DNA of 64,000 bases from Macrostomum hystrix (GCA_950097015.1 CATNEN010000002.1:9300001-9364000); one strand, 5' to 3'; counted from the first letter of the stretch, positions 1 to 64,000 are shown. The notes: generated from the sequence alone by a model not told the origin. Program-made: numbers and translations.

Positions 1-3000
1 TTGTCGTATGTTTGAATTTTAGCACTCGACGCCAAGTCGTCTGTCATTATGAGTAAAGATTGAAGCACCTGCAAACCAGAAGTCCCCAGTCCAGTTCATC
101 ATGCCAGTCATCGGGCTGTATGTTCCCACCAGATTTCGTGTCAGATCTATAAATGGCAGTCAGATGCAGATATCAATCGGTTAGTGAATTGAGATTAAAA
201 ACTCTTGCTCAAATTGAGTTCACACGCACTGCGTAGCTGATAAAGCCTGACGGTGGAAGTGCGGTCGCCGTTTGCGTCGAACACAACTCGACCCTGAACG
301 AATAATAAAGCCTTGGTACATTGCAGCTTAACAACAGGTTTATAAGGAATTAAATAATATTGAATGTATTTTTACAGACACCCCGACGAAATTCAGGTTC
401 AAGATATTTCTGAAGAGCGCCGCCTTGAACGACGAGTTCCCCAGCTGCAGCTGCTCCGAGTAATTCCAGGACTGCAGCGTCTGGTTCAGCGCCAGGGCTG
501 CCGACATGACGGAGTCGAAGCGAAGGTCGAAACCGCGAATTGTCTTCATCTGCGCATCGGCGCGTCTGGCGGGGTATTCGCTGAGGAACTGGCTGTACAG
601 TTCAGTCAACGTCTGCTCAAAATTAGGAAAAGGGTTTTGGGTTTGTTCGGGACCTTCCGTCGAAGCAATCCACTTAAAATGCTCCAACCTTTCCTGCCGG
701 GCCGATTCTCGTCTCGATGAGTTCTGGATCCATCACAGCCGTGTCCGACTCGACCGAGCCTTCCAAACTGACCGCCCTGTCCGAGTCGGGACAAGAGCCC
801 ACTAAGGCAGTGCTCGTGAATGGCAGGCCGACCTGAACCCAAAAGTACTTCGGACCGTATGCGCCCAGTCGTTTGATCTGAAAGATCAGGTTATGAATGA
901 GCATTAGACAGTAGAAATAATTAGACTTCAATAGTGTCGATGCGGCGAGGGGTCTGACTTTGGTACCAAAGTCGTAAGATTGGATCAGAGCCACTATTTA
1001 CTTGGGACGCAGCCGCAAATAGAAGGCCACTCGCCAAAGCACATTGACAGTGTACATTGTCTGACGATGAAAAATTCAGGACGGATGTGCACATTATGTG
1101 TACATATGTATGTGCCGGCATAACATTACCAGGTGCGTGTTGGTGATTATTCAAGGGGCCAGAGAAATTGGCAGAATTGCCTCCTCGCTGACTCTGTCGA
1201 CTGGCACATGTAGTGCTTCAGTGCCCGGTGTTCGCGGAAAGCACAGCTCCTCAAGAGCTCCACGACTCTCCACTTACCAGGCATTCGAATCTTTTTCCAG
1301 GTTCTTCCTGGCTGCCCACTCGGACAACAATGAAGATTCGGATGTCGTTTTTCTGCGGGCGGAGTGAGTTGACATTGTATATTTGGAATGGGTAGCAGAA
1401 GTCATTGGAGCCAACCACTAGAGTCTTGAATGTATAAAACCCTATTTTGCAACCCGCAAGGCACAAGGCAGAAAAAAGATTTTTCTCGTAAAGTACAAAT
1501 TGTAAGTCAAAGTAAAAAATATAAATTAAATTTGTCGCTTTGAAAACTCTTAACATGGCCTAAAATCTTCCGCTCTATACGATGAATGAACTTCCAGAAT
1601 CACAAAACAACGTCGGGGTGCCTCGGGGCAAAAACCATCAAAGCGGGTGACAAATTCTGCTCACAAAATTTTGGGAGTTATCGTGAAGTAGGCAGTGGGT
1701 ACTTAAAGTACCCCTGTGGTATTTCCCCAGGGTAAATGTGGCATTGATGTTTCGCGGGCAGTTGTCTCCGTTTATTGTACACCCAGGCTTCATAATTCAA
1801 TTCAAGAGCACCAACCAGCATGTTGAGGATTGCGTCCGTGGCATCTGTACCGAAGATCATTTTCTGATAAGACGTCAGATTGTTGCGAATGAGAGCCGCT
1901 TCAATCTGAAGAGTAACCTAAAAATATAATACAAATTACGGCAAGTACATTTGAATCAGACACACAATGGACTAAATTTCCCCATCAAAACAGTCAAATC
2001 CAGCAACTCACTGGGTAAACAACTTCAAAGTCGGTGGTGATGAGTCCAATTTTTTTCCAGCCGAATCGTTTTATGAGCTGGATGGTGGGCTGCACGAACA
2101 GGCTGCTGGTGATGGGCATGCGGATGTAGTACGGGTAGGAAGATTTGTCGCTCAGCGCCGGGGAGGTGTTCGAAATCCCAATCTGTCGATGATTAGCCAG
2201 GGAGCAATATCCTTTAACAGTAGAAAAACCACGCGGGAATTTAAACTACCCACATTCCTCTATTTTCCCATAATATTCAACCAATCGCCATGAAAATCCA
2301 GAACACAGGCTAACAGTTTCCGCTCAATCCGATGACACAACTTCTCGAAGTACAAAACATCGACGTCGTCGAGATATTCAACGATTCTCGAAGGATTCTC
2401 TTGTGGCAAGAACCACAAATATAGGCATATTTTTCTGCTCATAAAATTTCATCAGATAATCATGTCGGGATATCATTGTTCACTATCATTGATTAAATTG
2501 TTATTTGTTAATATTATAATGTTAATGCATCTGAAGGCTGCGTACAGCTGTTCCGTCCATGGACTGGGGGGACGCCACACTTACCTTCAATTATCCCAGC
2601 TGATGCTGGTACCCATTTAACAGCTGGGTGAACTGAAGCAATGTATAGTTGTGTCTAGCTAAAGGACACAAATTGTTCCAGTGGAATCGAACCTCCGAGC
2701 TTCAAGTCGTGAGTCCGATGCCCCAACCACTAGGCTACAACTTCTTGGTTGCTCTTAGCGATTGCAAGAGTAAAATCATTGTTACTTGTTGTTTTCAGCA
2801 GGGTCTTCAACAATTCAGTTGTCGTGTCACAGTTTTCCAACAAGTTTACAGGATACCACAAAACCTAAGTGTAACCCTACATATTTTTTCAGCTTATTTT
2901 TTGAAATCAAATGATCAAGCGACCCTTGCAGTCACCTGCGGTAGGTAGTAATACTGGCCAATGTCCGCCACAATTTGCGACTGGTGCGAGTAGGCGGCCC

Positions 3001-3348
3001 CGAGCAGCAGAGCCTTGTTGGGCGGCTGCAGGTAGCCATCGATCAGGGCTTTGGCCGCACTGCCAGTTTTGTCCTGGAACAGGTGAATGAGGAGTTGCTT
3101 TGTTTTCCTGGCCACGCGGCATTGGCGATACAGCCATTACTCACTGTGTCAGCGATGAGCAGTGTGTACTTCATCTCGAAGGAGGGAAACAGGTGGCTGA
3201 TGTTGTTAGTAACATAGCGGAATGTGAAGTTCAGGTAGTCAGGGTCCATTGCGTAGGCGGATGCGCTGGAACTGATGCACAGAATGTGCACCAACTGTCT
3301 TCCAGCTGCTGAAGATGCCAGCATTAGACAGAGAACAAGCACCAGCAT
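1..3348 (-). CDS. GABA-B-like class C GPCR, paralogue A (signal peptide + ANF/Venus-flytrap domain; 7TM part lies beyond window start). Exons approx 3348-3145, 3073-2936, 2182-2012, 1917-1816, 1352-1278, ~880-693, ~610-380, ~275-45
   Basis: Hydrophobic N-terminus MLVLVLCLMLASSAAG. GT/AG-bounded exons splice in frame. Motifs SNTSPALSDKSSYPYYIRM, FGWKKIGLI, DIRIFIV, GAYGPKYFW, GRVVFDANGDR, VGTYSPMTGMMNW..DFWFAG resemble GABA-B receptor ectodomains. Exon-by-exon similarity to paralogue B. Confidence 0.8.
1000..1228 (+). mobile_element. 5'-truncated copy of tRNA-derived SINE family X
   Basis: Body sequence (ctgacgatgaaaaattcaggacggatgt...ggcagaattgcctcctcgctg) matches the copies at 9861, 20514, 36015 and 39525. 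Confidence 0.65.
2527..2745 (-). mobile_element. tRNA-derived CORE-like SINE (family Y)
   Basis: Reverse complement reads TAGCCTAGTGG (A box)...GGTTCGATTCC (B box), then ttgtgtcctttagctagacac...cttcagttcacccagctgttaaatgggtaccagc (CORE-like). Further copies at ~6505, ~21905 and ~31125. Confidence 0.75.
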
Positions 3349-3370
3349 TCTGAGGTCTATAAGGCAAACC

Positions 3371-3603
3371 TGTGAGACCTACCTTCTGTGAGACCTACCT
3401 TCTGCGAGACCTACCTTCTGTGAGACCTACCTTCTGCGAGACCTACCTTCTGTGAGACCTACCTTCTGTGAGACCTACCTTCTGCGAGACCTACCTTCTG
3501 TGAGAACTACCTTCTGTGAGACCTACCTTCTGTGAGACCTACCTTCTGTGAGACCTACCTTCTGTGAGACCTACCTTCTGTGAGACCTACCTTCTGTGAG
3601 AAC
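3371..3603. repeat. 16-bp minisatellite (tgagacctaccttctg) x ~14
   Basis: Near-perfect tandem units directly visible, starting ~23 bp upstream of the GPCR A start codon. Confidence 0.95.
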
Positions 3604-4976
3604 CGACTTGATTCTCAACGGCTCAATCTGATTTTGTATCAAATGTTACAGCCAATCAGAGCGCTCGTATTACCCGTTAGATGTTACCCCTAAGACATGA
3701 ATGGCAAATATGGGAATGTGAGAATCGCGGAATTCAAAACCAAGATCATCATCAACCAAATGCCCTTCACAAACACCCCTGCAAATTATATTTTGAAACG
3801 TATTGTCCCACTTCAACAATAACACTGGCGGTCATCAAGACACTAACGAGCGTCACTATTTGCTATTTGAAATAGGAAAAAGTAACAAATTATAGGAACT
3901 AGCTCAGCGTCGCCTACCGAAGCGAGTTCTGAGAAATCTTCAGTAATTATCCAGGCATCACCACAGAGTTTGTTGAAGTCTATTGAAGAGAATAATATTC
4001 TAGCATTTATATCACGACATCGAATATGATTTTAGCATCGACTGAAAGGATACAGAAAGTTTTTCATTGAGCTTTTAGGAAGCCTTAGAGGCAAACTAGA
4101 AAGTGTTTTGTTTTCATCAGCTCGCCTTTTTCGCGTTTTTCGGAAATTTTCTCTGGTTTCATGGAAAATGCTTCTGAAACGGCCGGCTTGCTGTCTGATT
4201 ATCGCTGAAATTACAGCCCAAGCGAACTGGCAGGATGACACACCGAGAGTTGCCCCTCAGCAAAGCCAAATTAAGCAGTCGGATGAGAAGCTGATCGATT
4301 TGCCTCCCCTTTCAATTAATCAGAAATTCGCATTGGATTAAAGAATGAAATTTCCACCTGTATGCAGCATGTGGAGACACTGATTACAGTGGGACACTAA
4401 GCAGGTGATGATGTGGAAGCATAGCTGATTACAGGCTACTGGAATTTTTTCGAACAATGCCTTGTGTTGGGACCACGGTATCAGATGAACGAGTTGCTTT
4501 AGAGAAAAGTATTTATAATTCTGAAAATCATCAGCCTAATCCTTGGTGATCCTAAGCAACATCTCGATACATTTTCGCATGCAAACGGGGCATTTTCATT
4601 CTGACTACCCGCAGTAGCAGCAGAAGGCAGTTTCTTATACTTTTGAGTCAAAGTACAAAGTTCTGCAAACAGGTTAGCACCCTCGATTGGTCAAATTTTT
4701 AGGGCAATTTTACCAAAACGTCCAGTCCAGTTTCACTTAGAAATTTCTTATGTCTCAAGCCATTGATAGATGACTTGCTCGACCTGTAGAGTCGTTTTTT
4801 CCAAACTGATTTGAGAAGCCTTTAGGCAAGGAAACACGGCGCTGTCCCACTTTTTTCAACAGTTTTTCATCTCATTGGAAGCGCGAATTTAGACCAATAA
4901 GACCACATCGCTGCTTCAAGCTCATCAGTTATCAGATGGTGAAACTCTGGGTTTAAGCTCTGCTCTAGTCTCAGCA

Positions 4977-7900
4977 ATGCACTTAAGCATCACATTCCTG
5001 CTCTTCGCGACGACTTTCGCGGGCGAAGCGTTTGACAACAGATCGACTGTCCATCTGCTTGTTCTCGACTATGAGAGCATAGGCAGTCAGGACCCTACAT
5101 CCTATTACAACAGATTTTCTGTTGACTTCATTAACAACCTGACCGACCTGTTTCCCAGATTCCGGCTTGAGTTTGAGCAGCGCCAGACAAAGCTGGTAAT
5201 TCTTCCGGCAGACCAAAGTGTTATCTGCATCGGATCAATTCACAGGAAGAATGATTAAGCATATCGTTTTACTCCGATTTTAAACTTTTTAAACTATCGA
5301 TAGCAGATTATTTCGTTCGAAAACATTTCAGAGTGACACGGGCAGTGCTGTCAAGGAGTTCGTTGATGGCTATCTGTCAAGGCCTCCAAAAGCGCTCGTG
5401 ATAGGACCCATTCTCACGCAGCAGGCTCAGTCTGTGGCAGATTTGGCGAAGTACTTCTCAGCAGCTCAGGTGCGTTCAAGCATTAATTCTAGCATTGCCT
5501 CGCTACAAGGTCAGGTGTTGTGGTCCTACAGTAGAACGAGAGTCCCTGAGCTTGAATTCCTAATCTGTAGCCGGCGCTGCGAAGCTACATTAACTTGGGC
5601 GAAATCGCGAACAGAAAGCTCTAAGACTCGCCACGTGAAATTAATTCAAAATGACCCAGCCCCAGAGCACAGGGAAAAGTACTCTGAACTCAAATGTTTC
5701 ACTGCGGCATCTGAGCAGATTGGTGCTTCTGCGCCCGCCTCAGTGCTCAGCAACAAGAAGGCCTACCCGTTCTTCTTCCGGCTGTGCTACACCGAGAGTC
5801 AATTCGCCGAGCTGGCTGTGAGCCTGCTGCTGAAGTTCGGGTGGTCTCGGATCGGCCTGCTGGTGGCAGACTCCGCTAGTCTTGTCTCGGTGAGTGAGCA
5901 CTCGGACTCAGCCTAGATTTACAATTCTGAATTAGCTCGCTCCCGTTTTTTTCAGCACAAAGTTCAGTAGCAAACATTGAATTCGCATGCTTTGAGCAAT
6001 TAACATTTGAGTTGTTTTAATTTGGTCAAGCTTTTTTTGCCTCCGCCGACGCATCGACAGATTGTGCAGGATCTGGAAGCCCGGTTGAACGCCTTCAACA
6101 TCACGCGCTATGAAAAAGTGATCTACTCGACAGACGCCACGGAGCAGCTCAAGCAGCTTGTGGTGAGTGCGAGCAGCTAATGAGCTCCTAGGTGGATAAA
6201 GCCTTCTAATTAGAGTCGAAAGTTTCTAGGATCATGGATCACGAAGAGGGTTTCTAGTGAACAGCACGACCTGGTTTTCCCAGAACAGCATACCTAGTTA
6301 CCTCATCAGCCTTTTTCGCGTTGATTAAAGCACTGGCCTCCAAAAATGTCTAGGACCGTGACATTCGCATCTTCATCGCAGTTCGGGTTGTGTTTACTGA
6401 AAAGCGCGACCAGCGACTTGAGTGCTTGGTGAGTTCATCTGCATCTGCTTGTTGATTTGATCCATTTTGTCTGTTTTTATAGGCCATATATGCAACAAAC
6501 AGCACAGCGGCAGATTTTGCGCGGTGCATCCGAAGGCTGCGTACGGCTGTTCAGTCCATGGACTGGAGGGATGCCACACCCGCCCTCAACTACTCCAGCT
6601 AATGCTGGTACCCATTTAACAGCTGGGTAACTGAATAATTCCGCAGCCAAGTGCCAGGTAAAGGACATAATTTGTTCCCGGTGGAGTCGAGAATAGAACC
6701 CGACCCTCGAGTTGTGAGTCCGACACTTTAAACCAGGGTTGGGCAAACTCATTAACTAGCGGGACAAAGAGAGAACCAAAAACACGACAGCGAGCCGCAT
6801 TGACTGTAGAAATTTGAGATAGGGGAGAGATGAGACAAGGAAGAGATGAGACACGGGAGAGATCAGACAAGGGAGAGAGGAGACAAGGGGGAGATGACAC
6901 AGGGGAGAGATGAAACAGCATACTGTTCGGGCAACGGGTTGAATTTGGGAGCTTCGAGGGCCGCATCTGGCACGCGGGCCGGAGTTTGCCGAACCCTGCT
7001 CTTACCACTTAAAGCTACAATCCCTAAAAAATTGATGACAGTGCAAGTGTCATGGTAATGGGCAATAGGGCATTGAATGTCTTGCTCAGTGTGCTCAGTG
7101 TTTCTCATGGGCTGAGATTCGAACTCCCAACCTTCTGCCTAGATTTCAAAGTACGGGCTCTACGGACCAAAGTACTTCTGGCTTCAGCTGGGCTACACGC
7201 AGCAACTGGACGCTCGGCCTCCCGGCTGCTCTCGGGACAGGGCGGCAGCCGCACTGGAGGGCTCGGTCGAGTTTGGCAGCTCCGTCACCGATCTAGCTTC
7301 TCGCAGACCTCCGAGTGTCGTTGGCCAGGTAAGACGTGCCAACCTGCGTGTCTGAACTATTTTTACAGCCTCTTTTAATTTGCCTGCTGCTCTAGAATTC
7401 TGATGAGCTGTTCAGAAAGTTCGTGCGAGCCTATCCACAGACCAGCCCTGTCTCATCCACCATACTCGGCCTGGACCTCAAATTTGACGCCTTCCTAACA
7501 GCCGCCATGGCCGTCAACAACACGCTGGCGCTGGAGAACTTCACCAACCAAATCGACGAGGCCACACTGGGATCAGTTAGCTTTAAGCAGGCTTTAATCG
7601 CCAGTTTGAAGGCAATCGATTTCAATGGAATGTCGGTAAGCAGCTTGGCTTTCTGGTGCTTGCTGTGTCACTTGCTTACAACTAGAAAGACTACTGGGTG
7701 GTATATCAAATACCTACATTCTTCTATTTTCTGTATCTCCCAAAATATCAAAACAATCACTATAAAAATCCAGGTGACGGGCTAAAACTTTCAGCTCTAT
7801 CCGATTAAACAAGTTCTAGGATCACAAAACAATGGGATCGTTGAGCTGGTGACAAAAACCACTCATATGGGCATAATTGTTCTTCATCAGGTAGCCATGT

Positions 7901-10900
7901 CGCCATTATTGTTGGTTGTTGATATTGTTTATTTTTTATTGCCCCAAAATTGGATTCGCCACAGAGGTTCATATAGAGCTATGTTAGTTGTTCTTGTCAC
8001 CAGGGTCTCCGTCAATAACCCCACCATGCTAACTCATACTTTGATTCATATAGCATTCTTTTGTTGAAATCGGTTATTTGTTTTGGGAGCTAATCTTGAA
8101 GTAGGCAGTGGTATGTAAGAAATTTATATTTACAGGGTCCCATCACCTTCGATGCGAGGAATGACCGTACCGCCGAACTTTTCATCTACCAGATTCGGGG
8201 TGAGTGCTTCGCTTCCAAATGTCAGTTTGAACACGTTCCACACCCGCAGCAATTTAAATGCTACAATTACAGACGGAGCGAGAGACCTTGTCGCCACCTT
8301 CAATCCTGTTTCGGGAGACATTTTCTGGCTGAAGCAGCTGTGGTTTGCTGGTATGTTATACATTTCTTATAATTAATTCCCACCCGGTGGGACAGCTTTT
8401 TGGGGCGCAGGGTGAGGCGCTATGCGCCCCGCTATGCGCCTCTCGCCGCCTGGGCGCACGGTGATTTTCCTATACGCCCCCGCTATACGCCTCCCGCCAG
8501 TGGGGCGCACGGTGATTTTCCTATACGCGCCCGCTATACGCCTCCCGCCAGTGGGGCGCACGGTGATTTTCCTATACGCCCCCGCTATACGCCTCCCGCC
8601 AGTGGGGCGCACGGTGATTTTCCTATACGCCCCCGCTATACGCCTCCCGCCGCCTGGGCGCACGGTGATTTTCCTATACGCCCCCGCTATGCGCCTCCCG
8701 CCGCCTGGGCGCACGGTGATTTTCCTATACGCCCCCGCTATACGCCTCCCGCCGCCTGGGCGCACGGTGATTTTCCTATACGCCTCCCGCCAGTGGGGCG
8801 CAGGGTTTTATTAACATCACTTTTTCGCGGTTTTTTATCTTTTCGTGTAGTACACGTGACTTGTGGTTGCAGAAAAATATTATTTCACCTTTAACATGTC
8901 TAGTTGCTCTGAAATTTGGAAATATTGCTTGCATCATTTTCGAAATTTTCTACTAAATTGTCCAACTTTTTTTTCGTATGCGAAAATATTTGGAGGAAGA
9001 TTAATTCACCATGTCCTACTATTAGTAGAAACGATAGGATACTGTTTCAGTCATATCCTATAGCTCATTCCATCCGAAAGACATGTAGACTGCAATTTAA
9101 TTATAACACTGCATGAAAACTTTGTGTAATAGCTAGCCACTATATAAAACATGGTTGCTTCTAACTTCTGTTTCCTCTAAATTTTTCATAGAGTACAGGG
9201 ACTCAAAATTCGTCGAGATCAATCAGGATTAATGGAGGTCCCAAAATCGATTCCGTGCCTTCCCTAGATTCCCAAGATTCCCTAGATTAGTAGGGTGAGA
9301 GGGAGATCAGTAGGCTGAGAGGGAGAGCAGGTAGGGTGAGAGGGGATCAGGTAGGGTGAGGAAGTGTGGTAGTGAGATGCAGTAGAGTGAGAGGAAGTGG
9401 GGTAGTGAGATGCAGTAGATTTCGCAGGTAATCCGAGTTTAATTGTATTTACGAATGTTCCCAGGTGTACAGGGAAGTCAGTTATTTAAAATTTTAGTTA
9501 ATTTCCATTAATTCCATGATAAGTCAGAAAGAGATCAAAGAAAAGAATTGAGACAGAAAGAATTTAAATTTTTAGTTTCGCGTTAGTTGATTTCTCTCGT
9601 AGGCACCAGTTAAGTTTGGCATGCTTAGTCACTCTTTAACTGACCATATATTTATATACATATTTATTTAACGATTTGTATTAGTAAATTAAAAATTTTG
9701 AAACCTGTAGAGAAACCTGAAAGCAGTAGAGAGCCTGTTTATGAAAACGATTTGGAAATGCCAATGCATGCATGGGCCTGCGTGCTTTGACGTATCTTTG
9801 ATCTTTGGTGATGCGTCAACCCGCAGTCACAGAGGAGGCAAGTCTGATCCGTCCATTTAGGGGTGAGTGGAAGAGCGGTCAACGCGTTTGCCTCTCGCAT
9901 TGAATGACGATTCCGCAGCGAGGCCACATTCATTTGGGGCGCTGCCGCGGGGAGACGGTTTGGGGACTTGTCGTGCAATTCACGCCCTTGAGGGCCAACC
10001 TCCAAGGCACTGTGAAAGTGTACACTGCCTGACGATGAGAAAGTCAGGGCAGATGTACACACCTGTGTGAGCGTGTGCCTGCATGCGGCAATTGTGCGTG
10101 TGTCCTCAGGAGTCAGCGAAGCAGGCAGAATTACCTACTCGCTGGTTGTGGGTCTAGTGTCACCAAATGATGTGCCATTGACAGCAGCCCTCCTGCAATT
10201 ATGATTTTTGTTAAGTCTGTCCGTTCCGCTGTTCCCTGAGCGCTAAGGAACACTGATTTGTACATCTGCTTGACTACTCCCAACATCAACAAGCAGTGAG
10301 CACTACCACTCTACCTTGTTGGTGGGTTGTTGGAATTGGTGATGACGAAATTAGCTGGCACTGCAGACACAAGTTAAGAAGCTGCAGTGCAATAGATGAC
10401 AGAAGACCCAGCGTACTTGATTCTAAAGTAGAAATCTACTTGCTGTCATCTGTCATCTGCCTCCCAATCTGAAATCTGTCATCTGTGTAAAATCAATACC
10501 AATAGTGAGTTAAGTTTCAATTGCAACAACACAGGCTCCACGCCCCCTGTCGACCAGCCGGTCCTGCAGCAGAGCCTGACCACTCTCGCCTTGCCCGTCG
10601 CCATCGTCATCATAGCTGTCTCCAGTCTGGGCGCCACCCTCTCCGCTGCGTCCATCTGTCTGAACTTCCTCCGCTCAGAAGTTACAGTCATCAGGCGAAG
10701 CAGTCCTCGAGCGAACAGCTGTGTTGCTGTCGGCTGCCTCCTGAGCTACGCGAGCTGCTGCATCCAAGCCATGAATTTGCACCTAGGAGCGGACTGCGGA
10801 CTCTGGTGGGCTCAGACAGCTCTGCTCTGCTGCGGCTTCTCAATCAGCATGGCGGCCATTTTGTTTAAGATGTGGCAACTGCACTGCCAGCTTGCTGGAG

Positions 10901-13900
10901 AGGTAGGTAGTGGAAGCTAGAACCTAGATTTGAGTACATTAAGGTGCTTAGGCCAGACTAATAGTACTTCATGCTCTACGAGCTATCAAGCTTGTAGCCC
11001 AGTGGAAGAGCTTCGAACTACGGACCAAGAGGTCGGGAGCTCAGCTCAAGGCAAGCGTTGCTTCTGTTCACCGGACTCTAAAACGGGGGGTAGAAATAGG
11101 GGTGGGTGTGGCTGCCTCCCCCAGTCGACAACATTTTTGGAGCCATGCAAAAAGCTCAGGACTGTCCATCCGACTAAGCAAGGCTAGGTGTAATTTCAAT
11201 TGCGATACATTTTAGAGGCCGTTGGTGGTGTCGTTCTAGATCGGAAACATTTGTAATTGCAGCATTCACGCAAATCAGTGCTGCCAGTGCTGGTTGCTGC
11301 TCTGCTAGGATTGGATGCAGTCATCCTGACGGCTTGGATCCTGGCCGATCCTCTGCAGCGCCAGCTCATCGATCTGTGGGACTTGGTGAGTCTAGCGAGA
11401 ATCCAGACCTGCTTGTCACAACTTGCTAGCTATTGAAAATAAAACTTGAGTCCGACTATGCAAACCTGTACACAGGAGAGAGCTGCCAGTTCAGTCCTGC
11501 GAGAGCAGCTGCCAGTCTGCCGATCCAACTTCACAAACGTCTGGAATGCTCTTCTCATCGTGATCAAAGGTATGAGGACAGAGCTGAGAGCAGTCTCGTG
11601 GGGGATTATTTTTTAACTGAGGTTCCATTCGAATTCCAGCAAAAATTATCTTCAAGCCTGCTTATATGATTAATATGAGAAGCGAACGCACGAAAAGTTC
11701 CTTTTTGACGTATCTTCGGTGCATGAGTCATTTGATTAATAGGCTATATTTTAGTTTTTTACTAGCACACTAAGCCCCCGTTGGGGCACTACTGTTCAGA
11801 CACAAAAATATTTTGTAATGCAGAAGGACAAAACACACCTGAAAGCAAACAAAAACGAAAACTCATTTCGTTCAGTAATAATTTCCCTGATTGCGAATAT
11901 ACGTGATTGCGATTCATTGAAAATTTGAATTCTCACTAAATGCAAAAATAGTCAGTCTGAGCCAGGGGCGTAGCTAGGGGGGGGGCAAGGGGGGCCGCGG
12001 CCCCCCCCAAACGGCTGGCGAACTTTGCGGCGCCCCCCAGCCTCAGCCGCGATGGCGCCCCCCCCACCCGTCCTCCACAGACATACTTTTGTGGCCCCTC
12101 AAGCCATCCTCCTTGCCCTATGTACAGTAGGCCCATTGATAAGGCATCACTCCACTCACTTGCTGTGTTAGAAAATGAGGGAAGGGGTAATAAAACTGAT
12201 GTGTATATTATAGCAAAGTGCGTTTTAGGTTTGGGGTCTGTAGGAGGAGGGGGTCGGAGGTCTGGTCTTTGTCTGTGAGGTTAGGTCTGTATAGTATTAG
12301 CGGAGGGCGCTGTGGGAGGAGGAGAGGTTGGGGTTGGGGACTGCGGTTGCTTAAGCAATTTTAAAGCCACGCTAGAGCAACACTGGCTGCACATAATCTG
12401 ACCGTGCTAACTTTATTCTTTAGCTGTTACACGTTTGATAATGGAAAACAACATTGGGGCATCAGCTGTCCCTGCACAAGCATGCGTGGCTTCAAGCAAC
12501 AAGAGGAAGCGTTCCGGAGCAGAAAATCGCCGTCAGAAGCAAGCAAAGAAACTAAAGGCTAGCGCTTCAGGCTGCATGAAACTAACGTCTATGTTTGAGT
12601 CAAGAAAAGACCGAACAGAAAGCAGGGCTGCTGGCGCCCATGCTGCCGGTGACGGCGCCCTTGCTCCCTGTGACGGCGCCCATGGTGCCTGTGACGGCGC
12701 CCTTGCTGCCGGTGACGGCGCCCTTGCTGCCTGTGGCGGCGTCCTTGCTCCCTGTGACGGCGCCCATGGTGCCTGTGACGGCGCCCTTGCTGCCGGTGAC
12801 GGCGCCCTTGCTCCCTGTGACGGCGCCCTTGCTGCCGGTGACGGCGCCCTTGCTGCCTGTGGCGGCGCCCTTGCTGCTGGCGCCCTTGCTGCCGGTGACG
12901 GCGCCCTTGCTGCTGGCGCCCTTGCTGCCGGTGACGGCGCCCATGCTGCCGGTGACGGCGCCCTTGCTGCTGGCGCCCTTGCTGCCGGTGACGGCGCCCA
13001 TGCTGCCGGTGACGGCGCCCTTGCTGCTGGCGCCCTTGCTGCCGGTGACGGCGCCCATGCTGCCGGTGACGGCGCCCTTGCTGCTGGCGCCCTTGCTGCC
13101 GGTGACGGCGCCCATGCTGCCGGTGACGGCGCCCTTGCTGCTGGCGCCTTTGCTGCCGGTGACGGCGCCCATGCTGCCGGTGACGGCGCCCTTGCTGCTG
13201 GCGCCCTTGCTGCCGGTGACGGCGCCCATGCTGCCGGTGACGGCGCCCTTGCTGCTGGCGCCCTTGCTGCCGGTGACGGCGCCCATGCTGCCGGTGACGG
13301 CGCCCTTGCTCCCTGTGACGGCACCCTTGCTGCTGGCGCCCTTGCTCCCTGTGACGGCGCCCATGCTGCCTGTGACGGCGCCCATGCTGCTGGCGCTCAT
13401 GCTGCTGGCGCCCATGCTGCTGGCGCCCATGCTGCTGGCGCCAATGCTGCTGGTGATGGTGCCCATGCTACCGATGCACCCCTCGCAGATATTGGCCTTG
13501 CAGTACAAAAGATGCATATGTTGTCAAGTGAGGAACGCAGTAATTTTTGTGAGCCATGGAGCCCTCTTCATGAAAATGACTATCCTTTTTCGCAGCATCA
13601 AGTGCAAGGGCGGTCACGTAAGAGAAAGCTGCTGCCCGTGCATCTTAAGCGATTTCCTTGGTTGTCGGTGAGTAAAGTGGCTGGACTAGAGGGAGCATTC
13701 TGTACACCATGTGTTCTGTTTTCCTCGGCCACAGGTGTTGGTGGCCGCACTAATGGTTGTGGGCAGCAAGCCGGTGCACTTGTTCGAAAGCCTCTGAAGA
13801 GGTTTGATGACTTAACTGGAAAGAAGGGCGTGCTTTCACTGCATGAGAAAAGCGATTACCACAAGAAAAGCGCTGAAAAAATGGACGAGTTTTTGAGACG

Positions 13901-16900
13901 CACTCACAAGGGAGAAAGTGCGCAAGACATTCGATCGCAGCTCAAGACCGCAAGGCAGCAGGAGATCATGAAGAATCGCGCAGGTCTAATCCCAATAATT
14001 GATTCTGTTCTGACGTGTGCTCGCCAGAACATCGCACTCCGTGGTCACCGCGGAGAGAATCAGCCACTGCAGCTGGATGCTGGAGAGCCTGAAAAAAATG
14101 ATGGAAACTTTCGGGCGCTGCTGCGTTTCCGAGCTCGAGGAGGCGATGCTGCTCTTTCTAACCATGTGAGCCAATCTTCTGCCAATGCAACTTATCTGTC
14201 TCCACAGATTCAGAATGAAGTCTTGGATGTTGCATTGAAATTAATTCGAGAGAAGGTCGTAATGCGTGTTCAACGTGCCGAATGCTGGGCTCTAATAGTT
14301 GATGAGACAATGGATCTGCAGAAGAGAGAGCAACTTGTCATTGTTGCCCGCTATCTGTCTGATGCTACTGACGGCTCTGTGCAGCAGAATGAGGACCCAG
14401 TGGCAATGCTAGACCTTGTATCCGACATCGCTGGCGGTATCGACTCATGGGAAGATGTTCGGCTAAGTGGCGAGAACATCGCTGCAGCAATTGTTCGCCG
14501 GCTGGAGGTGCTGGGGCTTAATCTCACTAGATGCGTGGCTCAGTGTTATGATGGTGCCTCTGCAATGGCCAGTGAGAGAGTGGGTGTTGCTGCACACATT
14601 CGGAGACAAGCTCCCCAGGCCGACTACTTCCACTGCATGGCCCATTGGCTAAATCTGAGTGCAGTGCGTGCCGTTAAAGTCCCGACTGTCAGGAACTCGC
14701 TCGGAGTCATTCAAGAAGTTGTTGCCGCATTTCGGTCAAGTAGCAAAAAGACATTCCTACTAAAGCAGATAATTGAAGAGTCAAATGAGACTGTCGGATC
14801 AAAGCGGCAGCTTGCGAGTCTGTGTGAGACGCGGTTTTTGGAACGACACACTTCCATCGTCACGTTTCGGCAACTTTTCAATCACGTTGTGCATGCGCTG
14901 GAAGAAATGAAGACCTGGCAAGGATCAGATGCGGCTCGATCAGCGACAACTCTGCATGCTGCAGTTCACAATTTCGAGTTCATTGTTGGAATGATCATCC
15001 TTGAGAACCTTGCCGGCTTACTACTGCCAGTGTCGAGGCGACTTCAAGCTGCAGACAATGAGCTTGTCGAAGCTGTCCGTGAGGTGAAAGAACTGCTGTC
15101 AGCGCTGGAGTCAATGCGAAGCGAGCAGCAGTTTCACGAGTTGTTTAGGGAAGCGCGGGCTCTCGCTCTTCAACTTGACATTGATCAGAAAATTCCTCGT
15201 CAAGGACGCCACGTTGCACGTTTTCAGACGGCGCAAGTGGCGCAGGCGCAGACGCAGCCCACCACCACTAGTGCCGAGGATCACTACAGAACTTCTGTGT
15301 ACTTTCCGGCAGTGGATGCTATAGCAGCCGACATCATGCTACGGTTTGGAGTGCCACAGCAGCGTGCCTTCAATCTCAGCTGTCTGCTGCCAGTGAACTT
15401 TGATGACTCAAAGCTGGACGCGCAGCTAACCTCTGTGCAAGAAGCAGCAGAGAAGTACTGCAGCCTGCTGATGGATCCGTTCGTTGTTGTAAAGCAGGAG
15501 TATATACTATGGCGACAACAGTGGTCAACAGTCGCTGCTGAACATCGTCCGGGTACAGCGGTACTAGCCTTGCGAGCCTGTAGGAAAGTTAAGTTTCCAA
15601 ACATGTACCGCCTACTGGCTGTCTATGCTACTCTGCCTGTGTCGACCTGTGAGCCAGAGAGAGTATTTTCAAAGCTGAAGCAGACATTGACATGTTGTCG
15701 GAGCACAATGGGTGAGGGACGCTTGGAATCTGTGCTTCTACTTCAGTGTCACCGAGCTGACTGCCCTAGACCAGCAGAGGTTCTGGACTTGTTTGCCACA
15801 TCGGCTCGTCGATTGAAGTTGCTTCTTTAAGAAGCTCCACATTGCATGCAGTGACACACTTTCTCATATGATCTCTCACTGATCATTGACTGATTCAAGT
15901 CAACCTCGCGCTGTCGCACATTCTAATTTATTTTTCTCAGTGTTCTCAACTGCTTTTATACTTTTGAAAATTCCGTAAAGTGCAGTAATAAAAAATGGTG
16001 ACTACGATCGAACATGTATTTTGCAATTTCATTTAACAGTGTTCGTTGCCCAAAAGTGAAGATATTGGTCAATGAAATATGCACATTGGCATTTGATAAG
16101 AGTTCTTTCTTGCTCAGAGATGGGTAAAATTGCGCTCCTAAAATTAAAATATTGGCGCCCCCCTGGGAAGCGGCCCCCCCCAATAAGAAATCCTGGCTAC
16201 GCCCCTGGTCTGAGCTTGAATACATTTTGAGACATCCGGTCTGTACACCAAGAGCCCCATTGGGGCAAAAATTACACAAGTAACTTACGTTTCATACAAC
16301 CCAGCTTAATGCTACTAAGGTACATGTGATTACTATCCCTCAGCAGTAAAAAACCAATGTTCCCCCAGCAGCAGAGAACTAATTCCCCCCAGCAGCAGAG
16401 AACTAATTCCCCCCCAGCAGCAGAGAACTAATTCCCCCCCAGCAGCAGAGAACTAATTCCCCCCCAGCAGCAGAGAACTAATCCCCCCCAGCAGCAAAGA
16501 ACTAATTCCCCCCCAGCAGCAGAGAACTAATCCCCCCCCCAGCAGCAGAGAACTAATTTCCCCCCAGCAGCAGAGAACTAATTTCCCCCCAGCAGCAGAG
16601 AACTAATTCCCCCCCAGCAGCAGAGAACTAATCCCCCCCAGCAGCAAAGAACTAATTCCCCCCCAGCAGCAGAGAACTAATTCCCCCCCCCAGCAGCAGA
16701 GAACTAATTCCCCCCCCCAGCAGCAGAGAACTAATCCCCCCCCAGCAGCAGAGAACTAATTCCCCCCAGCAGCAGAGAACTAATTTCCCCCCAGCAGCAG
16801 AGAACTAATTCCCCCCCCCAGCAGCAGAGAACTAATTCCCCCCAGCAGCAGAGAACTAATTCCCCCCAGCAGCAGAGAACTAATCCCCCCCAACAGCAAA

Positions 16901-19517
16901 GAACTAATTCCCCCCCCAGCAGCAGAGAACTAATTCCCCCCCCCAGCAGCAGAGAACTAATTGCCCCCAGCAGCAGAGAACCGATGTTCCGTCAGCAGCA
17001 GAGAACCGATGTTCCGGCAGCAGCAGAGAACCGATGTTCCGTCAGCAGCAGAGAACCGATGTTCCGTCAGCAGCAAAGAACCGATGTTCCGTCAGCAGCA
17101 GAGAACAGATGTTCCGTCAGCAGCAAAGAACCGATGTTCCGTCAGCAGCAAAGAACCGATGTTCCGTCAGCAGCAGAGAACCGATGTTCCGTCAGCAGCA
17201 AAGAACCGATGTTCCGTCAGCAGCAAAGAACCGATGTTCCGTCAGCAGCAAAGAACCGATGTTCCGTCAGCAGCAGAGAACCAATTTCCCCCAAACAGAA
17301 GAGAACCTCCATAATACCAGAATGGAGGCTACTTGCAGGCATCCAAACCCCCAGCACGAAATATTTCCCCTCTTTCTTTGACAGCAAACCATTGCCCCAA
17401 TATAGCAGAGAAACGATTTTACTTAGCCAAGCAGGCAACAAATATTTCCTGTTACATGTGGCACTGTAGATACATTTAGAAAACTGTTAGACTCCATTAT
17501 TAACTGTTCAACATATTTGAAAACTTTTAGACTCCTTAGAAAACTGTTAGACTCCTTAGAAAACTGTTAGACTCCATTATTAACTGTTTAAAAACTTAAA
17601 AAACTTTTAGACGCAAACCTGTTAAACACATTTAGAAAACTATTTAACACATTTAGAAAACGATTAAACACATTTTTTAAACTATTAAACACATTTTAAA
17701 AACTTTTAGACACGTTTAGAAAACTGTTAAACACATTTTGAAAAAAATGTTAAACACATTTAAGAAACTGTTAAACACATTTAGAAAACTCTTATACACA
17801 TTTACATAACTATTAAACATTCGAAAACTATTAAACCCATCTAGAAAACTGTTAAACACATTTATAAAACTGGTAAACACATCTAGAAAATGGACATCTT
17901 TACATGTAGAAATGTAGTCTCCTCTCCTTCAACACCTAGTCCTAGTGGTCCTTTAATAGAATATTGATCTAGACTGATTTTATCAGAGACTTCATAGAAA
18001 TACGTCCCTCGTTGATGCCTGATTGAGCATGGTCAGCAATTAGGGGGGCACAAGCAGGTAAATAGAATCGGCTCTGCCCCGCAGGCATCCAATTGCTGTT
18101 CGGACTGTTCTTCGCCTGGGAGACGCGCAATCTGCACCCCCTGGACCCGGGCGATGCTCGCCTCACCGCAGCGAGCATCGGCAACGTCAGCGCCGCAGCT
18201 CTGGTGGGCCTGGCGCTCGGCTTCTGTCTGCCAGACGACGTCGCTCCGCTTCGAGGCGTGCTGCTGATCGCCTGCCAGGTGGTTGGCGCCTCCGGCACCC
18301 TTGCGATGTTGTTCGGACACAAGGCGAGTGACAGGGAGGTTTATCGGGTAAAATCATTCAGAGGGTGTTTCCAGGCCTGTAGAAGGTCGCGTGCCAAAGC
18401 ACAAGTTGGAGTAGGTTTTTCGATGATGTAGCTTCTAACCAACTAGTTTGCTTCAGTCTTCTTCTCTCAACTAGTTTGCTTCAGTCTTCTTTTCTCAACT
18501 TGTTTGCTTCAGTCTTCTTCTCTCAACTAGTTTGCTTCAGTCTTCTTTTCTCAACTTGTTTGCTTCAGTCTTCTTTTCTCAACTAGTTTGCTTCAGTCTT
18601 CTTTTCTCAACTAGTTTGCTTCAGTCTTCTTCTCTCAACTTGTTTGCTTCAGTCTTCTTCTCTCAACTAGTTTGCTTCAGTCTTCTTCTCTCAACTAGTT
18701 TGCTTCAGTCTTCTTTTCTCAACTTGTTTGCTTCAGTCTTCTTTTCTCAACTAGTTTGCTTCAGTCTTCTTTTCTCAACTAGTTTGCTTCAGTCTTCTTT
18801 TCTCAACTAGTTTGCTTCAGTCTTCTTTTCTCAACTAGTTTGCTTCAGTCTTCTTCTCTCAACTAGTTTGCTTCAGTCTTCTTTTCTCAACTTGTTTGCT
18901 TCAGTCTTCTTCTCTCAACTAGTTTGCTTCAGTCTTCTTTTCTCAACTAGTTTGCTTCAGTCTTCTTCTCTCAACTAGTTTGCTTCAGTCTTCTTTTCTC
19001 AACTTGTTTGCTTCAGTCTTCTTCTCTCAACTAGTTTGCTTCAGTCTTCTTTTCTCAACTAGTTTGCTTCAGTCTTCTTTTCTCAACTTGTTTGCTTCAG
19101 TCTTCTTTTCTCAACTAGTTTGCTTCAGTCTTCTTTTCTCAACTAGTTTGCTTCAGTCTTCTTCTCTCAACTAGTTTGCTTCAGTCTTCTTTTCTCAACT
19201 AGTTTGCTTCAGTCTTCTTTTCTCAACTTGTTTGCTTCAGTCTTCTTTTCTCAACTAGTTTGCTTCAGTCTTCTTTTCTCAACTAGTTTGCTTCAGTCTT
19301 CTTTTCTCAACTTGTTTGCTTCAGTCTTCTTTTCTCAACTAGTTTGCTTCAGTCTTCTTTTCTCAACTTGTTTGCTTCAGTCTTCTTTTCTCAACTTGTT
19401 TGCTTCAGTCTTCTCTCGACTTGTTTGCGTTCGTAACCAGGAAAGCTCACAATCTGATTCTTATAGGCTTGGAAAGAACTAAAAACTTTTCCGTATTGCA
19501 GGTACTGCTGCTCCTGA
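4977..19517 (+). CDS. GABA-B-like class C GPCR, paralogue B (complete VFT + 7TM). Exons approx 4977-5219, 5331-5468, 5719-5889, 6061-6162, 6354-6428, 7143-7329, 7399-7635, 8136-8349, ~10530-10903, ~11271-11385, ~11478-11570, ~18085-18323, probable last exon 19467-19517
   Basis: Signal peptide. SNKKAYPFFFR, FGWSRIG, DRDIRIFI, GLYGPKYFW, GSTPPVD. TM1-3 with IRRSSPRANS and ILFKMWQL. TM4 LDAVILTAWILADPLQR. CRSNFTNVWNALLIVIKG / LLFGLFFAWETRNL..DARLTAASIGNV / TLAMLFGHK follow the GABA-B 7tm_3 pattern. Confidence 0.85.
6505..6733 (-). mobile_element. SINE family Y copy whose tRNA head is interrupted by a MITE (resumes ~6999-7010)
   Basis: Same core as the 2527 copy. The head sequence gtccgacactctaaccac is split around the 6734-6998 insertion. 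Confidence 0.7.
6734..6998 (-). mobile_element. hAT (Charlie/Buster-like) MITE, 265 bp
   Basis: Termini CAGGGTTGGGCAAACTC...GAGTTTGCCGAACCCTG. Degenerate 8-bp TSD ctttaaac/ctcttacc. Its reverse complement matches the left end of the 26543 element (caggg.tcggcaaactccggcccgcg.gccagatgcggccctcgaagctccc), including the ctcatctct repeats. Confidence 0.8.
7020..7140 (-). mobile_element. Fragment of another tRNA/CORE-like SINE (related copy ~40300-40560, + strand)
   Basis: Reverse complement gggagttcgaatctcagcccatgagaaac...tgagcaagaca resembles gggagttcgaagctgagcctatgggaaac...tgagcaagaca at ~40333-40388. Confidence 0.45.
8420..8805. repeat. 51-bp GC-rich minisatellite x ~7 (intronic)
   Basis: Unit cgcacggtgattttcctatacgcccccgctatacgcctcccgccagtgggg. 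It produces the repetitive ORFs in the track. Confidence 0.95.
9861..10205 (+). mobile_element. Near full-length tRNA-derived SINE family X
   Basis: Head ggggtgagtggaagagcggtcaacgcg (A-box-like) and gattcc (B-box remnant). Body and 3' end (ccaaatgatgtgccattg...ccctcctgcaatta) are shared with other copies. Confidence 0.7.
12441..15830 (+). CDS. hAT transposase (ZMYM1/P52rIPK-like): TTF-type Zn finger, DUF4371-like region, DDE core, C-terminal dimerisation domain
   Basis: FPWL...AFCTPCVLF...HEKSDYH; ARQNIALRGH; DGNFRALL; YLSPQIQNE; IVDETMD; QCYDGASAM; FHCMAHWLNL; ETRF; LPVSTCEPERVFSKL; STMGEGRL. ATG at 12441 (the track ORF starts at TTG 12435). Confidence 0.93.
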   Translation: MENNIGASAVPAQACVASSNKRKRSGAENRRQKQAKKLKASASGCMKLTSMFESRKDRTESRAAGAHAAGDGALAPCDGAHGACDGALAAGDGALAACGGVLAPCDGAHGACDGALAAGDGALAPCDGALAAGDGALAACGGALAAGALAAGDGALAAGALAAGDGAHAAGDGALAAGALAAGDGAHAAGDGALAAGALAAGDGAHAAGDGALAAGALAAGDGAHAAGDGALAAGAFAAGDGAHAAGDGALAAGALAAGDGAHAAGDGALAAGALAAGDGAHAAGDGALAPCDGTLAAGALAPCDGAHAACDGAHAAGAHAAGAHAAGAHAAGANAAGDGAHATDAPLADIGLAVQKMHMLSSEERSNFCEPWSPLHENDYPFSQHQVQGRSRKRKLLPVHLKRFPWLSVSKVAGLEGAFCTPCVLFSSATGVGGRTNGCGQQAGALVRKPLKRFDDLTGKKGVLSLHEKSDYHKKSAEKMDEFLRRTHKGESAQDIRSQLKTARQQEIMKNRAGLIPIIDSVLTCARQNIALRGHRGENQPLQLDAGEPEKNDGNFRALLRFRARGGDAALSNHVSQSSANATYLSPQIQNEVLDVALKLIREKVVMRVQRAECWALIVDETMDLQKREQLVIVARYLSDATDGSVQQNEDPVAMLDLVSDIAGGIDSWEDVRLSGENIAAAIVRRLEVLGLNLTRCVAQCYDGASAMASERVGVAAHIRRQAPQADYFHCMAHWLNLSAVRAVKVPTVRNSLGVIQEVVAAFRSSSKKTFLLKQIIEESNETVGSKRQLASLCETRFLERHTSIVTFRQLFNHVVHALEEMKTWQGSDAARSATTLHAAVHNFEFIVGMIILENLAGLLLPVSRRLQAADNELVEAVREVKELLSALESMRSEQQFHELFREARALALQLDIDQKIPRQGRHVARFQTAQVAQAQTQPTTTSAEDHYRTSVYFPAVDAIAADIMLRFGVPQQRAFNLSCLLPVNFDDSKLDAQLTSVQEAAEKYCSLLMDPFVVVKQEYILWRQQWSTVAAEHRPGTAVLALRACRKVKFPNMYRLLAVYATLPVSTCEPERVFSKLKQTLTCCRSTMGEGRLESVLLLQCHRADCPRPAEVLDLFATSARRLKLLL
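12626..13470 (+). repeat. GC-rich coding tandem repeat (AAGDGAL/H, AAGAL units) inside the transposase ORF
   Basis: Units gccggtgacggcgccc(a/t)tgct and gctggcgcccttgct, all multiples of 3. Confidence 0.95.
16365..16980. repeat. ~24-bp minisatellite (c5-8 agcagcagagaactaatt) x ~25
   Basis: Directly visible. The poly-C length varies between units. Confidence 0.95.
16981..17285. repeat. 25-bp minisatellite (ccgatgttccgtcagcagca(g/a)agaa) x ~12
   Basis: Directly visible. It abuts the previous array and shares its cagcagcagagaac core. Confidence 0.95.
17470..17890. repeat. Degenerate AT-rich ~21-bp repeat (tttagaaaactgttaaacaca)
   Basis: Repeated variants are visible. Confidence 0.8.
18440..19425. 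repeat. 28-bp minisatellite (aact(a/t)gtttgcttcagtcttctt(c/t)tctc) x ~35
   Basis: Near-perfect units with two polymorphic positions. Confidence 0.97.
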
Positions 19518-20513
19518 GCAACTCGTGAGCTTTCTGTCTGAATTGCGAGTCGACTTCAAAGCGTAACTGGCCCAGGCAGTTTGGCGTGAACCTCGTCTCG
19601 TAGACAACTGTGAGCAAAGCAATCAAACTGCATATGTTCCAACTAAGACAGCTCGAAATATCTAATTGGAATATTGGCTATCTGGTAAAATTTTCCCGTT
19701 AACAAATACAAATGAGCATAATACCAAATAGTTGATCAACACTATATTCTTTCCAGAGAGAGAAATGTGATAATCCATTCCTGTTGGATTGATTTCTATT
19801 ATATCAAATAAAATGGACTCGAATATAATATTTCTGGTTAATAAAGAAAAATAGCAAGAATAATTGCAATTGTGCGGTCCTTACATTATCATACCGATTT
19901 GAGCATGCATTTCAATTAGAAACTTTGTCAGATAAATTGAATTAAAGTTCATCTTGTAATGGGAATAATCATTAAAACAGGTACTGAACAATAGTACGAG
20001 CGTAACGCATCAGCGTGAAGCCTGAAACTTAAATATGCAACGACGCATCTTTATCGTGTTAGCTCGTAAACTCAATTTGCCAACGGCAAAATAATAATTC
20101 TGAAGTCAGTTTCAACTCAATAATTTAGTACAAACGACTTTCCTGACGACGCTCTGGACCTAAGAGCAAGTTGTGAGAGCTAGTGCTTCACATGCAGCTT
20201 AGTTAGATTGATTGTCGCATTGTTTTAAGTAAGATATTCAACATTGGTTTTCTCTGCCTTGCTTGAGCTTTGCAAAAGTCTAAAATTATGTATACTGTTC
20301 TAGTACCTTGAGTACCCTTGAGCTTTTATTCAGAACCTGATCTTTATGAGAACAATTCAGAATAGTTATAGTCGTTCGCATATGGTGAACCTTGAATCGA
20401 CAAAGAAACGGCTCAGTTATTGTTTGGTGAGCGGGGGGCAGTCATGAGCAAGGTAGAATCGTAACGTCACAGATAATGTTTTTAGTTAACCGGCTAGACA
20501 TGCGTATCCCTAA

Positions 20514-21720
20514 GGGGGTCGGTGGCAGAGCGGTTAACGCAGTTGACTCTCGCACTGAATGTCCCTGAGCTCGATTCCGCGAGGAGGCCACTTTAATTTG
20601 GGGCGCAGCTGCGGAGAGCAGGCTTGGGGGCTTGTTGTGCAATTTACGGCCTTGAGGGCCAACCTCCAAGGCACAGTTGTTGTGAGCTGCATCTCACAAT
20701 GACATTGCTCCGACCCCTGCGTCTCTAAACCTTCCACCCCGGCCACCTGCTCAATCCAGTTCTGCCCGGCCCCGGCTTAGGCACCCTCCTTTATGGTTGT
20801 TTGTCGCTCGCCCATTGGCTGCCCCCTGCGCCGTCTTCGCTAGTCCAATCAGGCCTCTCGCCAAGGAGACTTCTGATTGGCTAGCCGGCCTCCTTCTCTC
20901 TCTCTCGGCTCTCAGCCTTGTGTGTTTGCTCCCACCCCAGCCCTGCGTGGCTTAGCCCTATCCCGTCCAGCCCTATGCCCTCGCCTCACCCCATGCTGTT
21001 ATTTATTAGCACGCGCTGCCCGTGGCCAGCCCCCGCGCCGCCCGAGTACTATTGTGAGAACGCTGCCCTGAGTTAGAAGCGAACAATCCATACAATAATA
21101 AACTACGCAGCCTGAGCTACACTAATTGCCATGAGTGCAGCGTTCGATCCCTCTCGGTAAGATAAGCATTAACGAGTTATTTGTCCATGCTCAAACCTTG
21201 TTCCTCTGCCCGACCTCTGCTGCTGCCAAAAGCTCATCATCATCATCCTTCTCCTCCAGAGTCTTCCCTCGAGTCTGCGAAGCGTCGGTACGCCTCCAGA
21301 CCGTCATCCACCTCTCTCTGGGGCTGTCGAGTGGCTACCCGCTCGCAGTCAAAGCCTTCGCGCATCCTTCTGTGCCGGGCTTAGCGAGTGTCTGTACGCT
21401 CCAAGCCCATCCCATCTCTCCTCGGAGTTTCGGAACGCCTCGAGGGTCGCTGCTTCCCATCCCTCCTCCCCCGGCAAGCTTTGGGTGGTCCGTACCCGAA
21501 CCCCTACTACCGCGTCGGCGAACTGCCGACGGTACCGATAAACTACAACACAGTGAAAGCTTACACTGCCTGACGATGAAAAAGTACACGTGTGCGTGTT
21601 GGTGTTTGCAAAGGAATCAGCGAAATGGGCGGAATTGCCTCCTCGCTGCATGGCGGCGGGTCTACTGTCTCTAAATGAGATGTGCCATTGCCCACAGCCC
21701 TCCTGCAATTATTATTACAT
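20514..21720 (+). mobile_element. SINE family X copy split by a solo LTR (pieces 20514-20677 and 21551-21720)
   Basis: Head ggtggcagagcggttaacgc...gagctcgattcc. Rejoining the flanks gives ggca-cagt-gaaag, which matches ggcactgtgaaag in the intact copy at ~10005. Confidence 0.8.
20678..21550. mobile_element. Solo LTR (Gypsy-like), 873 bp
   Basis: TG...CA ends with 6-bp inverted termini TGTTGT/ACAACA. 4-bp TSD CAGT at 20674-20677 and 21551-21554. Internal AATAAA at ~21095. Confidence 0.8.
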
Positions 21721-21904
21721 TATTAAGCAAATCCCCGAATTGAAAGTTTCCACAGAATACATCAGGGCACGAGTTGAACAGACAAGAGTATTTCTGGACG
21801 CAGTTTGACACAGCAAACGCTGCCGCAGACTCGTCACTTGGTCTATTGATCTATCTAAGAACTGGAGCACTCTAAGTTCGACAGCCAGCGAACGGAAATA
21901 AAAC

Positions 21905-22170
21905 CGGGCCAGATGTACAGCCGAAGCTTTTTATCGGCGCTTCTAAAGGCTGTGTACAGCTACTCAAAGGCTGTGGACTGAGAAGGCCGCCACACGTGTC
22001 CGAATTTCTACCCCATTTAATGCTGGTGCCCATTTTACAGCTCAGGGAACTGAAGCACTGGGGAATTAGATATTTACTCACGGACACAAATTGTCTCCGT
22101 AGGGCTGTGTTTCGAACTACCGACCCCCGGTCGAAAGTCAGAAGCTCATAACCACCAGGCTAAAAACTCC
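21905..22170 (-). mobile_element. SINE family Y copy
   Basis: gctggtgcccattttacagctcagggaactgaagc...ggacacaaattg...gtcgaaagtcagaagctcataaccaccaggcta matches the family. Confidence 0.65.
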
Positions 22171-22434
22171 TGTCTTTCCATTAATACAATTTTCATCCCC
22201 AGATCTTCTAGAAGGCTCTTCCTTCTGTTTCTATCTGGCAAAACTGGCTGCCACTGGGCAGAGACATGTAATATTTCATGGACCAATCAGCTAGTAACTG
22301 CTCAATAGACCATGCACTACAGGTTAGCACCTCATCGCTTCAAATTCACATTCTCTTCGAATGGACCTTGCATGACTTTGCGACAGAAACTTTTTTAAAA
22401 CAAATTAACTAAAAGTTTAGTGGGCTGCAGCAAT

Positions 22435-23641
22435 ATGATTGCCAGTAACATTTGGAAACTGTCGCTCTTTGTGCTTCTAATTGGTTCAACGATGGCGTAC
22501 GAAGCTTGCTCTGCTGTGTACGACCTGGTGACCTCCGACTGCCCATCGGCTCTGCCTGAGGCGGCCGTGTCGACTCCGAGTGAGTCGGAATGTGTGCTTC
22601 GCTGCACTTTGAGTGGCGACTGTCGCCTCTCCGTATACCTAAAAGATAGCTCCGAATGCTACAGCCTGGCAGCCCAACCGCCTTCGACTCCCGGCTGCAG
22701 CCCCAGAATGAGTGTGAGACGGAAACGGACAGGTAGTGGTTCCAGTAAGAGCACTTTCTTGTTTTAACCTCTAGTTTGTAGAAAATTAAGAGGCCACTGC
22801 TCCCTTTTTTATGATTTGCAGCCAGAAGCATGCCGTTGACAGAAAACTTGACGGCCCGACCGGCGACTGTCGCAGTTCCTGGAATTTCAGCCTTGAGCTT
22901 CGCCTCGAGAGTAGTGATTTGGTACAACTTTAAAGTGGGCTTCTCCAATCTGGCCGGCTCTCTCTACACAGCTGTACCTCAAAACATTGCCCAGCAGGAC
23001 CCTCTCAACGGTGTTCGCCTAAACACTAGCTCCAGCTCCTTCATTGCTGTCAGCACGAATGGCTTTAGTCAGTACATCTTACTGAACAATAAGTTTACTA
23101 TTTACTTTCGAGGAAAGCTAGCTGCGACTTCAGAGTAAGAAAATCCAAGTCAGAAGTCTTTTTAAATAAATAAAACCAGTGACTTAGTTTTACATCGTCA
23201 TTGACTTTTAGAGCAAAGTGTCTCAGCTCCTTTAGCAGCTGTCTCTCAAGCGCCTCCGTGAGCCACTTCAACACCCGAGCCGACGGTCAAATCCAGTCTA
23301 GGCATTACTTAGTGGACGGCTCCAAACAGTACACTGAGATCATCTCCAACACCGGGCTGGTCACGGATGGGATCTTAAAAACTGTCTCCCTCGGAGTGAG
23401 CTTCACCGGGTCGAACTATGAATCTCATGTCTACATGAATGGTGTGCTGTATGACACCGACTCGCCAAAGACATTCGGCAGCGACCCCGCTGCAATGGAT
23501 AGCTTCAACTGTCTTCGTATCGGCGACTGCAATACCGCCGGGCCAGCGCCATTCAACGGCTGGCTTGAGTGCTGGGGCTTCGTCACAGCATCGCTCACCC
23601 TTAATCAGTTCCTAGAACTCGAAAATCTCTGCGGCGGATGA
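22435..23641 (+). CDS. Secreted protein with N-terminal PAN/apple-like Cys module and C-terminal LamG/pentraxin-like domain; exons 22435-22732, 22822-23134, 23236-23641
   Basis: Signal peptide. SESECVLRCTLSGDCRLSVY....ECY resembles PAN. VYMNG...LRIG.....FNGWLECW....LTLNQF resembles LamG. Splice phases are compatible. Confidence 0.6.
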
Positions 23642-25832
23642 TGCAACCAAGCGGCAACTAAGGATACTGGTTATTTACTGAAATTTTTGACAAGACCCAA
23701 GCAACGAATAAGCATATGCTATCACGTCCGATGAACCCTGTTAAAGACGACATGAGAAATGCCTTACTTACCTTATCTTTAAGTCAGAAGTAGTTAAAGT
23801 CCGTCTCATCTTACCCTGGCTTTGCCTGACCACTAAATTAACACTTTTACTATGCGTACACGATCCTCAGTCGAATTCAAAGTACAGACGTCAGTTCGTG
23901 CTTTGTTTATAAAACGAAGTTTGTTAACAACTTTGCTACGATTTTATCCGTCTTTCATTACTTTTTAAGATACTGATTAAAAAGTAAAAGCACTATTGCA
24001 ACGAGTTTTCTAGAGTGCGTCGCCAATTCCGCGGAACTCCAGTGCAAGCATGGAGTCACGCGGAGTCACATCCTTCCGGCCGCAGCTCACAGATTCTTTG
24101 TTAGACATGAGACAGTCCCCCTCACAGTTTATTTGCAGCAAAAAATGTTGCTCTCATAAGCAGTCTGGGCTGCTGAATTCAACCCCTACTGGAAAGTCTT
24201 CCGTCGTGCTTTGGACAATTCTTTTCGGTCTGAAAACGTTTCATCTTTCTTCATGAAAAACTTTGCCGATCCGCCTATGACAACGAGCGGGATTCTATGT
24301 TGAATCAGAACGGACGACCTACTTCAGTACGTGCCACCTAACACGTAAATAAAGTTTTAGTCTTTAGCCAAATTTTTTACAACGTCCGACTTTAACAACA
24401 GCAAGTCAGTCAGCAGCTTCATAAGTACGACAGATGCGGAAAAATCTTTTTGGCCGCTTTCCGAAGCTTTTTTTCAATATACTTTTTCAAAGTTAGCTCG
24501 TATGCTCGCAGTTAGCGAGAAAAATCATGCCATATTGTATCAAAAGTGCATTGGTTGAGAACGTCAACAAGAATCAGCCAGTCCTAACCCGGAGAGACAA
24601 TGCCATAAATAGCTTCGCGGATCGTCTCCATGCGTTGAATACATTCAGTCCGTATCCAATTCTCGAAGACGTTGATTGATATCCAATCCATTTGGTCCAA
24701 CGCCGAGAGTCATTCGATTCCGTCAATCTCCGAGGCCGAGTAGCGTCGAAGAGATTTTAAGTCACTCGCAGCAAAGTGCTGCTCAAGATGATTAGCTCAG
24801 TCTCCCTGCGTTTGCACAGTTGCAAACAAAGAAGCTGAGTAGTATTTTATCACATACTTTTGGATTTTAATTACATAGGAACAACGTCAAAGTCTTTTAA
24901 TTCACTTTTGGCTGGAACAAAACTTTTCCCATCAGCTCGTTGCCCATGTTTCCTGCTTGAATTAGTTTCTCTACAATGAGGCACGCTGGTCGGGGCCTTC
25001 CGTACAGGTTTCCTGGCCATTGCTCGAAGGTTTTACTCGTAAGGCTTCCGTTTCTTTATTAAAAACGCAGCTTTAGTTTTTACGATACAAATCCAAGAAG
25101 CCAGAGCAGAGCCCCAAGTTTGGAAGTTGTATTGTTAATTAGAGTAATGCTTGCTGGACGATTTTCCTGACCAAAATGGGACACACACGTTCTACTGTTT
25201 ATTAAGTTACCGCATTATATGTTAATTTACTGGCATAATGTGCTATTGCCTTAATGCAGCACCTGCAGGAGTATTTCTGCTGACTTTCTGACTTATCAAT
25301 TAGAAAGTCGGGATGGTAACGGACTGAAAGTAACGACTTGTCAGCTTCGCTGGAATGTTGGGCCGCACAGTCAGCACCTTAGTCTTCGGCGTTTTGACAA
25401 CTAGGCCAAGGCAGGTTTTAAGGAGGGCATGTTTTACCCTCTGTGGTGACCTAAGTTATTCTTTGGTGCACTTTTGTGTAGTTCTGCATGCGATATGCGT
25501 TGCGTAACTCTGCACGAGGTTCTCTCTTAGTATCTCACCACTTACTATGCCAATTTCGTCATTGCACGTTGTGTACACTCATACTGTACATTCAATATAT
25601 TCAATATATAACAAATTGTGGATGCCTACTTGGCTTTGAACGTTTACTACCAACAAACTGCGTTTGGCCTACAAAACCCTCATTGAAATAAATTAGCCAA
25701 TTAATACAAAATTCGGCACTTGAAAGAATTAGAAAGTAGTCACATCAAAGTAGTCGCTTGTGTATCGACGCTGACAGTTTGACAAGCTCAATGAAAGCGC
25801 TAGACCAAGCCTCAGGAAAGAGCACAGCCTGA

Positions 25833-27566
25833 CTAGCTCTCCGCATCCGAGTCACACAAATCTAGGGCCCATTCGGGCGCACCACGAAGCTCCAGTTCCA
25901 CGCGGTGCTGGAAGGCGGCGCGGAATGCCAGTTGATGAGGCTCCGCAATAGCATAGCAGGACAGCAGAGCCAGGCGGGTCAGCCAAGGACAGCTGCTGAC
26001 GATGGAGGTGAGAGACTGTGAAGTCAGCTGTTTGCAGTTGTCCAGGCATAGCCACCGCAGACCCCTGGCGATCGGACTGGCGCAGATGTCGGCGACCGAC
26101 TCATCGGTGAGACTGGAGCCGCTGCAGATGGAGAAGAGCACCACAAACTCGCGCAGGTCGTGTGGGAAAGCGGAGAGTTCGCGCAATTTCGCCCAGGCCT
26201 GTCGGGTGAGGCGACTGCAGCTGCTGAGGCGGAGGTTACGCAGGCGGGGTAGCTGGATGAGCAGCGCTGACAAAAGCTCATCGTTGCAGTCAGTAAGGAC
26301 TAGGTGGGTGAGCTCTGTGGGATAAATGTGATGTGTCGTTGTTCAATGCCAGTACGTACTTGTGAGACTCTCGATCGCAATACAACCTAAAAAAATGAAA
26401 GTGGACAGCCGACTAACCGACTTGACTTAAGAGCTTCGTGTCTCACAAGTCTTCAAGAGTTTTGTGCACCGAATCAACTGACCAGCTTTCTTTCATTTAC
26501 TAGTACAACTCAACTTTGTGGTGCTTCCTCATCGCTCTAGAACAGGGGTCGGCAAACTCCGGCCCGCGGGCCAGATGCGGCCCTCGAAGCTCCCAAATCC
26601 GGCCCTTAGCTCCTCCTAACACCTATTCTAAAGTACACCCTATCTCATCTCTCTTGCGTCTTATCTCCCACGTCTCATCTCTCTTGCGTCTTATCTCCCA
26701 CGTCTCATCTCTCTTGCGTCTTGTCACCCCCGTCTCATCTCTCACCTGTCTCATCTCTCCTGTGTCTCATCTCTCCCCTTTCTTCATGCGGCCCGCCGTC
26801 GTCTTTAAGATTCTCTCTTTAGCCCGCGGGGGTATATACAGTTGGGTCAGCGGAATGAGTCCAAATTTCCGCGGAATTCTGTGTGAAAGCGTCCCCTGCT
26901 TGCTCTTCTCGGATTGGTGGGTGTCGGGCCAATAAACCGAGGGGAGGGGTTTTCGATGTCACTTGGGATTCCCCATCCTTGCACGCAGCAATTAATTTTC
27001 TACCTGGAATCTAGTGCTTGCACCTGGACAGCAATCGAAATAATTTTGAAAATTGATGAGAACAGCTTCGCCATAAACACGATTAGTTAGAATAAGAGAA
27101 AATGAGCCGCCGCTCATCAAGACAACCGACCATTTGGTTGCTAGTACTTTTTGACGCAGATGGTCTAGTAGATTCTATTGAATTTAAGCAGGCAGTGCCT
27201 AAAGTTGGAGAGCGAATAAACATAAACTACTATGGAGACGAACAGCTTGTCGAAGTCTTAGCAGTGTCAGGTGAGCTAAAGCTTCATATCTGCATACGCT
27301 ACTCAATTCACTAATGCATTCAATAATTCAGTCTTTCTTTTCATTTTCTCATTTTCTCTACCTTTTCCTGCCGAGCGAAGAAACCAACATCTCCGTTCCT
27401 GCCGGAATGGTCAGCAGGGCTGACCATAGGCACACTCATTTTTTCAAAGCAGGCAACATCACAAGTCCTTTCCTGCACTTTTTATCGGCAGCAACGGAAT
27501 ACAAGTTAGGCAGGTTAAGGTTAATGGGCGGCCCTCGCCTACCCCGCTGTGTCAGCTTCGACCACC

Positions 27567-27599
<33 letters not shown>

Positions 27600-30500
27600 C
27601 AAAATCCTCTCCTCCACTCTTTCGTCTTTCCTCTATACCACTAACTGACTCTAAATTGTAGTACAGTTCAGATATTGCAATGTAAAATTTTTGTTCTTCT
27701 TCAGATGACAAGGCCATTGTTCGGCAAGCCGACTTTGACTTTAACAAAAGCTCACGGTTGAAGGCCATCGAAGAAGAAAAAAAGTGCAGAGAAGAACAAC
27801 ACGCACCTTCGACTGGCGGCTTCCTTGATGTGCATGTACATGCTCACCAACCTACTGTTCCCAACAAGGTGCACCAAGCCGCCCCTTCCACTATTCTACC
27901 CAATACTCTGAAGAGAAAGGCATCGTCTTCTTTAACAGTGGCGAGTAAAATTCTTAAGAAATCAAAGGCACAGAAGACTGCCCCTGCTTCAGTTATCAGC
28001 CGCGCGATGCCCCCTACAGAAACTAATCAGCAGGAAGCGGCTGCCAACGCAGCCATTCGAGATCCGGCTCTGACTGAGACAGTCAGCTCACTCTCCGAGT
28101 CATCATTAACCAGAGTGCTAGGAAGTGTTGATAAGATTCTGGAATTCAACCGTCTCAGACAGAATGAAGGAGGCGCCATTAATTCTTTGATAGTGGAACA
28201 GTTGAACGAGCTTTCGACAAGCATCAAGCTGATTCAAAAGGATTTAGCGGAGATAAAGGAAAGTGTATGCTTTCTAGCCTTGCAAGCGACCACAGCCGTC
28301 TCACAGACTCCGCGGCCTGAGACTCTTCGGCACGGGACTCCGCTACCCGTGACTCAGCGGCATGAGACTCCGCTACCCGTGACTCCGCGGCTTGAGACTC
28401 CGCTACCCGTGACTCAGCGGCATGAGACTTCGCTACCCGTGACTCAGCGGCATGAGACTCCGCTACCCGTGACTCCGCGGCTTGAGACTCCGCTACCCGT
28501 GACTCCGCTGCATGAGACTCCGCTACTCGTGACTCCGCGGCTTGAGACTCCGCGGCACGAGACTCCACGCCACGAGACTCCGCGGATTGAGAAAGTCGAA
28601 ATCCCGATCGACATGATTGACCCACGTTGTCAGTCACTATCGAAGTACGATGAAATGGGAGACTTTCAAAGTCCTGTCTATTACTCTGCTGAATCCCTAG
28701 ACCCACGCTTGCTTCATACCTTGAAAATTCAAAGCAACAATGCGAGGTACTTTGCCAAGCTGTTGTCTAGGATTTCCATCCCAGGTTTTGAGCGCTTCAA
28801 AATGACCATGGGGAATCAACGTGCGGATGGAAAGAAGGCATTCCCGAAGCACATCTTTGACGTTGTTCTTGAGGTCACGAGCAGGCATTTTCAAGGCGTA
28901 TCACGAGAGCTGGTTGTCGGCGCAATCAACGAGGAAACAAGGAAGCTGCTCAGCGAGGTGCGCAACTGTCACATCAAAAGAAAGTGCTGCTACTGCAAAA
29001 TGCGATCCTAACTCATTCCTGTGCATGGTTTATTCAAGCGCATAACATTGGCGAAAATGATTGCCAGCGTAGTACATGTAATACTTCCAATGAGTAATGA
29101 CCCTCCTTTCTCCCAGGGAGGAAGGGTTTCTTATTTTATGTAATTGAAAGCGTGTCAAATGTTTTCGGGCTAACTTTTGCCTCTCGCCTAAAGTATCGCG
29201 AATTCCAGAAATGGGTAACCGGAATTTAATTTCGTAATCCTAAGGTTGCCGACCCCTGCTCTAGAAGATTATCAAAAAGACCTTGGCCCCCTCACCCGAG
29301 CAGCCCGACAAGCCGGTCCGAAGCCCTTCAATGCCGCCGCAGTTGTTGTTGAAGTCCAGCTGCAGCCGAGTGAGTTTCGCTGGCAGCCGAGTCTGCAGAT
29401 CCGCCTCGGTCAGGCTGCCGCACAGGAGACGCAGCTGCTGAAAGTCGGGCCGCAAGCTGCCAACAACGCGGCGGTAGCCAGCGCTGTCTAGCGGCTTGCA
29501 GTACGGCACTTCCAGGCAGCTTAACTGCGGACAGCCTTTCAGAAGCGCGACGAGACCATCGGCCGTCAAATCTCGAAGGCCAAACCAAGGAGACGCCTGC
29601 CTGACAGAGCGGAGGCCGGGGCAGGAAACAGCCAGCGCCTTCGCGAGTCCGTCGATAAAGTCCGAGTCGTGCAGCGTCAGCCCGGACAGACAGGGCAGGC
29701 GGGGCAGCACCGGCTCCAGTCCTGATGGGAGCGGGTGGCAGCGATTTAAGCTCCGAGACCTTCTGATATCATCCTAATGATTGCCTCAATAGAAACGCTT
29801 CCAGCGTCTAGGCTTATTGAGTAGTTATAGCTAAGAAGCAAATGAAAAATCAAATCGCTTCGAATACGAGTACGCCGTTACAAAACGTCGAATGCGTCTC
29901 GGACAATGCTGACGACTCGTTAACGAGGCTCTAGAGTCATTAGAGTCGCTTGCGACGATAAGAGAGGTGTTTAAGTAGTATACAGGGCATTCGCACCATT
30001 TTCACCGTACGTGTGTCAGACTTACCAGACTCCAAGAGCCTCCAAACGGTTAAGGAGGTCAGCTCTGGGCACCTGGGCAGATCAAGATCACCGAACGGAA
30101 AGCTGCCGTGAAGGTTCAGAGAAACCAGGCGAGCCGCTAAACTGCCAAGCAATGTCAAGGATCTTTCGCTGTTTAACGAGATCTCTAAGTGTGACAGTTT
30201 CGGACAGCCAGCCAGCAGCTGCGCTACAGAGTTAGCAGTCAGCACCTGCGTGCTGCCGCATTCGAGCAGCCGCAGGCTTCGAAGCTGAGGACAACAGCGA
30301 CCCAGAGCAGTCAGCGGGTTCTCGGCATCTTCACAAATCATCGGCTTGTATATAGTGAGGCTCTGTAGGCTGAGTGACTCGGATAGCAGGGCAGCCACGC
30401 ATCCACTGCGGACACGAAAGTCCAGCTCCAGCAGCGAGCCGGACATCCAGCTCGAGATACGGCCTAGCAACTCCGCGGTGATCACCGAAGGCTTGCCGTA

Positions 30501-30674
30501 AATGACGAGTCGGCGCCACAGCCGAGGTTGCATGGCGAGATTGTACCAGCGGCGGCTCAGCTGGGCGCAGCGGGCGCGGCTGGTTTGGTCCAGCATCGCC
30601 AGGATCCGCGTCAGGACTTCAGATGGCAGCCAATCCATCAGGCAGGGACTGGAGCAGTCTGTAGAGTTTTTCAT
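25833..30674 (-). CDS. F-box/LRR (FBXL-like) protein, 3 exons: 30674-30026, 29721-29296, 26314-25833 (1557 nt, in frame)
   Basis: F-box LMDWLPSEVLTRILAMLD...RARCAQLSRRWYNLAMQPRLWR. Cys-containing LRRs CPQLRSLRL, CPGLRSV, LDNCKQLTSQSL...CPWLTRL. Donors GTAAGT and GTGAGG and the acceptors give matching phase-1 junctions. Confidence 0.85.
26543..29258 (+). mobile_element. Non-autonomous hAT (Charlie/Buster-type ends) element, 2716 bp, carrying a BEN-domain-like gene; lies in F-box intron 2
   Basis: TIR CAGGGGTCGGCAA / TTGCCGACCCCTG (13 bp perfect). Perfect 8-bp TSD CTCTAGAA at 26535-26542 and 29259-29266 (nTCTAGAn target typical of this group). No transposase motifs inside. Confidence 0.9.
27102..29011 (+). 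CDS. Two-exon cargo gene (27102-27270, 27705-29011): N-terminal WLLVLF module, coiled coil, Thr-Pro repeats, C-terminal BEN-like domain
   Basis: GTGAGC donor and ttcttcAG acceptor join in frame. Coiled coil EQLNELSTSIKLIQKDLAEIKES. C-terminal NNARYFAKLLSRI...MGNQRADGKKAFPKHIFDVVLEVTSRHF...VVGAINEETRK follows the BEN helical pattern (recognised by eye). Confidence 0.65.
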
Positions 30675-31124
30675 GTCTCTATCCCAGCTGAGACCAAGAG
30701 CTCAGAATTGAAAATCACGTGATTTCCATCATCCATGTAACAAAACTAATAATACCTAAATTGTTAATGGAAGCTATGCACACAGTATGGAAAGATAAGC
30801 CTGAAGAAATATCACTCACTAAAAATGTTGATGTACATGTGTATTGTACAAGTAGACTATTGAAACTGTTTATATACAAGCATATGTACATTATCAGAAA
30901 AGCTTTCTGATTGAAACTTTGTGTTTCAATTATCATCATTAATATTACATAGTCTGTGTGTTAAGACAAATAAAACAAATATAAGCTTAAAATTAAGAGT
31001 TAGATATTAACAAAGACTAGGTCAACTGGTCAGGAAAAAAATGGCTTGATGCTCTATATATATGGCTTTATAACTAATTTCACTAATAATTAATTAATTA
31101 ATAATTGATTACACATGTCCAATT

Positions 31125-31395
31125 GGGCCAGATGTGCACAGCCAACAGCACAGCTGCAGCTATTGTGTGGTGCATCTGAAGGCTGCATATGGCTGATCAG
31201 TCCATGGACTGGGAGATGCCACACCCACCTTCAATTATCCTAGCTAATGCTGGTACCCATTTAACAGCTGGGTGAACTGAAGCAATGCAGAGTTAAGTGT
31301 CTTGCTAAAAGACACAAATTGTTCCAGTAGAGCGAGGAATCAAACCCCACCTTTAAGTCGTGAGTCTGACACTCTAACCACAGGGCTACAGCTTC
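31125..31395 (-). mobile_element. SINE family Y copy
   Basis: gcatctgaaggctgc...gctggtacccatttaacagctgggtgaactgaagc...gtcgtgagtctgacactctaaccacagggctaca. Confidence 0.75.
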
Positions 31396-33079
31396 TTATA
31401 TTACTAATATCACTAACAAACCACTTATATCTAGTTAAAGGGCTCTATATTAATCTTACTATATAAAATACACTAGTAATATAATATGATAAAAGTTAGA
31501 AAACACTCTGAAGCTATTTTATAGCATATTTTAAAAGACCATTCTTTAGGTAGGTAGGCTAGACAGGTAGGCTAGAAAAACAACTACCTAGGCAAGCATA
31601 TGTTTTAAATGTAGCACTGAGTTAACAACAATTGTACTTGACATTTTTAGTTTTTTGCAGTATAATATATCATAGAGAATAAAGTCCAGTAGGGCCAATA
31701 GTTTAAATAATAATTTGCTAGCCATAAATAACTACTAGGCCTACTGTAGTACTGCACTACTGAGTAGGGCCTACTACTGTAGAGTTTGAATATTTGTAAT
31801 GGCTAACAATATAAAAGCCAAAATAACATTATAAACATATAGGTAAATTACAATCACATTATAATATAAAAGTGAAACTAAAGTAAAACTATATCATGAA
31901 AGAGAACCTTTATAAAGAGAAATATCATTAAAACCTTGCTTTAGGGACCACTTGACTGTCTTATACAGCTTATCACAATAAAATAAAACTTTTTAACAAT
32001 AGCTAACTACATCATACCTATTAAAAACAGCATTAGGCTGTATATGCAATATTCAGCTTAGATTGATATAGCAATGACTCTCTTCATTTGCAGAGATAAA
32101 ATAAAAGCCAGTTAACAAGTCAACAGTAACAAATAGTGGCAAAATGTATTCCAAGTAAAACTCTATGCAAAGAACTAATAGCATAAACAACGTATTAAAA
32201 TCAGTATTTCGAATGAAGGGTACCTGACGAAGGGTACCTGACATCCTGACGAATGTTAAGCATAGAAAATTGCATATTTATATCAAGCGTAAGCTCGAGA
32301 GTAACTTATGCACTCTGACTGCACACGTGCAAATTACGGTTCATTTTTTAATAATGATCAGACCTCTTCGCGCTATCTATAATTATTTTAAGTTAAACTG
32401 AGAAAACTAGTAAGCATTTCGTAAAAAACGTCTAATTCTTCACTAGCAGTTGATAGTTTAAAGTAAAATAGAGTATCCGTTTGTTTTAAATCGATTCTTA
32501 TTGAAAGCCGATACATTTTCAATCGTATTGACGGTGTGTAAGTGTAACAATACTTAAAAAGCACAATAGGCAAGCTATGAAACCTTAGTTTCAAGGACTT
32601 TTTATATTTCTAGAATACTAATCTTTCTATACTAGTACCACTATTATAGAGTACTAGTATTCTAGATGTCCTACCTAGTTTATAAGTAATTTGTTTGATG
32701 TAGATGCATGCAAAAGCTAGCTATTTTGTTATACGGACAATGCTGTACTAGTGCATGTCTACAGCTCAATTTTACAAAAAAGAAAAATAACTCAGTTTAC
32801 TTTTTACGTACATAATGCACAAATGTTCTTAGTGTTATGCTTGCAAATGTATGCATTGTGTAGGCAATGTAGAAAATTATTTTTTTGTTTAAACAAGGCA
32901 AAGAACATACGCTCGTAATCACACTGAGGGCTGTCCGGCTGTTCCATCCGTCGTAACGGTGGCGAGTTCCTGCTGTGGTGGTGTTGACTCAGCCTGAATG
33001 AATTGCATGGTTTGTCAAGTGCACAAAATATTATCTGAATTTATCTGCACACCCCGCATATCGAATTGTTGATCTTCCC

Positions 33080-35030
33080 AACAGAAGCAACACGACTTAC
33101 CCGCGGGCCGCTGGCACGGAATCGCAGCTCAACCAGCGCGGTTGCGGCTGGCACAAGAGCAGCAAAAAGCAGCAGCAGAAAAATGCCGAGCAGATCGCCT
33201 GGTCTGAGCGACCTTGGCGCTGGGCTGCGCTGCTGCTTGGGCGCACAATACCAGAAGGATTTTCTAAACCAGCGCGCTATCGCGTTGTCGAGGTCGCCAT
33301 TCGTCTTTAGTTAAATTATCGCCGCGTCCAGAGGCTGCTTCAACGGGGAGCCTGCGGGCGGCAGGTGCCAACACCTTAGCTGTAAAGTATGAAGTCCGCA
33401 CGAGAGTAGTTTAGTGTGGTGCGAAGAAAACGTACGGCCCCAGTTGGCCAAGCATGCGTCTTTTTATATAATATTATTTAGGGCTGTTCTGCTGGCATTG
33501 CCGCAACGTTTGGCGACAGTCGACCCGCAATCAGCAAGGAAATATTTCTGCCCATTCCACTGGCCCCTCAGCTTATTCAGAGTGTTACACAGGCACTCAC
33601 ACGCACACACGCAGGTGTACCTCTGCCCAGACTTTCTCAACACCAGGCTGTGTGCTCTCTCCCTGTGCCTTGAGTGTTGGCCCTAACGGATAAAATTTCC
33701 ATGACAAGTCGACATGAATAAAAAAATTTGATTAATAATTCTTATGAATCGGTCATCACAAAGCAGAGACATTAGTTGCATTTAGGCATGAGAAATAATT
33801 TTATTGTAATGGACGCGATTTTATAGAATGCTTGCTTATATTTCAACAAGCTATGACTCTCAGCCTTTGCAATGGCCAGTCCGTAGTCTCGGGTCAGCAG
33901 TCCGGTGGGCACTGACTCCAGGTCGCACTCCATTGCAGCGATGTATTCGGTGGAGCCCTGCTCGCCAATAAAAATATAGTCATCGTGCTTCACCTTCGTC
34001 ACGGCCTCGAAGCTGCTACGAGCTCGTATTCACCACGCTCTCGGGTCTTGACATCGCCAACTCACCCAGCCTTCTGAGGTCGGGCTGGTTTGAAGTCTGA
34101 AATTGTTTTTCTGACATTCTTTTACATATGAACTTCTCGAGAAATAACTTGTGTATGAGGCTCAGCCCTGTGTCCCTAGATGTGGATTACTGTGTTTACT
34201 GTGCCGATAACTTTGGCCATAGACTGTTGGAGCATTGCTGCACGCTCAGACTAAATAATTGTTGCTTGCTTCAACTGTCTATGGGTGATGCAATAAAAAT
34301 CATTCAATGCGACCATATGTTTAAGAAACTCATCGCCATTTTCTACTTCATCATCGCTAGCAAAACTTTTCAAAGCATTGATTTGCCTTTCGTGTCACTC
34401 ACGCTTGTCCATTTGCTAGTCGTGCCCCCTCTGATAATGAGTAAGGGCACGGTCGACTGCTCCAGCACCTCACGTAGGCTGCTGTACTTTCGGGATTCGA
34501 CCGGCTCGCTGAACATTAGTCGGGAAGCCAGACAGGCCGTGTAGCAACAGGCCGTAGCGAGGGCGAAAAGCCACCAAGCCAGGACCAGAATGCGAACGGA
34601 TGCATGAACGGATAACTCGTAGTTAAAACTGGCTGATTTGCAAGGCATGAAAAGCCGATCATCAGCGGCTGATAAACTCATTCACAAGTTAGCTGTCGAT
34701 GCAACCCATTGTTAAAAACTGCAGTGAATCGAGACACACAGACTCAGATTGAGCCACTCCAATGGAAGGCTCACAAGGCCAAAAATACCAGAGTGACGAT
34801 CTGACCGATCATGCCGTTCCAGCTGTTGGTTCCAACTCGGGAGCCGAAAATCCCGTCTGCGACCAGGGAGATCCGGTACTGGAACTGCAGCTCCCTCTGC
34901 AGCAGGTTGAGCATGTTACCGAAGCAATTAACACCAGGAAACGGTTTTCCTGGGGCAGAAGCAGAGGATATGGCAGTGCTATGAGCAGCTTGTGTTGGAT
35001 TTGGGACAAACATCATCCAGTGTGACAAAA
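33080..35030 (-). pseudogene. Ionotropic glutamate receptor / IR-like gene with inactivating lesions (further 5' exons possibly up to ~36800)
   Basis: S1 LVADGIFG....SWNGMIGQIV; M3 WWLFALATACCYTACLAS; S2 FIGEQGSTEY...CDL...DYGLAIAK; GSPLKQPLDAAII*LKTNGDLD...RWF; M4 LLGIFLLLLFAAL. In-frame TAA at ~33311, a frameshift near 34020, and M1/M2 not found between S1 and M3. Confidence 0.7.
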
Positions 35031-36014
35031 TGCTTCCTTCTTAGAGCAACTTTCGGTTTTAAAATTTTGCAATTTACTGACAGTTTAACATAAATAGTCC
35101 CTTTATCATCGATGATTTCCTGTTTCACTCGAATTAAAAAAATAACATTTTACTGATAAATAGATAGAGTATGAGCAGCATCTCTGGAACTTTATGAGTT
35201 TCCAAATACTCGTACAACTGCTGCTTCAGTGCGCATTCAACGGCTGTGAATAGCTGTTCAGTCCATGGACTTGTTTAAGTTCAAAACTCATTGTTTTGTG
35301 TTCCGTGCTCAAGGATACAAACTTATTGAGCTTCAGATTGAAGTCCCGACTCATCGGCGACAAATCCGGAGCCCCAAACAATAGGCTAAAAACTCGCTTT
35401 GATGAACAAAAGCATGCGTACAGTTCTTGAGCATATAGTGTATAATATCGTTTCGACTTCATTTATAAAACCGATTGGCACAGGTAACCGATAAAACGTG
35501 TGTCCTGTTTATAGTGATAGACAAAAGCATGGGCAGAAATGTCGCACTCAAGGTGCAAGGTGGCAACGTCCGGGTCTCATTTATCCTGGCGACCCTGCGG
35601 CTGAGGACGGCCCCGCCTCACATCGACCCGCAGCCGGCTGAGCAGGAAGTGAAAACTGCGCATCTCCTCCGGCGAGACATTGTGAAATGAGATCGACGAG
35701 CTGCTGCAGCAGCGCTGGCCCTGGTGAGGCGGAGTGACGAGGGGAGCTCGCACTGAGTATTACTGATTGCGATCTCCCCAGCCCACAACTGCCAATGAGA
35801 AGAACTCACGGACTGCACAGGCCGCAGGCTGTAGTGCCACAGCCAGTGGGTGGTTGGCCACTTGCCAAAGTCCAGGTGGCTGGCCACGCTCAGGGGGTGG
35901 AATCGCTCGCCACCGTCCCTGCCGGGGTCGAAGGAGTCCACGAACTCGACGCCCGACCGCTCCATGCAGGCGCCTGGCAAAGATTTGCGCGACTGAGTAG
36001 GATTTTGCTGGCTC

Positions 36015-36320
36015 AGCCATACTGCGGGCAATGGCACATCATTTGGTGACGGTAGGCCCGCAGACAGCGAGGAGGCAATTCTGCTCACTTCTCTGAATCA
36101 TCAGCACACACGCACACAGACACCGTACGCAGGCACACGCTCACACAGGTGTGATATCTGCCCTGAATTTCTTATCGTCAGGCAGTGTACACTCTCACTG
36201 TGCCTTGGCAAGCCCCACAAACCCTCTCTCTCTCCGCGGCTGCGCCCCAAATGAATGTGGCGTCGCCGCGGAATCGAGTTTAGGGACCTTGGTGCGTTAG
36301 ACCGCTCTGCCGCTCACTCC
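36015..36320 (-). mobile_element. SINE family X copy
   Basis: Reverse complement matches the 9861 copy from head (ggagtgagcggcagagcggtc) to 3' end. Confidence 0.75.
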
Positions 36321-36984
36321 TCAGCCATAAAATCTCCTGAGGTTGGAAGCTGCTGTTAGACCGCTCTGCCGCTTGTAAGCCTTGCAAATACGCTTCAGAA
36401 CATTGTATTTGCATGGCTCAATGATTCGCGTACACGACGAGGCGTCCGTGGATCGATACGGCCCAGGAATATGAGGAAGAAGTTCGGCGAGCGTTCGCTG
36501 GGGAGCGTGTGCGTGTGGGACAAAGAAACAGCTGCCCCTGTGTTAGCAATCTCCCAGCGTTTCTCCCTCTCTCCCCATTCTGCCTCTGTTGTGCGCGCTG
36601 CTTGAATTTAAATACACTGGAAGCGAGAGGCAGAGCTTCGCTGCTGCTTTTCATGGGACTCCGGAGTCCACACAGAAACGGGCCTCTGGCCCGTGGAGCG
36701 TTTATCTCTCTGTTGCTGTGGCAGAAGGTAACAGGAAGACAAAACTTTCCTGTTATACCGCTCACTCCTCAGCCATAAAATCTCCTGAGGTTGGAAGCTG
36801 CTGATCTCGTCGATTCGTCGCTAGTAAAAAGTTCGTCCATGCCACTTAAGCGGGTAGTTTGTCAATAATTTCATGGCAGTGTGGTCGAGCTAGCAAGACT
36901 GAATGAGAGTAGATGCCATGGATTAAGAGAGAACTAAAATTTGAGGAGGGTAAGGGTTTTACGATCACCAAATGATGAATTAGA

Positions 36985-37120
36985 AAGTCCAGGCCAGATG
37001 TACCCACCAACATGCGTGTGTGCTCAGGAGTCAACGAAATGGGCAGAATCGCCTCTTCGCTGGCTGCGGATCACCAAATGATGTGCCAGTGCCCACAGCC
37101 CGCCTGCAAATATTATTTTT
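36985..37120 (+). mobile_element. 3' fragment of SINE family X
   Basis: caggagtcaacgaaatgggcagaatcgcctcttcgctggc...ccaaatgatgtgccagtgcccacagccc. Confidence 0.6.
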
Positions 37121-37567
37121 TTATTACTGCCTCATTGACTGACAGTGGACTCAAGCATTTCGAGGCAAAGGGTGAGCTCGGACTGACAATAGCGCTAAAT
37201 TATGCGATAGTTGTTTCCTTGAATACAAAAATGTTGCTGTTGACAGTGCAGTGAGCCTGTGGAATCCATTTCACCGCAGCATAATTGTCGGGAGCAATGT
37301 AACCTTTACCGCTTGCTGGTTCGACTGGCGCTGTCTCTAACTCGGAAACTGTCATGAGCTAGAAGTCACACAACGGATGCGCAACAGTTTCTCAAGCGCC
37401 GCTGTGCACGGATACTTCATCTGTCTGTTGCTTCCGCTGCTCAGTCAGACCAACAATTGGGGACGCTGCTGCAGGGCGTGACCTGGGATAAAGCCGTTTG
37501 ATTTAGGATTCTCGGTCTTTCTGTCTCGCGACCGAATCTGCAGGCGACACACGACTGTGCGGCCTCA

Positions 37568-39222
37568 ATGATTCTGCAGCTGCTAATTGTGGCATTGCCG
37601 TGTCTCACACCTGCCCATGCTGCCTCATCTGAGCGCCAGTGGCGATTGAGCCTCGAGAGCCTCGCCGACTACGAAGTGGCGGGGTCCTACTCGGCTCAGT
37701 CGAGGGTGCTCTGCACCGGAGCCGATAGCAGGGACCCCGCCGTGCAGCTGGTGGACTTCAACGCCAGCTTGGGCCGGTGCACGGAGTTCCGCTGCCAGCT
37801 AGGCCTCGGGCACTGCAGGAAGTGCCGCACTGTGGGAGACCGGCTTGTCTGGGTGAGCGGACTGCTGAGCATGATGACTTTGAGTCATCTTTACTTGAGC
37901 CGACTTTGAGCATATACCGACGCGCGTCAGATACCCGCCATTCCCCAGTTTGAGAGTTAAAAGAACGATAAGAAGGTTACGATGAACGATAAGAAGGTTA
38001 CGATGAACGATTAGAAGGTTACGATGAACGATAAGAAGGTTACGATGAACGATAAGAAGGTTACGATGAACGATAAGAAGGTTACGATGAACGATAAGAA
38101 GGTTACGATGAACGATAAGAAGGTTACGATGAACGATAAGAAGGTTACGATGAACGATAAGAAGGTTACGATGAACGATAAGAAGGTTACGATGAACGAT
38201 AAGAAGGTTACGATGAACGATAAGAAGGTTACGATGAACGATAAGAAGGTTACGATGAACGATAAGAAGGTTACGATGAACGATAAGAAGGTTACGATGA
38301 ACGATAAGAAGGTTACGATGAACGATAAGAAGGTTACGATGAACGATAAGAAGGTTACGATGACTTAAGTTGGTGATGAGTCTGAGTTAAGCTTCAATTA
38401 CTTTCAGCCCCTATTTAAAGATTTTATCAACAACTGCAACTTTCTATATTTTTCGATAAGTTGCCATGTGCTTTCTCTATTCGCGGTTGCGCCCTAAACT
38501 AATGAAATCTCGCTTAAGTTGCCGCTCTGCGAGTCAGCTCCCATAAAGTTAATTTTGCAACCCCCTCATTTTGCAGACTTATAACAATGACTGTTGGACC
38601 ACAGTGCAGCACAGTGTCTGGATCCGTGAGCTTCTACGTCGGCTGGAGCCAGTACCAGAATAAGTTCGGCGATGGACCAGATGGAAACTACTGGATAGGT
38701 CTGCTCGATACTGTGTCCTTGAATATGTATCCTATAATTAAATTGCGATCTAGTACTTCAAAACCATAAGAAACTTCGATTGACCTTCCGGCAAATTAGG
38801 CCTCAACAACCTGCACTCCCTGACGTCAAGCGGGCCGGGAAGGCAGCTGCTCTTCCTCATGCGGCTGTGGAATGGCACACAGAGCTGGGCGCACTACAAA
38901 AACTTCAGGGTTGGCCCGGAGAGCGACCTGTACCGCCTGAGTGTGAGCGGCTTCTCCGCCAGCGAGGGAGTCAGCGACTCGATGAGAGCGAACAATGGCT
39001 ACCAGTTTTCGACTATGGATAAAGACAATGATATCTCTCCGGGAAACTGTGCCAAAAGCTATGCAGGTGCCTGGTGGTTCGCAAATTGCTTCAAACACAT
39101 CCTAATGGAGTTTTCAAGAATTTCAGCAATGCACTCAGTGGACCCAAGGCCCATGGCCTTATCTGGAATTTGAACTACGGATACTTCTACTCGCTAAAAG
39201 AAATCGAGATGCTGATTTTATG
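37568..39222 (+). CDS. Secreted fibrinogen-related (FReD) protein with small N-terminal Cys module; two apparent frameshifts (~38610, ~39095)
   Basis: Signal peptide. [25 protein letters not shown]...NYWIG; GLNNLHSLT; [22 protein letters not shown]; FSTMDKDND....CA....GAWWF..C; then, after a shift, HPNG...LIW....[13 protein letters not shown]. Confidence 0.75.
37965..38363. repeat. 21-bp minisatellite (atgaacgataagaaggttacg) x ~19, intronic
   Basis: Almost perfect array. It is the source of the (MNDKKVT)n ORF. Confidence 0.97.
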
Positions 39223-39524
39223 AACTCGGTGCAGCAATAGCCCTGTTGACACAACTGAGAAAAATATGAGGAGATATCATATCTCGTTCCTGGTTTGCTA
39301 ATCAATAATCGAGATAAGAGAAGATTCGTTGTCGAATATATTGATATATTGATAGATTGTTACGAGCTAAGTCGTACTGACTGGAGGGGGTTGGCGATGT
39401 GATAAAAAAGAGAATGCGCCACTGAGGGCAAGAGAAAGAGACTGCAAGGTGATTGGCGAATCAATCAGAAGGCGGTGTTAAATTAAAATTAAAATATGAA
39501 TAGCTTGTAAAATTTTCACGACTG

Positions 39525-39855
39525 TGGGTACTGGCACATCATTTGGTGACAGCAGACCGCAGCCAGCGAGGATGCAAATCTGCTCATTTCGCTGACTTTT
39601 GAGCACACTCGCAAACAGATACCGTACACAGGCGCACACTCACACAGGTGTGTACATCTGCCCTGACTTTCTCATCGTCCGGCAGCGTTCACCTCTCACT
39701 GGAGGCTGGCCTTCAAGAGCGTAAATTGCACGACATGCCTCCAAGCCTTCTCTCCGCGGCTGCGCCCTAAATGAATGTGGCCTCGCCACGGAATCGAGCT
39801 CAGGGACCTTGGTGCCAGAGACAAACGCGTGGGCCGCCCTGCCACTCACCCTCCC
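39525..39855 (-). mobile_element. SINE family X copy
   Basis: Reverse complement of the family from head to tail. Confidence 0.75.
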
Positions 39856-39919
39856 CTGCGTCCTTCTTCTTGCGCAGTATTTGCACATTTAGAAAACCAG
39901 CTCTGAAGGCTCCACTCAC

Positions 39920-41002
39920 CCATGTTGACATCCTCCGAGGTCACCGGTCCGCAGTTCCCAGCCCCGGCCGCCAGTCTTTGAACAGCGCCGCGCGAGAGCA
40001 CGTAGCCCGCACCGCCGGACATGTAGCGCTGCCACCAGTGCCGCCGCTGCGTGCCAAGGCGCACTCGCAGGGCGCGTCCCGTCCACCAGGCCGAGTCTGC
40101 CGTGGGCCGGCCTGGACTCTGCAGGAAGCGACGTAGATTGGCCAGAATCACGAAGGTGTCATCGTCGGCTTTGAGAAAATAATCAAAGTTCGCCAACAGG
40201 TGGGCGTTGGCGAATTGAAAGGCCAGTCGCACCTTCTGCCACAGGTGATCGCGGCCTTCGGGAGCTGCCACTTCTGAGTGTGGACGAAAGAGTTGAAATT
40301 TTGCTTTGGAGAGCTTTGCATTTCTGAGCGAGAGGTCGGGAGTTCGAAGCTGAGCCTATGGGAAACAGTTTGTCTTTGAGCAAGACATCTAATTTAAAAG
40401 TGCTTCAATTAACTTTGCTGAGCAGTAGGTGCCAGTATAAGCTAGTGCTAGAAATTTAGGTGGATGAGACTGCCGTCAGTGCAATCACAACTGGGTGCAA
40501 TTTGTACCAGTGTCCCGCGTGTAGCATCTTTGAACTTGGGGTGCCCTCGCAAAATCACCTCTAATAGTAAGCCTATGACGCTGTTGCTATTTTTAGCTCT
40601 CGCTTGTTTGCATGACTCAGTTTCTATTTTTAGAACTTTTGCGACTTTTGCGACTCGTCCTTGGGGACCCTCTGCTAGCCCCCTTCTCCTTCAGCACAGC
40701 ACACAGGACCACTGACCCAGCAGCGGCAGGAAGCTGCGGCTTCTGACTGTCACGCTGGTGGGCTCCGAGCCACTGACAACAAAGAGCCAGCCGTCGCATC
40801 GCTGAGCCCAGGTCTGGTTGACGGCCGCAGCTCGGCTGTCGAGTTGCTCCAAAGCTGCCAAGATCAGACAGAAAATCTTCGGCCGCGGTGGCAGGTCTGG
40901 AGCTGGGCGCAGCCGCTTACGTAGCAGGAACAGCAGGCCGGAACAGGCGACTGTACACCCAGCCAGCAGCAGCAGCAGCAGTGGTAGTTTCCGATGCCGC
41001 AT
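39920..41002 (-). CDS. C1GALT1: Core-1 beta-1,3-galactosyltransferase-like (GT31) protein; exons 41002-40717 and 40273-39920, 3' exons not found
   Basis: Type II TM anchor. KIFCLIL...AAAVNQTWAQRCD; LWQKVRLAF; FDYFLKADDDTFVILANLR; YMSGGAGYVLSRGA; EDVNMG. Confidence 0.8.
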
Positions 41003-41369
41003 GTCATTAAGCAGACAAAAACTTGCTTAGAAGTGGTTCTGCTCTTGTCTAATGTCCAATCTTACGGGTGAAATCGTATTTTTATTTTTCTACTTAAATC
41101 GAACTGCAGTGGGACCGCCGCGTGTTTATTCGGAGCTCAGAGACAAGTTGACAGGACAGTCTCGGGTTACCCGGATCTGCTTAGCAGAAAGTGGACCAGT
41201 TCAAGCAACAGCTGCAATCGGTGAGTCTTCTGCTGCTAGGGCGAAATCAAGAGTGAATCAACACTGCTTGGATTGAAGTATAATGCGTGAAGGCCTCAAC
41301 TCAGATAATTTACCTGATTACCTACTCAAAAACACTCAGTTGTATTTATGGCAGTGAGATGAGGTCCAT

Positions 41370-41545
41370 TGTGATAGGTGCTTTGATGAGTGCATTGTGA
41401 CTGGTGCTATGATGATTCCATTGTGATAGGTGCTTTGATGATTGCATTGTGACTGGTGCAATGATGAGTTCATTGTGACTGGTGCAATGATGAGTTCATT
41501 GTGACTGTTGCAATGTTGAGTCCATTGTGCCTGGTGCTATGATGT
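41370..41545. repeat. Degenerate ~26-bp tandem repeat (tgatgagttcattgtgactggtgcaa) x ~7
   Basis: Directly visible. Confidence 0.85.
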
Positions 41546-42189
41546 ATCCCCGGTACTGTAAAGTGATCCCAAGCTATTGATATTTGATAATAACTCAAAA
41601 TAGCAGAAGACGCAGATATCCGCACTGATTTAAACTGGCAATTCCCCTCCAGTGCAGCTGCAAATCTGATTGATCTGTAGAGTCAAGTGCTCAGCTGCTT
41701 ATATACTTACTAATCCGCCTGACTCAGAATCTGATGTACGGTAGAGAAAAGCTTGGAAAATCAGAGCACGAAAATGCGTGCGCAGATCGATTCGAAGTGA
41801 GCAGCTACGGTGACAAAAGTGCACCTGCCACCACTCAGGAAAGGGGGCAAAAAGGTAACTTAAAAAAATAATGTTGAGCACAAAAAAAGAATTTAAAAGA
41901 AATCTCTATTGCAGAGCTGGGGTGTGAGCACAGATCGAGGAGAAGTTGAGCAGTTGAGTTTTAAATCAGTAATAATTACACAGGAAATGCTGAATCAAGG
42001 GAAGCAAAGCAGGCAATTGTACACACAAATGCTTTTCTAATAGATTAACCAGATTCAAAACGGATGCTTTGAGGCTGTGGCCGAATGATATGAAATTGAT
42101 CCGTTTATGCCTAAAATAGCCTTGCAGAATTCAGTTGAATGATTCAGAAGGCCAGAGCAGCCGTGGAGCATTGCTTGTCAGCAAAATTA

Positions 42190-45100
42190 TCACTGAAAAT
42201 CATCTCGCAGGCTCGCCAGCACAGCCGCCGTAGCTGCCGCCGCGGCTTCCGACTGCCACTGGCGCTGCCGACGGCGATGCTGCTGCAGCTGCTGCTGCTG
42301 CGTGGGAGAAGCGCTGGCGGCTTCGGCCTGCTGACCCATCGGCAGAAGAGCGCGCCGCTCAGCGCCCTGGCGCGGGGTCCGCCGGCCGCCTCCACCGACA
42401 CCGGCGCCCGCCTGCCTGGGCGTGTGGAATGCCGCGCCGCTCTTCAGCGCCTCCAGCAGGTTGGCCACCAGGCCGGCGCTGTCCGCAGCCGCAGCCGCTG
42501 TCCTGCCGTTCTCCTTGCCAGCCGCCGGCTGCTGCCTGCCGGTGCGCCGAGCCGCCGCGGAGCTGGAGGAGGAGGCGGCGGCGGCTGCGACGGTAGTCGC
42601 GCGATTCCGGCGCTGCTCCTCGGCCGCCGCTGCCGCCTCGAAGGCGTCGCGGAAGCTGCGCAGGTCAGTCAGCAGCTGCTCCGGCCGATACTTGACCGGG
42701 TCAAGCGCCAGGTAGTCGGCGGGTGGCCAGGAACTCTTCGCGCAGCTGGCGCCGGGACGCCTCCAGTGAGTCCAGGGCGGACTGGGCGTACTTGTGAAAC
42801 GGCTCCATGCTTGACTGCGCGTGTGGAGGGGGTGGCTTTGAGAACACCTACTCAGCCAGACTGCAAGCACAAAGTACTAAAAAGCTCAATTTTTATTCAC
42901 CTTGAAGTTGTCAGCGGGTCCGGCAGGTCGGAAGGCGGTCAAACGCCTCGCCCAGCAGCTGGCAGCGATCCCGCAGCTCCTTGACGGCGTCTTCCACGGC
43001 CTCCTCGGTGATTCGGGCCGCCGAGTCCAGCCGGCGCAGCTCGTCCGGCAGGTTGAGTGCGTCCGGCCACTTGCGCCACAGCTGCTCGGCCAGCACGGAC
43101 AGTAGGCTGCGGCCGCCACCGTCGCCACCGACGACTCCGGAGGAGTCGCGCACGCTGGCCAGCTGAGGCAGGCAGGAGACGTGGAAGGCGAAGCAGCTGC
43201 CGAGAGTGCGGGAGCCAGAGTTCAAGATGTTGCCGAGCGCCAGGGCGCCTAGTAGCACCTGCGGCGGAAGGATCAGCATGAGCTTAGAAGTACAACTGAG
43301 CACAATCAGCAAAAATTTAGCACATATTGAGCACACACTGAGCACATATTGAGCACACATTGAGCACAGTCTGAGCACACACTGAGCACATATTGAGCGC
43401 ACATTGAGCTCAGACTGAGCACAGACTGAGCACACACTGAGCACACATTAAGCATACACTGACTCACTGAGACTCACTGAGCACACACTGAGCACACATT
43501 GAGCACACACTGAGCACATATTGAGCACACATTGAGCACATATTGAGCACATATTGAGCACAGACTGAGCACAAACTGAGCACATATTGAGCACACATTG
43601 AGCACATATTGAGCACATATTGAGCACAGACTGAGCACAAACTGAGCACATATTGAGCACACATTGAGCACACATCTAGCAACTCGGCGCACCTGCCGCA
43701 GCCGCTGGCTGGTCCGCACAGTTCGCAGGCAGTCGATGGCAGCCGCCAGTCCGGGCCGCAGATCCGCCAGCAGGTCGGGCAGTTGCATTTTGAACAGCAG
43801 GCAAGCGACGCGTTGCCTAGCAACCTTGGGCGGGCCGGGTAGCCCGGCGCCCAGTCGGCAGAGGAACTGCTCCGCCTCGGACAGCTCGGACAGGCTGGCC
43901 GACAGGCTGGCTAGGCTGCGCATATCAGCGTCCTCTGGGATGGACCTGCGGGGTGCGGGCGATGACCGTTGGGGTAGTGTGGCTTGTATGGCTGACTTAT
44001 CCAGAAATATCCCATATGGCAGTAAAAAATCATAATCATTCACTCAGCATTCTCAGGAATGATTGAGGACAATTATCACAAAATCTGGGATTTACTGAAT
44101 TGAAATAGGAGATCTGGGATGCAGGGTACTCATCTTTGGATCTAGGATGCAGGGTACTCAACTTTGGATCTAGGGTGCAGGGTACTCAACTTTGGATCTA
44201 GGGTGCAGGGTACTCAACTTTGGATCTAGGATGCAGGGTACTCAACTTTGGATCTAGGGTGCAGGGTATTCAACTTTGGATCTAGGATGCAGGGTACTCA
44301 ACTTGGGGATCTGGGATGCAGGGTACTCAACTTGGGGATCTGGGATGCAGGGTATTCATCTTTGGATCTGGGATGCAGGGTACTCAACTTTGGATCTAGG
44401 ATGCAGGGTACTCAACTTTGGGATCTGGGATGCAGGGTACTCAACTTGGGGATCTGGGATGCAGGGTACTCAACTTTGGGATCTGGGATGCAGGGTACTC
44501 AACTTGGGGATCTGGGATGCAGGGTACTCAACTTGGGGATCTGGGATGCAGCGTACTCAACTTGGGGATCTGGGATGCAGCGTACTCAACTTGGGGATCT
44601 GGGATGCAGGGTACTCAACTTGGGGATCTGGGATGCAGGGTACTCAACTTGGGGATCTGGGATGCAGCGTACTCAACTTGGGGATCTGGGATGCAGCGTA
44701 CTCAACTTGGGGATCTGGGATCCAGGCTACTCAACTTGGGGATCTGAGATTCAGGTTGCTCACCTGAACAGCAGCTCCAGGAAGCTGACAGGCAGCCGCT
44801 GCTCGTCGCACTCAATGAGCCGCCTGGCGGCCTCCTCCGGGTTGAGTCGCAGCGAGGCCAGCGCGATGCCCAGATTTTCGGCGGCCTTCGGCGGCAGCAC
44901 GCGGCAGGCTCGCCGCCCGCTGGTAGCTCCGGAACCGCCTTGATCGATTTCGGATGCTGAGCCGCGACGCGAGCCGGGCTGGAAGGCGGCGCCAGCCCCA
45001 GTCGCCTTTGTGGAAAACAGCTGGCTGACGCGGGCCACCAGCTGGGGTCACAGAACTCGGCCTCCTGATTTCCCATCAGCACCTGAAAATTTCAGAGAGT

Positions 45101-48100
45101 AAACAGCGGGAGCAGCTATGACTTAAAAACCAATAGAAGAATGACTCGTCATCTACTAGGCCAATGGTGGCGCACCCAAAGGGAGTCTCGCTTCAGCTGG
45201 ATTGGCGGCACGGGCTGCCAGTTCAGCCGCTTTGTCGGATTGGCCAGCCGGTGCTCCGGCTTCGGCTTCAAGCCGTGAGGCGGTGGCGGCGGCGGCGGCA
45301 GTGGACAGGCGAAACCCGGGGCCGGCGGCGGAGGCGGTGGCGGCGGTGGCGGAGGCGGCGGCGGCGGTGGTGGCGGAGGCGGAGGCGGAGGTGGAGGCGC
45401 GCCAGCTGATGAAGCTAAAAAAATAATAATTAAATGAATTTCTGTCGTATTCTACTTACTTACAGTAGCCAGCCGCAGGTGTTAATGGTATTTAGTCCTA
45501 ATATTTCTAATAACCACTGCCTACTTCACGATAGCTACCAAACGAAATGGCAGATAGGAGACAAGAAAAAAATTGGTATTTGAAATACCCACCTGGTCTT
45601 TGTACTGTTAAGGGGGTTCAGGTTTTGTTCTGCCTGCTGCCCCAGCCACTCACAAGCTGACGGCCCCGCGCCGGGACCCGCCTGCTGCCCCAGCCACTCA
45701 CAAGCTGACGGCCCCGCGCCGGGACCCGCCTGCTGCCCCAGCCACTCACAAGCTGACGGCCCCGCGCCGGGACCCGCCTGCTGCCCCAGCCACTCACAAG
45801 CTGACGGCCCCGCGCCGGGACCCGCCTGCTGCCCCAGCCGCAGCTGCGCCTCGCCAAGACGCCGATTGGCTTCGGCCAGCTGAGCCTCCAGCGCGGTTGC
45901 CCGCTGCCGCAGCGCCTCGGCGGCCGCGCGCCTCTCGCACGTCGTCAACGCGCAGCTGCTCCTCTAGCAGCACTTTGAGTCGCTCCCCGCTCCCTGGGTC
46001 TCCATGGTAACCATGTCCTTTTTGACCGCCTCGAAGTCGAAGTAGACTCGGAGATCCCTGGAGCGGAAATCAGGGTAGGTGCCGTCCCTGGTGAGCACGA
46101 GCTGTGAGACCAGCTCCTCCAGTAGCTTGAAGTACTCCTTGTGCTGCCTCGTCCACCGGCACGAACAGCAGGTGCAGCAGGATGCTGCGGAAGTACCACT
46201 CGGCCTCCGTGCCCTGCACCGTGCGGAGCAGCAGCTCGAACAGGCGGCCCGGCTCGCTGAACTCCGCGTAGTCGGCGGCAGCGGCCTCAAAGCGATCGCT
46301 GATCTCCAGGGTGTCCTGGTCTGCCTGCTCCTGGAAGCAGGCGGTGGGGGGGCGCAGGTGCGGGGTTTTGGAGGCCTGCGCTTGCAAATAGGGATGTCAG
46401 AGACAATGGGATCTGAGTAGGGAGGTATGGGATAGATTGGGATGTGAGAATATGGGATAAACTAGGATCTGAGAATATGGGATACACTGGGATCTGAGCA
46501 TATGGGATAAACTGGGAGATGAGAATATGGGATAAACTAGGATCTGAGAATATGGGATAGACTGGGATCTGAGAAGCTGATTTCAGAGAAGCTATAACTT
46601 GATTAGGAAAGGTAAGGGATATCTGGGATCTAAATAGGGGGATATCGTGAGGCCCATTTCCAAGGCTTCAGTTACCTGGAAGACCTCGAATTGAGTCCTG
46701 CACTGGCGGTCCGGCGCATCTCGCGTGAGGCGGCCCAGCAGCTGCCAGCGGGCGCGAAGGCCACCGAAGCCCCAGAGCTCTGTGCGCACCGCCATGCGAT
46801 GGTGGACGCCCTCGCAGGTGTCCAGCAGGGTGTTGACAAACAGCAGGCAGTCGCGCAGTAGGTCGTAGGCTCGCAGCCGGATCTCCGTGCCCACATCCGG
46901 CCGGCTGAGAAGGGCGCAGGCCTTGTCCAGTGTGTTGCGGATCTGAAAGAAGCGACCGCCGCCGGATCCGAAGGCGCTGGCAGCGCTCGAACTGCCGACG
47001 ACTCCGCCGACGACGCTGGCGGCACCCGAGGAGCCTTCGGAAGCGATGAAGCCGCGAGAGGTGCTGAAGGCACGCAGGACAATCGTGTTGGCGTTCTCCA
47101 CCTGGACAGGAAGAAGGTTCGGGATAACATTCGGTCAGGTGTGAGGATGTGGGATGATTGTTGGTCAGGTGTGAGTATCTTGGATGATTGTTGGTCAGGT
47201 GTGAGGATCTGGGATGATTGTTGGTAAGGTGTGAGTATCTGGGATGATTGTTGGTCAGGTGTGAGGATGTGGGATGATTATTGGTCAGGTGTGAGTATCT
47301 GGGATGATTATTGGTCAGGTGTGAGGAACTGGATAATTTTTGGTCAGGTGTGAGGATTTTGGGATGATTGTTGGTCAGGTGTGAGTATCTGGGATGATTG
47401 TTGGTCAGGTGTGAGGAACTGGATAATTGTTGGTCAGGTGTGAGGATCTGGGATGATTGTTGGTCAGGTGTGAGTATCTGGGATGATTGTTGGTCAGGTG
47501 TGAGGAACTGGATAATTGTTGGTCAGGTGTGAGGATCTGGGATGATTGTTGGTCAGGTGTGAGTATCTGGGATGATTGATGGTCAGGTGTGAGTATCTGG
47601 GATGATTGATGGTCAGGGTGTGAGTATCTGGGATGATTGATGGTCAGGTGTGAGGATCTGGGATGATTGTTGGTCAGGTGTGAGTATCTGGGATGATTGA
47701 TGGTCAGGTGTGAGGATCTGGGATGATTGTTGGTCAGGTGTGGGGATCTGGGATGATTATTGGTCAGCCATAACTTTTGAACCAACCTGAGCCTTGGCCA
47801 GCTCCTCGTGCTCGCTCTTGTAGAAGAAGAGAAAGGAGGACAGCAGCTCGAAGATGCAGCTGGCCAGCTGGTACTCGCTAGGCGGCAGGAAAGGCACAAT
47901 GCCCAGCGACTCCACAATGGTGGAACACGGTCCGGGGCTCGTGCTGCAGCAGGTGAGTCATGCCGCACCTGTTGTCGCAGAACTTCCGCAGGCTCAGCAG
48001 GGTGTTGAGGCAGGCCTTGCGCCAATGCCCGGCCTGGCGTGGTGGGTTGAGTCGATCAGGGATTAGAGAACATTTGTGGCTGAGCAGGTATACAATTTTG

Positions 48101-49112
48101 CATATATTAAAATGGGGAAAATCTATGGGATCTGAGATATCTAAGTTGCTAGCTCACTTCTGTCTCCATCTCATCCTTTATAAACACCTGCGCAATCCTT
48201 TCCCATCCCATTTGGGATCCTGGGACACCTTGCCCAACCCAACCCATCTGGGATCCTGGGACAACCTTGCCCAACCCAACCCATCTGGGATCCTGGGACA
48301 CCTTGCCCAACCCACCCATCTGGGATCCTGGGACACCTTGCCCGACCCAACCCATCTGGGATCATGGGACACCTTGCCCAACCCAACCCATCTGGGATCC
48401 TGGGACACCTTGCCCACCCAACCCATCTGGGATCCTGGGACACCTTGCCCAACCCAACCCATCTGGGATCATGGGATACCTTGCCCACCCAACCCATCTG
48501 GCATCCTGGCGCACCTCCTTGCCCTGCTCGCCGGCCGCCAGCACCACGGAGCGGGCGCAGTACTCCAGCAGTTGGCCGAGCGCCCGAAGTCCGCCAGCGT
48601 CGGCGAAGCGACGCACATCCGTGATGGTCAGCGTGGACATGTGCATGCGCAGCTGGGAGGCGCCCTTGTCGGCTTCGTCCAGGTGAAGGGGCCGTCGGGC
48701 CGCCCGGCGAGTCGCTTCAGCAGGGCCAGGCAGGTGGCGAAGTCGGTCTCAGCGCTGCTCTTGTGCTCCTTGTAGTTGTGAAGCATGACGGCCAGTGCGC
48801 GGTAGTCTTTGTTCTGGAAGGAGCGCGCGTCCAGGTTCAGGTCCTGAATCATGTCGGCCAGGGCGGAATCCAGCTCGTCCTGGCTCATTGGCTGCAGCTG
48901 CATGATCGACTGCTGCTGATGCTCCTGCTGCTGCTGCTGCTGCTGCCGTTTCTGCTGCTTCTCCATGGCCACAGCTGCCGCTGCACTTGACTCCGACGAC
49001 GAGCTGCCGCGACGAAACAGAAGGCCGCCGAGGCCTCCAGTGCTGCTCGACGCACTGCTGACGGTGCCGGAGCCCTTCTTGCGCTCCCTGATTGACATCT
49101 GCGGCTGCTTGG
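42190..49112 (-). CDS. Diaphanous-related formin (GBD/FH3, poly-Pro FH1, FH2, DAD), multi-exon, with at least 4 single-base frameshifts
   Basis: GBD ELDSALADMIQDLNL; FH3 YFKLLEELVSQLVL..DG..PDF; FH1 poly-Pro at 45280-45410; FH2 KRLNWQPV..LKRDSLW, KAAENLGIAL, LALGNILNSG....FAFHVSCL..L; DAD ANLLEALKSGAAF. Confidence 0.85.
43315..43672. repeat. 11-bp minisatellite (tgagcaca(c/t/g)a(t/c)), intronic
   Basis: Directly visible. It gives the Cys-rich spurious ORFs. Confidence 0.95.
44110..44748. repeat. 26-28-bp minisatellite (gggatctgggatgcagggtactcaactt), intronic
   Basis: Directly visible, starting just after the gtgagc donor. Confidence 0.95.
45632..45838 (-). repeat. 48-bp tandem repeat x4 spanning an exon/intron junction
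   Basis: The unit encodes LGQQAGPGAGPSACEW and each copy contains GTGAGT. Confidence 0.9.
46400..46630. repeat. Degenerate intronic repeat (gggatctgagaatatgggataaact)
   Basis: Directly visible. Confidence 0.85.
47135..47765. repeat. 30-bp minisatellite (ggtcaggtgtgag(g/t)atctgggatgattgtt) x ~21, intronic
   Basis: Directly visible. It fills almost the entire intron. Confidence 0.95.
48205..48505. repeat. ~35-36-bp minisatellite (cccaacccatctgggatcctgggacaccttgc) x ~8, intronic
   Basis: Directly visible. Confidence 0.92.
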
Positions 49113-50879
49113 CTGCGGGGGCAAAAGGCCACTGACCGAAATTAAAGACTTATTCCAGGCTTCGCAGTCGAAAACAAAGCAATACACTGCCTAGCTAAAT
49201 CTGAGAATCAGATAGTCTGATTTTGACTATCTAATAGGGCGCTATTGCCTCGGGAAGATCTTATCGAATCGAATTGCCATCAATTACCGTGCAGGCCGTT
49301 AAAAAATATGAACAACAGACTACTGCTAGAAGTAGTAGAATCGAAGCTGAGCGAGGCCAACAGACAGCTAATTGCCAACAATTGCCATTCGGCGAGACTG
49401 AATGCTGAACTCGAAGCCAGGGAAAGCCCCATTCTGAACCAGCTCAACCGACTCCGCTGTGGTTCCAGAAGGCCCACGTGAAGAGGACAGGCGAGTGCGG
49501 CCTGAGAGAGCTGGCAGGGTGGGGACTTCAGTTTTTTGTCAGCGGTCTCAATTTCCTGTCAGAGGCGCCAAGAACACACAGGGAAGCGTCTTCTGTTCTC
49601 ACAAGCGCGCGACACTTATGAATGAAAGATTAATGCAAAAGCAAAGCTGGAGTGAAAGCCTGGCAGGCTCCCTGCATCGATCTGCGGTAACGAGCCGAAA
49701 CCAGCTCACACTGAGCCAGAAAAAAACAGGAAGACTATCTGCAGCCAGCCCCATTGAAGCTGCTTCTGTATCGATCGGTGGAACTAACTCAACTTCTGCT
49801 ATTTTAGGTAACTTTATTTCTGGATAAGACTCAAAGGCATGGAAATAGGAAATAAAGCAACTATAATTGATGCTAATTAATAAGTTAGTAGCTGCACAAC
49901 GGCAATGCAATGCAAAATAAATAGCTAAACAGGAAGACAGTGAGAGTCACCATGGAGGAGACAGTGGAACCACCCACCTAGGGGAAAGCAGTGGGGCCAG
50001 CATGGGGCTGACAATATTAGTAGCCATGGAGGAGACAGTGGGAGTCACCATCGGGGAGACTGTGCAAGCCACCTTGTGGAAAGCAGTGCGGACCGCCTCG
50101 GCGGCTGTTGCTGAAACAAATGCCAGGCATACAAGCTAGTAGCCAAGTGTCTCATTATCAGCTACCAGACGTGTAGGGCAGTTTAGCTAATGCGAAAGCC
50201 CAGGTCATGTCGTGTCAGCCAAGGCAAGGCTGATTGAAGAAAACGCAAAGGCCAGTGGGAAATTCAGGTCAGGCGGGGCGCCGGCATGAGGGATGGACAA
50301 AATTCATCCGCGAGGGCTCGGGTGAATTAGGAGAAAAGATTGGGCCGGAGTCACCGACACTGCCAAGGACAGTGGGGCGCCAGTCCCAATGGTCCGCCCA
50401 GCTCCTCTCATCGGCCTGCCCCCAATTCCGACCTAGCCCTGCCAGACCGGTGCAAAAAAGAAACAGAAATAGGAACTGCGCGCACTCAGTTGTGGCAGGG
50501 GAGAAATGGGGAGCGAAAAAGTGCACCCAGGAATTTTAGAAGTTCCGGATTAATTGAACTAAACGCAACTCGCGGGCCGTCGGGAAATATACACGATACA
50601 GCATGATAAAATACAAAAAGAAAGCTGGTTCCTTTTGAAAATTGCTGACAGGACCAGTGCGACACACCTTCCAGGCAGCTGGACAGAAACTGGGAATTAA
50701 AGGGATGATAAATCTGGGCGGAATCGGTCCGCAGGCACAAATCACAGAAGCACGGATAGCACGCACTTACACAAAACACCGTTTCGGGACCTGATCTCGC
50801 AAAGTTCCGTAGGGCTTTTGTGCCATTGTCAATCGGTTCTGTCTTCTGACGCCTCAGACGCGCCAGCAAAAAAAACTGG

Positions 50880-53460
50880 AGGACTCGCACGAAGCAGGGG
50901 GATGAAAAGAGGAAAATTATTCGCAGCACTCTGCGTCTGCCAGTGACAGATCCGAAAAAAGTAGTGCAGCTACTGAAGCTTGCGGAATGAGACGGCAATG
51001 TAAATGTATTAGGAAATGCCGATACTAGCTGGAGAGAAACAGCCTACATTTTGGCCTCCTCGGGTGGTCCGCAGGGCCAAGCCGGTGTTTATACCAGGAA
51101 AAGCCTGAGGGAGCATTAGCAATTCGAATAAGCATAGGCGGGGACAGGGACCGACCTAAATAGTAAGCGCCTTTAGTGAAACTTCAGCCGGCACTTGCAG
51201 TTGAGACGCTAACTTTCTCGTCTGCTGGCCGAGTCACGCACTGCACAACTAAAGGAAATGCCAACTGCTTAACTAACTTATCTAAGAGCTGTCAGTACGC
51301 TCAGTCCCAATACTGCTTGTAGGCAAGGGACAATGCACTACAAAGCTCGATGAAGATCGAAGCTATTAATATGAATATATTAAGTGGTAGTACTCAAGAT
51401 AACCCATCAATTGATAAAAGCTGCACACGCAGCTTTAAAACCAACCTGCATAGGTTTAGGAGGGCCATTGACCTAGCAGTGCAAGCGTCATGGGGGAGTA
51501 AACTTCCAGCGATCATTCTAAGGCGGAACTCCCCTGCCACTGGCACCGACTGTCACTCAATATGCGTAAAAGGCGAAAGCAAATTTCACAAGAATCCTGG
51601 CCCGCCCACCTAAGCCAGACTCCGCTCAGCTCCAGGAGAGGACTGATGTCTGAAGAAGAGAAGGTACGAAGGAAGAGTAACCTTTCAAGAGAAGGTAAAT
51701 GACTACTCTAGCAGATCTCGGAATTGCACACAGCCTGTGCTGGGGCCGATGAATTTTGCAACTATATTTATCCAGTTTGGGCTTCCTAAAAGCCACCCCC
51801 AAATTTTAACTGGCAACTTTAATCACCAGTGCGCATTGTGCTAAGAGCCAACAGCGTGTTGCCCCGCCCACTTGGCCTCTAATGGCCCGTGTCTGCTCGG
51901 CTAAGGGAGAAAATGCAGACACGCTTGGCTTAGAGACCACACGGAGGAATTCACCGCAGCAGTTTTAGGGACAAGAAACGCAAGCGAGAGTGGGGGCAGA
52001 GAGGCAGCGGAGGCAGGGCTGCGGATCGATACCTACTTGCTGGTCGCGCACACCTTTCCTCGAGGCTGGCGAGGGCGAGAGACCAGCGGGAAAAACGCTG
52101 AGGGAGACAGACCCAAGGAGGAAAAAGACCAAGGAGAAATGGAGAGGGGAACCGGCGAGAGGAAGAGATGGAGAAGGCGAGAGTGTTGGGATTTCATAGT
52201 AGCGCTCGGAATTATGACCCAGCCTATGTTACCGGATTAGCGTTTTTTAGACCCTAGCCCTAATTGAATCCCGGACCGAGAGATCTTAGGAGAAATGGGA
52301 GCGTGGGATTATTACTAACGGCCTGAGAAAAGGCCCCGTTCGCATTGCTGAAATCCACCGGGCGGCACTATCCGAGCCAGCAAATTTTTATGAGTATCAA
52401 GACCGCGAACGCAGTGGCCAGGCGGGCATGCCGACCTTGTGCCTGTCTTTCAAGAGGAAAGCGGCGTTGCAAAAAATAGTCATCAATTATGATCCGGGTC
52501 ACCCGTGCCCGAGAAGTGGCCCTAGGAATGAAACAACAGCCTGGGCCAGGCTAGCTATAGGGACTGTAGACGAAGCAAAGGGTCGGTTGTGTCTCAAGTT
52601 TTCGGACATAGGCAAAATGCTGCAAGGTGGGCCGGCAAGCTGCGCCTCTGACTGCGGGAGGCAGCGCGGCGCGCCATTCATCACGGGATGATTGATTGAG
52701 GCTTTAGAATGCGGAGCAGCTAAGGAATTAACCAGAAATCCAAGACCAGCGCTAAGCAGAGTGCATCAAAACGTGGAGTTTAGGACCAGAGACAGCTGTT
52801 TTAAATGATAATCACATCCTTCATTGAAAAATTAAAATTAAAGAGAAAGACGTGATATTTTGCTTGGTTTGTACCACCGAACTAACTACGAGCTACTTGT
52901 GCTAAACGAGGGAATGAACGTCAGAAAAAGTATGTGGCTCCGAAGAATTGCGATTTGGGCAGCACGAATTTAGTATTAGCATTTCAGTGATGAGATCACC
53001 TGCCAAGTTCAACTGGACTCACAATACCCACTCGAGGCTGCACTTTGAGTTCTGACATCACTCCAAGCTGTCCATTCGACAAAGGCTCTTCCTCACACTT
53101 TGCTGAGGCAAGAAGCTTCAATACTACTAAATTAAATTCCTTATTCCAAGCGTTTGCGCTCATAGAAGAGAGTGAAAGAAGTTCCTTCTCTCTTAAGCCA
53201 TCATCTCTAATTTCCCCACTGGCTGACTTAGGATTCATCTCGTCAGGAATTACAAGAGAATTGACAATATGGTAAGGGAAGTTATTTATATTCTGTCCAA
53301 TCTGGATTCTGTGAATCGAGCATTTGCGAGGCAGAAACTTGATGGCTAAAAATAGAATACTTTAGGTTAACAGGCCGGCAGGTCACACCAAGATCCTTTC
53401 TCGCTCGATGAAGAGAAAATTCAAGGAGTCTCGGAAGGTCAAAGCAATTGGCCTAGGCCT
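50880..53460 (+). mobile_element. Heavily decayed non-LTR retroelement relic (APE endonuclease/RT-like fragments)
   Basis: Broken-frame fragments VNVLGNADTSWRE...SGGPQGQAGV (~51000-51090) and DEFCNY...ILTGNFNH (~51750-51830) resemble APE motifs. The RT resemblance is weak. Confidence 0.35.
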
Positions 53461-55009
53461 ACAGCTAGTTAGGTGACCACGAAGTTTTGGCTAGTTAAGG
53501 ATTTCAAAACAATCGATGCCTGATGTGCGGGCTGAACTAACTTGATCAGGAGCGCACACTTATCAAGTGCAGCAGCATACTTAAAACGGGCGCAGAACAA
53601 AATCGGAGGCATGGCATTTGCCGGAGAGCACGACAATTCCCGCTTCGCCTCTGCTGTGTACGCAACAGCAGGGTTGAAACCAGGCTTCAATCGATTCAAG
53701 CCACTTTAGACAATTCTTTACAGTCTTTCAGTCCTACAGACAGCTCTCACAATTTTTGGCTTCGGGTAGGAATTGCGCACCGAGGTCTATCAGTGAGAAA
53801 AAACGCGGCTCTGTACCACTGAAGCCCAGATGATAAGGAGATAACTTACAAGTCAACAAAACTAGTTCCGTGCTGCCACCTGTCGCGAAATCTCCGATGC
53901 AAACCTGAACTTTCCACTTATCTCGAAGGTTCAGTTTGACAGTGCAGGCAGGATAGCGCCTTCAATCCTTAGTGGGATAAGGTCAGATCACTTAATCTAC
54001 TAAGCCTGCAGAGAAGGGTTAAGATCATTCGTGATGATCCCAGAGCAGCCTGCGAATGCGAATATGCAAAAATTAAAAATGATTGAAGGCATGCACTTTC
54101 TTAAAAAAAATCTTCTCGGTCACCATAGTAACAGCATGGGCGAGACACGTGGCACGTACCCCGGCTGAGTTATGAATAATTTATTAGCTCATGAGGCCTC
54201 ACATGTCGTGCATACATCAACTCGATCTAAATCCACCCTGCTCTAAACGACTGCTCCATTTTAGTTGCGTAAGCTATTCATATTCTAAAAGAAGATAAAA
54301 AGTCTGAGACGAAAATTATAAGGGTAGAAAATTGCATCTGGTTCATCGTAGAATAAATTCGGCTACAGAAATGTACACTAGTTAAGTAAAGTATGATAGC
54401 ATACAAATTATTAAACAAAAATAATGCTGAGATCTGGGGGCGACAAAAAGAAGGCGCATTAAAGGAAGTGTTCACATACGGCAATGGCAACTATAATGTG
54501 TAAAATGTGATGTACTGTACGAAGCATGCGACATTACACTAGAGAATAGATAAGATCAAAAGCGAATCAATTAAGATCATTATAATATATTATTTCCTTT
54601 CTATCAAAAGCAAGCCTATATGAGGCCGATTGAAAAAAACACTAGCATGCAAGTGCATGATGAATCCAGGGAAAGGCACAAAACGCACGTAATAGCATAC
54701 TGATGATGTCAGCAAAGCTCGGATAAAATTCTAACAGCTTAATATATCCTGGAAATATACTGAAGATAACACAGACACGAAACTTTCTTGTTGGCTGCTT
54801 ATTTGTAGCTCAGCAAAGAAACAAGAACTACCTGTACGCTCGTAGTTACATCAAAAAGTCAAAAAGAACCATAATACTCTCCTAATTGCAAGGAAATTTA
54901 TAATAATGCCTTTACTGAATTTCATGGGGTTCTGTTGAGTCGAATAATCGGAAGAACAAGCATCTCTAATTAAAAAAACGCTCGTCACTGAATACACACC
55001 ACAAAGCAA

Positions 55010-58000
55010 TCATATGTTGTAGAGTTTTAAGCTCAGCCCGTGTGACAGCAGATATTTAGCTGTCCAGCGAGCTCCAGCATCCACCGCTTTAAGATAGTCG
55101 CAGACAATTTGACTGCATTCCATAATAATCCAGAGGCGAAGCGAATGTAAAACTGCATTTTTCTGTAGTTAGAAGATTTCAGCAGGCTGGTACCAAAAGA
55201 AATTGTAGTTCTGCCCACCGAAGGCAACTAGGTCGACAAGGTTAATCTGCTCGATCACACTCTGCTCGCCTGCATCAAAAATATGAATCGCCTGCTCAGA
55301 TACAGCCAATAGTAAATCGGTACCTCGATAAGATCAAAGTCAACGCAGCGGGCAAGGGAAAAACCTGGCTTCCCAGATGCTCCTGTCCAGAAAGAGAACT
55401 GATGTAGTTTCGAAGCAAGTCAACTTGCTTTTGAGCAATTAGCACCCCATTGCTCTAAAAGCATAAGCTTCAGGTGCATGACTCTGTCCTCCTCGTGAGA
55501 TTACAACAAGCGGAAACAACTGCTTGATTAAAAGGCCAAGAGTCTGATCCTTGTGAACGATATTTCTGTAGTTGCCTTCAGAGCTTGGCAAAGGTGCGCT
55601 ATGGTGATTAGAAGGGTCACCCCATCTACAGGATAGTAACTGACAAGAAGATCAAACTGAATCTGGTATAACAACTGCTTTCTAATTCAAATTCCCGTGG
55701 AGCTCAGTATCAAACATGCTTAGCTGATAGGAACGACATCGTAAATAAAAGTCGACTGGAGCACGACTTGGTCGATCCCGGCCTGGTGAATGCGCAATCG
55801 AAGCTGGGCTTGCTCTGACGTCTTCAAACGTTGCTGTTGCTGACTCCGTTGGTAGGGGGGCATTGCTCAAAACTCACCTGAACTTTCCAGGTAAGGGGTC
55901 AAGATAGCACAGAATGACTGGTTGTCTTTTATGTACAATGAGAAGGCAAATTCTTTGTTATGGGTAGCTTCAAAGGCGGAAAATGGCTGGATTTGCGGAG
56001 GATCAGCGACCGTCGATGAGCCATGAATTCACGACCACCTTAGTAAGGCGTTGCCGAGGAAGTGATACCAGGAAAGCTGAAAGGATCGGAAACGGAGGAA
56101 CGGCCTGTCTCAGAAGCATTGAAGTTTACTTCCCAGCGATGAAGGAGGCTTGCGATCGACCACCGAATTCGCGGAGTTTTTTTGTAGGCAAGGGTTTGAC
56201 AAAAGGGTAATCAAACTTTGCGATAAGCGCATTATTGCTCTTGATTTGCTCGCTAAGATAATACTCAACAAACGGACGAAAGCCAAATCAGAAGGCAGAA
56301 ATAGACGGTGAAACCAGAGAAAACAACTGCCATGAAGACTGAATGGATGCAGGAAGGTCAGACTCTGATACCCGTGGTTGCTGGCTGCCGGCTGAAATCG
56401 TTGACGAGCTTGAATGCGTTGAGCATAAAAACTTAGGTGATGAGCACTTAAACTTGGACTTTCGCTCCTTTGGTGTCAGCTTTAACTTAGACGAAGGAAT
56501 GGTTTGCATCACGAGTTGCAAATACAATTCGTCTTTTAGAAGCGGTAGGTCAAAGCAATACAAGCAGAGCCGCTTAACCAATTCCGTCTTTTCTATCGGA
56601 TTGCTATCTGCAGACGGGTAAATATAGAGCAAAATGAGCTGGAAAAGCAGCAGTGCGGAGTTGTTCAAATCGGATGGGATCTTTGAAAGCGGAGCATCAA
56701 GTGGCTGGTCTGAGTGCCAGAAATTTCCATGAAAATCCTCACCCATCAAATGCGCGAGGTGAGTAGAAAAGGGTGAGTTGAGCCAAGACTGACGCCTGGG
56801 CATAACTTTCCGACTAAGCTTGGGTGTCGGTGATTTTGGAACTGGCAGTATTTCCGCAACACTCTGAGGTTCGATTCGGCAGGCAAGCTGAGTCAAAAGA
56901 TGGCGCCATCTGACAAACTCAGCCTCATCCGTGCAAATAAAATAAACGGGCTCCTTGCCCTTACTTCGAACAGCAATGGTTCTGTTGGGAGAGGTCACCT
57001 CACTGTAGTCGCCGTCACTTTCAGATGAGCTGCCGCCAAATGCTTCAGAAATTATGCAATTAGATAAATCTTTGCTTCCGGTTGGAACGGAATCTGTATG
57101 CCGCTTGTAATATACAAGAAAGTGTCCATATAATCTGCAGTAAAGCTTCTTGCTGTTTCCGCATTTAACGCGCTTAAGCCAACCTTTGTAAAGCAGCCGT
57201 CCCGAATTTCTCTGCACTATTAGCTCAGAGTTATGGCGCTTGATTGAGCCGACCATAGCGTAATACCAGAGTGATCTCTCACTGGTCGAGTCGCAGCTAA
57301 GGTACAAAGACTTTTCTGAACCTTGAACCTTGACATCAATACCATAGTCATGCAAACAAGAACGACTTACAGACTCAATATCTTTAAGTGAAACACACAG
57401 CTGAGCTTTCTGTTTTGCTCCTGGCTTTGCTGGATAAAACAGTAGGCTGTGGGTTGTTAAAATGCACCAGAAACGCCGCCACACTTTAAATTTGCCACTT
57501 AATTTGTTAACGAAACCATTTTTTATAACTTTAGAGTCAGGCAGAGGGCAACTCTGTGAGGGCCCAGCAGTGAGTAAAACAGCAGCATTAGCTGAATCAC
57601 CTGCGACGCTGGAGTCATCAGGTGGCAGGTAGTAGTCCATGCTAACAGAGGACGCACTGACTGCGCTTTCGGACATCACTGACCGACCGTTTGGGTCAAC
57701 TTGAAAAGCGTTATCGTACTCAGAACTCTCGCACTCAGAGTTGTCAAACTGAAGATCGATTGGGTGCAGCTGAACCAACCTTGCAGAGCCCTTGACACAC
57801 GAGTAGATGGGAAGAGCAGCCGCTAGTGCTTTGATTTCCTGTTTGCGTTCGGATGCGCCAACAATCGCCTCGTGTACACGCCTAGCTAAATCTGCTTTTA
57901 GCAATCCCTTTATCGAAGACAAAACTTGAATGCTCGAGTTAAGCGATCCAGGGATCATTGCCTGCCGGGAAGCAATTTGCTTAGTTTTAGAAGAGGCCAA

Positions 58001-59490
58001 AATATCGGGAGAATCGGGTACATGCTTCGCTGATGTATCGCTGTTGCTGCTAGCGCCAAGTAAAACGCGCTCCTCCGAGCTGCGCAGCTTTAAAGGGGCG
58101 GCAGCAGAAACTTGAGCTGGGATTTTATCCTGCATGGGAGTATTGGGCTCCGACAGGTTATCTCGGCAACTCTTGCTCGCTGATCCCAGCAAGGGTCGAT
58201 CCTGCATGCCCTTTCGTAAGTGGCCGGGTTTAAGCATGGCTTTTCTGTGCTCCCTCACGGCCGGCTCAGTGTGAAGCAGAGTTCGCTCAAATGAAGAAGA
58301 CAAATTGCCCTCTGACAGATCCAAGACAGGTCTAACACACGATTCCTCACTTAGTTGATGCTTGAGTAGATAAGGAGGGTGTACTCTGGGTCTTCCAAAT
58401 ACTTGATGCCTCAGATTTGGCTCATATTCATCAGTTCCGCCAATACATTCATAAGGGGCTTCAGATGCACTCTCTCCTTGAGCCCTTTTCACCCCGGATC
58501 CGGAGCAAGCCACCTCAGCGGGGAGACTGTATAACGTTTGGCCGCTTTGAGTACTTGCTGGCTGCAGAGTAGGGGCGGCAACGCTCCTGGAGCTGCCATT
58601 ACTAGCTGAGCTGTCCATGTATGGCTGCGTGTCTGTTGAAGTCTGCAGAAATTGCTTTCGGTTAATGCGCACTTTGGGCGGCGCCGGCTTATTCATTGCC
58701 GCGTTTGACTCACAAAAACCTGCAGAGGGACAGTCATGCTACCGAAGGGCTCTCCATTTGAAAGTAGGTTGTGCCCGGACTAATATAAAACTCCTGCATA
58801 GCAACTGCGCCTCTCTCTAAGTCTTCCGATGTAGAGGCCAACGCAGGTGATGATGTGCCCAGATTGGAGCTCGGGTCACACCGCTGACGCTGGCGTCGGT
58901 GCTGGTAATCCGAGAACTAGAACTAGAGCTGGACGAGTCGCATGAGATTTTCACTGTGTCCAAATTAGCATTGTTCAGAATGAAATTTTCATAGGTTTCT
59001 GACAAGCTTGAGTAGCACTCTAGGGAGCGAGGCGAGCTGTAGCTCTTTCGGAAGTCGCTATTGGTGGTGCCGCTACTGTTCGATGCCTCCTTCGGTCCCG
59101 CGGATACCGATAGCAGTCGCTTCGGGTCGTTCAGGTCATCTCGCTATAGCTGTTGCGGGACAGGGACTTGCCAAGCGGATGGGTCCCGGGTAGGAGTGTC
59201 TCGTGAGCCTTCTGGTAATTAACGGCCTGCAGTTCACGGTTAATTGCCTCAGAGAGACTCAGAACCTGGGAGTCGAGCTGCAGAAGGCTAGAACGGTACA
59301 GGGAGAGTCGATGCAGGCGCACGTTGTTGGGGTTCAGCTGGATAACTCGAGTCGAGTCTCGATGGTGGAGCGCAACAGTCGCAGACGCCTGGTGAGAATC
59401 AGAAAGGCGCCAGGTGCATTGTGCAACCAGATCGCAGTAGGAGGCCTCCAACTCATGCAGCTCCTGGGTTAGCGCGGCAACCACCAGCCT
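55010..59490 (-). CDS. PLEKHH1/2 (MAX-1)-like protein: coiled coil, PH, PH, MyTH4, FERM; 802-aa open core (56288-58696), frameshifted flanks, no obvious introns
   Basis: PH1 KNGFVNKLSGKFKVWRRFWCIL; PH2 YKGWLKRVKCG; MyTH4 FWHSDQPL...ALLLFQLI...LKDELYLQLVMQT. Continuing in shifted frames: LFLPS, DRKPPSSL, LLYQIQFDLL..YYPVD, DLLRNYI...LGSQVF, LAVSEQAIHIFD, VAFGG, CDYL (FERM-like). Confidence 0.75.
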
Positions 59491-61864
59491 CTCATCTGCA
59501 TTTAATTGGCCGAGGGGTCAGATCCGACCGACAATTCGGGATTGCCCAGCTCAGACATTCGGCGTGCCGACTTAATCAAACGCAGCGCCCAGAGCCCGGT
59601 CGATTGCAACTAGGAAGGGGAGAAGTGAGAATCGGCCAGGCCAGGGGTTGAGCGGTGCACAAAGCAGCCGGACCTCTGACCCTTAACTGGCCAGGCGGCA
59701 ATGTCGAATCACATGCAGCAGAGGCCACGGGCAGGCCCAAGGAAGGCGGGGCCGGCGCTCATGTGGCAGCTGCTGTCAGAGGTTTCGCCTCTGAGAGTGC
59801 TTGCATCAGCTGGGCCCTGTTGTTCTGCGGCAACGACTGCAGCTGTTTGTCACTGATGGAACGCTTTGAAGAGATCGCAGCTAGTAACAATCTCGATGCT
59901 CGCGACTTTGTTATTGTGAAGAATTCACTGTCGTACTCTCGAGTGCTGGCGAGATAAAGGCTAAGAAAAGCGCCGCGTTATGCTTTGCCGATAGAACAAG
60001 AAGAAAAAATATGGGCCTATAGGGATTAACTAGGGTAAGGAGGAGAAACGCGAACGGCTGGGGCGGTGCGGCGCTGAGGGCGACAGAACAGCCGCAGTGA
60101 GGGCGTAGCAGCTACGGCTTTTTTCAATGGTCCAATGGGGCTGGGCGAGGAATTCGTGCAGACGGCGGTGTTGGAACCGACTATGGGACGGATACGGACG
60201 GCTGTGACCGTGGAAGTGGCAGGAGGCAGGAAATTGGTCAGTTCGGGCATTTGGGCGCAAGCTGTGTTATGAATGTCCGCATTTTCCCACATTTGTCTAT
60301 TCAACGGGCACAAGCCTCCGACCTCCGCTTGGTCATTCTGTTCTCTTGTCGGCCTTTCTAAATGAGAACGGACTGGAAACAAATTGCGAATCGCATGGCA
60401 AAAAAATTCTATTGAAATCCTTCCCAATTGTACTTTACAAGCACCGTCCTCTCGTATGGCAACCAAAGCTTGGCGCGGCAACGGCAAGCAGGCAGGCATT
60501 GAATAGAGAAAACGAGCGCTTAAAATGAAAGTGAAGATCACAAAGCCGACAGGGCGGGACGGAGGGAAGCGGATGCTGCGCGCTAGGCAAGGCAGCCTAT
60601 TAAGCGAGCAGATGGAAGGGAGGCGAACCGTAGCGCCAAGAAATCAGCCCAACCCCTAATCCTCATTCAGGTTCGCATGAACAGAAGCGCATGAGAGGTG
60701 TTGGTAGCCCCAATGCAATTCTAGGCCTTAATACAGCTGAGGCCGAAATGATTCCTATAGCCAACTCATCAGAGAAATAAAACTGATTCAGAGGCCAACC
60801 AGCGGTCGAATTAGGCGCGGATTTTCAGGCGGTGCAAATGACGGCTGCCCCTGACCATGCTGTCGAAAATCATCAAAATGGGAGAGTTAAAAATGAGGCA
60901 GGCCGGTTCCCATCTGATTGCTGGATTAGGTGTTTGGCCGGCTAGCTGTGGCAGACAGCAGAACCCAATCTGAGCGTGTAACTCAATACCCGCTGGGTCT
61001 GGCAGCTCGAGAAGCCGAGCAGACAGCCACCCACCCCAGCTTGGCCCTACGGCTCTGTTGGGCTGGGCGCTTAATGAATTTAGAACCAGTATTAGGACAA
61101 GCAATTGACGCGACAATATGCACAACTAGCCCATGGCCAAGGCTCATGAAGTGTGTGGCGAAGCTCGGTGTTACAGCAGACGAAATTGCATAGTAGACTC
61201 TACATATGGAGCTAGGAATTGGCTTCCTAACTTACTCATAAAATAAATATTCATAGTTTATACTAATTTAAGACTGAAGACAAATAAAATACTGGTTCAT
61301 GAAGTATAAACCATAGTTTAACCCAAATCTAGCATACAAATCATAAAAAAGGTTCACATTATGGAATCTGTAATCATAATAGAAAAGTTAAATTAAAAAT
61401 AAGTCCAAAATAAATTCACGAATAGAAGCATCACAGATGTTCAAAAGTAGAGTCAGAGACACGAAAAAACTTGCTCGAACTAAACATACTACTAACAGTA
61501 GTGACTGAATTATTAGCAAAAAATAGCTACAAGTGTATACATTTTCTAAACAGCTAATAGTAAAACAATAACCTTGTTGTTTAACATTTTTATAAAAAAC
61601 GGACTACATAATATTCTACTAAGTAGTAGAATACGACATATATTGTAGCTAAAATAGTCTGTTGATTATCCTAAATATCCTAAATAAATATCCTAAATAA
61701 ATTCTAAACATCTCACACAATAATTCCATACAAACTTCCGTCCCAACTTACTATTCCATGTCACTTGAGGGTGCTAGGCAATGATACATTGCAGGAATAA
61801 ATATGAATGATTGCACAATATTTGGAAAAAGATTGCCTACAATTCAAATTCATAGTTCCATAAG

Positions 61865-64000
61865 TTTTGTGGGCTCAAGTGCAGAGATCTTAATACCACT
61901 TGCACAATGTGGACTACCAGACTCCCAGCCTAATATTTAGCAAAGAAGATTGAAACTGATTTGTCAGACCTAGCCCAGCCTAGTCCCTAGCCCGCTACAA
62001 GCTAAAATGAAGAAATAATTGACTCTTTGCAGTTCTGTGGGAGGATATAATAATAAAAATTGACACTAGACCCAAGGCCAGTGCAGGTGTTGTGTCAAGC
62101 ACACTAGCAGTGGAGACTGCACACCTATTGTACTCCCCGGGCTCTCTCGACACTGGTTGACAGTCGCGTGTCAGCAATGGCATTTATTTTTCCAAACATA
62201 TCGGCAGCATCCAAAGCCCACAGAATTTCCGCACAGAACTGCTTTATTATTCCACGCCAGCCGGAATTATTATTACCAAAGATGTTGGGTACTCATTTGC
62301 AGCTGAGTAGACTGTGTGCACATCAGCGCAAAGCAGCTTGCCAAAGGCTGCACGAATAGTTCTAGACTAGGTCGGGAGTCGAACCCGGACCATCTGATCA
62401 GAGTCCGACACCTTACTGACTGAGCTTCCGCCCTTTTTGGGCAGATATGGGAGGACATGGGAAGTTTATGGTTATGATACATCATACAGATATAGATATG
62501 GAACAGACTATAGCCAGTCTGGAACTTTGTAGATAGTGATAGAATATCTACAGGAAACATACATTGCAGCACCTGGCCGACCTGGCCAAACGGCCGGGTG
62601 AAACAGGGCCAAGCAAGGATGTTGCAAAAACCAATTGACCAAGCGCAAAAAAAATCAAAGGTGGGACCAAGGACAAAAGGAAGGTGTTGAAAAAAGGAAA
62701 AAGGAGAGAGAAAAAGAGAGCAAATAAGAGCAAACTAAGTTGTAATTAATCAATGAATGACCTAAGTCACAAATTGAGAGCAAACTAAGTTTGTAAATAG
62801 AGCAAAAAACTAAGTCGTACGGCCGGCCTAAGATTTTGGGAGGTTTTGCGCATGTATGACAGAAAACTTGGCTTAGCAGAACTCTAACATTCTAGGCCAA
62901 TATACTTTGCCACATCCCATACCTAGGGATTAAGCTATCATACATGGGATGTGGCAAAGTATATTGGCCTAGATGTTAGAGTTCTGCTATAGCCAAGTTT
63001 TTCCTGTCATACATGCGCACCTCCCAAATCTTAGCCGGACGTACGACTTAGTTTTTGCTCTATTTACAACTTAGTTTGCTCTCATTTGTGACTTAGTTCA
63101 TTTCATTGATTAATTTACAACTTAGTTTGCTCTTATTTGCTCTCTTTTTCTCTCTCCTTTTTCCTTTTCTTCACACCTTCCTTTTTTGTCCTTGTCCCAC
63201 TTTGATTTTTTTGCGCTTGGTCAATTGGTTTTTGCAACATTCCTTGCTTGGCCCTTGTTTTCACCCGCCGGTTTGGCAGTCGGCCAGGTGCTGCACATGT
63301 ATGTTTTCCTGTAGATATTCATATCACTATCTACAAAGTTTCCTAGACTGGCTATAGTCTGTCCATATCTATATCTGTATGATGTATCTATAACCATTAA
63401 ACTTCCCATGTCCTCCCATATCTGCCCAAAAAGGGCGGATAGCTCAGTCAGTAAGGTGTCGGACTCTGGATCAGATGGTCCTGGGTTCGACTCCCGACCT
63501 AGTCTAGAACTATTCGTGCAGCCTTTGGCAAGCTGCTTTGCGCTGATGTGCACACAGTCTACTCAGCTGCAAATGAGTACCCACATTTCTTTGGGTAATA
63601 TAATTCCGGCTGCGTGGAAAGCATTTCTGTGCGGAAATTCTGTGGGCTTTGGATGCTGCCGATATGTTTGGAAAATAAATGCCATTGCTGACACGCGACT
63701 GTCAACCAGTGTCCGAGAGAGCCGGGGAGTACAATAGGTGTGCAGTCTCCACCTGCTAGTGTGCTTGACACAACACCTGCACTGGCCCTTGGGTCTAGTG
63801 TCAATTATTATTATTATATCCTCCCACAGAACTGCAAAGAGTCATGTTTATTTCTCATTTTAGTCTTGTAGCTGGGCTAGGGACTAGGCTGGGCTAGTGT
63901 CTTGACAAATCAGTTTCAATCTTCTTTGCTAATATTAGCTGGAGTCTGGTAGTCCACATTGTGCAAGTGGTATTAAATCTCTGCACTTGAGCCCACAAAA
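61865..64000. repeat. Long inverted repeat (fold-back): arms ~61865-62920 and 62944->64000, 23-nt spacer
   Basis: The right arm is the reverse complement of the left arm over >1 kb up to the window end. Differences are mostly small indels. Confidence 0.95.
63432..63590 (+). mobile_element. tRNA-derived SINE (family Z); mirror copy at ~62290-62440 (-)
   Basis: TAGCTCAGTCAGTAAGG (A box), GGTTCGACTCCC (B box), followed by a CORE-like gcagcctttggcaagctgc...cagtctactcagctgcaaatgagtacc. The acceptor stem does not pair. Confidence 0.7.

Follow-up and report, generated by a model that had tools for sequence, protein, structure and literature searches.

The interval 26535-29266 of the window (the whole 64,000-nucleotide stretch of Macrostomum hystrix DNA analysed here) is best explained by two nested transposons, namely a hAT MITE into which a two-gene Tc1-like element, now left as a truncated copy, inserted, a reading to which we give a probability of about 0.8. 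As judged from sibling copies, the intact family would be about 5 kb long, would possess 39-bp TIRs and TA duplications, and would carry two convergent genes, with a two-exon gene of 491 codons on the left and an intron-containing Tc1-like transposase gene on the right. The initial annotation of this interval is partly supported. It had favoured a Pack-hAT-type cargo element spreading a BEN gene, whereas the ORF was found elsewhere only with a Tc1-type TIR and TA flanks; the other reading it offered, in which a separate element encoding BEN is nested close to the right end of a MITE, is correct, and the segment has its own TIR and TA at sibling loci.

A hAT-type MITE and the segment inserted into it

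The outer shell is bounded by two identical 8-bp TSD copies, CTCTAGAA, at 26535-26542 and 29259-29266, and its TIR CAGGGGTCGGCAA (26543-26555) matches the inverted right copy (29246-29258) at 13 of 13 positions and at 15 of 16 on extension, so that the perfect hAT-type TIRs and TSD described initially are confirmed. Within the window the TIR 13-mer, allowing at most one mismatch, occurs three times against 0.08 expected. The MITE is split into a left part of about 296 bp (26543-26838, plus strand), which contains 30-bp tandem repeats at 26643-26777, and its last 16 bp (29243-29258, minus strand), together about 312 bp without coding capacity. It belongs to a common family, with at least 152 matches across contigs of the genome and a TSD pattern of nnnTAGAn, and copies of about 318 bp without the insert, each flanked by an 8-bp TSD of its own, were found at L008 (GCCTAGAC) and L010 (GTTTAGAT). 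The 8-bp TSD, the short TIRs, the dispersed copies and the lack of a transposase identify the shell as a non-autonomous hAT-superfamily MITE. It resembles hAT-derived MITEs in its 8-bp TSD, short CAGGGG... TIRs and lack of coding capacity, and is in no way unusual, being merely the landing site of the inner transposon. No DDE transposase was found in the interval 26535-29266, and the autonomous hAT of the window (11963-16207) has ends, CAGGGGCGTAGCTAGG, unlike those of the MITE; both observations had been made before and hold.

The MITE lies in an intron of a putative F-box/LRR gene on the minus strand, whose upstream exon was placed at 29297-29710, with a putative donor GT at 29294-29295. The next ORF (29943-30674, minus strand) carries an F-box domain (PF12937, E 4e-13), and an LRR signal at 25836-26273 (LRR_4, E 7.7e-4) is weak and sub-threshold. 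The accessory ORF runs antisense within this intron, and the donor is 29 bp from the TSD, in accordance with the arrangement first reported (about 30 bp).

Comparison with the empty MITEs delimits the insert. At the insertion point L008 and L010 have GGGGTATATAAGGTTGCC, with three TA (also read ...GGGGTATATAAGGTTGCCGACCCCTG), while the window has three TA ahead of the insert and one extra TA behind it, the left copy of the TA target dinucleotide being at 26837-26838 and the right-hand TA at 29241-29242; the insertion TA is 16 bp from the right end of the MITE. The right-truncated Tc1/mariner-like transposon (26839-29240, plus strand), consisting of the left end and the accessory gene, starts with a 39-bp left TIR, CAGTTGGGTCAGCGGAATGAGTCCAAATTTCCGCGGAAT (26839-26877, plus strand, starting CAGTTGGG). 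This end is present in the genome six times as a left end and three times inverted as a right end, and only once, as the left TIR, in the window. The inverted ends, at C1:966134, C38:26219666 and C1:3977674, lie downstream of three inner-segment loci. The siblings L050, L051 and L052/L053 continue into a minus-strand Tc1-like transposase and an inverted TIR with TA flanks, and in these three loci left and right TIRs are 95-97% identical. In four independent loci the inner segment begins at the equivalent of 26839 and is preceded by TA, and TA also follows the right TIR in L050 and L051. The inner element shows the Tc1/mariner hallmarks of a TA duplication and TIRs starting CAGT; CGGAAT motifs in the TIRs are too few to carry a claim, and the element also has subterminal CGGAAT and CCGCGG motifs.

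The right end of the inner segment in the window, ...CGTAATCC, is read as a truncation, not as the true end of a full Tc1-like copy. When the window is compared with L006/L050 and with L008 and L010, the deletion junction (29241-29243) falls on a TAA microhomology that occurs both inside the element (AATCC TAA AGTCC in L050) and in the flanking MITE sequence (TATA TAA GGTTGCC). Having lost the transposase half together with its TIR, the window copy is an immobile fragment, unable to transpose on its own. As to the order of events, a non-autonomous hAT MITE first inserted into the intron of the F-box/LRR gene, making the CTCTAGAA duplication, and a Tc1/mariner-like transposon then entered the TA near the right end of the MITE. 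A later deletion would have removed the transposase and the right TIR, ending exactly at the transposon/flank boundary on TAA, as would be left if the transposase had cut at the right end and the break had been closed through microhomology. Finally, the locus was copied twice, by segmental duplication or as assembly redundancy.

The accessory gene, its BEN-like C-terminus and the transposase

The accessory gene consists of exon 1 (27102-27270, plus strand; 56 codons and one base, with the donor G|GTGAGC), a phase 1 GT...AG intron (27271-27704, plus strand; GT at 27271, AG at 27703-27704) with a (CT)n microsatellite inside, and exon 2 (27705-29011, plus strand; stop at 29009-29011). The joined exons comprise 491 codons, matching the two-exon ORF of about 490 aa proposed initially, whose intron position is also conserved in Macrostomum lignano. 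Exon 2 encodes, in order, a basic region, a conserved helical segment, decapeptide repeats, a BEN-fold domain and a Cys-rich tail with the motif C-H-x5-CC-x-C, and is collinear with the homolog P0001 over 367 aligned columns (E 6e-50). The decapeptides, a Pro-rich linker of ETPLPVTQRH-like units, derive from a 30-bp tandem repeat of 9.3 copies at 28305-28583 (plus strand). The protein also has a small conserved N-terminal module, and its helical segment is probably a coiled coil.

The protein family is rare, since searches run exon by exon yielded three homologs among 1.84 billion representatives. A word-based protein search with the C-terminal domain gave no match, and a repeat with a four-sequence profile returned the same three homologs only; ESM look-alikes of exon 1 provided no lead. 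The contigs of P0001 and P0003 were not recovered in the metagenome scans. In the gene list of the P0001 contig, three small genes follow downstream on the minus strand, no more than a hint of a linked transposase.

The C-terminus had been described as BEN-like, and this stands at the level of fold and not at that of the Pfam profile. Run on both exons of the accessory protein and on parts of them, PF10523 gave no match at E up to 10, the only Pfam match being a sub-threshold HTH_37, and a genome scan with the same profile at E up to 1 produced seven weak matches, none at the window locus. A PDB sequence search with the family profile gave no match either. Structure prediction, which had been suggested as a further check, turned out in favour of the claim. 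AlphaFold with a single sequence was unusable (pLDDT 35.7), whereas an AF2 model from the four-sequence alignment, on which alone the fold comparison is built, reached a pLDDT of 81.3 and a pTM of 0.76. The best five of 48,161 chains for this model were the BEN domains of BEND3, NACC1, Bsg25A, BEND6 and BANP, with fold Z from 8.2 down to 6.5, followed by the next match at 4.7. Overlay on solved BEN domains covered 83-98 residues, with an rmsd of 2.6-3.4 A and a sequence identity of 8-13%. Foldseek assigned the BANP BEN domain a probability of 0.91, all E-values being above 0.25 and only probability and TM-score being informative for BEN entries, and the ESM neighbours of the accessory protein were BEN clusters. 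A Z of 6.5-8.2 can also be reached by helical models whose helices are simply arranged alike, and the case for BEN is made by the fact that the top five matches are all BEN, together with the gap down to 4.7. An all-alpha BEN fold of residues 32-132 of the modelled 143-aa C-terminus (28673-28975, plus strand) is in this way supported by the model.

The transposase half is known from the siblings, where the gene lies on the minus strand, opposite to the accessory gene, and has at least three introns. The initial annotation had missed this Tc1/mariner-like carrier, whose transposase half is deleted in the window copy. Proteins homologous to exon A (E 1e-18 to 3e-5) bear PF01498, PF13565 or PF13358, and one of them is a 'Tc1-like transposase DDE domain' protein of Mytilus; exons A-D map in order and in one frame onto the intronless transposase of the Tara scaffold L070 with 36-60% identity. 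The L070 transposase itself has DDE_3 at 40 bits and matches Sleeping Beauty SB100X with E 7.7e-12. Direct Pfam matches on single transposase exons were sub-threshold, and a PDB search with exon A gave no transposase match. A D-35-E spacing was counted by eye in exon C of L050 and in the Mytilus ORF, and the 35 residues equal the DD35E figure given for Traveler (PMC7093834). These homologies point to a sibling transposase of Tc1/mariner type, with HTH domains and a DDE_3 catalytic domain.

Relatives of the two genes beyond this genome

Tc1/mariner is the textbook minimal transposon, with one gene between two inverted repeats, and described Tc1-like families are about 1.5-2.5 kb long with a single, usually intronless transposase gene. 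A host BEN-fold gene might have been captured recently as an accidental passenger, with no role for the transposon, as would agree with Tc1/mariner elements normally having one gene. We consider this improbable. In M. lignano, a homolog of about 37% protein identity conserves, at protein level, both exons and the intron position, its exon 1 being found with E 3.7e-5 and with a donor at the same phase 1 position. An end of TACAGT type lies 267 bp ahead of its ATG, against 263 bp in the window, and this end aligns to the left end of the window element better than 500 of 500 shuffles. Because end, distance and intron position match at about 37% identity, the linkage has outlasted a long divergence, and the accessory gene has probably belonged to the transposon for a long time. 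This genome yielded no copy of the accessory gene outside the element, which also speaks against a recent capture.

A comparable pairing was found in more distant taxa. In Mytilus coruscus (L071), a BEN-matching gene and a DDE_3 gene are enclosed by 28-nt TACAGT TIRs that are flanked by TA, and the BEN protein has a Pro-rich linker, TPLPITP, analogous to that of the window protein, and by eye a probable coiled-coil segment. Its similarity to the window protein is weak (E 0.003-0.004 per segment). The Tara scaffold L070 has a BEN gene above the Pfam cut-off 1.6 kb from the transposase, with no convincing TIRs around the pair, and hhalign detected no similarity between the window family profile and the L070 BEN protein (probability 0.14). 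The two genes are convergent in the Macrostomum family and divergent in Mytilus and Tara; since orientation differs, the BEN genes may be independent acquisitions, and BEN proteins of three taxa that are barely or not alignable likewise fit independent captures. On the other hand, the recurrent linkage of BEN with this transposase clade argues for selection on the pairing. Among the other transposase relatives, L066-L069 showed no homolog of the accessory protein, and the called genes of L066-L069 and L072 have no BEN on record, these contigs being mostly too short to judge. In the literature searched, we found no description of a Tc1-like family with a BEN-fold second gene.

Copies, mobility and comparison with known systems

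Copies C38 and C1b share the same internal deletion (28124/28812) at different loci with different flanks, and the presence of one deletion derivative at two sites is evidence of mobility. Since these derivatives moved without the BEN domain, the element either does not need the accessory protein in cis or receives it in trans. None of the copies in this genome has both genes intact, the only open transposase being at C1:962850-966172. Substitutions among copies run at about three nonsynonymous to one synonymous, which looks neutral, on few differences and with dead deletion derivatives as the comparison copies.

Only the window copy keeps the full 491-codon frame open. Taken together with the loss of the transposase and one TIR, so that it cannot excise, and with the duplication of the locus, this could be read as incipient domestication, in which the host retains the copy for a new DNA-binding factor of BEN type. 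Such an outcome is very unlikely here, as the copy is young (96-98% identical to decaying siblings) with no purifying selection demonstrable, it lies antisense inside the intron of another gene, and its two duplicates have apparent frameshifts, which are either real or assembly errors.

Copies with the same hAT ends and distinct TSDs, expected if the hAT-bounded unit had spread, did not appear in a genome search, which returned three copies of the composite with identical flanks and the same TSD, differing by one substitution and single-base indels. Because the flanks are identical, we take the composite to be one insertion, later duplicated, with no movement on the hAT ends. While perfect 13-bp TIRs and an 8-bp TSD do enclose the ORF, and a hAT transposase could in principle still move the composite, a Pack-type cargo element moved as a unit by a hAT transposase and spreading the BEN gene is hardly credible given that all copies share one site, that many other MITE copies lack the insert, and that the segment with the ORF occurs at three other loci with a TIR of its own and flanked by TA. 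Pack-MULEs and other Pack-type elements, which also hold host-like coding sequence between transposon ends, are only superficially alike: they amplify with their cargo, whereas the cargo between the hAT ends of the window represents one insertion and is a transposon in its own right, with separate ends. At the level of the window, the "hAT cargo element" is thus an artefact of nesting.

The nested Tc1-like element is alike to Tc1 (DD34E), Traveler (DD35E), Incomer (DD36E) and Sleeping Beauty in its TA duplication, CAGT ends and HTH plus DDE_3 transposase, and the Macrostomum family differs from them in its inferred length, a transposase gene with three or more introns and a second, convergent gene for a BEN-fold protein. 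PIF/Harbinger elements share cut-and-paste movement and a second gene for a DNA-binding protein, and differ in superfamily, 3-bp TSDs and transposase, their partner having a Myb/SANT fold as against the BEN fold of the Macrostomum element. The Myb/SANT-like partner of PIF/Harbinger is known to be required, and is a model for a partner at transposon ends, while Tc1 transposases carry their own end-binding HTH domains. With respect to the protein, the C-terminal fold matches the BEN factors Insensitive, Elba/Bsg25A, BEND3, BEND6, BANP and NACC1 (PF10523), and the layout is like that of BEN-solo and DUF4806-BEN proteins, with a helical or coiled-coil region before a C-terminal BEN. These BEN factors are host regulators, whereas the Macrostomum protein is transposon-encoded, has a Cys-rich tail and lacks a PF10523 match.

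BEN domains are sequence-specific DNA binders. By analogy, the accessory protein might be a transposon-encoded dimeric DNA-binding factor acting on the element's own ends or promoters, a proposal whose chances we rate as somewhat short of even. Such a factor would either limit transposase expression and copy number or, as does the Myb-like partner of PIF/Harbinger, help to assemble the ends. A wider proposal, more tentative again, is that of a two-component system in a Tc1/mariner-like (D-35-E) clade spanning flatworms, bivalves and at least one marine eukaryote, each element encoding, next to its transposase, a BEN-fold DNA-binding protein that has a helical region upstream and that controls or aids the element's transposition. 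Such a system would parallel, within Tc1/mariner, the partner arrangement of PIF/Harbinger, and host BEN-domain regulators could have arisen from it.

If true, a lineage that has long kept a BEN-fold second gene would be a new architecture for the Tc1/mariner superfamily, and it raises the question of whether a separate DNA-binding partner lets such transposons control themselves or assists them at their ends. The DNA-binding domains of THAP and CGGBP1 have a transposon origin, and one may likewise ask whether transposon genes gave rise to some of the many orphan invertebrate genes of the BEN and DUF4806-BEN kinds, and to host BEN factors in general.

Nesting of a Tc1/mariner-like element in a hAT MITE

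The interval 26535-29266 is bounded by the 8-bp target site duplication (TSD) CTCTAGAA (26535-26542 and 29259-29266), and directly inside the TSDs lie the hAT-type terminal inverted repeat (TIR) CAGGGGTCGGCAA (26543-26555) and its reverse complement (29246-29258), a 13-mer with a chance expectation of 0.08 per window. The perfect TIRs and TSD described in the initial annotation are thus both present, as is the antisense placement in an F-box gene intron about 30 bp from the donor: the host F-box (29943-30674; PF12937, E 4e-13) is on the minus strand, and the insertion lies 29 bp into the intron, counted from the putative donor at 29294-29295. The LRR signal in this gene is weak and sub-threshold. 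A second, apparently autonomous hAT element occupies 11963-16207, with TIRs CAGGGGCGTAGCTAGG (11963-11978 and 16192-16207), confirming the earlier remark that its ends differ from those of the MITE beyond CAGGGG; its ORF (12435-15830, 1131 aa) carries a hAT dimerisation domain (PF05699, E 2e-8) and DUF4371.

Searching the 220-Mb assembly (42 contigs) with the whole interval returned three full-length matches, together with more than 100 matches confined to the first ~310 bp. Uninterrupted MITE copies of ~318 bp (loci L008 and L010) read CAGGGGTCGGCAA...GCGGGGTATATAAGGTTGCCGACCCCTG and are flanked by 8-bp duplications of their own, GCCTAGAC or GTTTAGAT, and the hAT ends of the interval are those of this ordinary MITE. 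Compared with these copies, the segment 26839-29240 sits between TATATA and AGGTTGCC of the MITE, plus one additional TA. The three full-length composites (C2:9326535; C2:9396394, inverted and 70 kb off; C9:1773842) all have identical flanking F-box gene sequence and an identical TSD, and a comparison across 5.7 kb shows a single substitution besides single-base indels, mostly of the long-read-assembly type. Because of these common flanks and TSD and their near-identity, they go back to a single insertion, later multiplied by segmental duplication or assembly redundancy. This is an outcome that the initial annotation itself named as grounds for refutation, and the proposal of a hAT-bounded unit moving with its cargo is abandoned. 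The F-box intron with its nested insert is thus found in triplicate (the window copy, C2:9396394-9399123 inverted, and C9:1773842-1776575), the C9 copy having the largest number of indels. This pattern suggests a segmental duplication of very recent date, haplotigs left uncollapsed, or long-read errors that polishing did not remove.

The alternative raised in the initial annotation, a separate element nested in the MITE, proved correct, since the ORF-bearing segment has its own 39-bp ends and TA flanks. The segment beginning at 26839 was found at three more loci with unrelated flanks (C38:26217480, C1:3964954 and C1:962850), each preceded by TA, and its first 39 bp recur inverted 2.2, 12.7 and 3.3 kb downstream, respectively, followed by TA. 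Between the two ends, the sibling copies carry an intron-interrupted transposase gene on the minus strand. What remains in the window is the left-hand portion of a Tc1/mariner-like transposon. The sibling L050 (C1:962850-966172) reads ...TTTCGTAATCC TAA AGTCCGATT..., continuing into the transposase, while the window reads ...TTTCGTAATCC TAA GGTTGCCGACCCCTG, where MITE sequence resumes; starting at the internal TAA, the deletion therefore took the rest of the element, right end included, and stopped exactly at the flank. A break at the right end, the transposase cutting site, followed by microhomology repair would produce such a truncated copy. No second Tc1-type TIR occurs anywhere in the 64-kb window, and the window copy is an immobile fragment.

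The transposase and its small family

The family is very small, with four independent insertions, and the transposase is present at only three of the four. The copies at C38:26217480 and C1:3964954 share an internal deletion (28124/28812) at different sites, therefore a deletion derivative has transposed. An open transposase exon A was found only at C1:962850, whose accessory gene has been inactivated by a deletion that fuses 27262 to 28949, thus the two intact genes of this genome reside only on different copies. We infer a two-gene ancestor of ~5 kb. Exons B-D of L050 also appear open, with consensus GTAAG donors; this copy is inserted in retroelement-like sequence, and ORFs in its flanks (C1:962300-962850 and 966172-966700) look integrase-like by eye.

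Exon A (220 aa) comprises the HTH region and the first D (motif FTDE), and its homologs among 5.8 billion sequences searched (E 1e-18 to 3e-5), including a Mytilus coruscus 'Tc1-like transposase DDE domain' protein, are annotated PF01498, PF13565 or PF13358. While single M. hystrix exons gave sub-threshold Pfam matches only, exons A-D are collinear in a single frame (36-60% identity) with an intronless transposase on the Tara Oceans scaffold L070. This L070 protein scores 40 bits against Pfam DDE_3, above the cut-off, and E 7.7e-12 against the catalytic domain of Sleeping Beauty SB100X. Counted by eye, 35 residues separate the second D (QDNDPKH) from the E (SPVE), as in the Mytilus ORF.

The accessory gene and BEN genes elsewhere

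The two-exon ORF of ~490 aa reported earlier is a sound gene model of 491 codons (ATG 27102; donor G/GTGAGC after 27270; acceptor TTCTTCAG/ before 27705; stop 29009-29011), and all genomic copies are located within the Tc1-like element. A coding minisatellite (28305-28583; 30-bp unit, 9.3 copies, 87% identity) encodes ETPLPVTQRH-type decapeptides as a linker before the C-terminal domain, and because of this repeat the antisense strand is open for 160 aa. In searches run exon by exon, Pfam gave no significant match to the accessory protein, and an exhaustive HMMER search of 1.84 billion representatives with the 143-aa C-terminal domain recovered three true homologs: P0001 and P0003 from one JGI metagenome, and P0002 (PAA48096.1) from the flatworm Macrostomum lignano, the sole named source. 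The alignment of P0001 to exon 2 spans 367 columns (E 6e-50) and covers the basic region, a conserved helical segment around LEFNR, the linker and the C-terminal domain.

AlphaFold modelled this domain with pLDDT 81.3 and pTM 0.76 from a four-sequence alignment (pLDDT 35.7 from the single sequence). Among 48,161 PDB representatives, the five best structural matches were all BEN domains (BEND3 Z 8.2, NACC1 7.6, Bsg25A 7.2, BEND6 6.9, BANP 6.5; 83-98 residues aligned, rmsd 2.6-3.4 A), the next, unrelated match having Z 4.7. Foldseek agreed weakly (BANP probability 0.91, TM 0.46/0.54), and the language-model neighbours include 14 BEN clusters. On this ranking, Foldseek and the neighbours, we assign the predicted C-terminus to the BEN fold, as a divergent domain missed by the Pfam profile; the BEN-like C-terminus of the initial annotation is upheld at the level of the fold but not by the Pfam BEN profile.

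Among the transposase contexts, only L070, L071 and L072 came with over 5 kb of flanking sequence for assessment. On L070, a 248-aa protein passing Pfam BEN (27.0 bits vs cut-off 23.2, E 5.3e-6) lies 1.6 kb from the transposase, with no TIRs detected around the pair. At the Mytilus coruscus locus L071, the neighbour of a DDE_3 gene, 1.6 kb away, encodes 266 aa. By eye, its product shows a helical, heptad-like stretch; it also has a Pro-rich linker of the TPLPITP type, and its C-terminus matches BEN slightly below cut-off (22.1 bits, E 1.8e-4). Both genes lie within 28-nt TIRs TACAGTACGGGTAGAG... (3302-3329 and 9816-9843), with TA outside each. The Mytilus and window proteins show weak collinearity (helical segment, TPLPVT linker and LSKY motif; E ~0.003 per segment), and orthology of the M. 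hystrix, Mytilus and Tara BEN proteins is not demonstrable by sequence comparison. The gene pair is divergent in Mytilus and Tara, whereas it is convergent in the M. hystrix family.

Elsewhere in M. hystrix, a 447-aa ORF whose long N-terminal half is coiled-coil-like and whose similarity to BEN is weak (19.1 bits) occurs in at least four copies (C3:7695439, C26:1366268, C38:24315422, C38:33675054) within ~4.7 kb of shared sequence adjoining satellite-like tandem repeats, with no Tc1-like transposase in the 10 kb examined, and may be another repeat-borne BEN gene. Near-threshold BEN ORFs also lie at C34:195332-195517 and C7:4412489 (20.9 and 20.2 bits), with a Tc1-like transposase fragment ~7 kb upstream of the former (tblastn E 2e-8 to the Mytilus transposase).

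Age and possible role of the accessory gene

At the M. lignano locus L054, both accessory exons are recognisable (E 3.7e-5 and 1e-30), with the donor at the same phase-1 position and frameshifts in both exons. The ATG there is preceded, at a distance of 267 bp (263 bp in the window copy), by a sequence that starts with TACAGT. Its alignment with the left end of the window copy outscored all 500 shuffles; neither a transposase nor a right end was found within 10 kb. The accessory protein family is rare, and in both Macrostomum species it is linked to a Tc1-type end; the gene has thus long resided in the transposon. To our knowledge, papers on the DD34E-DD38E families describe single-gene elements, and no Tc1/mariner element carrying a BEN gene came up in the literature we searched.

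Substitutions among the copies look neutral, the copies compared being dead derivatives. That the gene is an accidental passenger seems unlikely to us. Domestication of the window copy, an immobile fragment, is very improbable. References cited in PMC11601247 establish BEN as a domain that binds DNA in a sequence-specific manner. We tentatively favour, with a probability of 35-45%, the reading that the accessory protein would act as a transposon-encoded DNA-binding regulator or a helper in end assembly.
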